A DNA stretch of 64,000 nt. It comes from Eledone cirrhosa. Its lineage: Eukaryota. Below the pieces are notes generated by a model, which worked only from the letters and a program-made list of their open reading frames with translations, searched no databases and was not told the DNA's origin. This document shows, piece by piece, positions 1-64,000 of this stretch; position 1 is the stretch's first letter, and each line of letters opens with the position of its first letter. The stretch spans positions 20,460,001 to 20,524,000 of the forward strand of contig OZ024757.1 of the NCBI GenBank assembly GCA_964016885.1. The letters are read 5' to 3'. A program made the position numbers and the translations under genes.

Positions 1-829
1 AGACATGCCTTATGTTAGGGCAGGACACCACTGCACTGACTCCATCAGGAGTTACGCGGGGAGGGAGGGAGGGACCACATTACAATAAATAATTAAATAA
101 ACAAATAGAGACATACTTACTGAATGAAAAAGAAATCAGTCAGTGAAAGGGACTGCTGTTATGTCCATGGTGGTGTTTGTATTGATGATAGAGAAATAAA
201 GAGCTATTGAAGTAGACAGTGTAATGTGGCTGGGAGAGAGAGAGAGGAAGATGACAGTACAGTGATGTTGTTGTGGTGGTGGTGTTGCTACTGTTATGTT
301 GTGGTGGTGCTGTTGCTACTGTTGTAGTTGTGGTTATTGTAAATGGACAGATATAAAGTGATATTGAACGAAATGTGGATGGAAGAAAAGAAGTTAACAG
401 TTTAGTGGTGTTGTTATTGTTACAATGGCAGTGTTGTTACTACTGCCAAGAGGTCAGTCAGGAAAGAAGGAAAGCTAACTATTTAGTTTATAAAACTGTA
501 CAGAAAGATTTCTTTCTCTCTTTTTTTTTCTTCCAACTAAAATCTACACTCTCTTGTATCATGGTGCCTTGCCATACTTTCCTCCCTCCGAAATTTACTC
601 CCCACATATAGTTCCTTTCTGTTTCGTCTTGGCTATTGTAATCCTTTTCCTTGTTTTCTTTATATGAATAAAAGTAACACCCACATATCTCTCTGTCTCT
701 CGCATATACATACATACATATATATATATATATACAGATATATATATATATATATATACGAGAGATATATATGTTGATTTAAGACTTCACTGCTTGCAAG
801 TGTTTTTTAAGCTTCATACCATGTCTCCC

Positions 830-900
830 TATTTTATCTGATGAGAACGCAAATATCATCCCATGATGATATTTGTTTTTGAAATGCGCATAATAAAATA
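830..900 (+). ncRNA. Type I minimal hammerhead ribozyme motif (Penelope-like)
   Basis: Stem I tattttat/ataaaata; CTGATGA 838-844; stem II caaatatcatc/gatgatatttg; GAAA 881-884; palindromic stem III ATGCGCAT; AUA triplet, predicted cut after 892. Confidence 0.8.
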
Positions 901-935
901 CATGGAACTCTATTAACCATCTTTTGATCTTATAT

Positions 936-1000
<65 letters not shown>

Positions 1001-1035
1001 GTGTGTGTGTGTGTGTGTGAGTGTGTGTGTGTGAG

Positions 1036-1066
<31 letters not shown>

Positions 1067-2429
1067 GTATGTATAGAACATGTACATGAATATATGTATA
1101 TGTGTACATATATGTTTATAAATGTGTATGTATATATATATATATCATCATCATCATTTTACGTCCGCTTTTCCCTGCTTGCAAGGGTTGGACGGGTCTT
1201 ATTCAGCACAGCATCTCTCCACTTGTCACGGTCCTTCGTCATCTCCTCGCACAAAGGAACTGACACAGACACAAGGGGTTGAGGGTACTGGAAGGATTTC
1301 TTTCTTTTTTTTTTTTTTTTTTTTGTTGTTTAAGACAGTTGATAGATAATCCTAGAACATGTGGTAATCAACTGCAATAAAGATGCAGTAGCTGACAAAA
1401 TACACACTCCACCACTACTACTACTACTACTGCCACCACTGCTACTGCTACTACTACTATTACTACTGCCACCACCACTGCTACTACTACTACTATTACT
1501 GCCACCACCACTGCTACTGCTACTACTACTACTACCACCACTGCCACCATAACTACTACAACTACAACCACAGCTACTGCAATCTCCACTGCTACACAGT
1601 TACTTGATCTCTAACCCTAGTTATTACACACTGCACACATGGGCTGAGAACTGAACAGTGTGGCAGAGAGAGGGAGGGAGAGAAGGAGAGAGGGGGGAGA
1701 GGAGAGAGAGAGAATAAACATTATTGTACACAATAATTTTCATTATTTACACTCACTCTCACACACACAAATACATATTTAAGTACACATACACACAAAC
1801 ATGTAATATCAGAGAGGGTGGAGAAGTGACCATTAAAACAAAAGCATTTAAAAGGGACAGAGAAAGGGATGGAAAGAGAGTGATGCCAGAGACAAAAATA
1901 AAACATTCGTCCAGCAGGAGTCAGTTGATGAGGTGGGAAGGCTCTATGATAGAAACAGCAGCTAAACCTATTATATTTCTTCATCAAACCCACACTGTTC
2001 CTTATTGTCTTTAAATATAAAGGGACACTGGACAACAATGTAGTTGGTTTTTGAGCCAGTCAATGAGGAAGGGAAGGCTCTGTGCTAGAAACAGCAGCTA
2101 AATCTACTTTATTTCCTCATCAAACCACACCCTTACTGTCTTTAAATATAGAGGGACAACAATATAGTTAGTCCTTGACATAAGTAACAGGCAGGATTGT
2201 CATGGCTAGCTTGGAAAGGAAAAACAAAATAGCTTTTGATCCCTAGGTCTTCTGGCCTGGGTTTGAACAACAGTTACTGTTTCCTATTGCTGTTGTTGTT
2301 ATTGTTGTAGCAGTAGTTGTTGTAGTATAGGCAAATTATATTATTTGATAGTACTAGAAAGATCCAATGAAACCAGCTGGGACTAGCTGGGAGAAACTGG
2401 GTCCTACATGAACCAGCTGAGAGCAGGTG

Positions 2430-2810
2430 GGACCAAACTGAGAGCAGCTAGATCCCGCAGGGACCAAACTGAGAGCAGCTAGATCCCGCAGGGACCAAAC
2501 TGAGACCAGCTAGATCCTACAGGGACCAAACTGAGACCAGCTAGATCCTGCAGGGACCAAACTGAGAGCAGCTAAATCCTTCAGGGACCAAACTGAGACC
2601 AGCTAGATCCTGCAGGGACCAAACAGAGACCAAACAGAGACCAGCTAGATTCTGCAGGGACCAGCTAGATGCTGCAGGGACCAGCTAGATGCTGCAGGGA
2701 CCAGCTAGATACTGCAGGGACCAGCTAGATGCTGCAGGGACCAAACTGAGAGCAGCTAGATCCTTCAGGGACCAAACTGAGAGCAGCTAGATCCTGCAGG
2801 GACCAAACAG
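2430..2810. repeat. Minisatellite, 31-bp unit with 20-bp variants
   Basis: gggaccaaactgagagcagctagatcccgca repeated; internal gggaccagctagatgctgca run. Confidence 0.9.
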
Positions 2811-3039
2811 GAACCAAGCTGAGTTCAGCTGAGCCGACAAATAAAATCCAGGAGAGACAGTGGATGGTAGATAATCCTATTTTCTGAATGTGTTAAGTTG
2901 TTAGGCATAACATTTAACTAGAGTCAGTCTAGTAGCAGCTGTAGCAGCAGTAACTAGGTGGTGGAGGAGGAGATGTGTTGTGAAGTGTGTATTGGAGATG
3001 GAAAGATACAATGATGATGATGATGATGATGATGATAAT

Positions 3040-3970
3040 AGAGTGATAGAGATGACAAAGGCATATGATAATAGTAACAATGGTGATGATGATGATGGTG
3101 ATGAAATGGTGATAGAGATGACAAAAGAGAGGGCGATAACAGCGATGGTGATGGTGATGTTGATGGTGATGATATGGTGATAGAGATGACAAAAGAGAGG
3201 GCGATAACAGCGATGGTGATGGTGATGTTGATGGTGATGATATGGTGATAGAGATGACAAAAGAGAGGGCGATAACAGCGATGGTGATGGTGATGTTGAT
3301 GGTGATGATATGGTGATAGAGATGACAAAAGAGAGGGCGATAACAGCGATGGTGATGGTGATGATGATGGTGATGGTGATGGTGGTGATGATGGTGATGA
3401 TATGGTGATAGAGGTGTCAAAAGAGAGGGCAATAACAGCGATGGTGATGGTGGTGATGTTGATGGTGATGATATGGTGATAGAGATGACAAAAGAGAGGG
3501 CGATAACAGCGATGGTGATGGTGGTGATGTTGATGGTGATGATATGGTGATAGAGATGACAAAAGAGAGGGCGATAACAGCGATGGTGATGGTGATGATG
3601 ATGGTGATGGTGATGGTGGTGATGATGGTGATGATATGGTGATGATATGGTGATAGAGGTGTCAAAAGAGAGGGCAATAACAGCGATGGTGATGGTGGTG
3701 ATGTTGATGGTGATGATATGGTGATAGAGATGACAAAAGAGAGGGCGATAACAGCGATGGTGATGGTGGTGATGTTGATGGTGATGATATGGTGATAGAG
3801 ATGACAAAAGAGAGGGCGATAACAGCGATGGTGATGGTGGTGATGTTGATGGTGATGATATGGTGATAGAGATGACAAAAGAGAGGGCGATAACAGCGAT
3901 GGTGATGGTGGTGATATGGTGATAGAGATGACAAAAGAGAGGGCGATAACAGCGATGGTGATGGTGATGA
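3040..3970. repeat. Minisatellite, 61-64-bp GAT-rich unit
   Basis: gatatggtgatagagatgacaaaagagagggcgataacagcgatggtgatggtg.. about 13 copies; source of the His-rich spurious ORFs. Confidence 0.9.
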
Positions 3971-4871
3971 AACTGATAACAACAAATGGAGGGAGGGTGA
4001 TGATAGTGATGGTGGTGATAATGATGATGATAGTGATTATTATAATGATAGCTCAGCTAACAATGAGATTCTGTTGTATTGTTTTTGTTTTTGTTTTAGT
4101 ATAGAGCAGGAAGAGGAGGGGGGAGGGGGGACGAAGGGAGGGGGTGTTCATATTGTCGTTGCTTTTTCAACTTATTGATGAAGTCACCGGTGATGGAATA
4201 CATTCTATTGATATTATTATTTAAAAAATAAGAAATAATAATTATTACTATGATATATTTATTTCTTCTTTGTATAAATGTCAACTACTTAATGAGAAGA
4301 AGTAATTATATCATCATCATTATCATCATATTACGTCTTGTATGGCTTGGATGGACCTTTTCTAACAAAGCCTCTTGCCATGTGTTGTGTTGCTTTCTTA
4401 TCTCCTCTGCGGGGTCCAGTGGTTTCAGATTAGCTCTAACCCCCACCTCTGGTCAAGTCATCAGCTACCTTACCTTCCACTAGAAATTCCTGGCACCACT
4501 TCTTCACCCAGTGATAATTACCCGTATGCATCGCATGTCCATACCAGCGCAATCCTCTCCTGCACATCGCATCCAACTTCTCCTATACACACCCCCTCTC
4601 TCAGCTCAGCTCAGCTCAGCTCAGCTCAGCTCATCCATGCTTCACCACACATCCATCAGAGCATGCCCAACCTGTTGCCATCCAGCCTCTGTATATCCGC
4701 TTCTTTCACTGCTCATGTTTCCCCCACTGTGCAACATCCACAGGCATCATACAGCAGTTATTTTCATCATACCCTTTGTTGTCAACAGAAATAGTAGTTC
4801 CTACAACTTTTTCCATTCAGTTCTCATTCTAGCTACTATTCTTTCAGAGCAGGTGCCTCCTGGGTAACAGA

Positions 4872-4908
<37 letters not shown>

Positions 4909-5224
4909 AGACAGTCCTATGCGAGCAAGACAATCACTCTTGCCTCAAGTGGGAAAACCCCCGTCCAAACCCATGCAAGCGTGGAACACGGATGTTAAAC
5001 GTTGATGATGATGATGATGATGATGATATATATATATAATGAAGGAAATGTGGTACGGAACCAGATGGACCATAACGCACCAAAGTACTCAATACTTATG
5101 GTAGTAGAGTGGGTAATAGGAACGAGTAGGACCCCGACGGCAGAGCTCAAGCCGTTTCGACGGCTAATTCTGGACTCATATGGCCTACTGCATACGGACG
5201 CATTGAAATTATGCTAAGAATATG

Positions 5225-5582
5225 AAGCTAGGAAGTAAAAGAAGGACATTATTTGCCCCAAATCTGTCAAAATAAGCAGAAGTCTTCAATAATTAATGCA
5301 AACGAATATATTTGGTGAAAAGGTTATCTCCCTTTTTTATAAGGATTGTCAATAAAGTTTCTTATCTCCCTTACATCAATTTTTCTACCAATAATTTTGA
5401 TATCGATTTTTTATTGCTCAACCTGGGTCGATTTGAAAAATGTTTGTGATGTGACAATCTTAGCGACCTGTGCAACGTGCACAGAAAATTTGGTCAAATT
5501 CAGTTGGTAATTGTGAAAGCCTTATGCATGCCAAGTTATACACAGACACACACACATCCTCGCTTTTATATATATAAAGATA
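5225..5582 (+). mobile_element. Possible HINE/DINE-1-like non-autonomous element remnant
   Basis: End pattern aaatttggtcaaatt..acacagacacacac..gcttttatatatataaagat; similar end at about 29025-29230. Confidence 0.35.
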
Positions 5583-6154
5583 TCATCATCACCGTTTTAC
5601 GTCCGTTTTTCCACGCTATATATATATAACCCGTAGATCAAATATTTATTATTGCTTTCACCCTATTTCAAGATCTTCTGAAACTGAGAAAAAGCAATCT
5701 GTAGATGCAGATTATATATATATAGTGTTAAACAATGAAAGAATAAGATGTTGTGAAATAGTTAATTAATCTATTGCTTTACGATCATTTTAGTGTGCAG
5801 ACCAATTAATAGTAGTTATGCAACTCCAAAGCATTAGCCTTGAAAAAACACATCTACTCTGCTGTCTGTTGTCAGAAACAATGGATGGATCAGATTTTAA
5901 CTAAATATGAAGAAAATGTAGAAAACCAAATCAGAGAAAATAACCGTAAACATAGTCATTTGCTATAAATAATAGCTTAGAGAATTGGGTAAAATACCCA
6001 TATAGCCAGAAAAAAGTGGCCAGCTACCTGAAAGCAACCTTAGTTCTATGACACTAGTTGTTTATTCTCAAAGGTTTATATTTATCTAAAAACCTTCCAT
6101 CATATTTCTATGTAAAACCGTTTTTATTTTAAAGTTTTACTCCAAACACTTAAT

Positions 6155-6670
6155 AATTATTTCTACTTTTGGTACAAGGCCAGCAATTACCCCAGTGCAT
6201 TACTGGTACTTTATTTTATCGACCCCGTAAGGATGTAAAGCAATTATAATAATTGTTTCTACTTTTGGCACAAGGCCAGCAATTACCCCAGTGCATTACT
6301 GGTACTCTATTTTATCGACCCCCGTAAGAATGAAAGGCAAAGTTAACCTCGGCAGGATTTGGACTCAGACCGTAAAGGGACGTAACTCTATGCTGGAAAG
6401 CATAGCGTCCGACCCTCTACCAATACTGCCAATTCACCTACAATCACTTAATAATTGTTTCTACTTTAGGCACAAGGCCAGCAATTACCCCAGTACATTA
6501 CCGGTACTTTATTTTATCGACCCCGTAAGGATGAAAGGCAAAGTTATAATAATAATTGTTTCTACTTTAGGCACAAGGCCAGCAATTACCCAGTACATTA
6601 CCGGTACTTTATTTTATCGACCCCGTAAGGATGAAAGGCAAAGTTAACCTCAGCGGGATTTGAGCTCAGA
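6155..6670 (-). mobile_element. Cluster of tRNA-derived SINE copies with a Deu/Nin-like central domain
   Basis: Repeated ctttgcctttcatccttacggggtcgataaaataaagtacc domain and ggccttgtgccaaaagtagaaacaatt tail on the minus strand. Confidence 0.8.
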
Positions 6671-7379
6671 CTGGAGAAAGTTAGCTATATTACTAAACTT
6701 CTCCAAATTCTTTTAATTATTTTCAGAATTATTTGAAAATCACAGGCAGTGTCTTTCATTAGAAATATGGTAACAAAAGGGTTAAGACTCTATCACTGCT
6801 GCTGCCAACCCCCAACTTTACTCCACAACTGTTTATTTGTAACAGCCACTAAACACAGCGCAAACAATGGCATGCTCCTTCACACCCCCCACATCTCATC
6901 TCCTCATACCCAACTAATCTCATCTCCTCTCCTCTCCCACTTTAAAAAATTCATTATTTACCATTGATTACTGTACCATATTAACATAATTTAATATGAT
7001 GAAAGAAATTAGTTTATTTTGAGAGGGAGGAGGAAGGGGAGAGGAGGGGAGGCTGTTTAGGTTTTATATTTTCATGTTTTAGATGTGTAGTAAAATGATA
7101 AAACTCTTGAAGATGATGGTGTTGGTGGAGGAGATGATAGTGGTGGTGGTGGAGGTGATGATAGTGGTGGTGGTGGAGGAGATGATAGTGGTGGTGGTGG
7201 AGGAGATGATAGTGGTGGTGGTGGTGTGTAATAAAGGTTGCAGTGATGATGGCAGTAACGGAACTAATGAATACGATGATGGTGATGATGATGATGATGA
7301 TATGTTGGTGGTGGTGGTGGTGGAGGTGATTGTAATAAAGGTTGCAGTGATGATGACAGTAACGGAACTAATGAATACA

Positions 7380-7412
<33 letters not shown>

Positions 7413-7597
7413 GTGATGGAGATGACAGTGGTGGTGGTGGTGGTGGTGGTGGAGGTCTGTAATAAAGGTTGCAGTGATGATGACAGAAACGGAACTAATG
7501 ACTACAATGGTGGTGATGATGGTGATGGTGTTGGTGATGATGGTGTTGGTGTTAATGGGGTTGATGATGATGAAAATCCATATATATAAATATAAAT

Positions 7598-7630
<33 letters not shown>

Positions 7631-7769
7631 TTTACATCCGCTTTTCCCCTGCTTATATGTGTGTGAGTATGTATGTGTAATAAACTAGATCCCATTACTA
7701 GAATTGTGTGTATGTGAGTTTGTGTGCCTGCATGTGTATGTGTGTGTGGATGAAAACACACAGAACCCT

Positions 7770-8310
7770 ATCATCATCATCATTTTACGTCCGCTTTTCC
7801 CTGATTGCAAGGGTGGGACGGGAACTGATCCTGGCTTGATTTCTACAGCTGGATGCCCTTCCTAACACCAACCTCATTTACAGTGAGTGCTGGGTGCTTT
7901 TTTACTGTGGCACCCCCACGACCACTTTGCAGTGAGTGCTGGGTGCTTTTTTGCCGTGGAACCTCCACAACCACTTTGCAGTGAGTGCTGGGTGCTTTTT
8001 TGCCGTGGAACCTCCACGACCACTTTGCAGTGAGTGCTGAGTGCTTTTTTGCCGTGGAATCTCCACGACCACTTTGCAGTGTGGGCTGGGTGCTTTTTTG
8101 CTGTGGCACCTCCACGACCACTTTGCAGTGAGTGCTGGGTGCTTTTTTGCTGTGGCACCTCCACGACCACTTTGCAGTGTGGGCTGGGTGCTTTTTTGCT
8201 GTGGCACCTCCACGACCACTTTGCAGTGGATTGATATGGACCCCAGTCCTATCATCTCATTTCTACAGCTGAGTAAACTGGAGCAATGTGAAATAAAGTA
8301 TCTTGCTGAT
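7770..8310 (-). mobile_element. CORE-like SINE with an internal 49-bp x7 tandem expansion (7881-8228)
   Basis: Same family as 10104-10442; unit cagtgagtgctgggtgcttttttgccgtggaacctccacgaccactttg. Confidence 0.85.
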
Positions 8311-8619
8311 TTTTAACAGTTATCCCATGGAGCCAGTTGATATGAGAATACACCACATATAGTTATTTGATATTAGAATATATTGATTTAAAAAAAAGAT
8401 ATTTCATTTGGTATTATGTTGTTGGGCCTAGTTATGGATCTAACTCAAACATTGTATATATTTATCTGTGTGTAGAGTAAGGAATGTATATTGATATACT
8501 ATATCAGCAGTGGAAATATCAATGCAGTGTGTGATAGCATTATATATATGGAAACACACATCTCCGTATACATCACACACACACGCACACTTCTGTATGT
8601 CCATACACACACATCCATA

Positions 8620-9945
8620 TGCCCACACATAAACATCTGTATGTCCACAAACACACACACACACATCTGTATGTCCACAAACACACACACACACATCTGT
8701 ATGTCCACAAACACACACACACACACACATCTGTATGTCCACAAACACACACACACACACACATCTGTATGTCCACGCACACATCTATATGTCCACACAC
8801 ACACCCACCCACACACACATCTGTATGTCCACACACACACATCTGCATGTCCACACACACACACACACATCTGTATGTCCACACACACACATATCTGTAC
8901 GTCCACACACACATATCTGTACATCCACACACACACACACACACATCTCTATGTCCACACACACACAAACATACACATCTGTATGTCCACACACACACAC
9001 ATCTCTACGTCCACACACACACACACACACACACACATATCTACGTCCACACACACACACACATCTGTACGTCCACACACACACACACACACATCTGTAC
9101 ATCCACACACACACATCTCTATGTCCACACACACACACACATCTGTACATCCACACACACACATCTGTACGTCCACACACACACACACACACATCTGTAC
9201 ATCCACACACACACATCTGTACATCCACACACACACATCTGTACGTCCACACACACACACACACACATCTGTACATCCACAAACACACATCTCTATGTCC
9301 ACACACACACACACATCTGTACGTCCACACACACACATACATCTGTACATCCACACACACACATCTGTACGTCCACACACACACACACACACACATCTGT
9401 ACGTCCACACACACACACACACACACACATCTGTATATATCCAACAACAACAATGATGTCATAGGAAGCAATATATTCACCAGTAAACTGTTATAGTGGC
9501 AAGAATGTATTGTACTAGTGTTGGTACTTAAACATTTAGTAGTAGTAGTAATGTATATATGTGTGTGGCTGTATGTGTGTGTGTGTGGCTATGTTGGTGG
9601 CTGTGTATGTGTGTGTGGCTATGTTGGTGGCTGTATATATGTGTGTGTGGCTGTGTATGTGTGTGTGGCTATGTTGGTGGCTGTATATGTGTGTGTGGCT
9701 ATGTTGGTGGCTGTATATGTGTGTGTGTGTGGCTATGTTGGTGGTTGTGTATGTGTGTGTGTGTGGCTATGTTGGTGGTTGTGTATGTGTGTGTGGCTAT
9801 GTTGGTGGTTGTGTATGTGTGTGTGTGTGGCTATGTTGGTGGCTGTGTATGTATATATGTGTGTGGCTATGTTGGTGGCTGTGTATATGTGTGTGTGTGG
9901 CTATGTTGGTGGTTGTGTATGTGTGTGGCTTTGTTGGTGGCATAT
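8620..9945. repeat. Compound CA/GT minisatellites
   Basis: acatctgtacgtcc(ac)n at 8620-9435 and gtgtgtggctatgttggtggct at 9560-9945. Confidence 0.9.
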
Positions 9946-10103
9946 AGCTTCTGTACATTGTCAATTTGTATTGGAAATGTAGAGGGAATATTGAAGAAAT
10001 GATAGATGGGGGGGGGGGGGGGTAGATGGTTGAATGGGTGGATTGTTGGGTAATAGAGAGAAAGCCATGTATATATATATATATAATACAGTATATATGT
10101 ATA

Positions 10104-10442
10104 TCATCATCATCATCATTTTACGTCCACTTTTCCCTGCTTGCAAGGGTGGGACGGGAACTGATTCTGGCTTGATTTCTACAGCTGGATGCCCTTCCTA
10201 ACACCAACCTCATTTACAGTGAGTGCTGGGTGCTTTTTTGCCGTGGCACCTCCACGACCACTTTACAGTGGAATGATAGGGACCCCAGTCCCTATCATCT
10301 CATTTCTACAGCTGAGTAAACTGGAGCAATGTGAAATAAAGTGTCTTGCTCAAGGAAACAACACATCACCCGGTCTGAGAATTGAACTCACAACCTTTCG
10401 ATTGCAAGGCCAATGCTCTAACAAACTAAGCCATGTGCCTCC
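10104..10442 (-). mobile_element. Full-length tRNA-derived CORE-like SINE with RTE-type tail; further copies at about 21030-21402, 26325-26660, 27082-27345, 33127-33245, 41232-41570 and 58140-58264
   Basis: A-box-like tggcttagt..gttagagc, B-box-like gagttcaattc, ccttgagcaagacacttta domain, and tail cccttgcaagcagggaaaagcggacgtaaaa(tga)n. Confidence 0.85.
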
Positions 10443-10580
10443 ATCATATATATATATATATATATATATACAGTATATATACCGTATTATGAAGAGCCCA
10501 GTACTTATTCCTTGAGTTCCTTATATTACAGGGGATTAACGCGAGTCTTTAACTCCGTTTTTTCATTTTATATATATATA

Positions 10581-11125
10581 TGGATGGTTGGTTGGGTAGT
10601 TGGTTGGTTGGGTAGTTGGTTGGATGGTTGGGTAGTTGGATGGTTGGGTAGTTGGTTGGTTGGGTAGTTGGGTAGTTGGATGGTTGGGTAGTTGGATGGT
10701 TGGGTAGTTGGTTGGTTGGGTAGTTGGGTAGTTGGATGGTTGGTTGGTTGGATGGGTAGTTGGTTGGTTGGTTGGTTGGTTGGATGGTTGGGTAGTTGGT
10801 TGGTTGGATGGTTGGTTGGTTGGTTGGTTGGTTGGATGGTTGGGTAGTTGGTTGGTTGGATGGTTGGTTGAATGGTTGGGTAGTTGGTTGGTTGGGTAGT
10901 TGGATGGTTGGTTGGTTGAATGGTTGGGTAGTTGGATGGTTGGTTGGTTGAATGGTTGGGTAGTTGGATGGATGGTTGGTTGGTTGGTTGGTTGGTTGGG
11001 TAGTTGGATGGTTGGTTGGTTGGGTAGTTGGATGGTTGGTTGGTTGGGTAGTTGGTTGGTTGGGTAGTTGGTTGGTTGGGTAGTTGGATGGTTGGGTAGT
11101 TGGATGGTTGGGTAGTTGGATGGGT
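10581..11125. repeat. (GGTT)n/(GGTAGTT)n simple repeat
   Basis: Direct inspection. Confidence 0.95.
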
Positions 11126-11394
11126 AGATATAGGGATGGACAGATGGTTGAGTGATAGATAAAAAGATAGATGATTGGATGTTTTGGTGACAGAAAGAGA
11201 CATGAATAAATAAATAAATAAATAGCTAGATAAATGTATGGATAGACTGACAGGTTAGAGATATATGAATATATGAATATATGTATGTATAAATGTATGG
11301 ATGGATAGATAACTTTCTTTTTATTTGCCACCAGGGTGTCAAAGAGTGGGACAACTACAATGGGGGGGGAGGGGTTTACATAGATAGATAGATA

Positions 11395-11875
11395 TATCAT
11401 CATCATCATTTTACGTCCGCTTTTCCCTGCTTGCAAGGGTGGGACGGGTCTTATTCAGCACAGCATCTCTCCACTCGTCACGGTCCTTCGTCATCTCCAC
11501 CGTGAGCTTCAGCGATCTGAGGTCTGTTCTCACCACCTCCGCCCATGTTTTTCGTGGTCTACCTCTACCACGTCTTCCTTCAACTGGCATTTCCTGGCAC
11601 TTCTTCACCCATCGGTCATCCTCCATGCGCACCACATGTCCATACCACCTCAGTCTCCTCTCCCGTACACTACATTCTATCCCTCTCAGACACAGTTTCT
11701 CTCTCAACACATTCATGCTGGGTCGTTCTCGCACATTTACACTGCACATCCAACGGAGCATGCTTGCCTCATTTCTCTCCAGCCGTCGCATATCCTCTGC
11801 AGTTGCTGCCCATGTCTCACTACCATGCAGCATCTCGCTCCTCACACAGGCATCATACAACCGGCCTTTCGTACT
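11395..11875 (-). mobile_element. RTE-clade LINE, 5'-truncated 3' end
   Basis: YDACVRSEMLHGSETW..RLRWYGHVVRM..GRGRPRKTW followed by (TGA)n tail; related copies at 1145-1249, 4340-4800 and 49465-49835. Confidence 0.9.
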
Positions 11876-12039
11876 ATATGGATGAACATATTAATAGCTG
11901 GGTATGTACATGAGTGTACAGATGGATACATGGATAGATAGCTAAACTGATGGATGGCTGCATATAGAGAGAGATAAATGGATGGATAGAGGCTTGGATG
12001 GATTAATGGAGGGACAGGTTGTCATGGAGACAGAGTCCT

Positions 12040-13200
12040 CCAACACTCTTTTCAGTGGGTCCTGTCAGAAACAACTGTCTCCAATTGATTCTGCCCTCCA
12101 CCCCCAAGCATAACAAGCCAAGCTCATGGATGTTATCCAACCATCTTGCTCAGGGTCAACACCTGGGTCTCCAACCGGTTGGTTTTTGTCTGTAAAATCT
12201 GTCCAGCAATTCTTTCCTGAGACATTCTAACCACATGTCCATAGTATCGCAGCTGTGATCTCTCAGTTCGGAGAAGTAGCAGCTCTACCTGGAGTGTCTC
12301 TCTGATCTCCGAGCTACACATTCTTTCCTGAGACATTCTAACCACATGTCCATAGTATCAGAGCTGTGATCTCTCAATTCAGAGAAGTAGCAGCTCTACC
12401 TGGAGTGACTCTCTGGTCTCCGAGCTACACATTCTTTCCTGAGACATTCTAACCACATGTCCATAGTATCAGAGCTGTGATCTCTCAATTCAGAGAAGTA
12501 ACAGCTCTACCTGGAGTGACTCTCTGGTCTCCGAGCTACACATTCTTTCCTGAGACATTCTAACCACATGTCCATAGTATCAGAGCTGTGATCTCTCAAT
12601 TTGAAGAAGTAACAGCTCTATCTGGAGTAACTCTCTGATCTCCGAGCTACACATTCTTTCCTGAGACATTCTAACCACATGTCCATAGTATCGGAGCTGA
12701 GATCTCTCAATTCAGAGAAGTAGCAGCTCTACCTGGAGTGTCTCTCTGATCTCTGAGCTACACATTCTTTCTTGAGACATTCTAACCACATGTCCATAGT
12801 ATCGCAGCTGTCATCTCTCAATTTGGAGAAGTAACAGCTCTATCTGGGGTGAATCTCTGATCTCCAAGCTACACATTCTTTTCCGAGACATTCTAACCAC
12901 ATGTCCAGAGCATTGGAGCTGTGATCTCTCAGTTTGGAGTAGTGGCTCTACCTGGAGTGACTCTCTGATCGAGTAACCTTACTCCAAAGACCATTTCAGC
13001 CGCATTCAGCTTGTATTCGTGAACCAATTATTTCAAAAAATCAAGCAACCTAAATGGAGTAATGTTACTCAATAGGGTAATGTTGGAGTTATGTTACTCG
13101 ATATAGTGCGTAGCTTGGAGATCAGACAGTCATTCCAGGTAGAGCCACTACTTCCCCAAATTGAGAGATCATAGCTTTGATACTATAAACATGTGGCTAG
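12040..13200 (-). mobile_element. RTE-like LINE fragment with a 111-bp x about 7 tandem expansion (12209-12970) and an inverted copy (about 13105-13200)
   Basis: Unit encodes RMSQERMCSSEIRETLQVELLLLRTERSQLRYYGHVV; period of 111 measured at 12320, 12431, 12542 and 12653. Confidence 0.85.
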
Positions 13201-13291
13201 ATGATGAATGGTGATATATATATATGGATGTATGACGTCTCAATAAAATCCACTCAGTAGAGTGTGGGACTGCATTATTATTATTATTATT

Positions 13292-13585
13292 GGTGGATTG
13301 GCAGTATCGGTAGAGGGTCGGATGCCATGCTAGGGTGGTGGATTGGCAGAATCGGTAGAGGGTCGGACGCCATGCTAGGGTGGTGGATTGGCAGAATCGG
13401 TAGAGGTTCGGACGCCGTGCTTTGACGCATAGAGTTACGGCTCTTGCCATTCTGAGTTCAAATCCCGCCGAGGTTAACTTTGCCTTTCATCCTTACGGGG
13501 TCGATAAAATAAAGTACCAGTAATGCACTGGGATAATTGCTGGCCTTGTGCCTAAAGTAGAAACAATTATTATTATTATTATTAT
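13292..13585 (+). mobile_element. Deu/Nin-like SINE with a triplicated 45-bp head; further copies at about 15220-15433(-), 15845-16915(+), 27380-27580(+), 27855-28035(-), 28190-28600(+), 32409-32810(+) and 55745-56140(-)
   Basis: Head ggtggattggcag.atcggtagagg.tcgga at 13292, 13337 and 13382; gagttcaaatccc B box; central domain and (TTA)n tail. Confidence 0.85.
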
Positions 13586-13625
13586 GTAAGCAAGATGAAG
13601 ACTTCCAGTCTGTCTGGGTGGTCTG

Positions 13626-14973
13626 GTCAGTATCCCTGCTTGAGTACTGACCCCAGTCTTTGAAGACCGAGTCAGTATCCCTGCTTGAGCACTGACCCCG
13701 GTCTTTGAAGACCGGGGTCAGTATCCCTGCTTGAGTACTGACCCCGGTCTTTGAAGACCGAGTCAGTATCCCTGCTTGAGTACTGACCCCGGTCTTTGAA
13801 GACCGAGTCAGTATCCCTGCTTGAGCACTGACCCCAGTCTTTGAAGACCGAGTCAGTATCCCTGCTTGAGTACTGACCCCAGGCTTTGAAGACCGAGTCA
13901 GTATCCCTGTTTAAGTACTGACCCCGGTCTTTGAAGACCGAGTCAGTATCCCTGCTTGAGTACTGACCCCGGTCTTTGAAGACCGAGTCAGTATCTCTGC
14001 TTGAGTACTGACCCCAGTCTTTGAAGACCGAGTCAGTATCCCTGCTTGAGCACTGACCCCGGTCTTTGAAGACCGAGTCAGTATCTCTGCTTGAGTACTG
14101 ACCCCGGTCTTTGAAGACCGAGTCAGTATCCCTGCTTGAGCACTGACCCCGGTCTTTGAAGACCGAGTCAGTATCCCTGCTTGAGCACTGACCCCGGTCT
14201 TTGAAGACCGAGTCAGTATCCCTGCTTGAGTACTGACCCCGGTCTTTGAAGACCGAGTCAGTATCCCTGCTTGAGCACTGACCCCGGTCTTTGAAGACCG
14301 AGTCAGTATCCCTGCTTGAGTACTGACCCCGGTCTTTGAAGACCGAGTCAGTATCCCTGCTTGAGTACTGACCCCGGTCTTTGAAGACCGAGTCAGTATC
14401 CCTGCTTGAGCACTGACCCCGGTCTTTGAAGACCGAGTCAGTATCCCTGCTTGAGTACTGACCCCGGTCTTTGAAGACCGAGTCAGTATCTCTGCTTGAG
14501 TACTGACCCCGGTCTTTGAAGACCGAGTCAGTATCCCTGCTTGAGCACTGACCCCGGTCTTTGAAGACCGAGTCAGTATCCCTGCTTGAGCACTGACCCC
14601 AGGCTTTGAAGACCGAGTCAGTATCCCTGCTTGAGCACTGACCCCAGTCTTTGAAGACGGAGTCAGTATCCCTGCTTGAGCACTGACCCCAGTCTTTGAA
14701 GACCGAGTCAGTATCCCTGCTTGAGCACTGACCCCAGTCTTTGAAGACCGAGTCAGTATCCCTGCTTGAGCACTGACCCCAGTCTTTGAAGACCGAGTCA
14801 GTATCCCTGCTTGAGCACTGACCCCAGTCTTTGAAGACCGAGTCAGTATCCCTGCTTGAGTACTGACCCCGGTCTTTGAAGACCGAGTCAGTATCTCTGC
14901 TTGACCACTGACCCCGGTCTTTGAAGACCGAGTCAGTATCTCTGCTTGAGTACTGACCCCGGTCTTTGAAGAC
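13626..14973. repeat. 45-bp x about 30 homogeneous tandem array inside an element with an RTE-type tail
   Basis: Unit gtcagtatccctgcttgagtactgaccccggtctttgaagaccga, followed by ccaacccttgctagcatggaaaa..(tga)n; monomeric relatives at about 15090-15215 and 58640-58760(-). Confidence 0.95.
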
Positions 14974-15434
14974 CAATCCAACCCTTGCTAGCATGGAAAA
15001 AAAAACTTTAAAAGATAATGATGATGATGATGATGATGAGATGGATGGATGTAGAGAAAGATAGGGACATCTAGCCTAGCTAGAGAGTGGGTAAGCAAGA
15101 TGCTGGCCTCCAACCTGTTTGAGTGGTTGGTAGCCACACTTAAGTATTGACATGGTCTTTGAAAACCCACCCAACCTTTGCTAACAGGGAAAAGGAACGT
15201 TGAAAGATGATGATGATAATAATTGTTTCTACTTATGGCACAAGGCCAGCAATTACCCAGTGCATCACTGGTACTTTATTTTTTATCGACCCCCCCCCCC
15301 CCCCTCCTCTGTAAGGCTGAATGAAAGGCAAAGTTAACCTCGGCGGGATTTGAACTCAGAATGGCAAGGGCCGTAACTCTATGCGTCAAGGCATGGCGTC
15401 CGACCCTCTACCGATTCTGCCAATCCACCGCCCT

Positions 15435-15480
<46 letters not shown>

Positions 15481-17591
15481 TACATGGTTGGATGGACAGA
15501 TAGATAGAGACCCTATGCTAGCAGGGAAAACAAATGTTGAAAGATAATGATGATGGTGATGATGATGATGGTGATGGTGATGATACACGATAGACAGATG
15601 GATGGATGGATGGACAGATAGAGTGATATAGCTAGCTAGCTAAATTGGTAGATCTACAAAATGGATAAAATATGATAGAAAGTTAATATTCAGTTGCTCT
15701 TTTTAAACATAATATATTCTATCCAATGGATTATCGGCTAAATGGATGCTATCAGCTAGTGTAATATTTCCTACTTTTGCAGTCATATATGACGCATGAA
15801 GGGTGATATTAGTGTGTCAATATTACTAAGTTCAGTGTGAGGGTGGTGGTGGATTTCTAGCATTGGGTAAATTGCTTCGTGGTTTTTGTTCTTGGTCTTT
15901 TACATTCTGTGCGCAAATCCCACTAAGGTCAATTGTGCTTTTCATCCTTCTTGTAAGGTCAATAAAATAAAGCACTAGTAAAATACTGGAGCAAATATAA
16001 TCAATTTTCCCCCTTCCTCACAATTTACAGACCTTCAGGAGAGCATCAGACAACATGCTTTGTTGTCCTTTATGTTCTGAGTTCAAATCCCACCAAGGTA
16101 AACTTTGCCTCTCATCCTTCTGGAGCCAAAAAATAAAGTATCATTAACATACTTGGGTCAATATAACTGACTTTCCCTTTCTTCCACAATTTACAGGCCT
16201 TCAGTAGAGAATTGGATAACATGCTTTGCAGACTAGTTATGGACCTTTGCATTCTCTGACTTCAAATTCTGTTGAGGTTAGCTTTGCCTTTCAACATGAT
16301 GGGGGGATTGAGAGAATAAAGTATCAGTAAAATACTGGGAAAATTGTTGGCCATGTGTCTAGATTAGAAATCATTAATCCCACCGAGGTTAACTTTGCCT
16401 TTCATCCTTACGGGGTCGATAAAATAAAATACCAGTAAACATGGCAGTGGTGGTGATGGGAAAGCTGGTGGTGTTGATAGTGTTTTTGGTGGTAGTAGTA
16501 ATAGTAGTAGTCGTATTTATGGTGGTGAGGATGGCAGAACTTCCACCTACCATTCAAAGTAATTTGCTGGCCTTGTACGTGAATTAGAAACCAATCCCGC
16601 CGAGGTTAACTTTGCCTTTCATCCTTACGGGGTCGATAAAATAAAGTACCAGTAATGTCCTGGGGTTTTTGCTGGCCTTGTGCCTAAAGTAGAAACAATT
16701 ATTATTCACTGTATTTGAGGGCGGTGGATTGGCAGTATTGGTAGGGGGTCGGACGCCATGCTTTGAAGCATAGAGTTACCTCCCTTTACGATCTGAGTTC
16801 AAATCCCGTCGAGGTTAAACTTTGCCTTTCATCCTTACGTGGTCGATAAAATAAAGTACCAGCAATACACTGGGATAATTGCTGGCCTTGTGCCAAAAGT
16901 AGAAACAATTATTATTCAGTGTATAAAGGCAAGCCTTGTTACACACTTTGTCATGCTGAATCTCCCTGAGAATTATATTAAAGATACATGTGGCCATGGA
17001 ATACTCAGTTACTTACAAGATAATTTAAAGAGTAGATCAATCCATTGACCAAACAACTGGAGCACGTATTCGTAGAAACTAATGGAGACTCATCCACTTA
17101 TTTGCAAATGCAGTGTTGGCTAAAATCTATAGATTTATTTAAACCTCTAGCATTCACATTAATCTATATATAGTATTATATTTTCATGGTAAAGACTTTA
17201 CCTCACATAATATTGAATCTATGAGATTTTGAAAGTATTTATTTTGAGAACAATACCTTAACATCAGTTTGAGCGACCAGTTACAGCCAGTTTCAACAGA
17301 AAGCGGTAGAGAATTATGGCAGGTTTTGGCTGGTTTGAACACTAAAGGGTTAAAATCCAATCCATAGCCTTCTCCCTCCTGTTAGAGGAACCCCTCCTTG
17401 CTTGACCTCCACAGCTTTCTGTTTGGTTTTGGTCATGTCAGGGGCGTAGCTGTATGCACCATACTTGGCCAATTGAGGGGCCATTTGAGAGTTGATGAAA
17501 CTATTTAACCCATAGTTGGGGTTGATGGCCGTTGACTCTGGAGTATTCACTGGCCGTTTCAACAGCCCTTGTTTTTTGTGTTGCTGTGGTT

Positions 17592-18314
17592 CCACTCGAC
17601 CATCAAGTAGGTTCTACTGGGTTACATGGTACCAGTAACAGGCAGAAGCCTGCCCTAACTAGACCAGGGTCAGGTTGGTGAGCTGGTTTATAGTCACTGA
17701 CCACTCGACCATGAAGTAGGTTCTACTGGGTTACATGGTACCAGTAACAGGCAGAAGCCTGCCCTAACTAGACCAGGGTCAGGTTGGTGAGCTGGTTTAT
17801 AGTCACTGACCACTCGACCATCAAGTAGATTCTACTGGGTTACATGGTACCAGTAATAGGCAGAAGTCTGCCCTAACTAGACCAGGGTCAGGTTGGTGAG
17901 CTGGTTTATAGTCACTGACCACTCGACCATGAAGTAGGTTCTACTGGGTTACATGGTACCAGTAACAGGCAGAAGCCTGCCCTAACTAGACCAGGGTCAG
18001 GTTGGTGAACTGGTTTATAGTCACTGACCACTCGACCATGAAGTAGGTTCTACTGGGTTACATGGTACCAGTAACAGGCAGAAGCCTGCCCTAAGTAGAC
18101 CAGGGTCAGGTTGGTGAGCTGGTTTATAGTCACTGACCACTCGACCATCAAGCAGGTTCTACTGGGTTACATGGTACCAGTAACAGGCAGAAGCCTGCCC
18201 TAACTAGACCAGGGTCAGGTTGGTGAGCTGGTTTATAGTCACTGACCACTCGACCATCAAGTAGGTTCTACTGGGTTACATGGTACCAGTAACAGGCAGA
18301 AGCCTGCCCTAACT
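17592..18314. repeat. 109-bp x6.6 near-perfect tandem array
   Basis: Unit starts at 17592, 17701, 17810 and onward: ccactcgaccatcaagtaggttctactggg.. Confidence 0.95.
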
Positions 18315-18886
18315 AATGATTTATTTTAAAGTACATTGTTATATAGCATCAAAAGACATAAAAAAAACTGTGCTAAAACATCAGCAATTTATTAAAAGAC
18401 TAAAAACATTCCAAATATTTTCAATGAAAATTGATATTAAATAATTATAGGTACCAATTAGACATCCGTACTTGGTTCTGGTTCTCTTTTTTGTCTTAAA
18501 TTGAGACTTATAATATCTCAAGTTGAGACTTATGTCTAATGAATATCATTTTATGATGAACATTTTTCTGCATTTTTCTCTTTCTCGTTCATAATTCAAA
18601 AAAAGAATATAATACTGAAATGGACCCCCACCCATCCCACAAAAAAACAAAAAAAAAACAAACCCATTTAACAAGCATGATGTTGGTAGATGGTGCTAGT
18701 GTAAAAGAAGATATATTAGCCAGCTGTCAAAGAAGGGGTGTGTGTGTGTGTGTGGGAGGGGGGCAGAGGAATATTTATGTTATAGATATTTGAAACTGTT
18801 TATTTTGAAAAGAGTGTGGAATAAGATACCTTTTCACTTTATTGAATGAAAAGTGGAAAAAAGGAATAAATATAATGTTTAGGGAG

Positions 18887-18917
<31 letters not shown>

Positions 18918-19137
18918 CAGTACATGTATATATAATGGCTGCCCCCCTCGTTATTGAGTATGGCCATTGCATGATATACCATTATTAATAATTATTAATT
19001 AATTCTATTGTGCAATGCCTGTTGCATGAAGATATTTTTTAAAGTGAGGAAAGACTGTGCACTGAGCCAATCCCACTCTCTGAGCGACAGTAGCTGTAAC
19101 CCGAAAAGAAGAAAAGATCAACATCATCGATAACTAC

Positions 19138-19168
<31 letters not shown>

Positions 19169-19184
19169 CGAACACACACATATA

Positions 19185-19220
<36 letters not shown>

Positions 19221-19249
19221 AATATATACATACCTATATACACATATAT

Positions 19250-19462
19250 ACATGCTCACCGACATCCAGAGTTGACATTGCACTCAGTGCTCCTTTGGGA
19301 GCCCCTACATGGACACACTAGAAGAGGAAGACTAAGGTTAACATATGTTGATGCCCTAAGGACAGACACTGGTCTGTTGGAGATGCAGGATATGGCAGCG
19401 ATAATGAGGGACAGAGACCGCTGGAGAGAACTCGTCCATGGATCTCGGGAATTTTACCCGCC
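19250..19462 (+). mobile_element. LINE ORF2 C-terminal fragment; longer copy at 52695-53068, related fragment at 24276-24610(-)
   Basis: HPELTLHSVLLWEP..GRPRLTYVDAL..DRDRWR; RRLRLAGHVHR in the second copy. Confidence 0.8.
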
Positions 19463-19759
19463 TTATATAGATAGATATATTTCTTTATTAGCCACAGGGG
19501 CACAAAAGAAGGGGACAAATACAAAGGGGGAAGTTTACATACAATAAAAACGTGTAAAAAGATAGATAGATACATAATCATTTTCAAAAGAATAGAATTG
19601 CACTGAATGTTGCGACGTGGAACATTAGAACATTTCTTGACAAGGAACCATCGACTGCTATTGCTGGCAGAGAATTGAGCAGGTATAATATTGATATGGC
19701 TACACTCTCTGAAACCCATCTTAGTGGGGAAGGTCATCTATCCGAGAGAGGTGCCGGCT

Positions 19760-20190
19760 ATACATTCTTCTGGAAAGGGAAAACAAATGGGGAGAAAAAG
19801 GAATGGAGGAGTAGGTTTCGCTGTCCGGACAAAGAAAACTAAACGACTGGAGCAACCACAAGGCATTAAGTGATCATACATGCACCTAAGAGTTCCCTTT
19901 TCAAGGGTACGTTTCATGACTATCATCTCCATCTATTCCCCTACCCCGGATAGTAGCCAAGAATCAATCATGGCTTTTTACCAAGATTTACGAATGTGTA
20001 TAACATCAATTCCACATTCGGATAAGATCTTGCTTCTTGGGGATTTTAATGCACGTGTGGGAAAGAACGACTTCATCTGGAATGTTTTAGGATGTCACAG
20101 TATGAGCAAGATGGATGCCAATGATCTTCTCCTTTTGTAATTATGCAATGAGTTTATGCAATACATTTTTTTCAGCAAAAGGAGATCCAC
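19760..20190 (+). mobile_element. LINE apurinic-type endonuclease fragment (RTE-like), decayed
   Basis: GVGFAV, ISIYSPT and LLGDFNARVG motifs, with stops and frameshifts. Confidence 0.85.
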
Positions 20191-20199
20191 AAAGGGCTA

Positions 20200-20510
20200 T
20201 GGGCGAACATTTGCTGTTGCGTATAGGACGGATCCGGTTATCAACTGAGTCTATTGTGCACATAGCCCCGCCGTCCTCCTTTAAGGAGGAGGAAGAGCAG
20301 GGAGTCTTCATCTGCCTGGCGGCCATAGCGAAAGAGATTGTATAGTGGACAAGGTTGAAACGATTGAAGACGGACACTTTCCTCTTCAGCGAGTCCCTGA
20401 TTAACTTTTTCAAATTTCACTTGAAGAGGAAAATTAGGGTGGAGAGGCAAGTGCTGTCTTCTAGTAAGTTTGTTGTTGAACGGTGGGTGAAATTGGTGAA
20501 TCTGAACGGG
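20200..20510 (+). mobile_element. Probable Tx1/L1-like LINE ORF2 C-terminal fragment
   Basis: FICLAAIAKEIV..R....SESLINFFKFHLKRKIRVER..FVVERW pattern; similar 3' ends (..ccttgtggc.aataaagaaata) at about 19480-19530(-) and 28700-29020(+). Confidence 0.5.
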
Positions 20511-20678
20511 CCCGCCAGTTACAGCCAGTTTCAACAGAAAGAGGTGAGGGAATTCTGGCTGGTTTGAACATTAAAGGGTTAATACAACTTTTGTTTCAAA
20601 ACAAAATTGTTCTCTAAATTAAAAATTATTCCTGACTTATTCAGCTATGGCCTTTAAAGTGTTATGTATATTTTTTGT

Positions 20679-20748
<70 letters not shown>

Positions 20749-21899
20749 AATCACAATCTTTATTTTCAATTTCCTTGTTTGGCTTTAGTTAATTAACAGG
20801 AAAACTCATTTAGACCCTACCCCTGCCACCCACTACTACCACCACCTCACATTCATACAGAAATAGCTAGATTCTGTATGAGAGTTTGCATTATTGGTTT
20901 CTAAGATTAGACTTGGTTACTATTGCAATAACCATTCAGGGTGTGTGTGTGTGTGTGTGTGTATTGGGATTTGAAACCGCGCGGTAAAGGTACATATAGT
21001 AAGTAGAGCGAACTTTTAAAGTTTTTATGTTATGTCTGTTCTTCCACGCTAGCATGGGCTAGACGGGTTGCCCTGTTGTCGGCAGTGTCCGGTCGGCTGA
21101 CCTTGTCTTCCGATATACGGGAACTGATTCTGGCTTGATTTCTACAGATGGATGCCCTTCCCAACACCAACCTCATTTACAGTGAGTGCTGGGTGCTTTT
21201 TTGCCGTGGCACCTCCACGACCACTTTGCAGTGGAATGATAGGGACTCCAGTCCCTATCATCTCATTTCTACAGCTGAGTAAACTGGAGCAATGTGAAAT
21301 AAAGTGTCTTGCTCAAGGAAACAACTCATCACCCGGTCTGAAAATTGAACTCACAACCTTTCGATTGCAAGCCCAATGCTCTAACCACTAAGCCATGCGC
21401 CTTAATGATATATATATATATTTGTATGTAGTTGATGACTCAGAGAAAAGAGTACTCAATACCGAAGTAGAGTTTAAATATACATTTTATTAAGGCTAAA
21501 TAGTAAGTCTTGTTACTCTGGATTTTCACCTGCTTCTCACAGGGTCATCTGACAAATGTTCTTGTTTGGTGACCCTGTGAGAAGCAGGAGGAACTCGAGG
21601 AACAGGGAGTGTAATGCGAAGTTACTGTAGGTTCACCCATGTGAGCACTTGATGTTTAGATTCAGGTCAGTATCTACTACCACAGAGGTCCGACGAGCTT
21701 TTGATTCCAGAGTCAGGCCAGACCGATACAGATCTAACCTTGAGCTGATCAGTAGCGAAACACGTGTCACCAACCAATAAACATAATGAAGGAGTAACCA
21801 TTCTTCCTTGTATTATTATTATTATAATGTATGTATGTATGTATGTATGTATGTATGTATGTATGTATGTATGTACACACAAGAGATGTCAACATGAAT

Positions 21900-22352
21900 G
21901 GACGTCTTTACCGTGTTGCCTACACGGTCACATTACAGCGTGGACTGTGTGTTTTTTTTTTGTCGTGACACCTACACGATCTCATTTGTTATGAGATTTG
22001 CCTGGATATTGTGGCACCAACATAACTTTACATTGAAAGGGGCGGTGTGGGTGGGGTCGGGGTGGTAGGACGGGGGTGTATTTTGTTAGAGATGCCTACT
22101 GACTGTAGTAGGTTTTACTTTGTATTTAAGTAACGCGGGTCTTCTCTATTACTGAGTACCGCCAAAGCTCTCGGTCCAGTGACATTGTCTTGGAGAGGTG
22201 TAAGTGTGTGAGGTCGGAATTTATCAGCTCGTCCCAGGTTTTTCTGGGTCTGCCTACTCCGTGGCTACCGTCTATCTTTATTGCCCTGCACTTTGTTATA
22301 CAGCTGTCGTCTTTCATGCGCATCACGTGACCATACCAACGTAGCCTTCTCT
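21900..22352 (-). mobile_element. RTE LINE 3' end with long 3' UTR; copies at 39183-39870(+), 40325-40935(-) and 51445-52010(+)
   Basis: LRWYGHVMRMKDDSCI..GRPRKTWDELI followed by a UTR shared with the SINE tails. Confidence 0.85.
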
Positions 22353-23624
22353 CGATATATATATATATATATATACATATATTTGGAGGGATTTATTAAT
22401 ATAACTAAGTTTCTCATTATTAAGCTGGTGTTTGGAGCATAATTTAACAAAGGTTCTTACATAAAATCATGATGGAAGGTTTTTAGATAAATATAGGACC
22501 TGTCCACCCTTGCAAGCAGGGAAAAGTGGACGTATGATGATGATGATAAACACTTTAAAACAAACAGCGTGGCATTAGAGAACCAGGAGCAATCCCAGGC
22601 AGTTTGGTTTAAAAAGAATTAAGATAATTGTTTCTACTTTTGGCACAAGGCCAGCAAATACCCAGTACATTACTGGTACTTTATTTTATCAACCCCGTAA
22701 GGATGAAAGGCAGAGTTAAGATAATATAGTGTAATTTCAGGGAAACTTGACTGCTACTTCTATAAACAAAATAAATATTCTTATGGAACAGGGGTTTATG
22801 AATTTATGTTCAGATAAATTAAGATACAGATCTATCTATGAAGACTTGTCCAACACTCACTAGCAATGAAAATGGCTGTTAAATGATGACGATGATAATG
22901 ATGATGATAATGATGATGATTAAAATTTAAACTTATTGGTCCAGTAGGCAATTTATAATAATAATTGTTCTGCGTCACAAAACTATCGATCAATGTGTGA
23001 ATTCAATCAACAGATATTTTTACATGTAGCTAACATTAAAGACAATTCATAAAAAGTTACATATCTCTCTTGCTACAAAAAAAAATAAAATAAATAAAAT
23101 GAATAAATAAAATATAATAAAAATAGTATAAAAATCAATAGATATGATCCAAAATTTGATACCCATGCAACACCATCAATCAATCAAACAAAAAAAGAAA
23201 AAAGGGAAAAAAAAAAAGCTTTGTTAATTTTCATAATGAACATTGGTTTCTAATTTAAGCACAAGATCAGCAATTATTTTAGGGGTGCGGAAAGTTCAGG
23301 CAAGTGATCCCAATACTTAACTGGTACTTTGATTTATCAACCACAAAAAGCACCCAGTCCACACTGTAAAGTGGTCGTTTTGGTGCCACGACAAAAAGCA
23401 TCCAATTCACACTGTAAAATGGTTGTGTGGGTGACACGACAAAAAGAACCCAATCTACGGTATAAGATGGTTGTTTTGGTGCCACGATAAAAGGTACCTA
23501 GTCCACACTATAAAGTGGGGATTTCAGTGCCCAAAAGCACCCAGTCCAAACTGTAAATGTGGTTGGTGTTAAGGAAGGGCATCCAGCCATAGAGACCAAG
23601 CCAGAAACAGTTTTGACGGTGACC

Positions 23625-24150
23625 AGTGCAAAGAGGCAGTGTGTCCAGGCAAGCCCCAGTATTTCTTTACCTTCCTTTCCTCTGCATTTCAGACCACAGT
23701 ATTGGGTTTGTGGCTAAAGCGACTAAGATGGAGGCAGAGAATGTGTCACATGTGACATCCCAGATGAGGGATTTATCTCCTTTGAATGGGAAGAGGTTAA
23801 TTCCATTGGGGTTGCTTGCCTTCTCCGCAATGAAGGCCTGCTGGTTCCAGTTATGATGGGAAGCCAACTGCGTCCAGTCTCCTTCTCAATATGTCGTTGA
23901 GGGCAGCATGTCAGCAGTGGGGGGGGGGGGACCAGCCGCCGCTCTGGGTGCAGGGCAAAGTTGTCATTAACAGCCCCTCACAGCAGCATTTATGTGACTC
24001 ATACATAAAGAGGCTGAGGCATTGAGCCACTCTGTTGCGAGTGCACTCATCATCAAGAAAGGTACGTACCAGTTGATGAGGAGGGCAGATCGAAGGCAGG
24101 CGAGGCAGTATTGGTCCAAGCCAGACCCAATCCAGCTGAAGGAAGACCTG
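23625..24150 (-). mobile_element. Decayed CRE-like non-LTR retrotransposon, restriction-like endonuclease region
   Basis: HAALNDILRR and PNGINLFPFKGDKSLIWDVTCDTFSAS resemble the RH..ND and PDG..P...G..L.WD.T..DT motifs. Confidence 0.65.
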
Positions 24151-25099
24151 CATCTTATGTCATTCCAGTGATTCCAGTGATCCCAGTAATTAACTGGTAC
24201 ATTAATTGATCAACTCCAGAAGGGTGAAAGGTGAAGTTGACCTTGGCTGGATTTGAACTTAGAATATCATCATCATCATTCGTCGACTACTGTCGAGATG
24301 ATGGATCTCACTCTCATGCCCCAGAATCCCCTGTCCCCCATCGCTGCCCCCAGGTCCTGTCTACCGATTCCCGTATCCCTAGAGATAACGTCAGGGAATG
24401 ACAGCTTCCTACTCCTAGTCAGGCTGGAGTCAGGGTTCCAGAGCAAGAGAGCGGATATGATTTCATTGCTGGCACGGTGACAGTGGCCAGCAAATTGAGC
24501 TCTCCGGGATTTTAGAAGGGCAGAGGCTCGAGGGAGTTTGCCATAGATTTTAGACAAGGTGGGATGTCGTTTCCAGGATAGGTTTTGCACTCTCATTAAG
24601 AGGCGGGTATATAAAGAACCCCAACAAATAGAAGTCCTCTTGCTCAGCCAATCCACAAAATGAAAAGGGATTCTCTTTTTGGTATTGCAAATATCGAAGC
24701 TTTATGATATTTTTCAAGAGGTTGGGGGCAAGGGGTCCTAAATTAAAATAAAAATGAAGTTTAAAATAACACAAAATAATAAAAAAAATCTAAATCGATA
24801 TAATATTTTGAATTTTGATTTTGAAAATGACATTTACCGCACAGTTTTAATTTAATTAATAAAAATAACAGTGAAATAATAAATAAATATATATAAATAA
24901 TATATATATATAATAAATAAATAAATATGTATCCATAATCAGCTAATATTTGAATTTTTATCTTTCTATATTTATTTATATATTTTTTTATATTTAAAGT
25001 TCAATATTGTAATTCAAATTGATTATTGAATAATTTAACTGCCTGGTAGATTGAGGAGGGGGAGTAAGAGGAGAATAGAGTGAGAAAAAGGTGTGGATG

Positions 25100-26055
25100 T
25101 TGTGGGGGTGAGGCTGGGATTATTGGGAGTGTGTGTAGGGAGGGATGTTGTGGGTGTGGGAAGGGATGTTGTGGGTGAGGGTGTAGGATTGTTGTGGGTG
25201 TGGGTGTAGTATTGTTGTGGGTGTGGGAAGGGATTTTGTGGGTGAGGGTGTAGGATTGTTGTGGGTGTGGGAAGGGATTTTGTGGCTGTGTGAAGGGATG
25301 TTGTGGGTGTGGGATGTGGGAAGGGATGTAGTGGGTGTTGGAAGGGCTGTGTGTGTGGGAAGAGATGTGTTTGTGGGAGCGATGTTGTGGGTGTTGGAAA
25401 GGATGGTGTGGATGTGGGAAGACATGGTGTGTGTGGGAAGACATGGTGTGGGTGTGGGAGCGATATTGTGGGTGTGGGAAGGGATGTTGTGGGTGTGGGA
25501 AGGGATGTTGTGTGTGGGAAGACGGTGTGGGTGTTGGAAGGGATGGTGTGGGTGTAGGATTGATGTGGGTGTCGGAGGGATGTTGTGGGTGAGGGTGTAG
25601 GATTGTTGTGGGTGTGGGAAGGGATTTTGTGGCTGTGTGAAGGGATGTTGTGGATGTGGGGTGTGGGATGTGGGAAGGGATGTGTTTGTGGGAGCGATGT
25701 TGTGGGTGTTGGAAAGGATGGTGTGGGTGTGGGAAGGGATGTGTTTGTGGGAGCGATGTTGTGGGTGTTGGAAAGGATGGTGTGGGATGTGGGAAGGGAT
25801 GTGTTTGTGGGAGCGATGTTGTGGGTGTTGGAAGGGATGGTGTGGGTGTAGGAAGACGTTGTGGGTGTTGGAAGGGATGGTGTGGGTGTGGGAAGACGTT
25901 GTGGGTGTTGGAAGGGATGGTGTGAGTGTGGGAAGGGATGTTGTGGGTGTGGGAGCGATGGTGTGGGTGTGGGAAGGGATGTTGTGGGTGGGAAGACGTT
26001 GTGGGTGTGGGAAGGGATGGTATGGGTGTGGGAAGGGATGTAGTGTGTGGGAGTG
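25100..26055. repeat. G-rich degenerate minisatellite (gtgtgggaagggatgtt)
   Basis: Direct inspection; explains the overlapping PTH/GVW-rich ORFs. Confidence 0.9.
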
Positions 26056-26794
26056 AATTGCTTACTCTAACAAACATGCAATATATCTTTACTATATTCA
26101 CACAATGATTGTGTTCAAAGTTGATTGATTCATTGATTGCTACTAACCAATAGTTTCCTGTATGTTCAATCAAGTCATCTAACTTAACACTAAACTAATT
26201 AATCAGAAATGTCTATGTGGTTAATAAATTCACTTCACAACCATATGGCTAAGGACTTAGTTGCACAGAATGGTGTCTTTGGGAAGTATGCTGCACCATA
26301 GCCTTAGGTTGACCTATGATGCCTTCATCATCATCATCATTTTACGTCCGCTTTTCCCTGCTTGCAAGGGTGGGACGGGAACTGATTCTGGCTTGATCTC
26401 TACAGCTGGATGCCCTTCCTAACACCAACCTCCTTTACAGTGTGGGCTGGGTGCTTTTTGGCCATGGCACCTCCACGACCTCTTTGCAGTGGAATGATAG
26501 GGACCCCAGTCCCTATCATCTCATTTCTACAGCTGAGTAAACTGGAGCAATGTGAAATAAAGTGTCTTGCTCAAGGAAACAACACATCACCCGGTTTGAG
26601 AATTGAACTCACAACCTTTCGATTGCAATGCCAATGCTCAAACCACTAAGCCATGTGCCTTATGAGTGAAATTTGGCAGACAGAAGGTGTGCAGAAGCCC
26701 ATCATCACCATCATTGATTTAACATCCGTTTTTCCATGCTTGCATGGATCCTTTTCAGCACAGCATCTCTCCACTTGTTGCATTCCTTCGTTAT

Positions 26795-27080
26795 CGCCTC
26801 CATGACTTTCGGAAACATTTTTACACGCTCAGAGTTGCTGAAGCATGGAACAAACTACCTGCATCAGTTGTTAGCTGTCGAGACACTGCATCCTTTAAGG
26901 CCTCCATGCTTCCCGAGATTCAGCAACACTACACCTAATGTTCCTCCTCCATACACATACACACATGTATATCATGACTCATACACTATTCACTTCTGAC
27001 ATTTGTGTATTATTCTATGTACTATACATGCACCTTTGACAAGTTGTAGTGCACTTGAGCACTTTACACAATAATTTCAT
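26795..27080 (+). mobile_element. CR1/L2-like LINE 3' end; another copy at about 37880-38265(-)
   Basis: HDFRKHFYTLRVAEAWNKLPASVVS..TASFK (F..RV...WN.LP motif) with 3' UTR. Confidence 0.8.
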
Positions 27081-28362
27081 TCATCATCATCATCATTTCA
27101 TTTTATGTCCGCTTTTTCCCTTCTAGTAAGGGTGGGACGGGAACTGATTCTGGCTTGATTTCTACAGCTGGATGCCCTTCCTAACACCAACCTCATTTAC
27201 AGTGTGGACTGGGTGCTTTTTGGCCGTGGCACCTCCACGACCACTTTGCAGTGGAATGATAGGGACCCCAGTCGTATCATCTCATTTCTACAGCTGAGTA
27301 AACTGGAGCAATGTGAAATAAAGTGTCTTGCTCAAGGAAACAACAAGACACTTTATTTCACATTGTTATTATTTCATTATTGGTGGATTGGCACTATCAG
27401 TAGAGGGTCGGACACCATGCTTTGCAGCAAAGAGTTACGGCCCTTTATGATCTGGGTTCAAATCCCGCCGAGGTTAACTTTGCCTTTCATCCTTACGAGG
27501 TCGATAAAATAAAGTACCAGTAATACACTGGGATGATTGCTGGCCTTGTGCCAAAAGTAGAAACAATTATTATTATTATTTTTTTTTATGAGTCTCAGTG
27601 ATATGAGGTCAACTCTCACCACCTCTGCCCAAGTCTTTCTTGGTTTATCTTTACTGAGGCTTCCTTTCACTGGCGTTTCTTCATTGTGTATTTATATATA
27701 TATAAAATGGTAGTACTGGTACCACAATAAAATGTACTCAGTCCACATAGTCTTAGATGTACAAGAAGGGATGCATTTGACCTTACTCAGACTGACCTAG
27801 GGCTAAACAACTACAAAGAAAAAAGAGAGAGGGGAGGGAACAGTTAAATTAGTTGTTTCTACTTTTGGCACAAGGCCAGCAATTATCCCAGTGTATTACT
27901 GGTACTTTATTTTATCGACCCCCATAAGGATAAAAGGCAAAGTTTAACCTCGGTAGGATTTGAACTCAGACCATAAAGGGACGTAACTCTATGCGTCAAA
28001 ACATGGCGTCCGACCCTCTACCGATACTGTCAATCCAGCACCAACAGTTAAATTAATATCAATAGAGCAATATATGGCTGTAGTAGTAGTAGTAATGATG
28101 GTGGTAGTATTGTAACAGTAATAGTAGTATTAGTAGTAGCAGTTGCATGAGTAGTAGTAATAGTAGCAGCATTAGTAGTGCTATTATTACTATGCGGCAT
28201 AGAGTTAAGCCCTTTACGTTCTGCGCTCAAATTCCGCCGAGGTTAGCTTTGCCTTTCATCCTTACGGGGTCGATAAAATAAAGTACCAGTCACGCACTGG
28301 GGTCGATTTAATCGACTTTCCCCTCCCTTAGAATTACTGGGCTTGTGCCTATAGTAGAAACA

Positions 28363-28396
<34 letters not shown>

Positions 28397-30270
28397 GGGC
28401 GGTGGATTGGCAGTATCGGTAGAGGGTCGGACGCCATGCTTTCCAGCTTAGTGTTACGTCCCTTTATGATCTGAGTTCAAATCCCGGCAAGGTTAACTTT
28501 GCCTTTCATCCTTACGGGGGTCGATAAAATAAAGTACCAGTAATGCACTGGGATAATTGCTGGCCTTGTGCCAAAAGTAGAAACAATTATTATTATTATT
28601 ATTAGTAGATAAGGGCAATGTCATTGTCTTTTTGTCACACACACACACACTGTCTCTCTCTAAACAAATGACTTTCCTTTTCTCTCTCTAGCTACCACTT
28701 TAGAAGAAGAATCAGAGTGAAGACAGAGGTACTGCACCCCAGTAAATTTACTGAAAGGTGGGTGAATGTAGCAAAAATGGCCCGAGTGATTGGGCCTTCT
28801 CTGTATATAAACCTGTAGGTTGAAGAAGAGAGCAAAAGGAAGAAGAGAGCACTTGCACAACACGCTCCTGAAGTCGAGGGTCGTTCTATCGACGGGGTAT
28901 TGAACAACCCATTTGTGGCGCCACCCCCCTATTGGGGATTTCGACTGTATGTAAAATCCCCGGCATGTGTCTTTGTATTGTCCCCTTTTCTTGTGCGCCC
29001 TTGTGGCAAATAAAGAAATATATCTATGTACATCTCTCTAGCTTGGCACTCCCCCTTTCTATATATAGATGAGAGTGATGTTGTAACTTTCTATCTATCT
29101 ACCTCGAAAACACACCGTTCCCTTTTCTCTCTCTATCTATGTACATACCTCTCACTTGGTGCTCCCCCTCTCTACAAATTGACTGTGACTGACAGAAGGA
29201 CACACGGACGGTGCTCTTATTATAATATAGTTTATTATTATTATTATTATTTATTATTAGTAATAGTAGTATTAGTAGTATTAGTAGTAGTAGTAATGCT
29301 TTGTAGCCAGAGGATCAAGATCTGAAGAAGGGGGGGGGGAGGAAATAAAGCAGAATGGGGTTGTGGTGATGATAGTGATGATGGTGTGTGTGTGTGTGTG
29401 TGTGTGTGTGAGGGGGGGGGGTGAGAAATCTATATAACAAAAATGGAAACAGTCCAAATAAATATATCGCCAGCAAAGTAAAATAACTTTTTCAAGTGTG
29501 GTATTTGGCAAAATATTGGGGCTTTTCTTTTTTGTTGTTTAAAGGAGTATTAGCTCTTTTCTTTTCTATCACACATCCCCCCACCCCCCTGCCCTATCAT
29601 AGCACCATCCTTCCACCCCTCATCTTCTACAGCTCCATAATGAAAAAGAAATCGCTATGAGAGAGTTACTGCAATACAAACATACCAAATTAACATAAAT
29701 TAATGACATCACAATCTTATTTTCTTATTATTTCATTACAATTTTGTTCATTTCCCTGCAGAAAATTTTAAAAAGGCTGCGAATTGGCAGATTCATAGAA
29801 TACTTTGCAGTATTTGTTCCGGCTTTCTCTGATCTGATTCCCCCCCCACCTAGTTCAACTTTGTCTTAATGTCCTGTCACACATAAAACCACATTAGCAT
29901 TTGAAATAACAAACCACAAGAAACCACATTAGCAAAACATACTCGAAAAGTATAAAACAACACTAATTAAACTGCATCGCATAAAAATTGAAAATTTGGT
30001 ATATCAATCTTACCAAATATTAAATAATAAATATTAAAAAACTGCTCACAGAATATATGAAATATCCTTTTTTAATATTTATTATTTGATAAGATTGACA
30101 TACCAATCAAAACCGGTAACATTTGTTAAAATTTAAATCCATTTAATGCAACAATTATAAAATTATTCATTGTTGGATTAAAGAAAAAATAATCTTTAAA
30201 TATACTTCTGAGCATTTTCACTATTACTTTTGAACTATATAACCTTTAATTTGTATGGAAGTATATATAT

Positions 30271-30597
30271 ATATATATACGATATTAAATAAATGGAAAC
30301 TATATTTATTTCATTATACATATTTCAGGGATACCAAATTAAAATATGGTATGCCTTCATCAGACAAAATACAATATATAAACAGTTTTATAAATAATTT
30401 TGACGTACCCTATTAGAAGCGACCATTACTTTTGGAAGCTGTCTGGGTACGTCAAAATTATTTATAAAACTGTTTATATATTGTATTTTGTTTGATGAAG
30501 GCATACCATATTTTAATTTGGCATCCCTGAAATATGTATAATGAAATAAATATGGTTTTATAAATATAGTTTCCATTTATTTAATATTGTATATATA
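30271..30597. mobile_element. Fold-back element (arms about 140 bp, 34-nt spacer) with a hammerhead in each arm, flanked by (TA)n
   Basis: 30271-30410 is the reverse complement of 30445-30597 apart from a few substitutions and one indel. Confidence 0.75.
30307..30371 (-). ncRNA. Type I minimal hammerhead motif in the left arm of a fold-back element
   Basis: Minus strand: tattttgt CTGATGA aggcatacca..tggtatccct GAAA tatgta TA atgaaata. The inverted partner copy at 30484-30548 (+) has TTGATGA. Confidence 0.75.
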
Positions 30598-30934
30598 CTC
30601 CAAAAACTTGTTAAGTGCTTTATATCAGTTATAAAATATTTACTCGTTGTATCCCAACAATTTTAAATAGAACTTTTGCATATATATATATATAACGGAG
30701 GAAATGTGGTAAGGAACCAGGTGGACCATAACGCACCAAAGTACTCAATACTTAGGGTAGTAGAGTGGGTAATAGGAACGAGTAGGACTCCGACGGCTGA
30801 GCTCAAGCCGTTTCGACGGCTAATTCAAATAAATTGATGTCTGACATACCTCAACTGTGCTGACGGTTCAATTCCAGCCTTGGCAAGACTGGAATTGAAC
30901 CATCAGCACAGTTGAGGTATGTCAGACATCAATT

Positions 30935-31000
30935 TATTTTATCTGATGAGGACGTACTGATGAAACAGCTCAGTACCTCTGAAATATGTATAATAAAATA
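30935..31000 (+). ncRNA. Type I minimal hammerhead motif
   Basis: tattttat CTGATGA ggac-gtactga..tcagtac-ctct GAAA tatgta TA ataaaata. Confidence 0.75.
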
Positions 31001-31859
31001 TATTTGATCACATGAATGTCTATATTTATTAACATTTTGAAGTAATATTATATATATATAAAAGCCGACCTTACCCAATTACACCTCTCAAAGGCAATGA
31101 CACACGACCGTGACTTCTGGTGTCACGCAGTAATACAGAGTACCCGACCTCCCATGGGTACAAGCTGAAGCATATAGACAATATGCCCCCACACCCCCCA
31201 CCGCAAGGTGGTCGTGGAGGTGCCACGGCAAAAACGGACCCAGCCCACACTGTAAAGTGGACGTGTAGGCGCCACGGAAAAGCACCCAGCACTCACTGTA
31301 CATGAGGTTGGTGTTAGGAAGGGCATCCAGCTGTAGAAATCAAGCCAGATCAGTTCCTGTATGAGCAAGGCATGGTCAGCCGACCAGACACTGCACACAA
31401 CAGGACAACCCGTCTAACCCATGCTAGCGTGGAAGAACGGACGTAAAACGGTGATGATGATGATGATATATATATATACATACTGGTATCTACCTGTCCA
31501 AGGTAGGGCCGATAACAGTGTTAGAACCCCAGTATCCAATTAATGTATTTCATTGTTTCAGGCGAAGTCAGTGAGATGGATCTGGAGTATCAAGACTAAT
31601 AATCTGGAGTTACTTAACTACTATCAATTAATCACTATCATGATCAATGAACCTTCTGAAATTATCATAAAACAATGAACTGATTAAGCACTGAACTTCA
31701 CCTTTTGTTTTCATTGTTCAACATTATATGCCGAGGTTGACTTTGCCTTTCATCCTTAAGGGGTCGATAAAATAAAGTACCATTAATACACTGGTATAAT
31801 TGCTGGCCTTGTGCCAAAAGTAGAAACAATTATATTATATTATATTATATTATATTATA

Positions 31860-32373
31860 TGTAGGCAACACGGTAAAAACCTCCCAGCCCCACACTGTAA
31901 ATGTGGTTGGTGTTAGGAAGGGCATCCAGCTGTAGAAAACCCGCCAGACAGTCCACGCTGTAATGTGGCCGTGTAGGCAACACGGTAAAAACCTCCCAGC
32001 CCCACACTGTAAATGTGGTTGGTGTTAGGAAGGGCATCCAGCTGTAGAAAACCCGCCAGACAGTCCACGCTGTAATGTGGCCGTGTAGGCAACACGGTAA
32101 AAACCTCCCAGCCCCACACTGTAAATGTGGTTGGTGTTAGGAAGGGCATCCAGCTGTAGAAAACCCGCCAGACAGTCCACGCTGTAATGTGGCCGTGTAG
32201 GCAACACGGTAAAAACCTCCCAGCCCCACACTGTAAACGTGGTTGGTGTTAGGAAGGGCATCCAACTGTAGAAAACCCGCCAGACAGTCCTATGCGAGCA
32301 AGACAACCACTCTTGCCTCAAGTGGGAAAACTCCCGTCCAAACCCATGCAAGCGTGGAACATGGACGTTAAAC

Positions 32374-32405
<32 letters not shown>
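31860..32405 (+). mobile_element. RTE-UTR/SINE tail with a 112-bp x about 4 tandem expansion
   Basis: gtaggcaacacggtaaaaacctcccagccccacactgtaaatgtggttggtgttaggaagggcatcc.. with period 112; (GAT)n tail. Confidence 0.9.
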
Positions 32406-32406
<1 letters not shown>

Positions 32407-34985
32407 AAGGGCGGTGGATTGGCAGTATCGGTAGAGGGTCGGGCGCCATGCTTTCCAGCATAGTTACGGCCCTTTATGATCTGAGTTCAAATCCTGCTGA
32501 GGTTAACTTTGCCTTTCATCCTTACGGGGGTCGATAAAATAAAGTACCAGTAATGTACTGGGTAATTGTTGGCCTTGTGCTTAAAGTAGAAACAATTATA
32601 TTATATTATGTGAATTGGCAGTATCGGTAGTGGGTTGGGCGCTATGCTTTGACGCATAGAGATACGGCCCTTACCATTCTGAGTTCGAATCCCGCCGAGG
32701 TTAACTTTGCCTTTCATCCTTACGGGGGTCGATAAAATAAAGTACCAGTAATACACTGGATAATTGCTGGCCTTGTGTCAAAAGTAGAAACAATTATATT
32801 ATATTATATATGAGGTGAGTGTGTGTGGTTTAGAATGGGGACACTGTATCTCTGTGTGATATAAGAATCCACTAAGAGGGTTGGTGTCAGGAAGGGCAAC
32901 AGGCTGTAAAACTTTGCCCTCAAAATGTCTCGTCCAACTCATGCCAGCATGGAAAATTCAACATAAAAACAATGACGATGACACTTGCACACATATTTAC
33001 ACATACATTCACACACACACACAAAAAAAGGTACGATCGACTTTCGTCAAATCGGACCGAGGAAACAATGTTTCCATTGGTCTTTCCAATTGCTAATACT
33101 ATCTATCGGTCGCAACTCCAGGTAGAAGGAGCAATGTGAAATAAAGTGTCTTGCTCAAGGACATAACGCATCGCCTGGTCCAGGAATCGAACTCACAACC
33201 TTACGATTGCGAATCCAATTCTCTAACCACTCAGCCACACGCCCTTCACACACACACAAATATATATATATATATATAAATAAAACATTCTTAATAAATA
33301 AACTTGCCTTATGATACTGTGAGTTCCAAACTGTACCGTATTCATAACAGGTTTGAAAATCCATCATGTCCATCTTGCACAGAATTTGAGAATTATTTTT
33401 CCAGGTAACTTTATTATTATTATTATTATTTTATCTTTTTTTTGTTGTTTTTTTTGTATCCAGTAAAAAAGAAAGAAAGACAAAGAATGTTGAAGACTGC
33501 TAAATCTGTCCAGTTATATCTGACAGCAATTGGTAAATATAATTGTTTCTACTTTAGGCACAAGGCCAGCAAGCACCCAGTGCATTACTGGTACTTATAA
33601 TAATTGGTAGTATGTTTAAAGGTCACTGGTAGTATGTGTAAAGGTCATTCCCGGTCATTGCAATAATGTGGTAGCACCTCATATATTTATATATATATGT
33701 ATTGATGTATGTATGTATGTGTGTATGTATGTGTGTATATATGTGCATCAATAATTCTGTATCCGGGGTTGGGGATTAAGAAGTCAGAGTAGATCGAAAT
33801 AGTTTGTTTTGGAGGAAAAGCTTTGTAGAGATCCACAATGAATTGAGAACTACAACTGTTATATATGTATATACATAGTCCTTATATATATGTATGTACA
33901 TATATATCTTTATATGTATATATGTATATACATATATATGTGTATATACAAATAAATCATTATATGCCAATATGTATATATCTATAATTACTGGTATCGG
34001 TCATAATACTAGTAGCAGAGAGCAGGGAACGACAAGAAAGTGTTTCTGAGCAGAACCAACTCTAAAGAATTGGTGAAATGCAGCAATACTATATTATAGT
34101 TAAGGCCAGCTGGAGCAATTTATCTGCCGCTTCTTTATTTGTTGTCCAATCAACAACTCTATAATTTCATATATATATATATATCGAGAGAGAGAGAGAT
34201 AGAGCAAGAGAGAGTGGGGGGAGAGAGTGATAAGGAAGTGACAAATAGATAAGGGTATTAAAGTAGAAAGGGGGAGGGGGAGCAATATAAGTTACTGTTC
34301 CAGATATTCAGAAGTTATGTTTGGAGGTGGGTTTATCTGTGTTCTACATGTATTCTCAGAGCAAAGACATTTTCATTTGAGAGAGAGAGAGAGATGGTTG
34401 AGAGAGCAAAAGGTAGAGAGAGAGAAGAGTGCGTGTGTATGAGAGCGAGAAAGAGAAAAGAGAGAGGTAAGAGATAATTAAAGAGATTAAGATGGGAAAG
34501 ATGATGATAAGATGGCAAAGCTGAAGAATGTAAAAGTCCCACCTCTTCTTCACCACCACCTATTCTCCCCTCTTAAATATAGGGTCAATTGGCAAAAGAG
34601 ACTCCTTTTTTTTTCTGAAGCTAATTCTAGTCTAAATCTAATTCAAACATAGACAAATATTAAGAGTTTTAAATCTATCCATTGGAAGAAATACATGTCC
34701 TTGAAGATGGCTAGCTCATATGTTGTGGAACTAACTTTATTTACACACAGACACACACACATATATATATATATATATGTGAGAAAAACCACGGACCCTC
34801 CATCTCAACTCTACTTTTGAAAAGCAGAAGAACTGCGAAACCGGTAAAGGAACCAAATAAATATATATATTTTTTTTAAAATAAGACTCCAGTTGCATTT
34901 TCGATTTCATCTTTTTTTCTTTATACTTTCACTCGTGTAGGACACCTCGGTTATTTTTCATTTTGTAAAAAAAACCTCACTTTCT

Positions 34986-35016
<31 letters not shown>

Positions 35017-36464
35017 CCAGTCCTAAATAAATGAGGTTGTGTAGGTGTCACGACAAAAAAACACACAGTCCACGCTGTAATGTGGCTGTGTAGGTAACAC
35101 GGTAAAAACCTCCCAGTCCACACTGTAAACGTGGTTGGTGTTAGGAAGAGCATCCAGCCGTAGAAAACCCGCCAGACAGTCCTATACGAGCAAGACAACC
35201 AATCTTGCCTCAAGTGGGACAATTCCCGTCTAAGCCCATGCTAGCGTGGAAGATAGACGTTAAACGATGATGATGATGATGATTATATATATATATATAT
35301 ATAACGGAGGAGTTGTGGTAAAGAACCAGATGGACCATAACGGCTTGAGCTCTGCCGTCGGGGTCATACTTTCTCCTATATCTATATGTATAAAGTACCA
35401 GTAATACACTGGGATAATTGCTGGCCTTGTGCCTAATGTAGAAACAATTATTTATAGATTCTGCTGGATGTGACATACAGATTTAAGGCTGGAACATAAG
35501 ACATGCAGACTGATACAAACTGAGTAAGCTCTGCTGATTCTTCAAGAAAATCTTGGAATATGTTTTATTTGTTGACCTAAAAAAACCCAGCCTGGAATGA
35601 TATGCTAGAAATGTTTTCAGAATATCTCTTATCTATGTGATGCGCTACTAATTGATGTCATTCTATTAAAGTCTGGTGAGTGAAGTAGTTACTAACATAG
35701 TCATTTTAAACCAGGTTCTATAATTTTATTTAGTAGTACTAGTAAATCTACTGAGTGAAGTAGTTACTAACAATACTATAGTCATTTAAAACCAGGTTCT
35801 GTAACTTCCAATACTAGCATTAAGTCTGGTGAGAGATATAGAGGAAGAATCACTCCCAGTACTGGATTTGTACTTTATTATCAACCCCATAAGGGTGAAA
35901 GGTAAAGTTGACCTTGGTGGGATTTGAACTCAGAATACAGAGAGCCAGAATGAATGCTGTGAAGCATTTTATCTGACGTACTGATGCCTCTGCCAATTCT
36001 CTGCCTACATGTACTTTAGTTTTAGATAAATGCTAACAGATAAGCCTGTAATAAGATGATATTGGTTGGCATTAGGAAGGATATTAAGCCGTAGAAACCA
36101 TGCCAAAATACAGATCCATGTTTAACCCATACAAGCATGGAAAAATAGATGATGATGATGATTGCAGGGAGATATTTTTCTTCAAAGTCCATCATATGTC
36201 ACTGGTATTAGAAACTGTAAGCAAGTTTGAGGCAGAGAAAGAACAATAGTCTGCAAATGTGACTCAAGCCATGTATATACCATGAGCAAGGTCAGACTTT
36301 CACCATCAGAGGCCCTAAGCTGTATGAAATTTGAGGCACATCTCTAAAACAATTTGGGTAAAAACATTTAAAATAATTATACATGATTATTATTTATTAA
36401 TGATTACAAAACTAAATTAATTACAAAATGTTTCTTTTAACTAATTAATTGATTTATTTCAGGA

Positions 36465-37430
36465 AGCACAGCCTGGAATCTAAAGGTCTTAAAGTCAACT
36501 TAGCAAAGACTAAAATTCTAGGGCCAGATCTCCTCAGAGAAATGGCCTTTCTCAGTGTGCAGAAAAGGAGTAGGCAGGAATTCCATACTATGTTCCAAGT
36601 GCAAGCTATGGGTACATGAAATGTAGTGGAATCCCAGGCAGGCTAACAAAAAATGTAGGTTTTACAAGTGGTCGGTGCACAGGAGCATTAAGTAGCAAGA
36701 GCTCTCAAGATACAATCACCTCCAAATGTCCAGAGGGCTCTATAGAAGTGATAGATAGCTTCTGTTACCTGGGTGACCCTATCAGCAATGGGGGAGGGTG
36801 TTCTGACAGCACAGTAGCCAGAGTGAGGTCGGGTTGGTGCTAACTACAATAGAATTTTACCTCAAAATGAAAGGCAGACTGTATGATACATGTATAAGAA
36901 CAACTATGTTGCACAGCAGCGAGACCTGGGCTCAGTGTGTAGAGTACCAGCTTAGATTGGAAAGAAATGAAGCCTCCATGCTTCACTGGCTGTGCGATAA
37001 TATACACGAATGGGAAAGCATAAATGAACTACGCAAGAAATTAGACATAAGAGGGATCAGATGTGTGCAGGAGATGAGATTGAATTGGTATGGACACGTG
37101 ATGCATTTGAAGGATGACAGCTGTATAAAAAAGGTGCCAAGCACTCAAAGTTGATGGTAGCCGTGGAATAGACAGGCTTAGGAAGACTTGGGATGAGGTA
37201 ATAAGAGCTGACTTTGCTCAATTATATCTCACTAAAGAAATGACACAGGACCAGGACCGTGACCTCTGGCGCTATGAAGTATTACAGAAGACCCGCCTTC
37301 ACGAAGGGTCAGTCCGTCCTACCCATGCTAGCATGCTCCATTGGATGTGCAATGTCAATGTGTGTGAACGACCAAGCATAGATGAGCCGAGAGAGAAACT
37401 GCGTATAAGAGGGATAAGTTGTAGTGGCTT
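36465..37430 (+). mobile_element. Decayed RTE-clade LINE ORF2 fragment with a Cys-rich insert
   Basis: GLKVNLAKTK, CRKGVGRNSILCSKCKLWVH, DSFCYLGD, GRLYDTCIR, LNWYGHVM. Confidence 0.85.
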
Positions 37431-38866
37431 TAGTTTAATATGGAAACTTTTCCAGATGATTTGTCCGCTGGTAAAGATACTATAAACATTTGAATTAACA
37501 AACCAGTGGGTTTTTTTTCAAAATATATTTTCTACTAAATCATTCATTACAGAGTGTTAAAAGTTAATGAGAGCAGATCTGGAGCTAACACTACCAGAAC
37601 AACAACAACCACAACAACAACAACAGTAAAGAAAGTGACAATAAAATGTGTTGGTGATGGTGCCTTTCTGTGAAAACTTTACTGGCATTAAATTACGTGA
37701 AATCGTTCATAAAACTGTGAATTGAACCACCAATACCCCAACAACAACAGCAATACACCACCACTTACAGTGATTACTGTTATTGCATGCCAACAGCAAT
37801 GATGGCAACAACAACAACGACAACAACACAACAACAAGGAGGTAAAGGAAACAAGAATGGCAATGCTGTTATAATAATAATAATAATGAAATTATTGTGT
37901 ACAGTGCTCAGGTGCACTACAACTCATCAAAGGTGCATGTATAGTACATAGAATAATGTACAAATGTCAGGAAAATAAACAGTGTATGAGTCATGATATA
38001 ATAACAACAACAATAACAATAATGAAATATTGTGCACAGTGCCCAGGTGCACCACAACCCATCAAAAAAGTGCATGTACAGTACATAGGGCAATGCACAA
38101 ACATCAGTAAAATGAACAGTGCACACATGTGTGCATGTGTATGGAAGGGGCACATCAGGTGTAGTTTTGGCGTATTTCGGGAAGCATGAGTGTCTTAAAG
38201 GATGCAGTGTCTCGGCAGCTAACAATTGACGCAGGCAGTTTGTTCCATGCTTCAGCAACTCTGAATATGTAGAGGAGCTCAATTAATGACGAACCAGTTT
38301 GGAATACACATTCCTAAAGTCTGTGTCGAGACCAATGGCTCATCGGGCTGGTGTTTTTTCTCAGTTTCTGCGGTGTTAAGTGACTGAGAGTACAAGACTT
38401 CCTCTGGACAGGTCACCAGTCCATCTCAGAGTTAAACTCCCAGCTACTACTGGTACTCATTTTCAGCTGAGTACACTGGAGCAATGTGAAATGAAGCGTT
38501 TAACTTCAGAACACAACACACAAGCCAGTTGAGGAATGAAAGCAATAACATTATGACCGTAAGCCCAACATCCTTATCACTAGGTCATGCATCTTCACAC
38601 AATTCACTATCTGGTGTATTGAAAGATGTGATCAATGTGTCTGTTATATGTAGAGGAGGTCAGTGAAGTATGAACAAGTTTGGTCTGGAATACACAATCC
38701 TCTAACTGGTGTATCCAAACATCTGATCAATACAGCCCAAGAAACTTTATCAGGAGCATAATTAAAAAATTTCTTCTAAGAATAGCTACAGAGATTTGGT
38801 TTCAATAAACACGTGTGTGTGTGTATTTATATATATATATACATACACACAAATAAACACATAAGC

Positions 38867-38897
<31 letters not shown>

Positions 38898-38971
38898 TAT
38901 ATATATGCATATTTATATGTACATACATACATTATATATATATATATATATATATAAACACATAAGCATAA

Positions 38972-39002
<31 letters not shown>

Positions 39003-39041
39003 CACAAAAATAAACACACATAAGCATCTATATATATATAT

Positions 39042-39077
<36 letters not shown>

Positions 39078-39132
39078 GCATATTTATATGTACATACATA
39101 CATTTACATTATATATATATAAACACACATAA

Positions 39133-39182
<50 letters not shown>

Positions 39183-39909
39183 GTGAGTGAACGGCAAAGC
39201 ATAAACGAACTAAGGGAAAAATTAAAAATAAGAGGGATCAGATGTTGTTTACTCGAGAGAAGACTACGTTGGTATGGTCACGTGATGCGCATGAAAGATG
39301 ACAGCTGTATAAAAAAGTGCAGGGCAATAAAAATAGATGGTAACCACGGAGTAGGCAGACCCTGAAAAACCTGGGACGACTTGATAAATTCCGACCTCAC
39401 ACACTTACACCTCTCCTAGACAATGTCACTGGACCGAGATCTTTGGCGCTACGCAGTAATACAGAAGGCCCGCCTTACCTAAGTACAAAGTGAAACCTAC
39501 TACAGTCAGTAGGCACCTCTAACAAAATACACCCCCGTCCCACTACCCCCACCCTATCCACACCACCCCTTTCGATGTGAAGTTATGTTGGTACCACAAC
39601 ATCCAGTCCTATGTAAATGAGGTTGTGTAGGTGTCACAACAAAAAAACACACAGTCCACGCTGTAATGTGGCCGTGTAGGTAACACGGTAAAAACCTCCC
39701 AGTTCCACACTGTAAATGTGGTTGGTGTTAGGAAGGGCATCCAGCCGTAGAAAACCTGCCAGACAGTCCTATGCGAGCAAGACAACCACTCTTGCCTCAA
39801 GTGGGAAAATTCCCGTCCAAACCCATGCAAGCGTGGAAGATGGACGTTAAATGATGATGATGATGATGATATATACAGACACGCACAAAAATAAACACAC
39901 ATAAGCATA

Positions 39910-39942
<33 letters not shown>

Positions 39943-40264
39943 GCATATTTATATGTACATACATACATTTACATTATATATACATAAACACACATAAGCA
40001 TATATATATCATCATCATCATCATCATCATCTTCGTTCAACGTCCATTTTCCACGCTAGCATGGGTTATATATATATACATATTTATATACATATATATA
40101 TATACAAAAAAGAAGCTGTGGTAAGATAACAGGTGGACCATAACACACCAGAGTACTCGATACTTAGGGTAGTAGAGTGGACAAAAAGGAAAAGAGTCAG
40201 GACTCCGACGGCTGAGCTCCGGTCATTTCGATAGCTGTCGAAACGTCCGGTCCTGACTATTTTC

Positions 40265-40325
<61 letters not shown>

Positions 40326-42234
40326 ATCATCATCATCATCATCATCAACGTTTAACGTCCGTGTTCCACGCTTGCATGGGTTTGGACGGGGGTTTTCCCA
40401 CTTGAGGCAAGAGTGATTGTCTTGCTCGCATAGGACTGTTTGGCAGGTTTTCTACAGTTGGATGCCCTTCCTAACACCAACCACATTTACAGTGTGGGTC
40501 TGGGAGGTTTTTACCGTGTTGCCTACACGGCCACATTACAGCGTGGACTGTGTGTGTTTTTTTGTCGTGACACCTACACGATCTCATTTGTTTCGGCCTG
40601 GATGGCGCGGCACCAACATAACTTTACATAGAACGGGGTGGTGTGGATGGGGTGGAGGTGGTGGCGGGACGGGGTGTATTTTGTTAGAGATGCCTACTGG
40701 CAAGGCGGGTCTTCTCTGTTACTGAGTACCGCCAAAGGTCACGGTCCAGCGACATTGTCTTGGAGAGGTGTAAGTGTGTGAGGTCGGAGTTTATCAGCTC
40801 ATCCCATGTTTTTCTAGGTCTGCCTATTCCGTGGCTACCGTCTATCTTTATTGCCCTGCACTTTGTAATACAGCTATCGACTTTCATGCGCATCACGTGT
40901 CCATACCAACGCAGCCTTCTCTCGAGTAAACAACATCTATATATATATATTTTGTTGATTTCGGATTCACAGAAACCTACCGGAGATATTCCCTAATATC
41001 AACATGATGGTCCAGGTTTGTCAAATTAACCTGAGTCGGTTTTCTCGCTGCTTTGGTCCTTGCGGCTGGCTTACAGGTCGCAATCTTCAATTTGCCAAAC
41101 TGTCTAAATGTAATGTTATTACTCTAAGGTGAAAATACCTTATTGAGTGCTTAGCTGCACATTCCGATTGCATTCATTAGCTTGGCTGCAGCCAGAGCTT
41201 CGATTCTACTGAAATTCCATTTGTATATATATCATCATCATCATCATTTTACGTCCCGTTTTCCCTGCTTGCAAGGGTGGGACGGGAACTGATTCTGGCT
41301 TGATTTCTACAGCTGGATGCCCTTCCTAACACCAACCTCATTTACAGTGAGTGCTGGGTGCTTTTTTTGCCATGGCACCTCCACGACCACTTTGCAGTGG
41401 AATGATAGGGACTCCAGTCGCTATCATCTCATTTCTACAGCTGAGTAAACTGGAGCAATGTGAAATAAAGTGTCTTGCTCAAGGAAACAACACATCACCC
41501 GGTCTGAGAATTGAACTCACAGCCTTTCGATTGCAAGGCCAATGCTCTAACCACTAAGCCATGTGCCTCCATATATATATATACATACACATATATATAC
41601 ACATACACATATATATATGTATACATATATATACGCATTTATATCTATGTACATACATAAAATACATATAAATTAAATACATTTACATTATATACACACA
41701 CACACACACATATATAATGTTATAATGATGGTTTCTGATTTAGGCATAAGACCACCAACAATTTTGGGGGAGAGGGGAAATTAGTAAAATCGACCCCAGT
41801 GCATTACTGGTACTGACCCCTCGGCAGGATTTTAACTCAGAACGTAAAAGACCATAACTCTATGCGCACAAAGCATATTGTCCGATGCTCTGCCAAACCT
41901 GCTAATCCACCGCCCACATGTAATAATGATAATAATAATGAAATAATAAATGAAATGAATATATAAGCCTGTAGCATGCACAAGTGTCTTATTGATTAAG
42001 TGTCCTAAGTTGTGAGATGAATTATAACAATGATTCAAACTTTCTTAGGTTATTGATCCCTTCCTTAGTGTTTATGTTTACATCTAGATTTGTTGTTGTT
42101 CTGCTACTGCTGCAAATACTACTACTACTACTACTACTGCTACAACGATGATGACAAATGTTTTAATTTGATCAACCTCTGATCATTTTATTGTCCTATT
42201 CCTTAATACATATGTATGCGTATATATACATACA

Positions 42235-42768
42235 TAGGCAACACGGTAAAAACCTGCCAGCCCCACACTGTAAATGTGGTTGGTGTTAGGAAGGGCATCC
42301 AGCCGTAGAAAACCCGCCAGACAGTCCACGCTGTAATGTGGCCGTGTAGGCAACACGGTAAAAACCTCCCAGCCCCGCCCCACACTGTAAATGTGGTTGG
42401 TGTTAGGAAGGGCATCCAGCTGTAGAAAACCCGCCAGACAGTCCACGCTGTAATGTGGCTGTGTAGGCAACACGGTAAAAACCTCCCAGCCCCACACTGT
42501 AAATGTGGTTGGTGTTAGGAAGGGCATCCAGCTGTAGAAAACTCGCCAGACAGTCCACGCTGTAATGTGGCCGTGTAGGCAACACGGTAAAAACCTCCCA
42601 GCCCCACACTGTAAATGTGGTTGGTGTTAGGAAGGGCATCCAGCCGTAGAAAACCCGCCAGACAGTCCTATGCGAGCAAGACAACCACTCTTGCCTCAAG
42701 TGGGAAAACTCCCGTCCAAACCCATGCAAGCGTGGAACATGGACGTTAAACGATGATGATGATGATGA
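42235..42768 (+). mobile_element. Second copy of the 112-bp-expanded RTE-UTR/SINE tail
   Basis: Same unit and 3' tail as 31860-32405. Confidence 0.9.
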
Positions 42769-42799
42769 TATATATATATATGTGTGTGTATATATGTAA

Positions 42800-42871
<72 letters not shown>

Positions 42872-44540
42872 GCAATTTGCTTACAAACTAAAAATGTTAA
42901 AGTTCAAGGCATTTGATTACTGACAATTGTTTCTTCTCACAATGATATGCCATGTAGAGCAAATCGTTTCATTTAACAATTTCCCATCAGTGAGTATAGA
43001 CTATGGGTGTCAGCGGAGTTTAATTAAAATACCAATACAAGTCACCCAGGAAAAAAGAACAGATAATATATATCACTCATCAAAGTATCAAGATAAAAGA
43101 TTAGAGTTACAATTATAGTTTTAAAAACATTGTAATTAGAAAAATATAGTGTCAGTTGTGTTAAAACCCCAATTCATTTAACCAAGTACACAACCCACAG
43201 CTCATAAAAACATAATGACAGAACAAAGGAAAGACTCAAAATAACAAATAAGTTACTGAGGAGGTCACTGAATATGTGACAATGTGACAAAAGAACTTTG
43301 ACAATAAACAAATAAACAACCATCCGGTTATTAAACAAACCAACTGGAAGTTTATAATAAATTGAAGTGAAAACAAAAAAAAGAGAGCATGTGTTTTTAT
43401 TGGCAGCATGACACTCCCAAAGTATAACAATATTTGCTTCAACACACGTTTTTAGATAAGAAATCTCGCAAAACAAATACAAAAAAACGAAACCCTCTTC
43501 CCATTCGAAGGAGGTAGATTCTATATTTGTGATGCCACATCGGGTGACATGTTCTCTGCCTCAAACTTAGTCACTTTGACCACAAGCCCCGGTACTGTGG
43601 CCTGCAATGCAGAGGAAAAGAGGACAAACAAGGATTATCTGGCTGCATCCTAATCACATCTGTCGCCGTTGAGACCTCAGATGTACTAAGACCCCGTACT
43701 GCCGAGCTCCTCAAGAAGCCCATATGAGGAAGGACCCCCACCCCCGCGAAATGGGGTGACTGTTACAGCAAGCCTCGCTGGCCATTATCCACTGAAATGT
43801 TTTTGTGGTCTTGTTCATGGGGAAGCAGCCCCAACACCGCCAAGCTCTAGGCCCAGAGCCCATCATCCACCAGCCTTCCCCCTTCCTGTGGCCCTAGAGT
43901 CCTTGCTTTTCCTTTCATAGTCATTTCCTCTACTTCGCCATACAGCCAGATTTACCCACCCTTACCACTTCTCCACTTTCTCATTACTTAATTTTGATTT
44001 TATCTTTCTTTCTCATATTTATTTGGCTTTTGAAAATAAAATTATACTTTTGCTATTTGACCGTCGAAGATCGGTAGTTCACACAAATAAAAAAAATATA
44101 TATATATAAGATGATATAAATATAACATCACACACACACACATATATATATTTGCATGCAAATAAAATACTTGACTGAAAATCAAGAATATTCTTTTTAT
44201 AATATATCGACAAATTCTTCCAAAATAAACACAAACATGTTTAGTTTGTTAAAAAAAAAAATTCTTAGATAAAACAATGAATTATTTTTTGGAGCTTTTT
44301 TTTTTTTTCATTATATTCTCATACAACAAACTACAGAGAGAAAAAATTAAATTACAAATAAATACATAAATCGATGAATAAATCAAAATAAATATCAATA
44401 AAAATAGAAGAAAATGAGAGTAACTATGAAAGGTTCTGGTGATAGAATAACAACTAATGGTAAGTACTTTTGTTAGTATTGTTAGGAGAGAAAGAGAGAG
44501 ACAGATATAGAGTGACAGAGATATGAATATATATATATAT

Positions 44541-44909
44541 TATAATAGAATATAAAAGAAAAGCGAACACAGATATATAGATATATGTGTTCAAATTGTA
44601 AGGGACCTTATTCGCTAAGGTGAAAAGAATACTAACTATAGACAATTGGGTCTAGGATACTAATTTATCACCCACTGATGAGCTTGGATTAGTATTTCTA
44701 TTCACAATTAATTTTGCGAAACAACAACAAGTTGTCTGGGTGATTGGTAGTTACCACAATTCCGGTTTGTAATTATTTTCTTAAATTGAGACAAGTGAAC
44801 CCTATTGTCTATAGTTAGTATTCTTTTCACCTTAGCGAATCAGGTCCCTTACGATTTGAACACATATATCTATATATCTGTGTTCGCTTTTCTTTTATAT
44901 TCTATTATA
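44541..44909. mobile_element. Fold-back element (arms about 110 bp) enclosing a hammerhead in its spacer, with TA-rich flanks
   Basis: 44541-44651 versus 44799-44909 inverted with about 3 mismatches; hammerhead at 44667-44744 in the spacer. Confidence 0.8.
44667..44744 (+). ncRNA. Complete type I hammerhead ribozyme motif (GUC)
   Basis: Stem I atcaccca/tgggtgat (8 bp); CTGATGA 44675-44681; stem II closed by gc/gc; GAA 44718-44720; stem III acaac/gttgt with a 5-nt loop; GTC, predicted cut after 44736. Confidence 0.85.
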
Positions 44910-44992
44910 ATATACAGCTCAGAAATATCTCTTTCTTAGAGGTATTTTGTTGTAAGAGACTATTTTGAGTTCCTAACTCAATATATACCTTT

Positions 44993-45023
<31 letters not shown>

Positions 45024-46224
45024 GGAGAGAGAGAGAGACAGAGAGAGAGAGAGAAGTATAATTTTCATCAAATTTTTCATTTGAAAATATCAAAACCCAC
45101 AAGATCTGAAAGAGATTTTTAAAAAAGCGAAGAAAAATGAAGGAAAAATGACTTAAATTTCTAAATGATTGCCAAGGTGTGGTGATTATAAGAGTATAAG
45201 AGAATTTTTAGGATATTTACAATATAGTGGTACAATGATGATGATGATGATGATAAATATATACCTCAATTTGGCATCAGTCTATTATGTACTAATCTAA
45301 TTTGTTATATTTACCAACAAAATATAGTGTCCTGGTGTCCAGACACAAACTATAGTGTCCAACATAAAGTCTAATGTCCAGATATCAAATATGGTTGTAT
45401 TTAATTATTGTCTAGCAACAGGTCAGCTCTGGTCAAGCTGACCTAGATGGTGTGGAAACCTGGCTGCTATATCTAGCAAGTCTGGAAACCACACAAAGGC
45501 TAAGTTTCTAATCCATTTTGAAGTGAGCCATTCAGTGTCAGTGCAAGGGAAATAACTCTGCAGAACATTGTTCAAGGCGAGAAACTGCAGTAGTTATCAA
45601 AATAAGAAAGCGATAAATGAACTTTTCATTATTTTTCTTATTTGACAAAATTTTTCCTTTAAAATTTGAAAGAATAGTCGTTGTATATATATCTGTATTA
45701 TGCTAACATATTTTACAAATATCCAAGAATATAAACAAGATATTAATGATATACCTTTCATTTTGAGAAAAAATACAGTGATCAAGATACGATAACTATC
45801 TAGTGATCTTTTATATTTCAGGATAGTTACCTGGATTTTCTAGAAATATCTGGCAACAGTTGTTCCATTTTCCTATCTGGCAACAGTTGTTCCATTTTCC
45901 TATCAACTCTCGCAAGGTAACTGAAGCCCTCTGACATAAAGTTATTAAGATGAAGAGTGATGGACTCTCTCTCTCTCTCGGTCATTGGAAGGGAAGTTAG
46001 CCTTCCAATGAGAGTTATATCATTAATATCTTGTTTATACCCTTGATTATTTAGAAAATATTTTAGCACAACACAGATATATATACTATGAATATTCTTT
46101 CAAATTCTAAAGGAAAAATTTTGTCAAATAAGAAAAATAATGAAAAATTAATTTATCGTTCTCTTATTCTGATTGCTACTGCATTAAACAGTAATCTAAA
46201 AAGACTGTTTTATGAATATTACAG

Positions 46225-46830
46225 CTCCCATGACTTTCGGAAACATTATTTCATGCTTAGAGTTGCTGAAGCATGGAATAAACTGCCTGCATCAGTTGTT
46301 AGCTGTTGAGACACTGCATCTTTTAAAACCTCCATGGAACAAACTGCCTGCGTCAGTTGTTAGCTGCCGAGACACTGCATCTTTTAAAACCTCCATGGAA
46401 CAAACTGCCTGCGTCAGTTGTTAGCTGCCGAGACACTGCATCCTTTAAAACCTCCATGGAACAAACTGCCTGCGTCAGTTGTTAGCTGCCGAGACACTGC
46501 ATCCTTTAAAACCTCCATGGAACAAACTGCCTGCGTCAGTTGTTAGCTGCCGAGACACTGCATCTTTTAAAACCTCCATGGAACAAACTGCCTGCGTCAG
46601 TTGTTAGCTGCCGAGACACTGCATCCTTTAAAACTCTCATGCTTCCCGAAATTCGCCAAAACTACACCTGACGTCCCCCTTCCATACACATGCACACGTG
46701 TATATCATGACTCATGCTCTGTTCATTTTCCTGACGTTTGTACATTACCCTATGTATTTTACATACACTTTTTGATAAGTTGTAGTGCACCTGAGCACTG
46801 TACACAATATTTTCATTATTATTATTATTA
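46225..46830 (+). mobile_element. CR1/L2-like LINE 3' end with a 61-bp x6 tandem expansion (46275-46635)
   Basis: Unit ggaacaaactgcctgcgtcagttgttagctgccgagacactgcatc.tttaaaacctccat; period of 61 at 46336, 46397 and 46458. Confidence 0.88.
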
Positions 46831-47632
46831 TTTACATTTTATTTACTCTATAATAGCATTCATGGTCCCGTAACTCCGAAGTCGTAGGGACACCATAATG
46901 ACATACAGCGTTTCTAGGGTATTTTTAAACCCAGAGGAGCCCATCCCTCTCCAGGTCTGAATACAGCAGATTTCTTCCAGAGAAGGACAGAGTGTGATAG
47001 AATGGAAGTGGGGAAGAGGTATAGATGAAGAATCGACACCAGTACTTGACTGGTACTTTTTTTAAATTAACCTCGAATGGATGAAAGGCAAAGCTTACCT
47101 TGTTGGAGAGAGGTGAAATACCATTAAGCTTTCTATCTGATGTTCTAATGACTGTCAATTCCAGGCTTAAAATGCCCTAGAAATGTTGCATGCTACTATG
47201 GCACCTTTACGACTCCCTCAGGAGTTATGAGACCATACCATACTATACTTTTGTATAAAATACTGAATATTTGTGAGAGACCCATGTGATGAATAAAAGA
47301 TCTATTAGTATTTTAACCATCATCATCATTAACATCAGCAAGACTGTACACTAATAAAGACACACTAGATGAAATGTCCAAAATAATTCACAAACACTCG
47401 AGATCATGTCAAAAGTTTTCTGTAGAACAAGGAGATAATGTTTCGATTGTATCTATCCCAGTGTATTACTGATCCTTTATTTTATCGACCCCTTGTAAGG
47501 GTGAAAGGCAAAGCTAACCTTGGTGGGATTTGAAATTAGAACATGAAAGATCATAACTTTATGTTCTGACAATAATAATGATAGTAATAACAATAACAAC
47601 AACAACAATAATAATAACAAATGCCTTCATAC

Positions 47633-47707
47633 ATTGGTACTTAGCTGTGTGGTCAATGTGCTGACTTTGTCTTGGGCAGAGTCGAGCTCCCTCCGTAGTT
47701 TACGGAT
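47633..47707 (-). CDS. NAV2: Neuron navigator exon, 75 nt, coiled-coil IRKLRRELDSAQDKVSTLTTQLSTN
   Basis: tttacAG acceptor and GTATGA donor; phase 0-0; near-identical to vertebrate NAV IRKLRRELDASQEKVSALTTQLTAN. Confidence 0.94.
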
Positions 47708-50639
47708 CTGTAAATATTAACAGCATGCAACAATGATTCAAATAAATTGTTAAAAAAAAAAAAAAAAAGACAAAAAAATGGTAAAGGCAGAAAACGAGAG
47801 GAAGGGAGTAGGATGTGAAAAAACCCCCAAAATCCATATTTACACACAAACGATACCATTTTGGGAAGTGCTAATTAGCAGTGTTTTATGGGACAACCAA
47901 GTTAAAAGAAAAAAAAAAGCATGCTGGATACTAGCTAAGTTACTAATAGCAATGATAGTATATAAAAAAAAAAATGTCAAGTTTGTCCTAGGACCAGAGG
48001 CCATCAGGCTGGTATTTATTCCAGTTTCTGTGGCGTTAAATGACTGAGAGTACAAGACTCACCCATGGACAGGACACCAGTCCATCACAGGTTTAAAATG
48101 TATCCCAAGTGGAGAGGCTCATCCAGGCTTCATCAATGTTAAGCGACTGAGAAAACAAAAATCCCTACTTGGACAGGACACCAGTTCGTCACAGAGATAA
48201 CTCCCCGAGCAAACTGGAGCAATGTCAAATAAAAAGTTTTGCACAAGAACACAAGACACTATCTAATGATACCCATGATATTATGATTTTAAGTGCATCA
48301 CCCTAACCACTAGGCCATGCGCTTTCACTTAATAAAAATCAACATAAAAACCCCAAACCCCAAAATACAATCCCACACTCTCACACAGTGGATGGTTTTT
48401 GTTTGTTTTTCTGTTTCACTGCAAAAAAAATTAATTCTTAAACTATAATAGTTAATGAGAGAAAAAAAAAGAAAATGAATGAATTAATGAAAAAAAGAAA
48501 GGAAAATATGAATATATAATGTATATTAAATTTTTTTTTAAATCTTAAAATCTATTTCTATATTTTAATATAAATTTGAAAATTAGTTGTAATGAAATGA
48601 CAGAGAAGAAAATAATCTTAAAACTAAAGACACTATATCACTCTGAAAATGAAAGCAGTGTAACAAATTCTTATAGAAACTCCAAGAAAAAAAATCATAG
48701 AATAATAATTTTTAAAAATCTTCATGAGATTAATTTGGTTCTTAAAACTATGGGAAATATTTAAGTGGAATCACATGAACTATGGGGGGCAAAAAAGAAA
48801 AGAAAAAGAACACACACACACACGTAACCCTTTTACTCCCATATTCCAAATAAAATACATTGTAAATTGAAATAGAAAGCTTTTCTGTAACATTTGACTA
48901 AATAAAATAGTTCCAACGGGGCATATAGACCCTATGAACGGGAAAATGTTATGAAGCTTTCTATTTCTATTTTCAAACATCGCTCAACACTTTCTAAACA
49001 TACTTCCAAAATATATTGTATTTGAACTAATGAATTAATGAAGAATTAAGAAGGATTTACTAAAATTATTAATTATTTCATTACTAAGACATAACATATG
49101 GTTCTTATATAAAATTACCATATATACTGTAATATAAGCTGAGCTAAACATATACTGTGCCCACTATTTTATATCTGAGAAATGGGCAAAATCTAAACCC
49201 TGTTTATGTTTAGATGGCAAATATAAGCCTATCCTGTCATTTTACCATCAATTTTTTGGTCACATATCCCTTGGTTTATATTCAAGCATATATAGTAGGT
49301 TGCAAGATTTAATTTAAATAGGAACTCAATAAAATGGGTGGTTTAGCATGTGTTGGTATCAAAAGGGTAATATAAGGATTTATGGAACGGCGCTTTAACA
49401 ATTCTACCCGTCCATTGTCCTTAAACTAGTATAATATATGTGTGTGTATGTGTATATATATATATATCATCATCATCATTTTACGTCCGCTTTTCCCTGC
49501 TTGCAAGGGTTGGACGGGTCCTATTCAGCACAGCATCTCTCCACTTGTCACGGTCCCTCGTCATCTCCTCCGTGAGTTTCAGCGATCTGAGGTCTGCTCT
49601 CACCGCCTCCGCCCATGTTTTCCGTGGTCTACCTCCACTGCGTCTTCCCTCCACTGGGATTTCTTGGCACTTCTTTACCCAGCAGTCATCCTCCATGCGC
49701 ATCACATGTCCATACCATCTCAGCCTTCTCTCCTGCACACCACAACGTATCCCTCTTATACCTAGTTTCTTTCTCAACTTGTCTATGCTTGGTCGTTCAC
49801 GCACATTGACATTGCATATCCAACGGAGCATACTTTCTTCATATATCACTGCGATTACTACTGCCAACTTTCCCTGTACATCTACTGCATACGTAGTTTT
49901 CCCTACCTGTTAGTTTGCCTTGCCTGCTATCCCACTACATCTCTTGTGTACCCAAGATCTGCATTGCATATATTTTATGGAATTTGTGCCAGGTTTATTA
50001 GGGTCCATTTTTCCATGCTTGCATGGGTTAGACAGGTCATCCACGGTGGGAGGCAAGTCTGGCCAGACCTTGCTCTGATGAGGACTGTATACTTGGCTGG
50101 GTATTTTACAGCTGGATGCAGCTTCCTAACACCAACCCCATTTAAAGTGTGGAACTGGATGGCTCCGTTATGAGAAGGGACTGGCCAAACCCATCTCACA
50201 GCAGAACCATAGTTTTTGGAGCCCAGTACAGGATGGCACCGATGCGAGGAGCCTAACCTATCTCATAGTGTAGCCAGTTTTGGGGTCCCATATATGTATA
50301 TACTCCTAATTCCTCACAACCTTCCAACTTTTCACATTTGTTTCAAAATAAATTATATAAATACACTTATCATTAAGTTTCTTTTTACCATAAAATACAC
50401 CAACACCATATTGCTGTCTCAACTTTATCATCAATGCCACTAAAGACATCTCTATCTCACCATCACAGTTTTCATTTCCCCATCATCAAAAAATATGACA
50501 TGTCCTCTATTTTGATTTACACCCTCCCATTTGTCCATTCACTTTCACACACCTCTCCCTCCAAAATTCCCAGGATTCTCACTTGCCATTTGTAATTATA
50601 CCTCAATTCCCTCACCACTTTCTTTTGGTCTTGCATCCA

Positions 50640-52230
<1,591 letters not shown>

Positions 52231-52432
52231 GTATACATCTTCAACACAATACAGCAGACCAGTTTGAAAATCGCTCTGAATGTGAGAAAGTTCCCTAGAT
52301 AGTTAACAAGGACTTCAGGTTCTCCACAGAAGTTAAGGACTTACCAGAACTAATATCAATAATGACTTATAGTAAAGATTTAAATTATTAGAGAACTTCA
52401 ACCACCAGCGGAGTTAATCTTCCCCCTTTCTT

Positions 52433-52461
<29 letters not shown>

Positions 52462-52466
<5 letters not shown>

Positions 52467-52661
52467 AACAAGTAAGACCCCGGCGGCTGAGCTCAAGCCG
52501 TTTCGACGGCTAATTCTGTACTCAGTACAGAATTAGCCGTCGAAACGGCTTGAGCTCAGCCGTCGGGGTCTTACTTGTTCCTATTACCCACTCTACTACC
52601 CTAAGTATTGAGTACTTTGGTGCGTTATGGTCCACCTGGTTCCTTACCACATTTCCTTCGT

Positions 52662-52663
<2 letters not shown>
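52462..52663. mobile_element. Penelope-like non-autonomous unit with a 61-bp snap-back palindrome; related pieces at about 5038-5178, 30694-30826, 35302-35376, 40110-40265 and 60008-60045
   Basis: Arms 52462-52522 and 52524-52584 with 1 mismatch; carries a hammerhead 3' half (GAA ACGGCT..AGCCGT C); (TA)n on both sides. Confidence 0.7.
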
Positions 52664-52692
<29 letters not shown>

Positions 52693-53265
52693 ATACACTG
52701 ACCAAGAAACTCACTCAGATGGTGGATAGGTGCTACACGAGAATGCTGAGGGTGGCTCTGAACATTAATTAGTATACACTGAGGATGAAAAACTCAGAGC
52801 TGTATGGGAGCCTCCCAAAAGTCAGCTCAAAAGTGACACAGAGGAGACTGAGGTTAGCTGGACATGTTCACCGACATCCAGAGTTGACATTGTACTCAGT
52901 GCTCCTGTGGGAGCCCCTACATGGAAGAGGAAGACCAAGGTTAACGTATGTTGATGCCCTAAGGACAGACACTGGTCTGTTGGAGACGCAGGACATGGCA
53001 GCGATAATGAGGGACAGAGACCGCTGGAGAGAACTCGTCCATGGATCTCGGGAATTTTACTCGCGCTAGAATTGTAATAATTGTAAGATTTATTTAGTTA
53101 ATACTCTTTTCAAAATAAAATGTCACAGCAAAGTTACCCTCTTTCAATCAAACAATTGATATTGTTATCTGTAAATTGAATATCTGCGTATGGATCAATA
53201 TATAATAGCCCCCTCCCCCCTCCCCCCACACACACACAAATATGTCAACATAACTATATAAATAC

Positions 53266-53289
53266 CTCTTGGTTATGTTTCTCTTCAGC
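53266..53289 (-). CDS. NAV2: Neuron navigator 24-nt microexon, AEEKHNQE
   Basis: ttttttccAG GCTGAAGAGAAACATAACCAAGAG GTattt; phase 0-0; fills the (A/P)EEK..(S/Q)E gap between the YSS and IRKLRREL motifs. Confidence 0.88.
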
Positions 53290-53348
53290 CTGGAAAAAAT
53301 AGATAAGCAGATTATACTAAATAGTAGAGTGTATTAAATTCATTGTTT

Positions 53349-53732
53349 TATACTATACTATACTATACTATACTGTACTATACTGTACTGTACTGTAATA
53401 TACTGTACTGTACTGTACTGTACTATACTGTACTGTAATATACTGTACTATATTGTACTGTACTATATTGTACTGTACTATATTGTACTGTACTGTACTA
53501 TAATATACTGTACTATACTATACTGTACTGTACTATACTATACTATACTGTACTATACTATACTGTACTATACTACACTATGCTATACTATACTGTACTA
53601 TACTATACTATGCTATACTATGCTGTACTATACTGTACTATACTATACTATACTATACTATACTATACTGTACTATACTGTACTATACTACACTATACTA
53701 TACTGTACTGTACTATACTATACTATACTATA
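53349..53732. repeat. (TATAC/TGTAC)n pentanucleotide microsatellite
   Basis: Direct inspection. Confidence 0.95.
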
Positions 53733-53839
53733 CACAAAACAACAAAAGAGAGAAAAATGAGGGAAAGGGCAAAGATTGTTAAGCAACAAAGAAAGGGAAG
53801 AGGATGACAGACTCTACACCTGAGTCAGAGTAATGTTTT

Positions 53840-55740
53840 GGCTGCACCCAGCAGACCAAATGGCAAAGATATTGCCCTGAACAAGGGCCATTGGCACCTA
53901 CTACAACAGTTAACACACCTTGTGGGGCTCCTTCCTCAGAAGGGCTGCTGTCATTCTGATTTTACGAGGAGGTCAGCTGTATGGGGTCTGAGAATGCCTG
54001 AGGTCTTGACTGCAGCCAGTAGAATGAGAAAGCCACTGGACAAGCCCTGTATTATCTTCCTGTACTCTACATTGCTACAGACTGCGGTACCAGAGTTTGT
54101 AGACGACATCCCCCCCTTTTTTTTTCCTGATTACTGAATGCTGAATCTGGCGCATTACTGCACCAGCTCCTGCAATTCCTGCACTTAATTCAGCCTCCTT
54201 CCTTCCATCACTCGTGCACACGGCCCCGAGATATTTAACATTTTTCCACCTGCTTCAGTGGAACTCCATACACATGTAGAGTGCACTTGCACAGGCTTCC
54301 TTGAGAGGGCGAACGTCTCAGTTTCCGCACCACTGATTTTCATTCCAGCCATCCAACCTGTCGAGTGCAAGTCAGGGATCACCTTTTGTCAAGTTAAGTA
54401 GCACCATGCCGTCTGCAAATTCCAGCCGACTGATTTTACACCCGCCAATAATGACACCACTTCCAACACAGCTGCACATGTCAATCCTGTTCATGGAAAT
54501 GATGAACGAGAGAGGTGACAGTACCCATCCTTGGTGGAGCCCGACTCCTACACTGAATGGTTTCAATTTAGCACCATTTATCCGAACACAAATACTCGGG
54601 CATTCGTACAGAGACACCAGGGCAGCAAGAAGCTGACCATCAATCCCAAACTCCTGTACATCCTTCCACAGCAGGTCCTGGGGAATGCGGTCATATGCCC
54701 TTTCAAGGTCAACAAAACAGGAATATACCTCTTGGCAATACTTCCATGATTTCTTGAAGACCTTCCACAGTGTGAATATTTGGTTGGCTGTGCTGCGTCC
54801 GGGATGAAAACCGGACTGGTCATCAGCTAGCTTGGACACAACAATCTCCTTGTATCTCTTTGCCAGGTACTTAGCATAGACTTTACCCAGGGAGACTTAA
54901 CAAGGAGATCCTCTATAATTGGAGCAATCTCTTTTGTCTCCCTTTTAGAAAATTGGGGATTATCACTCCTGATTACCATTGTTTAGGTGCCTTTCCAGAG
55001 ATCCAGGCCACCTGGCACACACGAGTCAGCCAGAGAATACCTTCTCTATTTAAGGCTTTTAACGTCTTGGGCTGGATTTCATCTTCCTCAGCGGCCACGC
55101 TACATTTGAGCTCTTTAACTGCTCTTGTGACCTCAGTCTCGGAGATTAATTATCAATCCCAGATGCACCTCATATACATCAGAAGATGCTGTTGTGATTG
55201 GGTTTAGGAGATCAGCAAAGAATTCTCTCCACCTTGTGAGGATGCACATCTCTGAAGAGAAGAGAACCCCAGACACGTTCTTGATAGAAAGTGTGGAGGG
55301 CTTGATTATTTGATGATCTGAAGTCGGATTCCAGCTCAACCCCAAAGTACTCCCTTTTCTTAACTTTCGACGCCTTCACTGTCTCTGCTGCAATTCTTTG
55401 TGCCTGCTTGTACCACATGTGCGAGAAGGAGGACTTATTTCCAAACCAAGCTTTGTAAGCCTCTTTCTTTGCTCAGATGGCAACTTTGACCTCTTGATTG
55501 AATCACGAGGTCCTCCTGCCATCTGGTGCCACCTCAAGCCTCTTTCGCCTGCAGCAGAAACTGCTGTACTCAACAATCTCCACTCTGTCTCAACATCGTA
55601 AGTTAGCTCAGGGAGTTCTCTGAATTTTGATGCAATAGTACCTGGTCCCGACTTCCTTATCCACCACTTTATCCTGTAGGTCATCACCCTGGACCTGACA
55701 GTTTTGTCGGCTTCCTTGGCTTTAGGTAGTCTCAAGTTGC
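53840..55740 (-). mobile_element. Decayed RTE-like LINE reverse transcriptase region
   Basis: QSGFHPGRSTANQIFTL, FVDLERAYDRIP, GLHQGWVLSP, LEFADGMV; frameshifts and stops. Confidence 0.9.
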
Positions 55741-56252
55741 AGATGTCCGACGCTCTGCTGATTCTTTTGCCAATCCACCATGGACATAAAATAATTGTTT
55801 CTACTTTTGGCACAAGGCCAGCAATTACCCGGTACATTACTGGTACTTTATTTTATCAACCCCCGTAAGGATGAAAGGCAAAGTTAACCTCGGCGGGATT
55901 TCAACTCAGATCGTAAAGGGACGTAACTATGCTGGAAAGCATGGCGTCCGACCCTCTACCGATACTCCACAAAAATATAATTGTTTCTACTTTTGGCACA
56001 AGGCCGGCAATTATCCAGTGCATTACTGGTACTTTATTTTATCGACCCCGTAAGGATGAAAGGCAAAGTTAACCTCGGTGGGGTTTGAACTCAAGGGCCA
56101 GGGCCGTAACTCTATGCGTCAAAGCATGGTGTCCGACCCATGGTGGTGGTGATGGAGGTGTTAGTGGTGGTGATGATGGAGGTGTTAGTGGTGGTGATGA
56201 TGGAGGTGTTAAATGCTAAGCAGAAGAAAAGACTTCTTTAGAAGATACTTAC

Positions 56253-56305
56253 GGAAGAATAGATGGATGATGAGGTTGACACCAGCGACAGGGAAGATCC
56301 ATGCA
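56253..56305 (-). CDS. NAV2: Neuron navigator exon, 53 nt, (L)HGSSLSLVSTSSSIYSS
   Basis: ttttttttcAG acceptor and GTAAGT donor; phase 1 in, phase 0 out; peptide matches the conserved NAV motif HGSSLSLVSSTSS.YS. Confidence 0.92.
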
Positions 56306-56410
56306 CTGAAAAAAAAGGAAGGAAAAATAATAAATAAATAAATAATTTAGAAATTTGTTCATTTATCTCCCTTAGATATATATATATTTCAACTTTTATT
56401 TGTCATTCTA

Positions 56411-56446
56411 TCTTCTGATGAAGGACTAGTGTCCGAAATGTTAAGA
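56411..56446 (+). ncRNA. Minimal type I hammerhead motif
   Basis: tctt CTGATGA a ggac-tagt-gtcc GAA ATGT T aaga; stem III is probably a CpG-decayed ACGT. Confidence 0.65.
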
Positions 56447-56519
56447 GTATTTTCTTACTATTTCAAATGTTAAACTAATATATTTCATCATTGCACTGTG
56501 TCATTTGCTTTGTTATATT

Positions 56520-56600
56520 TGTTTACTTTTTTCACACACACATTATATATATATACATACACACACACACATATATATATATACATACACATACATTATA

Positions 56601-56641
<41 letters not shown>

Positions 56642-56643
56642 GA

Positions 56644-56680
<37 letters not shown>

Positions 56681-57350
56681 CACATACATTATATATACAT
56701 ACATACACATACATTATATATACATACACACACATACATTATATATACATACATATATATATATACATACACATACATTATATATATATACACATACATT
56801 ATATATATATATATACACATACATTATATATATATATATATACATACACATACATTATATATATACATATATACATACACATACATTATATATACATACA
56901 TACACATACATTATATATATATATACACATACACATACATTATATATATATACATACACATACATTATATATATATATACATACACATACATTATATATA
57001 TATATACATACATACACATACATTATATATATATATATATTTACACATACATTATATATACATACACATACATTATATATATATATATATATATACATAC
57101 ATACACATACATTATATATACATACATACACATACATTATATATATATATATATATATATACACATACATTATATATATATATATACATACACACACATT
57201 CATGTCTTTACCTTTCACACACACACATTCTTTTCTATACCTTTCACACACACACATTCATGTCTTTACCTTTCACACACACACACACACACATTCTTTT
57301 CTATACCTTTCACACACACATTATTCTTTTAGCTTTCACACACACACACA
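56520..57350. repeat. Compound (TA)n/(CA)n satellite
   Basis: catacacatacattatatata units. Confidence 0.95.
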
Positions 57351-57559
57351 TTGCCCAAGGACAACCTAATAGTAAATCAAGTGAGTTTTCATGACATACG
57401 TATACACAATATCATACATATAAATACTGATACACAATATCATACATATACATATACACAATAACATACATACATACAAAATTACTGAGCTGACTTTTAG
57501 ATATTAAAAAAACTGATAATATTGATCAATATTTATGTTTCTATTTATTACTGATGGTC

Positions 57560-58588
57560 AGTGCTGGTCTTACCTATAAGCTATAAGCTTAGGGTCCACA
57601 TCCTCAGGGGCCTCATTTTTATAAATATATTTTTTATTTTATTATCAGTTTTAATTCATTAAACCATCAAAAATTATATATATATTATATAAATATATAT
57701 ATAATAATAACTATCCTAAAGAGATTACGCAATAGTGATTGCCGAAACACGAGAAGTGAATTTTTCACACATTGTCCACACGTCACCAAACATCTATTGC
57801 ATAACTACAAGGCTCCAGACTGATTCTTTGTAATTTTATTTTCAACCGAAAAACTTTGACTTTCGCAGTTATCTCCCTTACACCTCCCACACGCAGTCTA
57901 CTATTGCCTGTGTGAAGTGACCGAGTTTCTGCGCATCCGCGTTCGTACGGTTGTCCTTCCTGTTCCTATAACCATACACATCCCGAGCTGAAGATCCGCG
58001 AAGGTGAAACAATTGTTCTCGGTATGGTGAACTAACTGTTGTGTCACCACTTCTACCTAACTCGTCCCTTGGACTGAGTGCTCTACCACTACGGATATTA
58101 CCTTCCAGTGTTCCACCACTATATAATATATATATATATCATCATCATCACCATCATCATTTCATTTTACGTCCGCTTTTTCCCTGCTTGCAAGGGTGGG
58201 ACGGGAACTGATTCTGGCTTGATTTCTACAGCTGGATGCCCTTCCTAACACCAACCTCATTTACATATATATATATATATATATAATTGTTTCTACTTTA
58301 GGCACAAGGCCAGCAATTACCCAGTGCATTACTGGATAATATAATATTAAATATTCCGAGAAAATTTCTGTCAAGTGCTTCTAATCTCTTGTAAAATTGT
58401 ATTTGTTGAATAATCAACGAACCATATTAATCTTTGGTTATATATATATATATATAAAATTTAATTTTGTAATCATTAATAGATAATAATCATGTATAAT
58501 TATTTAAAATCATTTCACCTCAATTGTTTTAAGAGAAGGGCTTCGAATTTCATATAGATTAGGGCTTCAACAAGTGAAAGTTCAGCCC
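57560..58588. mobile_element. Possible hAT-type MITE with nested insertions; right end repeated in reverse at about 36285-36430
   Basis: Degenerate cagtgctgg../..cagccctg termini; 58460-58588 matches the reverse complement of 36285-36430; no clear TSD. Confidence 0.4.
57971..58028 (+). ncRNA. Minimal type I hammerhead motif
   Basis: accata..ccgag CTGAAGA t-cc-gcgaa-gg-t GAA ACAATTGT T ctcgg tatggt; palindromic stem III, extended stem I, weak stem II. Confidence 0.7.
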
Positions 58589-59258
58589 TGGTGGTACTGG
58601 TGCAAAACCTCAGCCTTATTTGAAACAAAATGATAATCATCATCATTGTTTAATGCTCGCTTTCCCTGCTAGCAAGGGTTGGATGAGTCTACATAGACCA
58701 AGTCAGTACTTAAGTAGGGCTACTGATCTCCCAGACAGGCCAGGGTTCTGTGTCTTGCTTATCTATGGTCTCACGTTCCACCAAGTGCTCAGGAGAAAGT
58801 TTATATTTATCAATGGTGGTGGTGCAATACCTCAGTCTTATTTGGCAGGAACTGAGAATGTGTAATGTGCATCAGTTTCTAAAGGGCAGCATTAGCGATA
58901 GAAGCAAAGTGAAATAGCGTAAGCCAAGATTGAAACCGGTTATTTGAGCTCACCTCAGCAAAATCTTGCTCAATTAATTATATAGTGAAATAAGTATTTA
59001 AACCTACAACACCTGTTGATAATTGTTGTTGCTTTGAATACTTGGATGAGTTCTAAGAATTATTTACATTTTAATAAATCATAAATACTGGTCTCCACAT
59101 GTTTATGGAAGGGCCGATAATGGTAGAACTGAATGCAATTTTAGAGAGATGATTTCAATGGAATCATTTAGTGAGAGCTATGGTTTTTGTATTAGGCTCT
59201 CATTGTATAAGGAAGGTTCCATCCAAGATTCTACTCTAGCTACAGAGTCATTTATACA

Positions 59259-59443
59259 TATGTGTGTGTATTGAACAATAAAAATAAAACAAAAATCGAA
59301 GATAGGTTATTAATTAGTTCATTGTTTTATGATCATTTCAGAGGGTTGATCAATCAACCCTCTGAAAGGATCGTAAAACAAAGAATTAATTAAGAACCTA
59401 TCTTCAATTTTTGTTTTATTTTCATTGTTTAATACACACATAT
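59259..59443. repeat. Inverted repeat (arms about 90 bp, 2-nt centre) carrying hammerhead 3' halves
   Basis: Core tttcagagggttgat-ca-atcaaccctctgaaa; arms read GAA ATGATCAT A and GAA AGGATCGT A; adjacent to (TA)n. Confidence 0.65.
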
Positions 59444-59447
59444 ATAT

Positions 59448-59505
<58 letters not shown>

Positions 59506-59912
59506 AAAATTAAATTAAAGGTTGATTGACATATATATATATAAAATATATATATATCAAACATTGACAGGGGATAATTTGTAAAACATGTAAACACATA
59601 TAGTTATGAAGGTAGCATATTAAAATTTAACGAGAATTTTGAATAATGATTAATCTCCTTTGTATACATTCCATTAAAGAAATATATTGCACCATTAATA
59701 GGTGAATCAGGGATGTTTAAATCCTGGATCATCAGCAAAGGAGAGGATGTCAATGTTTGATATATTTAGTTTTTATATATGCATGTCAATTGACCTTTAA
59801 TTTGATTTTTAATAAATGGTCGAATTTATTCCTTGGAATCTCTGAGCTTCTACAGAAGATATGGTGCATGTTTCTGATCTTCTCAGACATAACATCTTTA
59901 ATTTTTTTAGTG

Positions 59913-59944
<32 letters not shown>

Positions 59945-60593
59945 ATTGTTTCTACTTTTGGCACAAGGCCAGCAATTATCCCAGAGCATTACTGGTACTT
60001 TATTTTGTAGGGACTCTGGTGGCTGAGCTCTTGCCGTTTCAATAGCATATATAGATATATATGCATGCATTTCTATGCTATTGTTTATAGCAATTGACTG
60101 TGGCTACAATAATTTCCTGCATCTAAGAACTTCAAATCTAACCAAACACTTCAATAAGTCATATTTACAATGTTGTTTAGAAAAAGTTAAAGTCTGTCCC
60201 AAGCCCAAAGTCTGACTGGTGTTTGGTGTTAAATGACTGAGAGAACAAAACTTTTCCCTTGAACAGGATGCCAGTCCATTACAGGGTTAACTCTCCAATT
60301 TTTTCTGATACTCATTTTCAGCTAAGTGTACTGGAGCAACATCAAATGATATCCTTTGCTCAAGAATGCATCCTGTCTAGGAATTGAACCCACAGCATTA
60401 GCTTGACCTTGAAATAATTGTTTCTACTTTTGGCACAAGGCCAGCAATTATCCCAGTGCATTACTGGTACTTTATTTTGAAATAATGAAAGGCAAAGTTA
60501 ACTAATTGGAACTCAGGGTGCAGAAAGCTGGAACAATACTTTGTGGTGTCTGTTCCAATGTTGTGTGAGTGCATGTATGATTTACATTAAAGA

Positions 60594-61068
60594 CAGCGAT
60601 TCTCAACCAGTGTTCCCCAAAACCCTAGGGTGTTGCAAGAGGTCATTAGGGATTCCGTGAAAAACGGTCGTAAATAAGCTAATGCAGTTTTGATTAATTT
60701 TCGTTTCTTTTTATATTTGTAATTTTGCTCTACATGTGCAGCACATTGTTGGAAAATCCCTGCTTATCATAATAAAGTCTTCAACTTCTAAAAGAGATAT
60801 TAATAATTGTTTCTACTTTAGGCACAAGGCCAGCAATTATCCAGTGCATTACTGGTACTTTATTTTATCGACCCCGTAAGGATGAAAGGCAAAGTCAACC
60901 TCGGCGGGATTTGAACTCAGATCGTAAAGGGACGTAACTATGCTGGAAAGCATGGCGTCCGACCCTCTGATATTAATAATGGTATATAATGATTTTTATG
61001 CAGGGATTCCTTGTGACATGAAAACTATTTCAAGGGTTTTACAAGGGTAAAATGGTTGAGAAATGCTG
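60594..61068. mobile_element. hAT/Charlie-like MITE with a nested SINE (about 60805-60968)
   Basis: TIRs cagcgattctcaacc / ggttgagaaatgctg; imperfect cattaa-containing TSD; nested SINE flanked by gatattaataat duplication. Confidence 0.7.
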
Positions 61069-61269
61069 CATTAAGCATACACATTTACCTTAAAGGAGCT
61101 ACAAAAAAGAATGATAAATAATATTTTGTCTTGCCTTAAGAATTATATGTTAAAATATGAATTTATAAAATGAATTGTAGTTGAAAATGTGTGCTGTTTA
61201 TATCTTTTACTAAAATATATCAGCATATCCTGCTTCAACTTAGTTTCCTCAGCTCTGCTTTTGATAAAG

Positions 61270-61497
61270 GGATATTATCTGGAAATATTTGTGTCTACTT
61301 TAGGCACAAGGCCAGCAATTACCCAGTTCATTACTGGTACTTTATTTTATTGACCCCCGTAAGGATGAAAGGCAAAGTCAACCTCGGCGGGATTTGAACT
61401 CAGATCGTAAAGGGACGTAACTATGCTGGAAAGCATGGCGTCCGACCCTCTACCGATACTGCCAATCCACCGCCTGTGGATATTATCTGGAAATATT
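61270..61497 (-). mobile_element. Full-length Deu/Nin-like SINE with a 20-bp target-site duplication
   Basis: TSD ggatattatctggaaatatt at 61270-61289 and 61478-61497. Confidence 0.9.
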
Positions 61498-62361
61498 AAG
61501 GGCTAATTAAAACACCTCCAAGGTAATATTCCAACATGTTTGTTATCGTTATTTTTAACATTTAATGTCCTATTTGCATAGCTGTAGCGCTCTAAATACT
61601 CACAATAAATTATATAGTTGATATGAAGCCCTGTGATATATATTAATAAATGACTAAGTATTTCAGAAAGTCAGTACAATGTGGTAGAAATATATAAAGG
61701 GCAAAGGATGACAAATAAAACAAAACCCAGTATATTTCAACATGATATTTCAGGGTTATTACCCTCTTTATATTAAAAATTGCGATATATTCCGGCTTTA
61801 AAACCTTAAATCTATAACTGGCATTGTCTTTCAGCCATTCAAGACAGTTCTATGAACTCTAAAAGCATATAATAAATTTTATTAAGAATCTGTTTATTTG
61901 TATAGAAAGCCATGGCATGCAAATGGGTTAGATTGCCAAGGGAATTGAGAGAAAAAGCAAAATAAAAGAAAGGATGAAGGATTGAAAGTTACCTTAGCAA
62001 TTTATTATTCCCCAAATCTTTTATCAAATGCATTATCAAAGAGGGAGTGGACCATAGATTGCTAAGGTAACTTTCTATCATTCGTTCTTTCTCTCTCTCT
62101 CAATTCCTTTCTGATTACCTTGGCATTCTATATATAGAAAGCACAGCTTACTATATAAACAGACTTTACAGTTTCATACTCCACAATGCTTCAAGTAAAC
62201 TATCACATCTTTATATATATATATTAAGAATTACAATGTATCCTAGCTTTAAAACATTACATATGTATCATCGACTTTCAGACACTAAACACATTTCTAC
62301 CAACTCTACAAATGTAATCGTAAAAGGAAAAAGGGAGAAATATATTTATTTATATACTTAC

Positions 62362-64000
62362 AACTTGCATCTTCTTCTTTGCTTATCTTTGACAAAGCAA
62401 GACTGCTGTAAGGCATACTTGATTGAGTATTGGATCGTACCATATTTTGAGTGTAGCTTTGGCTGAGCATGCTTGGGTTATAAGCAGTCATGGGGTAAGT
62501 GAAGCGAGATGATGAGTGAGAGCTATTGCTTGGTGTAGGGGAGGAGGGTTGCTCATGAGGGCTATTGACTTGTGAATATGAATTTGTGCGTGTCAAATCT
62601 TCTGAGATTGTGTGGTGATTGCTTGAATAGAGACACTCAGACTGTGTGGACCTGATGCTGTTTGAACGGTGCAAACCCATGTTAGGATTTTGTGCCATTT
62701 GATGAGCTAAGATTCGACAGCTAGCACTGCTTAATGCGCGGGCCTGCTGTAGCTGTGCCTGGATACTAGAAGCTGTTGAAGATATGGATTCCATACTTTC
62801 AGTTTCTGACAACTGCATAGGGCTGTGCCCACCAACGGAACTCAAATTCCCGTTGCTGGTTTTCAACCATGGGTTATTAGCAGATGCTGAATGTCGAGGA
62901 CTTGAATAATCTAAAGATATATAATTTGAATAACCCTGATGACACTGATTATGAGTAGCGTATGTACGGCCAGAAGAGTCATGTTTACTATATGTGGCAT
63001 GTGGATTCGATATTATTGTGCTGTTACACAGACCTTCCCCATTTTTGTTGCCCATGCTATTACGACTGCTCAGCAGTTTCCTTCCTAAAGTATTTGACTT
63101 ATAAAGTTCGGAATCAGTTTGTGAAGAACTGGTAGACTTGGAGGTATTGTTTCCAGATTTCTTTCTCCTTTCCAAGGTCGAGTTAGTGTAAGCATCGGGA
63201 CCTGCATCAGACATTGACATACCGCTCGGTTTCGGAGCACTTCCAGGACGAGGAATTGACGTTATCGGAACTTCGTAACCTCCATTACGTCCATCGGAAG
63301 ACCGGTCTCCATGTTTTACCATTCTTCCAGGAACTGAGTCTTTCGATCCATTACTCTTGTTGCTACCCACCGACGACGAGCTAGCATTGCTAAGTGGCCG
63401 CCTGTAGCCATAGTTATTCACATTCATCCCATTATTAATGCTCCCCCCATTATTGCCATTGTTACTACCATTCATTCCATTCTGGTGAACCTTTTTCATA
63501 CTGGCATCCATCAAACACGATTGATCGGTGTTTGTTTCAGAATCTCTCTTACTAGAATAACGGTCACTATCGCAGAAACTAGAACTAGTATGTAGACTAA
63601 TACCGAGGTCAGACTGACTAACACTGGTCAGCTTCCTTAACGGCCCAACTGAGCCATCAGGTTTCCGCCAATGAGTATGGTCAAAACTGCTGTACACGTA
63701 AGCACTCTCACCAGAATCAGACCCTCCTCCATAGGGTTTGTTTTGAGGCTGAGAATATTTCCTCCAGCTGGACACTAAGTGACTTGGACTCTGATAATCT
63801 GAAGACAAAATGCTGGGACCATGTATTCCAAAACGTTTGTTCGTCAGTGGAACTGTACCATTGATCATAGTACGAGAACCTTCTTTGGGAGTCCTCTTCA
63901 AACTGCTATATGGATTTGTACTGTCTGAGCAGTTGGAACCTCCAGTGAGATTCTCGTCTGTGCTTATCTCAGCAATGGTATCACTTATATCCCCACTGCT
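62362..64000 (-). CDS. NAV2: Neuron navigator (NAV/sickie/unc-53 family) large Ser-rich internal exon, partial; continues beyond the window end
   Basis: Open frame from the window end: SSGDISDTIAEISTDENL resembles the NAV motif SSGISDT.DN.STDD, and LHRSNSIRSTQSE.LY and ESMESISSTASSIQAQ are navigator/sickie-like. Donor GTAAGT (plus-strand acttac 62356-62361) gives phase 1, matching the next exon. The NAV2 label is nominal; this is probably a single invertebrate co-orthologue. Confidence 0.9.

Follow-up and report, generated by a model that had tools for sequence, protein, structure and literature searches.

A back-to-back insertion of a non-coding hammerhead repeat in Eledone cirrhosa, probably written into TA repeats by a Penelope-like enzyme

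Results

Two head-to-head copies of one repeat unit form the mirror-armed insertion

The window, that is, the whole 64,000-nucleotide stretch of Eledone cirrhosa DNA analysed here, carries an inverted repeat whose two arms, at 44536-44651 and 44799-44914, are 116 nt each, 97% complementary and separated by a 147-nt spacer. TA repeats flank it on both sides, the left one (44526-44540) lying within an AG/TA microsatellite and the right one (44993-45012) being followed by (AG)n. The first-pass annotation had described arms of about 110 bp around a spacer of about 147 nt in a TA-rich setting, and in both respects it is borne out; the fold energy of -204 kcal/mol (z -28) merely restates the inverted repeat. 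The element end that it placed at 44909 has to be moved: the insertion spans 44536-44999.

On a 496-nt tandem unit, numbered from m1 as the first base 3′ of the ribozyme cleavage site, the insertion reads as inverted m74-m189 joined to sense m407 through the cleavage site to m274, namely two copies joined 5′-to-5′, of which the shorter is inverted and the longer is sense. The inverted 5′-truncated copy (44536-44651, minus strand), formerly the left arm, stops at A (~m189), the first of two fixed 3′ ends of the family, and the sense 5′-truncated copy (44647-44999, plus strand) at B (~m274), the second; they meet in a 5-nt overlap (microhomology) at 44647-44651. The former right arm (44799-44914, plus strand) is the mirrored m74-m189 part of the sense copy, within a region common to six sister families, and the sense copy runs beyond it as a one-sided, unmirrored tail of 85 nt (m190-m274; 44915-44999, plus strand) between the two fixed ends. 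As the inverted arm holds only m74-m189 of the unit and the sense copy continues to m274, these 85 nt belong to the element. The sense copy, with 353 nt, is shorter than one unit and has one ribozyme only, and the two arms differ at 2 of 101 nt.

Other repeats lie downstream. A second fold-back at 45586-46183 has 177-nt arms, 88% alike and separated by 244 nt; its loop contains a 27-nt tandem duplication, and the descriptor calls no hammerhead in this fold-back. A tandem array of six copies of a 61-nt unit, 97% alike, occupies 46272-46634. Another repeat, 460 nt downstream, contains at 45462-45476 a motif (1 match, 0.03 expected) conserved at about m315-335, a unit part that is absent from the window copy; this motif could possibly be a promoter element.

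A type I hammerhead with a two-base-pair stem II lies in the sense copy

The plus strand at 44667-44744 holds a type I hammerhead, called with a hand-written descriptor, with a CUGANGA plus GAAA core, an NUH site, stems I-III and an open stem I. Stem I (44667-74/44737-44) has 8 bp, followed by CUGAUGA (44675-81), stem II (44682-83/44716-17), GAAA (44718-21) and stem III (44721-25/44731-35), which has 5 bp with a 5-nt loop, and the GUC triplet places the predicted cut after C44736. A full GUC hammerhead had been proposed here, and stem I, the looped stem III and the cleavage position stand as described, while stem II needs correction, having just 2 bp that close a 32-nt loop. The descriptor search on both strands of the window returned four type I motifs, of which this one is the best-formed as a monomer, in agreement with its earlier ranking as the best ribozyme candidate of the window, since stem III is palindromic and loopless in the remaining three. 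These three are minimal hammerheads of other repeat families, at 838-892 (plus), 30943-30992 (plus) and 30363-30315 (minus), and the same minimal types recur in many fetched loci.

An Rfam scan of the window gave no match at the gathering score, and the Rfam hammerhead families gave none in 44500-45050 at E<=10, the long loop II being the likely reason that those models fail. That the motif is real rests on how it is conserved, and how it covaries, among the copies and the sister families. Stems I and III show covariation when copies and family D are compared, and 51 of the 60 ribozyme-spanning copies (from 50 of 51 sites) match the intact-core pattern, two of them loosely (hence 49-51/60); the window ribozyme is thus typical rather than special. 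A copy 87 kb away (L007) is identical to it over 110 nt. In nested folding of 44650-44760, stem I scores 0.93, stem III 0.42 and stem II 0.00. The modelled hammerhead is predicted to cut after C44736 as a monomer. With one ribozyme and less than one unit, the window copy cannot release a unit circle, and a host transcript containing it would receive no more than one cut.

Loop II is predicted to pair with the 5′ flank

Immediately before stem I, the 5′ flank at 44655-44666 (plus) is complementary to the loop II segment at 44686-44697 (plus), forming a predicted helix of 12 bp with 8 Watson-Crick pairs in a row. It would be a pseudoknot if stem I formed, although the folding program handles nested structures only. 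When the whole insertion is folded, stem I drops to 0.36 and the flank-loop helix reaches 0.50; because the two compete, this helix may inhibit rather than help.

The helix was noticed after the fact, and a helix of 12 bp also arises in 78 of 5000 shuffles of the loop. Across 37 aligned copies (34 of family A and 3 of family D; alignment A1, in which 11 of 37 rows with stem III misaligned by a 3-nt indel were set aside for two pairs), 96.8% of the 442 pseudoknot cells pair, against 37-58% in slid registers. Six of the 12 pairs vary on one side and two on both, and the pair-level covariation count is matched by 81 of 500 shuffles, that is, it does not go beyond chance shuffles. In each of the six families (A-F) loop II can pair with the family's own 5′ flank, at -15.0 to -21.4 kcal/mol and with differing sequences, a duplex strength that 0-15 of 1000 shuffles attain. 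Pairing with the own partner ranks first in 4/6 rows and 4/6 columns, and a cross-family partner is equal or better in 2/6 and 2/6; as the six families are related, these pairings are not independent trials. We lean slightly towards an activating role, in which the pseudoknot would hold the 2-bp stem II beside stem I; alternatively, the same helix may act as an off-switch.

The window copy belongs to a 496-nt tandem repeat family

The genome (3.0 Gb, 1796 contigs) was searched with the 379-nt element as query, giving 2321 candidates, 40 of them scored, of which 8 places align end to end and most others match only from the spacer onward. The sample described below, which is no census, comprises the best-scoring 30 loci of these 2321 and the best-scoring 30 of 2579 candidates from a second search, picked for the ribozyme or m184-434, and the 60 loci represent 51 distinct sites. 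The identical breakpoints of three copies (L040, L041 and L050, contig C13) likely reflect a segmental duplication.

A natural tandem (L014) has 496 nt between successive cleavage sites, and the spacing is 495-496 nt at 2 distinct sites. The unit has 33% GC and is non-coding, its longest ATG-started frame being 29 aa; no PLE (Penelope-like element) protein match was found in it, and a search for a tRNA-derived head found 0 genes at six loci. Arms longer than one unit make up 30 of 83, and the longest sampled arm, 853 nt, is still below two units. At the level of the family, then, one type I hammerhead per tandem unit goes together with the lack of coding capacity, as in a retrozyme, and the window copy has less than one unit. 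The element had been called young, which can be kept only in a moderate sense: the copies are on average 95% identical to the majority sequence of the family and the nearest sampled relatives of the window copy differ from it by 3.5-4.3%, against the 2/101 nt between its own arms.

Searches with the shared region m56-m274 found five further non-coding tandem families, with units of 547-549 nt (B), 524-531 nt (C), 508 nt (D), about 559 nt (E) and about 498 nt (F). The families are 68-78% alike in the shared part and alignable across the whole unit, and among the profile matches of the sister families inverted partners are present, as are both of the end classes described here. In family E (L223:1900-2030, L221-L250) the core is UUGAUAA or UUGAAAA in 21/21 matched copies, with a long stem III insert; U3-A8 there takes the place of the C3-G8 pair, and this covariant is said to occur naturally (PMC3088659, in the part available to us). 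In family F (L213:1320-1400, L191-L220) the core is CAGAAGA, with A at position 4, in 9/11 matched copies, and the stems are intact. Families B, C and E (L126, L174, L223) have in common a stem III insert of about 60 nt, a potential long hairpin, which is absent from A, D and F.

Two fixed 3′ ends and variable 5′ truncation recur across insertions

Head-to-head pairs occur at 41 of the 51 distinct sites, and in 30 of the 41 one end lies at ~m189 and the other at ~m274, with one pair each having two like ends and nine having another end; after two duplicates with identical breakpoints are dropped, the ~m189/~m274 pairing holds for 28 of 39. The fixed 3′ ends, 85 nt apart, are exact at m189 in 26 cases and at m274 in 39, and either may sit on the short arm. 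The 5′ breakpoints scatter round the unit, the short arms measure 26-602 nt (n=39), and the ribozyme lies in one arm in 30/39, in both arms in 8/39 and in neither in 1/39. Additionally, 63 of the 79 fixed ends have (TA)4 within 30 nt outside them, compared with 11% for background windows, and junction overlaps of 1-8 nt are common. The features of a PLE insertion are therefore present, namely 5′ truncation with an inverted truncated copy (41/51), a one-sided tail and (TA)n targets.

This footprint bears on the fixed arm-ribozyme-arm layout assumed by the first-pass annotation. A MITE-like fold-back DNA element with a captured hammerhead, or a retroelement of such fixed layout, would account for the 8 places that match the 379-nt query end to end, for the ribozyme being confined to one arm, i.e. 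the loop, in most pairs, and for the TA flanks, which fit Tc1/mariner targets. However, the arms are internal to the 496-nt unit, their length and breakpoints vary by copy, the 85-nt tail is unmirrored, either end may be on the short arm and the ribozyme can be in both arms, and we consider this explanation highly improbable. The genome check of arm copies goes partly against the assumed layout, as arms and breakpoints vary among copies and the unit is a 496-nt tandem monomer. As a MITE or fold-back DNA transposon the element was rejected, fixed terminal inverted repeats not being found. Insertion itself likely produced the mirror arms, which would then not be the ends of a fold-back transposon, and the accompanying proposal of movement through RNA rather than as a MITE is likely right.

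Another explanation lets a different enzyme mobilise the repeat and the inverted arm form after or beside insertion, through LINE-type twin priming, cDNA fold-back or DNA repair. The common junction overlaps suit it, as do the greater likeness of arms within than between insertions (see below) and remnants in the window that we take to be LINE. It is nonetheless very unlikely, as the ends are fixed and different, with A pairing with B in 28/39 where fold-back copying predicts identical ends, and the element has no poly(A) or 3′ repeat of its own.

The RNA template was probably circular or uncut

Cleavage sites are crossed by 57 of 83 arms, five of which cross two, and 1/83 starts within 5 nt of a cleavage site; these read-through counts are biased upward, since the sampled loci were chosen for the ribozyme or m184-434. 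Because copies run through cleavage sites, we infer that the template was circular or else an uncut multimer, rather than a linear monomer released by cleavage. Within an insertion the arms differ at 113 of 2826 nt (4.0%), whereas the difference between insertions is 6.0%; of 28 pairs, 5 were too short, and in 18 of the other 23 the own arm lies nearer than the median. All three L014 units carry the same rare stem I change. Together these observations partly support one source per insertion. Arm-sharing figures obtained via reference mapping (88/337 against 80/7155) were set aside, as that mapping inflates differences (L007: 12/54, against 1/43 by direct alignment). An A-to-G excess, as a sign of an edited RNA stage, was not seen (A>G 11.7 and T>C 11.8 per 1000).

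Coding Penelope-like elements are abundant, and none examined ends in this repeat

A GIY-YIG family search of the genome gave 10595 candidates, 150 of them scored, and elements with RT plus GIY-YIG are abundant; the seven frames scanned included three with RT and GIY-YIG, two with RT and two with GIY-YIG. Among 50 GIY-YIG loci examined, none has the shared region as its own end, and six hold it, in each case as an insertion of its own next to the coding element. The GIY-YIG search, 20 long-frame regions and queries with four neighbouring relatives plus a fifth together gave no coding partner, only further non-coding tandem families, and tblastn with six PLE proteins matched only neighbouring elements. 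The repeat as an autonomous Penelope-like element was therefore rejected, with no RT plus GIY-YIG ORF tied to this end among the 50 loci.

Two arrangements were noted in these loci. At L250:1700-2050 a family E end abuts, downstream and in the same orientation, the 5′-truncated GIY-YIG part of a coding Penelope-like element; either adjacency or a template switch could produce this, and from the sequence we read it as probable adjacency. L091, L092, L096, L099 and L100 represent one young coding Penelope-like family with frames of up to 938 aa, whose shared 3′ region exceeds 900 nt and is without the hammerhead core in the part read.

The copies could instead be cut-short pseudo-LTR ends of an unfound coding Penelope-like element, made from an uncut linear transcript with no retrozyme circle. 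The same insertion footprint would be expected, uncut RNA is the main substrate in the available part of PMC11167929, no sampled arm reaches two units, and the loci examined are 50 of 10595 candidates. Against this, what lies upstream of a unit is always another unit and never coding sequence, at 51/51 sites, the five sister families are likewise tandem units of about 500-560 nt, and the six PLE proteins match neighbouring elements only; we judge this explanation unlikely.

Discussion

Based on these findings, we propose with good confidence that the stretch is a single insertion of a non-LTR retrozyme, namely the non-coding 496-nt hammerhead repeat, present as two 5′-truncated copies back to back and likely written into (TA)n by a Penelope-like RT/GIY-YIG enzyme. 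First, the enzyme would nick both strands of the TA repeat, and cDNA would start at two internal sites, m189 and m274, of a circular or uncut multimeric RNA. Each cDNA copy would then stop early and the two 5′ ends would join by microhomology, so that the mirror arms would be whatever part of the unit both copies happen to cover. By analogy, m189 and m274 may be RT start sites like those that bound the PLE tail. Counting against this proposal, no coding partner was found among the 50 GIY-YIG loci, and the tail has 85 nt, compared with the published 30-40 nt. The window copy itself is an ordinary and likely dead-end insertion.

A wider scheme can be put forward only tentatively, as a possibility that we rate well below the proposal above. 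At least six circular retrozyme RNAs of about 500 nt might share a recognition region for a Penelope-type enzyme, each circle being copied twice, once at each nicked TA strand and from each of the two starts 85 nt apart, and their hammerheads might be switched by the loop II/5′-flank helix, forming only in the precursor or the circle. If true, such a helix would explain how circles arise yet survive uncut as templates. Additionally, the predicted pseudoknot bears on how a hammerhead with a 2-bp stem II works as a monomer or stays off in circles, a point left open by PMC7229834 as far as the available text goes.

The retrozyme kind itself is already known (PMC7229834; bioRxiv 10.64898/2026.07.22.740005, both in the parts consulted), and in those parts the mobilisation of animal retrozymes by PLEs is proposed from co-occurrence and sequence kinship. 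If the reading is right, the one-end-per-arm footprint would be direct genomic evidence for such PLE-driven movement, and it gives two exact predicted start positions. For annotation, such insertions resemble MITEs and could be misfiled. The literature searched, supplements aside, yielded nothing on this 496-nt family, on the 85-nt tail, on the strict one-end-per-arm rule or on the predicted pseudoknot; in the available parts of these sources, cephalopod repeat annotation (PMC13282606) has 0 mentions of hammerhead or ribozyme, the word 'inverted' has 0 occurrences in PMC7229834, and 'pseudoknot' has 0 in PMC7229834 and in PMC4209133. Likewise, no report of a pseudoknot in retrozyme hammerheads was found in that literature, again apart from supplements, and an identical topology in the figures or supplements of PMC3088659, a source seen in part, is conceivable.

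According to the available part of PMC3088659, pseudoknots speed hammerheads with a stem II of 1-2 bp and occur in all three types, in about 40% of representatives. The present motif resembles these in its short stem II and in the predicted Watson-Crick contact of stem I and stem II regions, but differs from that set in that the predicted helix, of 12 bp or in two parts, links loop II with the 5′ flank, and in being a repetitive animal type I motif. It also resembles the hammerheads in PLE pseudo-LTRs (PMC4209133, as far as available) as a type I motif near an element end, with long-helix-III variants as in sister families B, C and E; however, the animal ones there are mostly minimal, whereas the window motif has a looped stem III.

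PLE insertions, in the portions of the sources at hand, are truncated at the 5′ end, where they also carry a truncated copy in inverted orientation, and have a tail of 30-40 bp at one of their ends (PMC8557442). A purified PLE protein introduces nicks into each strand of AT-rich DNA and begins synthesis at two internal positions of the RNA, which bound the tail (PMC11167929). The insertions described here are like these endonuclease-positive ones in the 5′ truncation, the inverted copy, the one-sided tail, the (TA)n targets and a hammerhead upstream of the start sites, and unlike them in having no ORF, an 85-nt tail and A and B ends mostly placed one per arm. Finally, the family resembles metazoan non-LTR retrozymes, as far as the consulted parts of PMC7229834 and bioRxiv 10.64898/2026.07.22.740005 describe them, in its tandem unit, which is low in GC (33%), does not code for protein and has a single type I hammerhead, its thousands of candidate copies and its co-occurrence with Penelope-like elements, the proposed helpers. 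Although those retrozymes have units of about 220-390 nt, the present family, known here from DNA alone, has a 496-nt unit and occurs mostly as less than two units, head-to-head.
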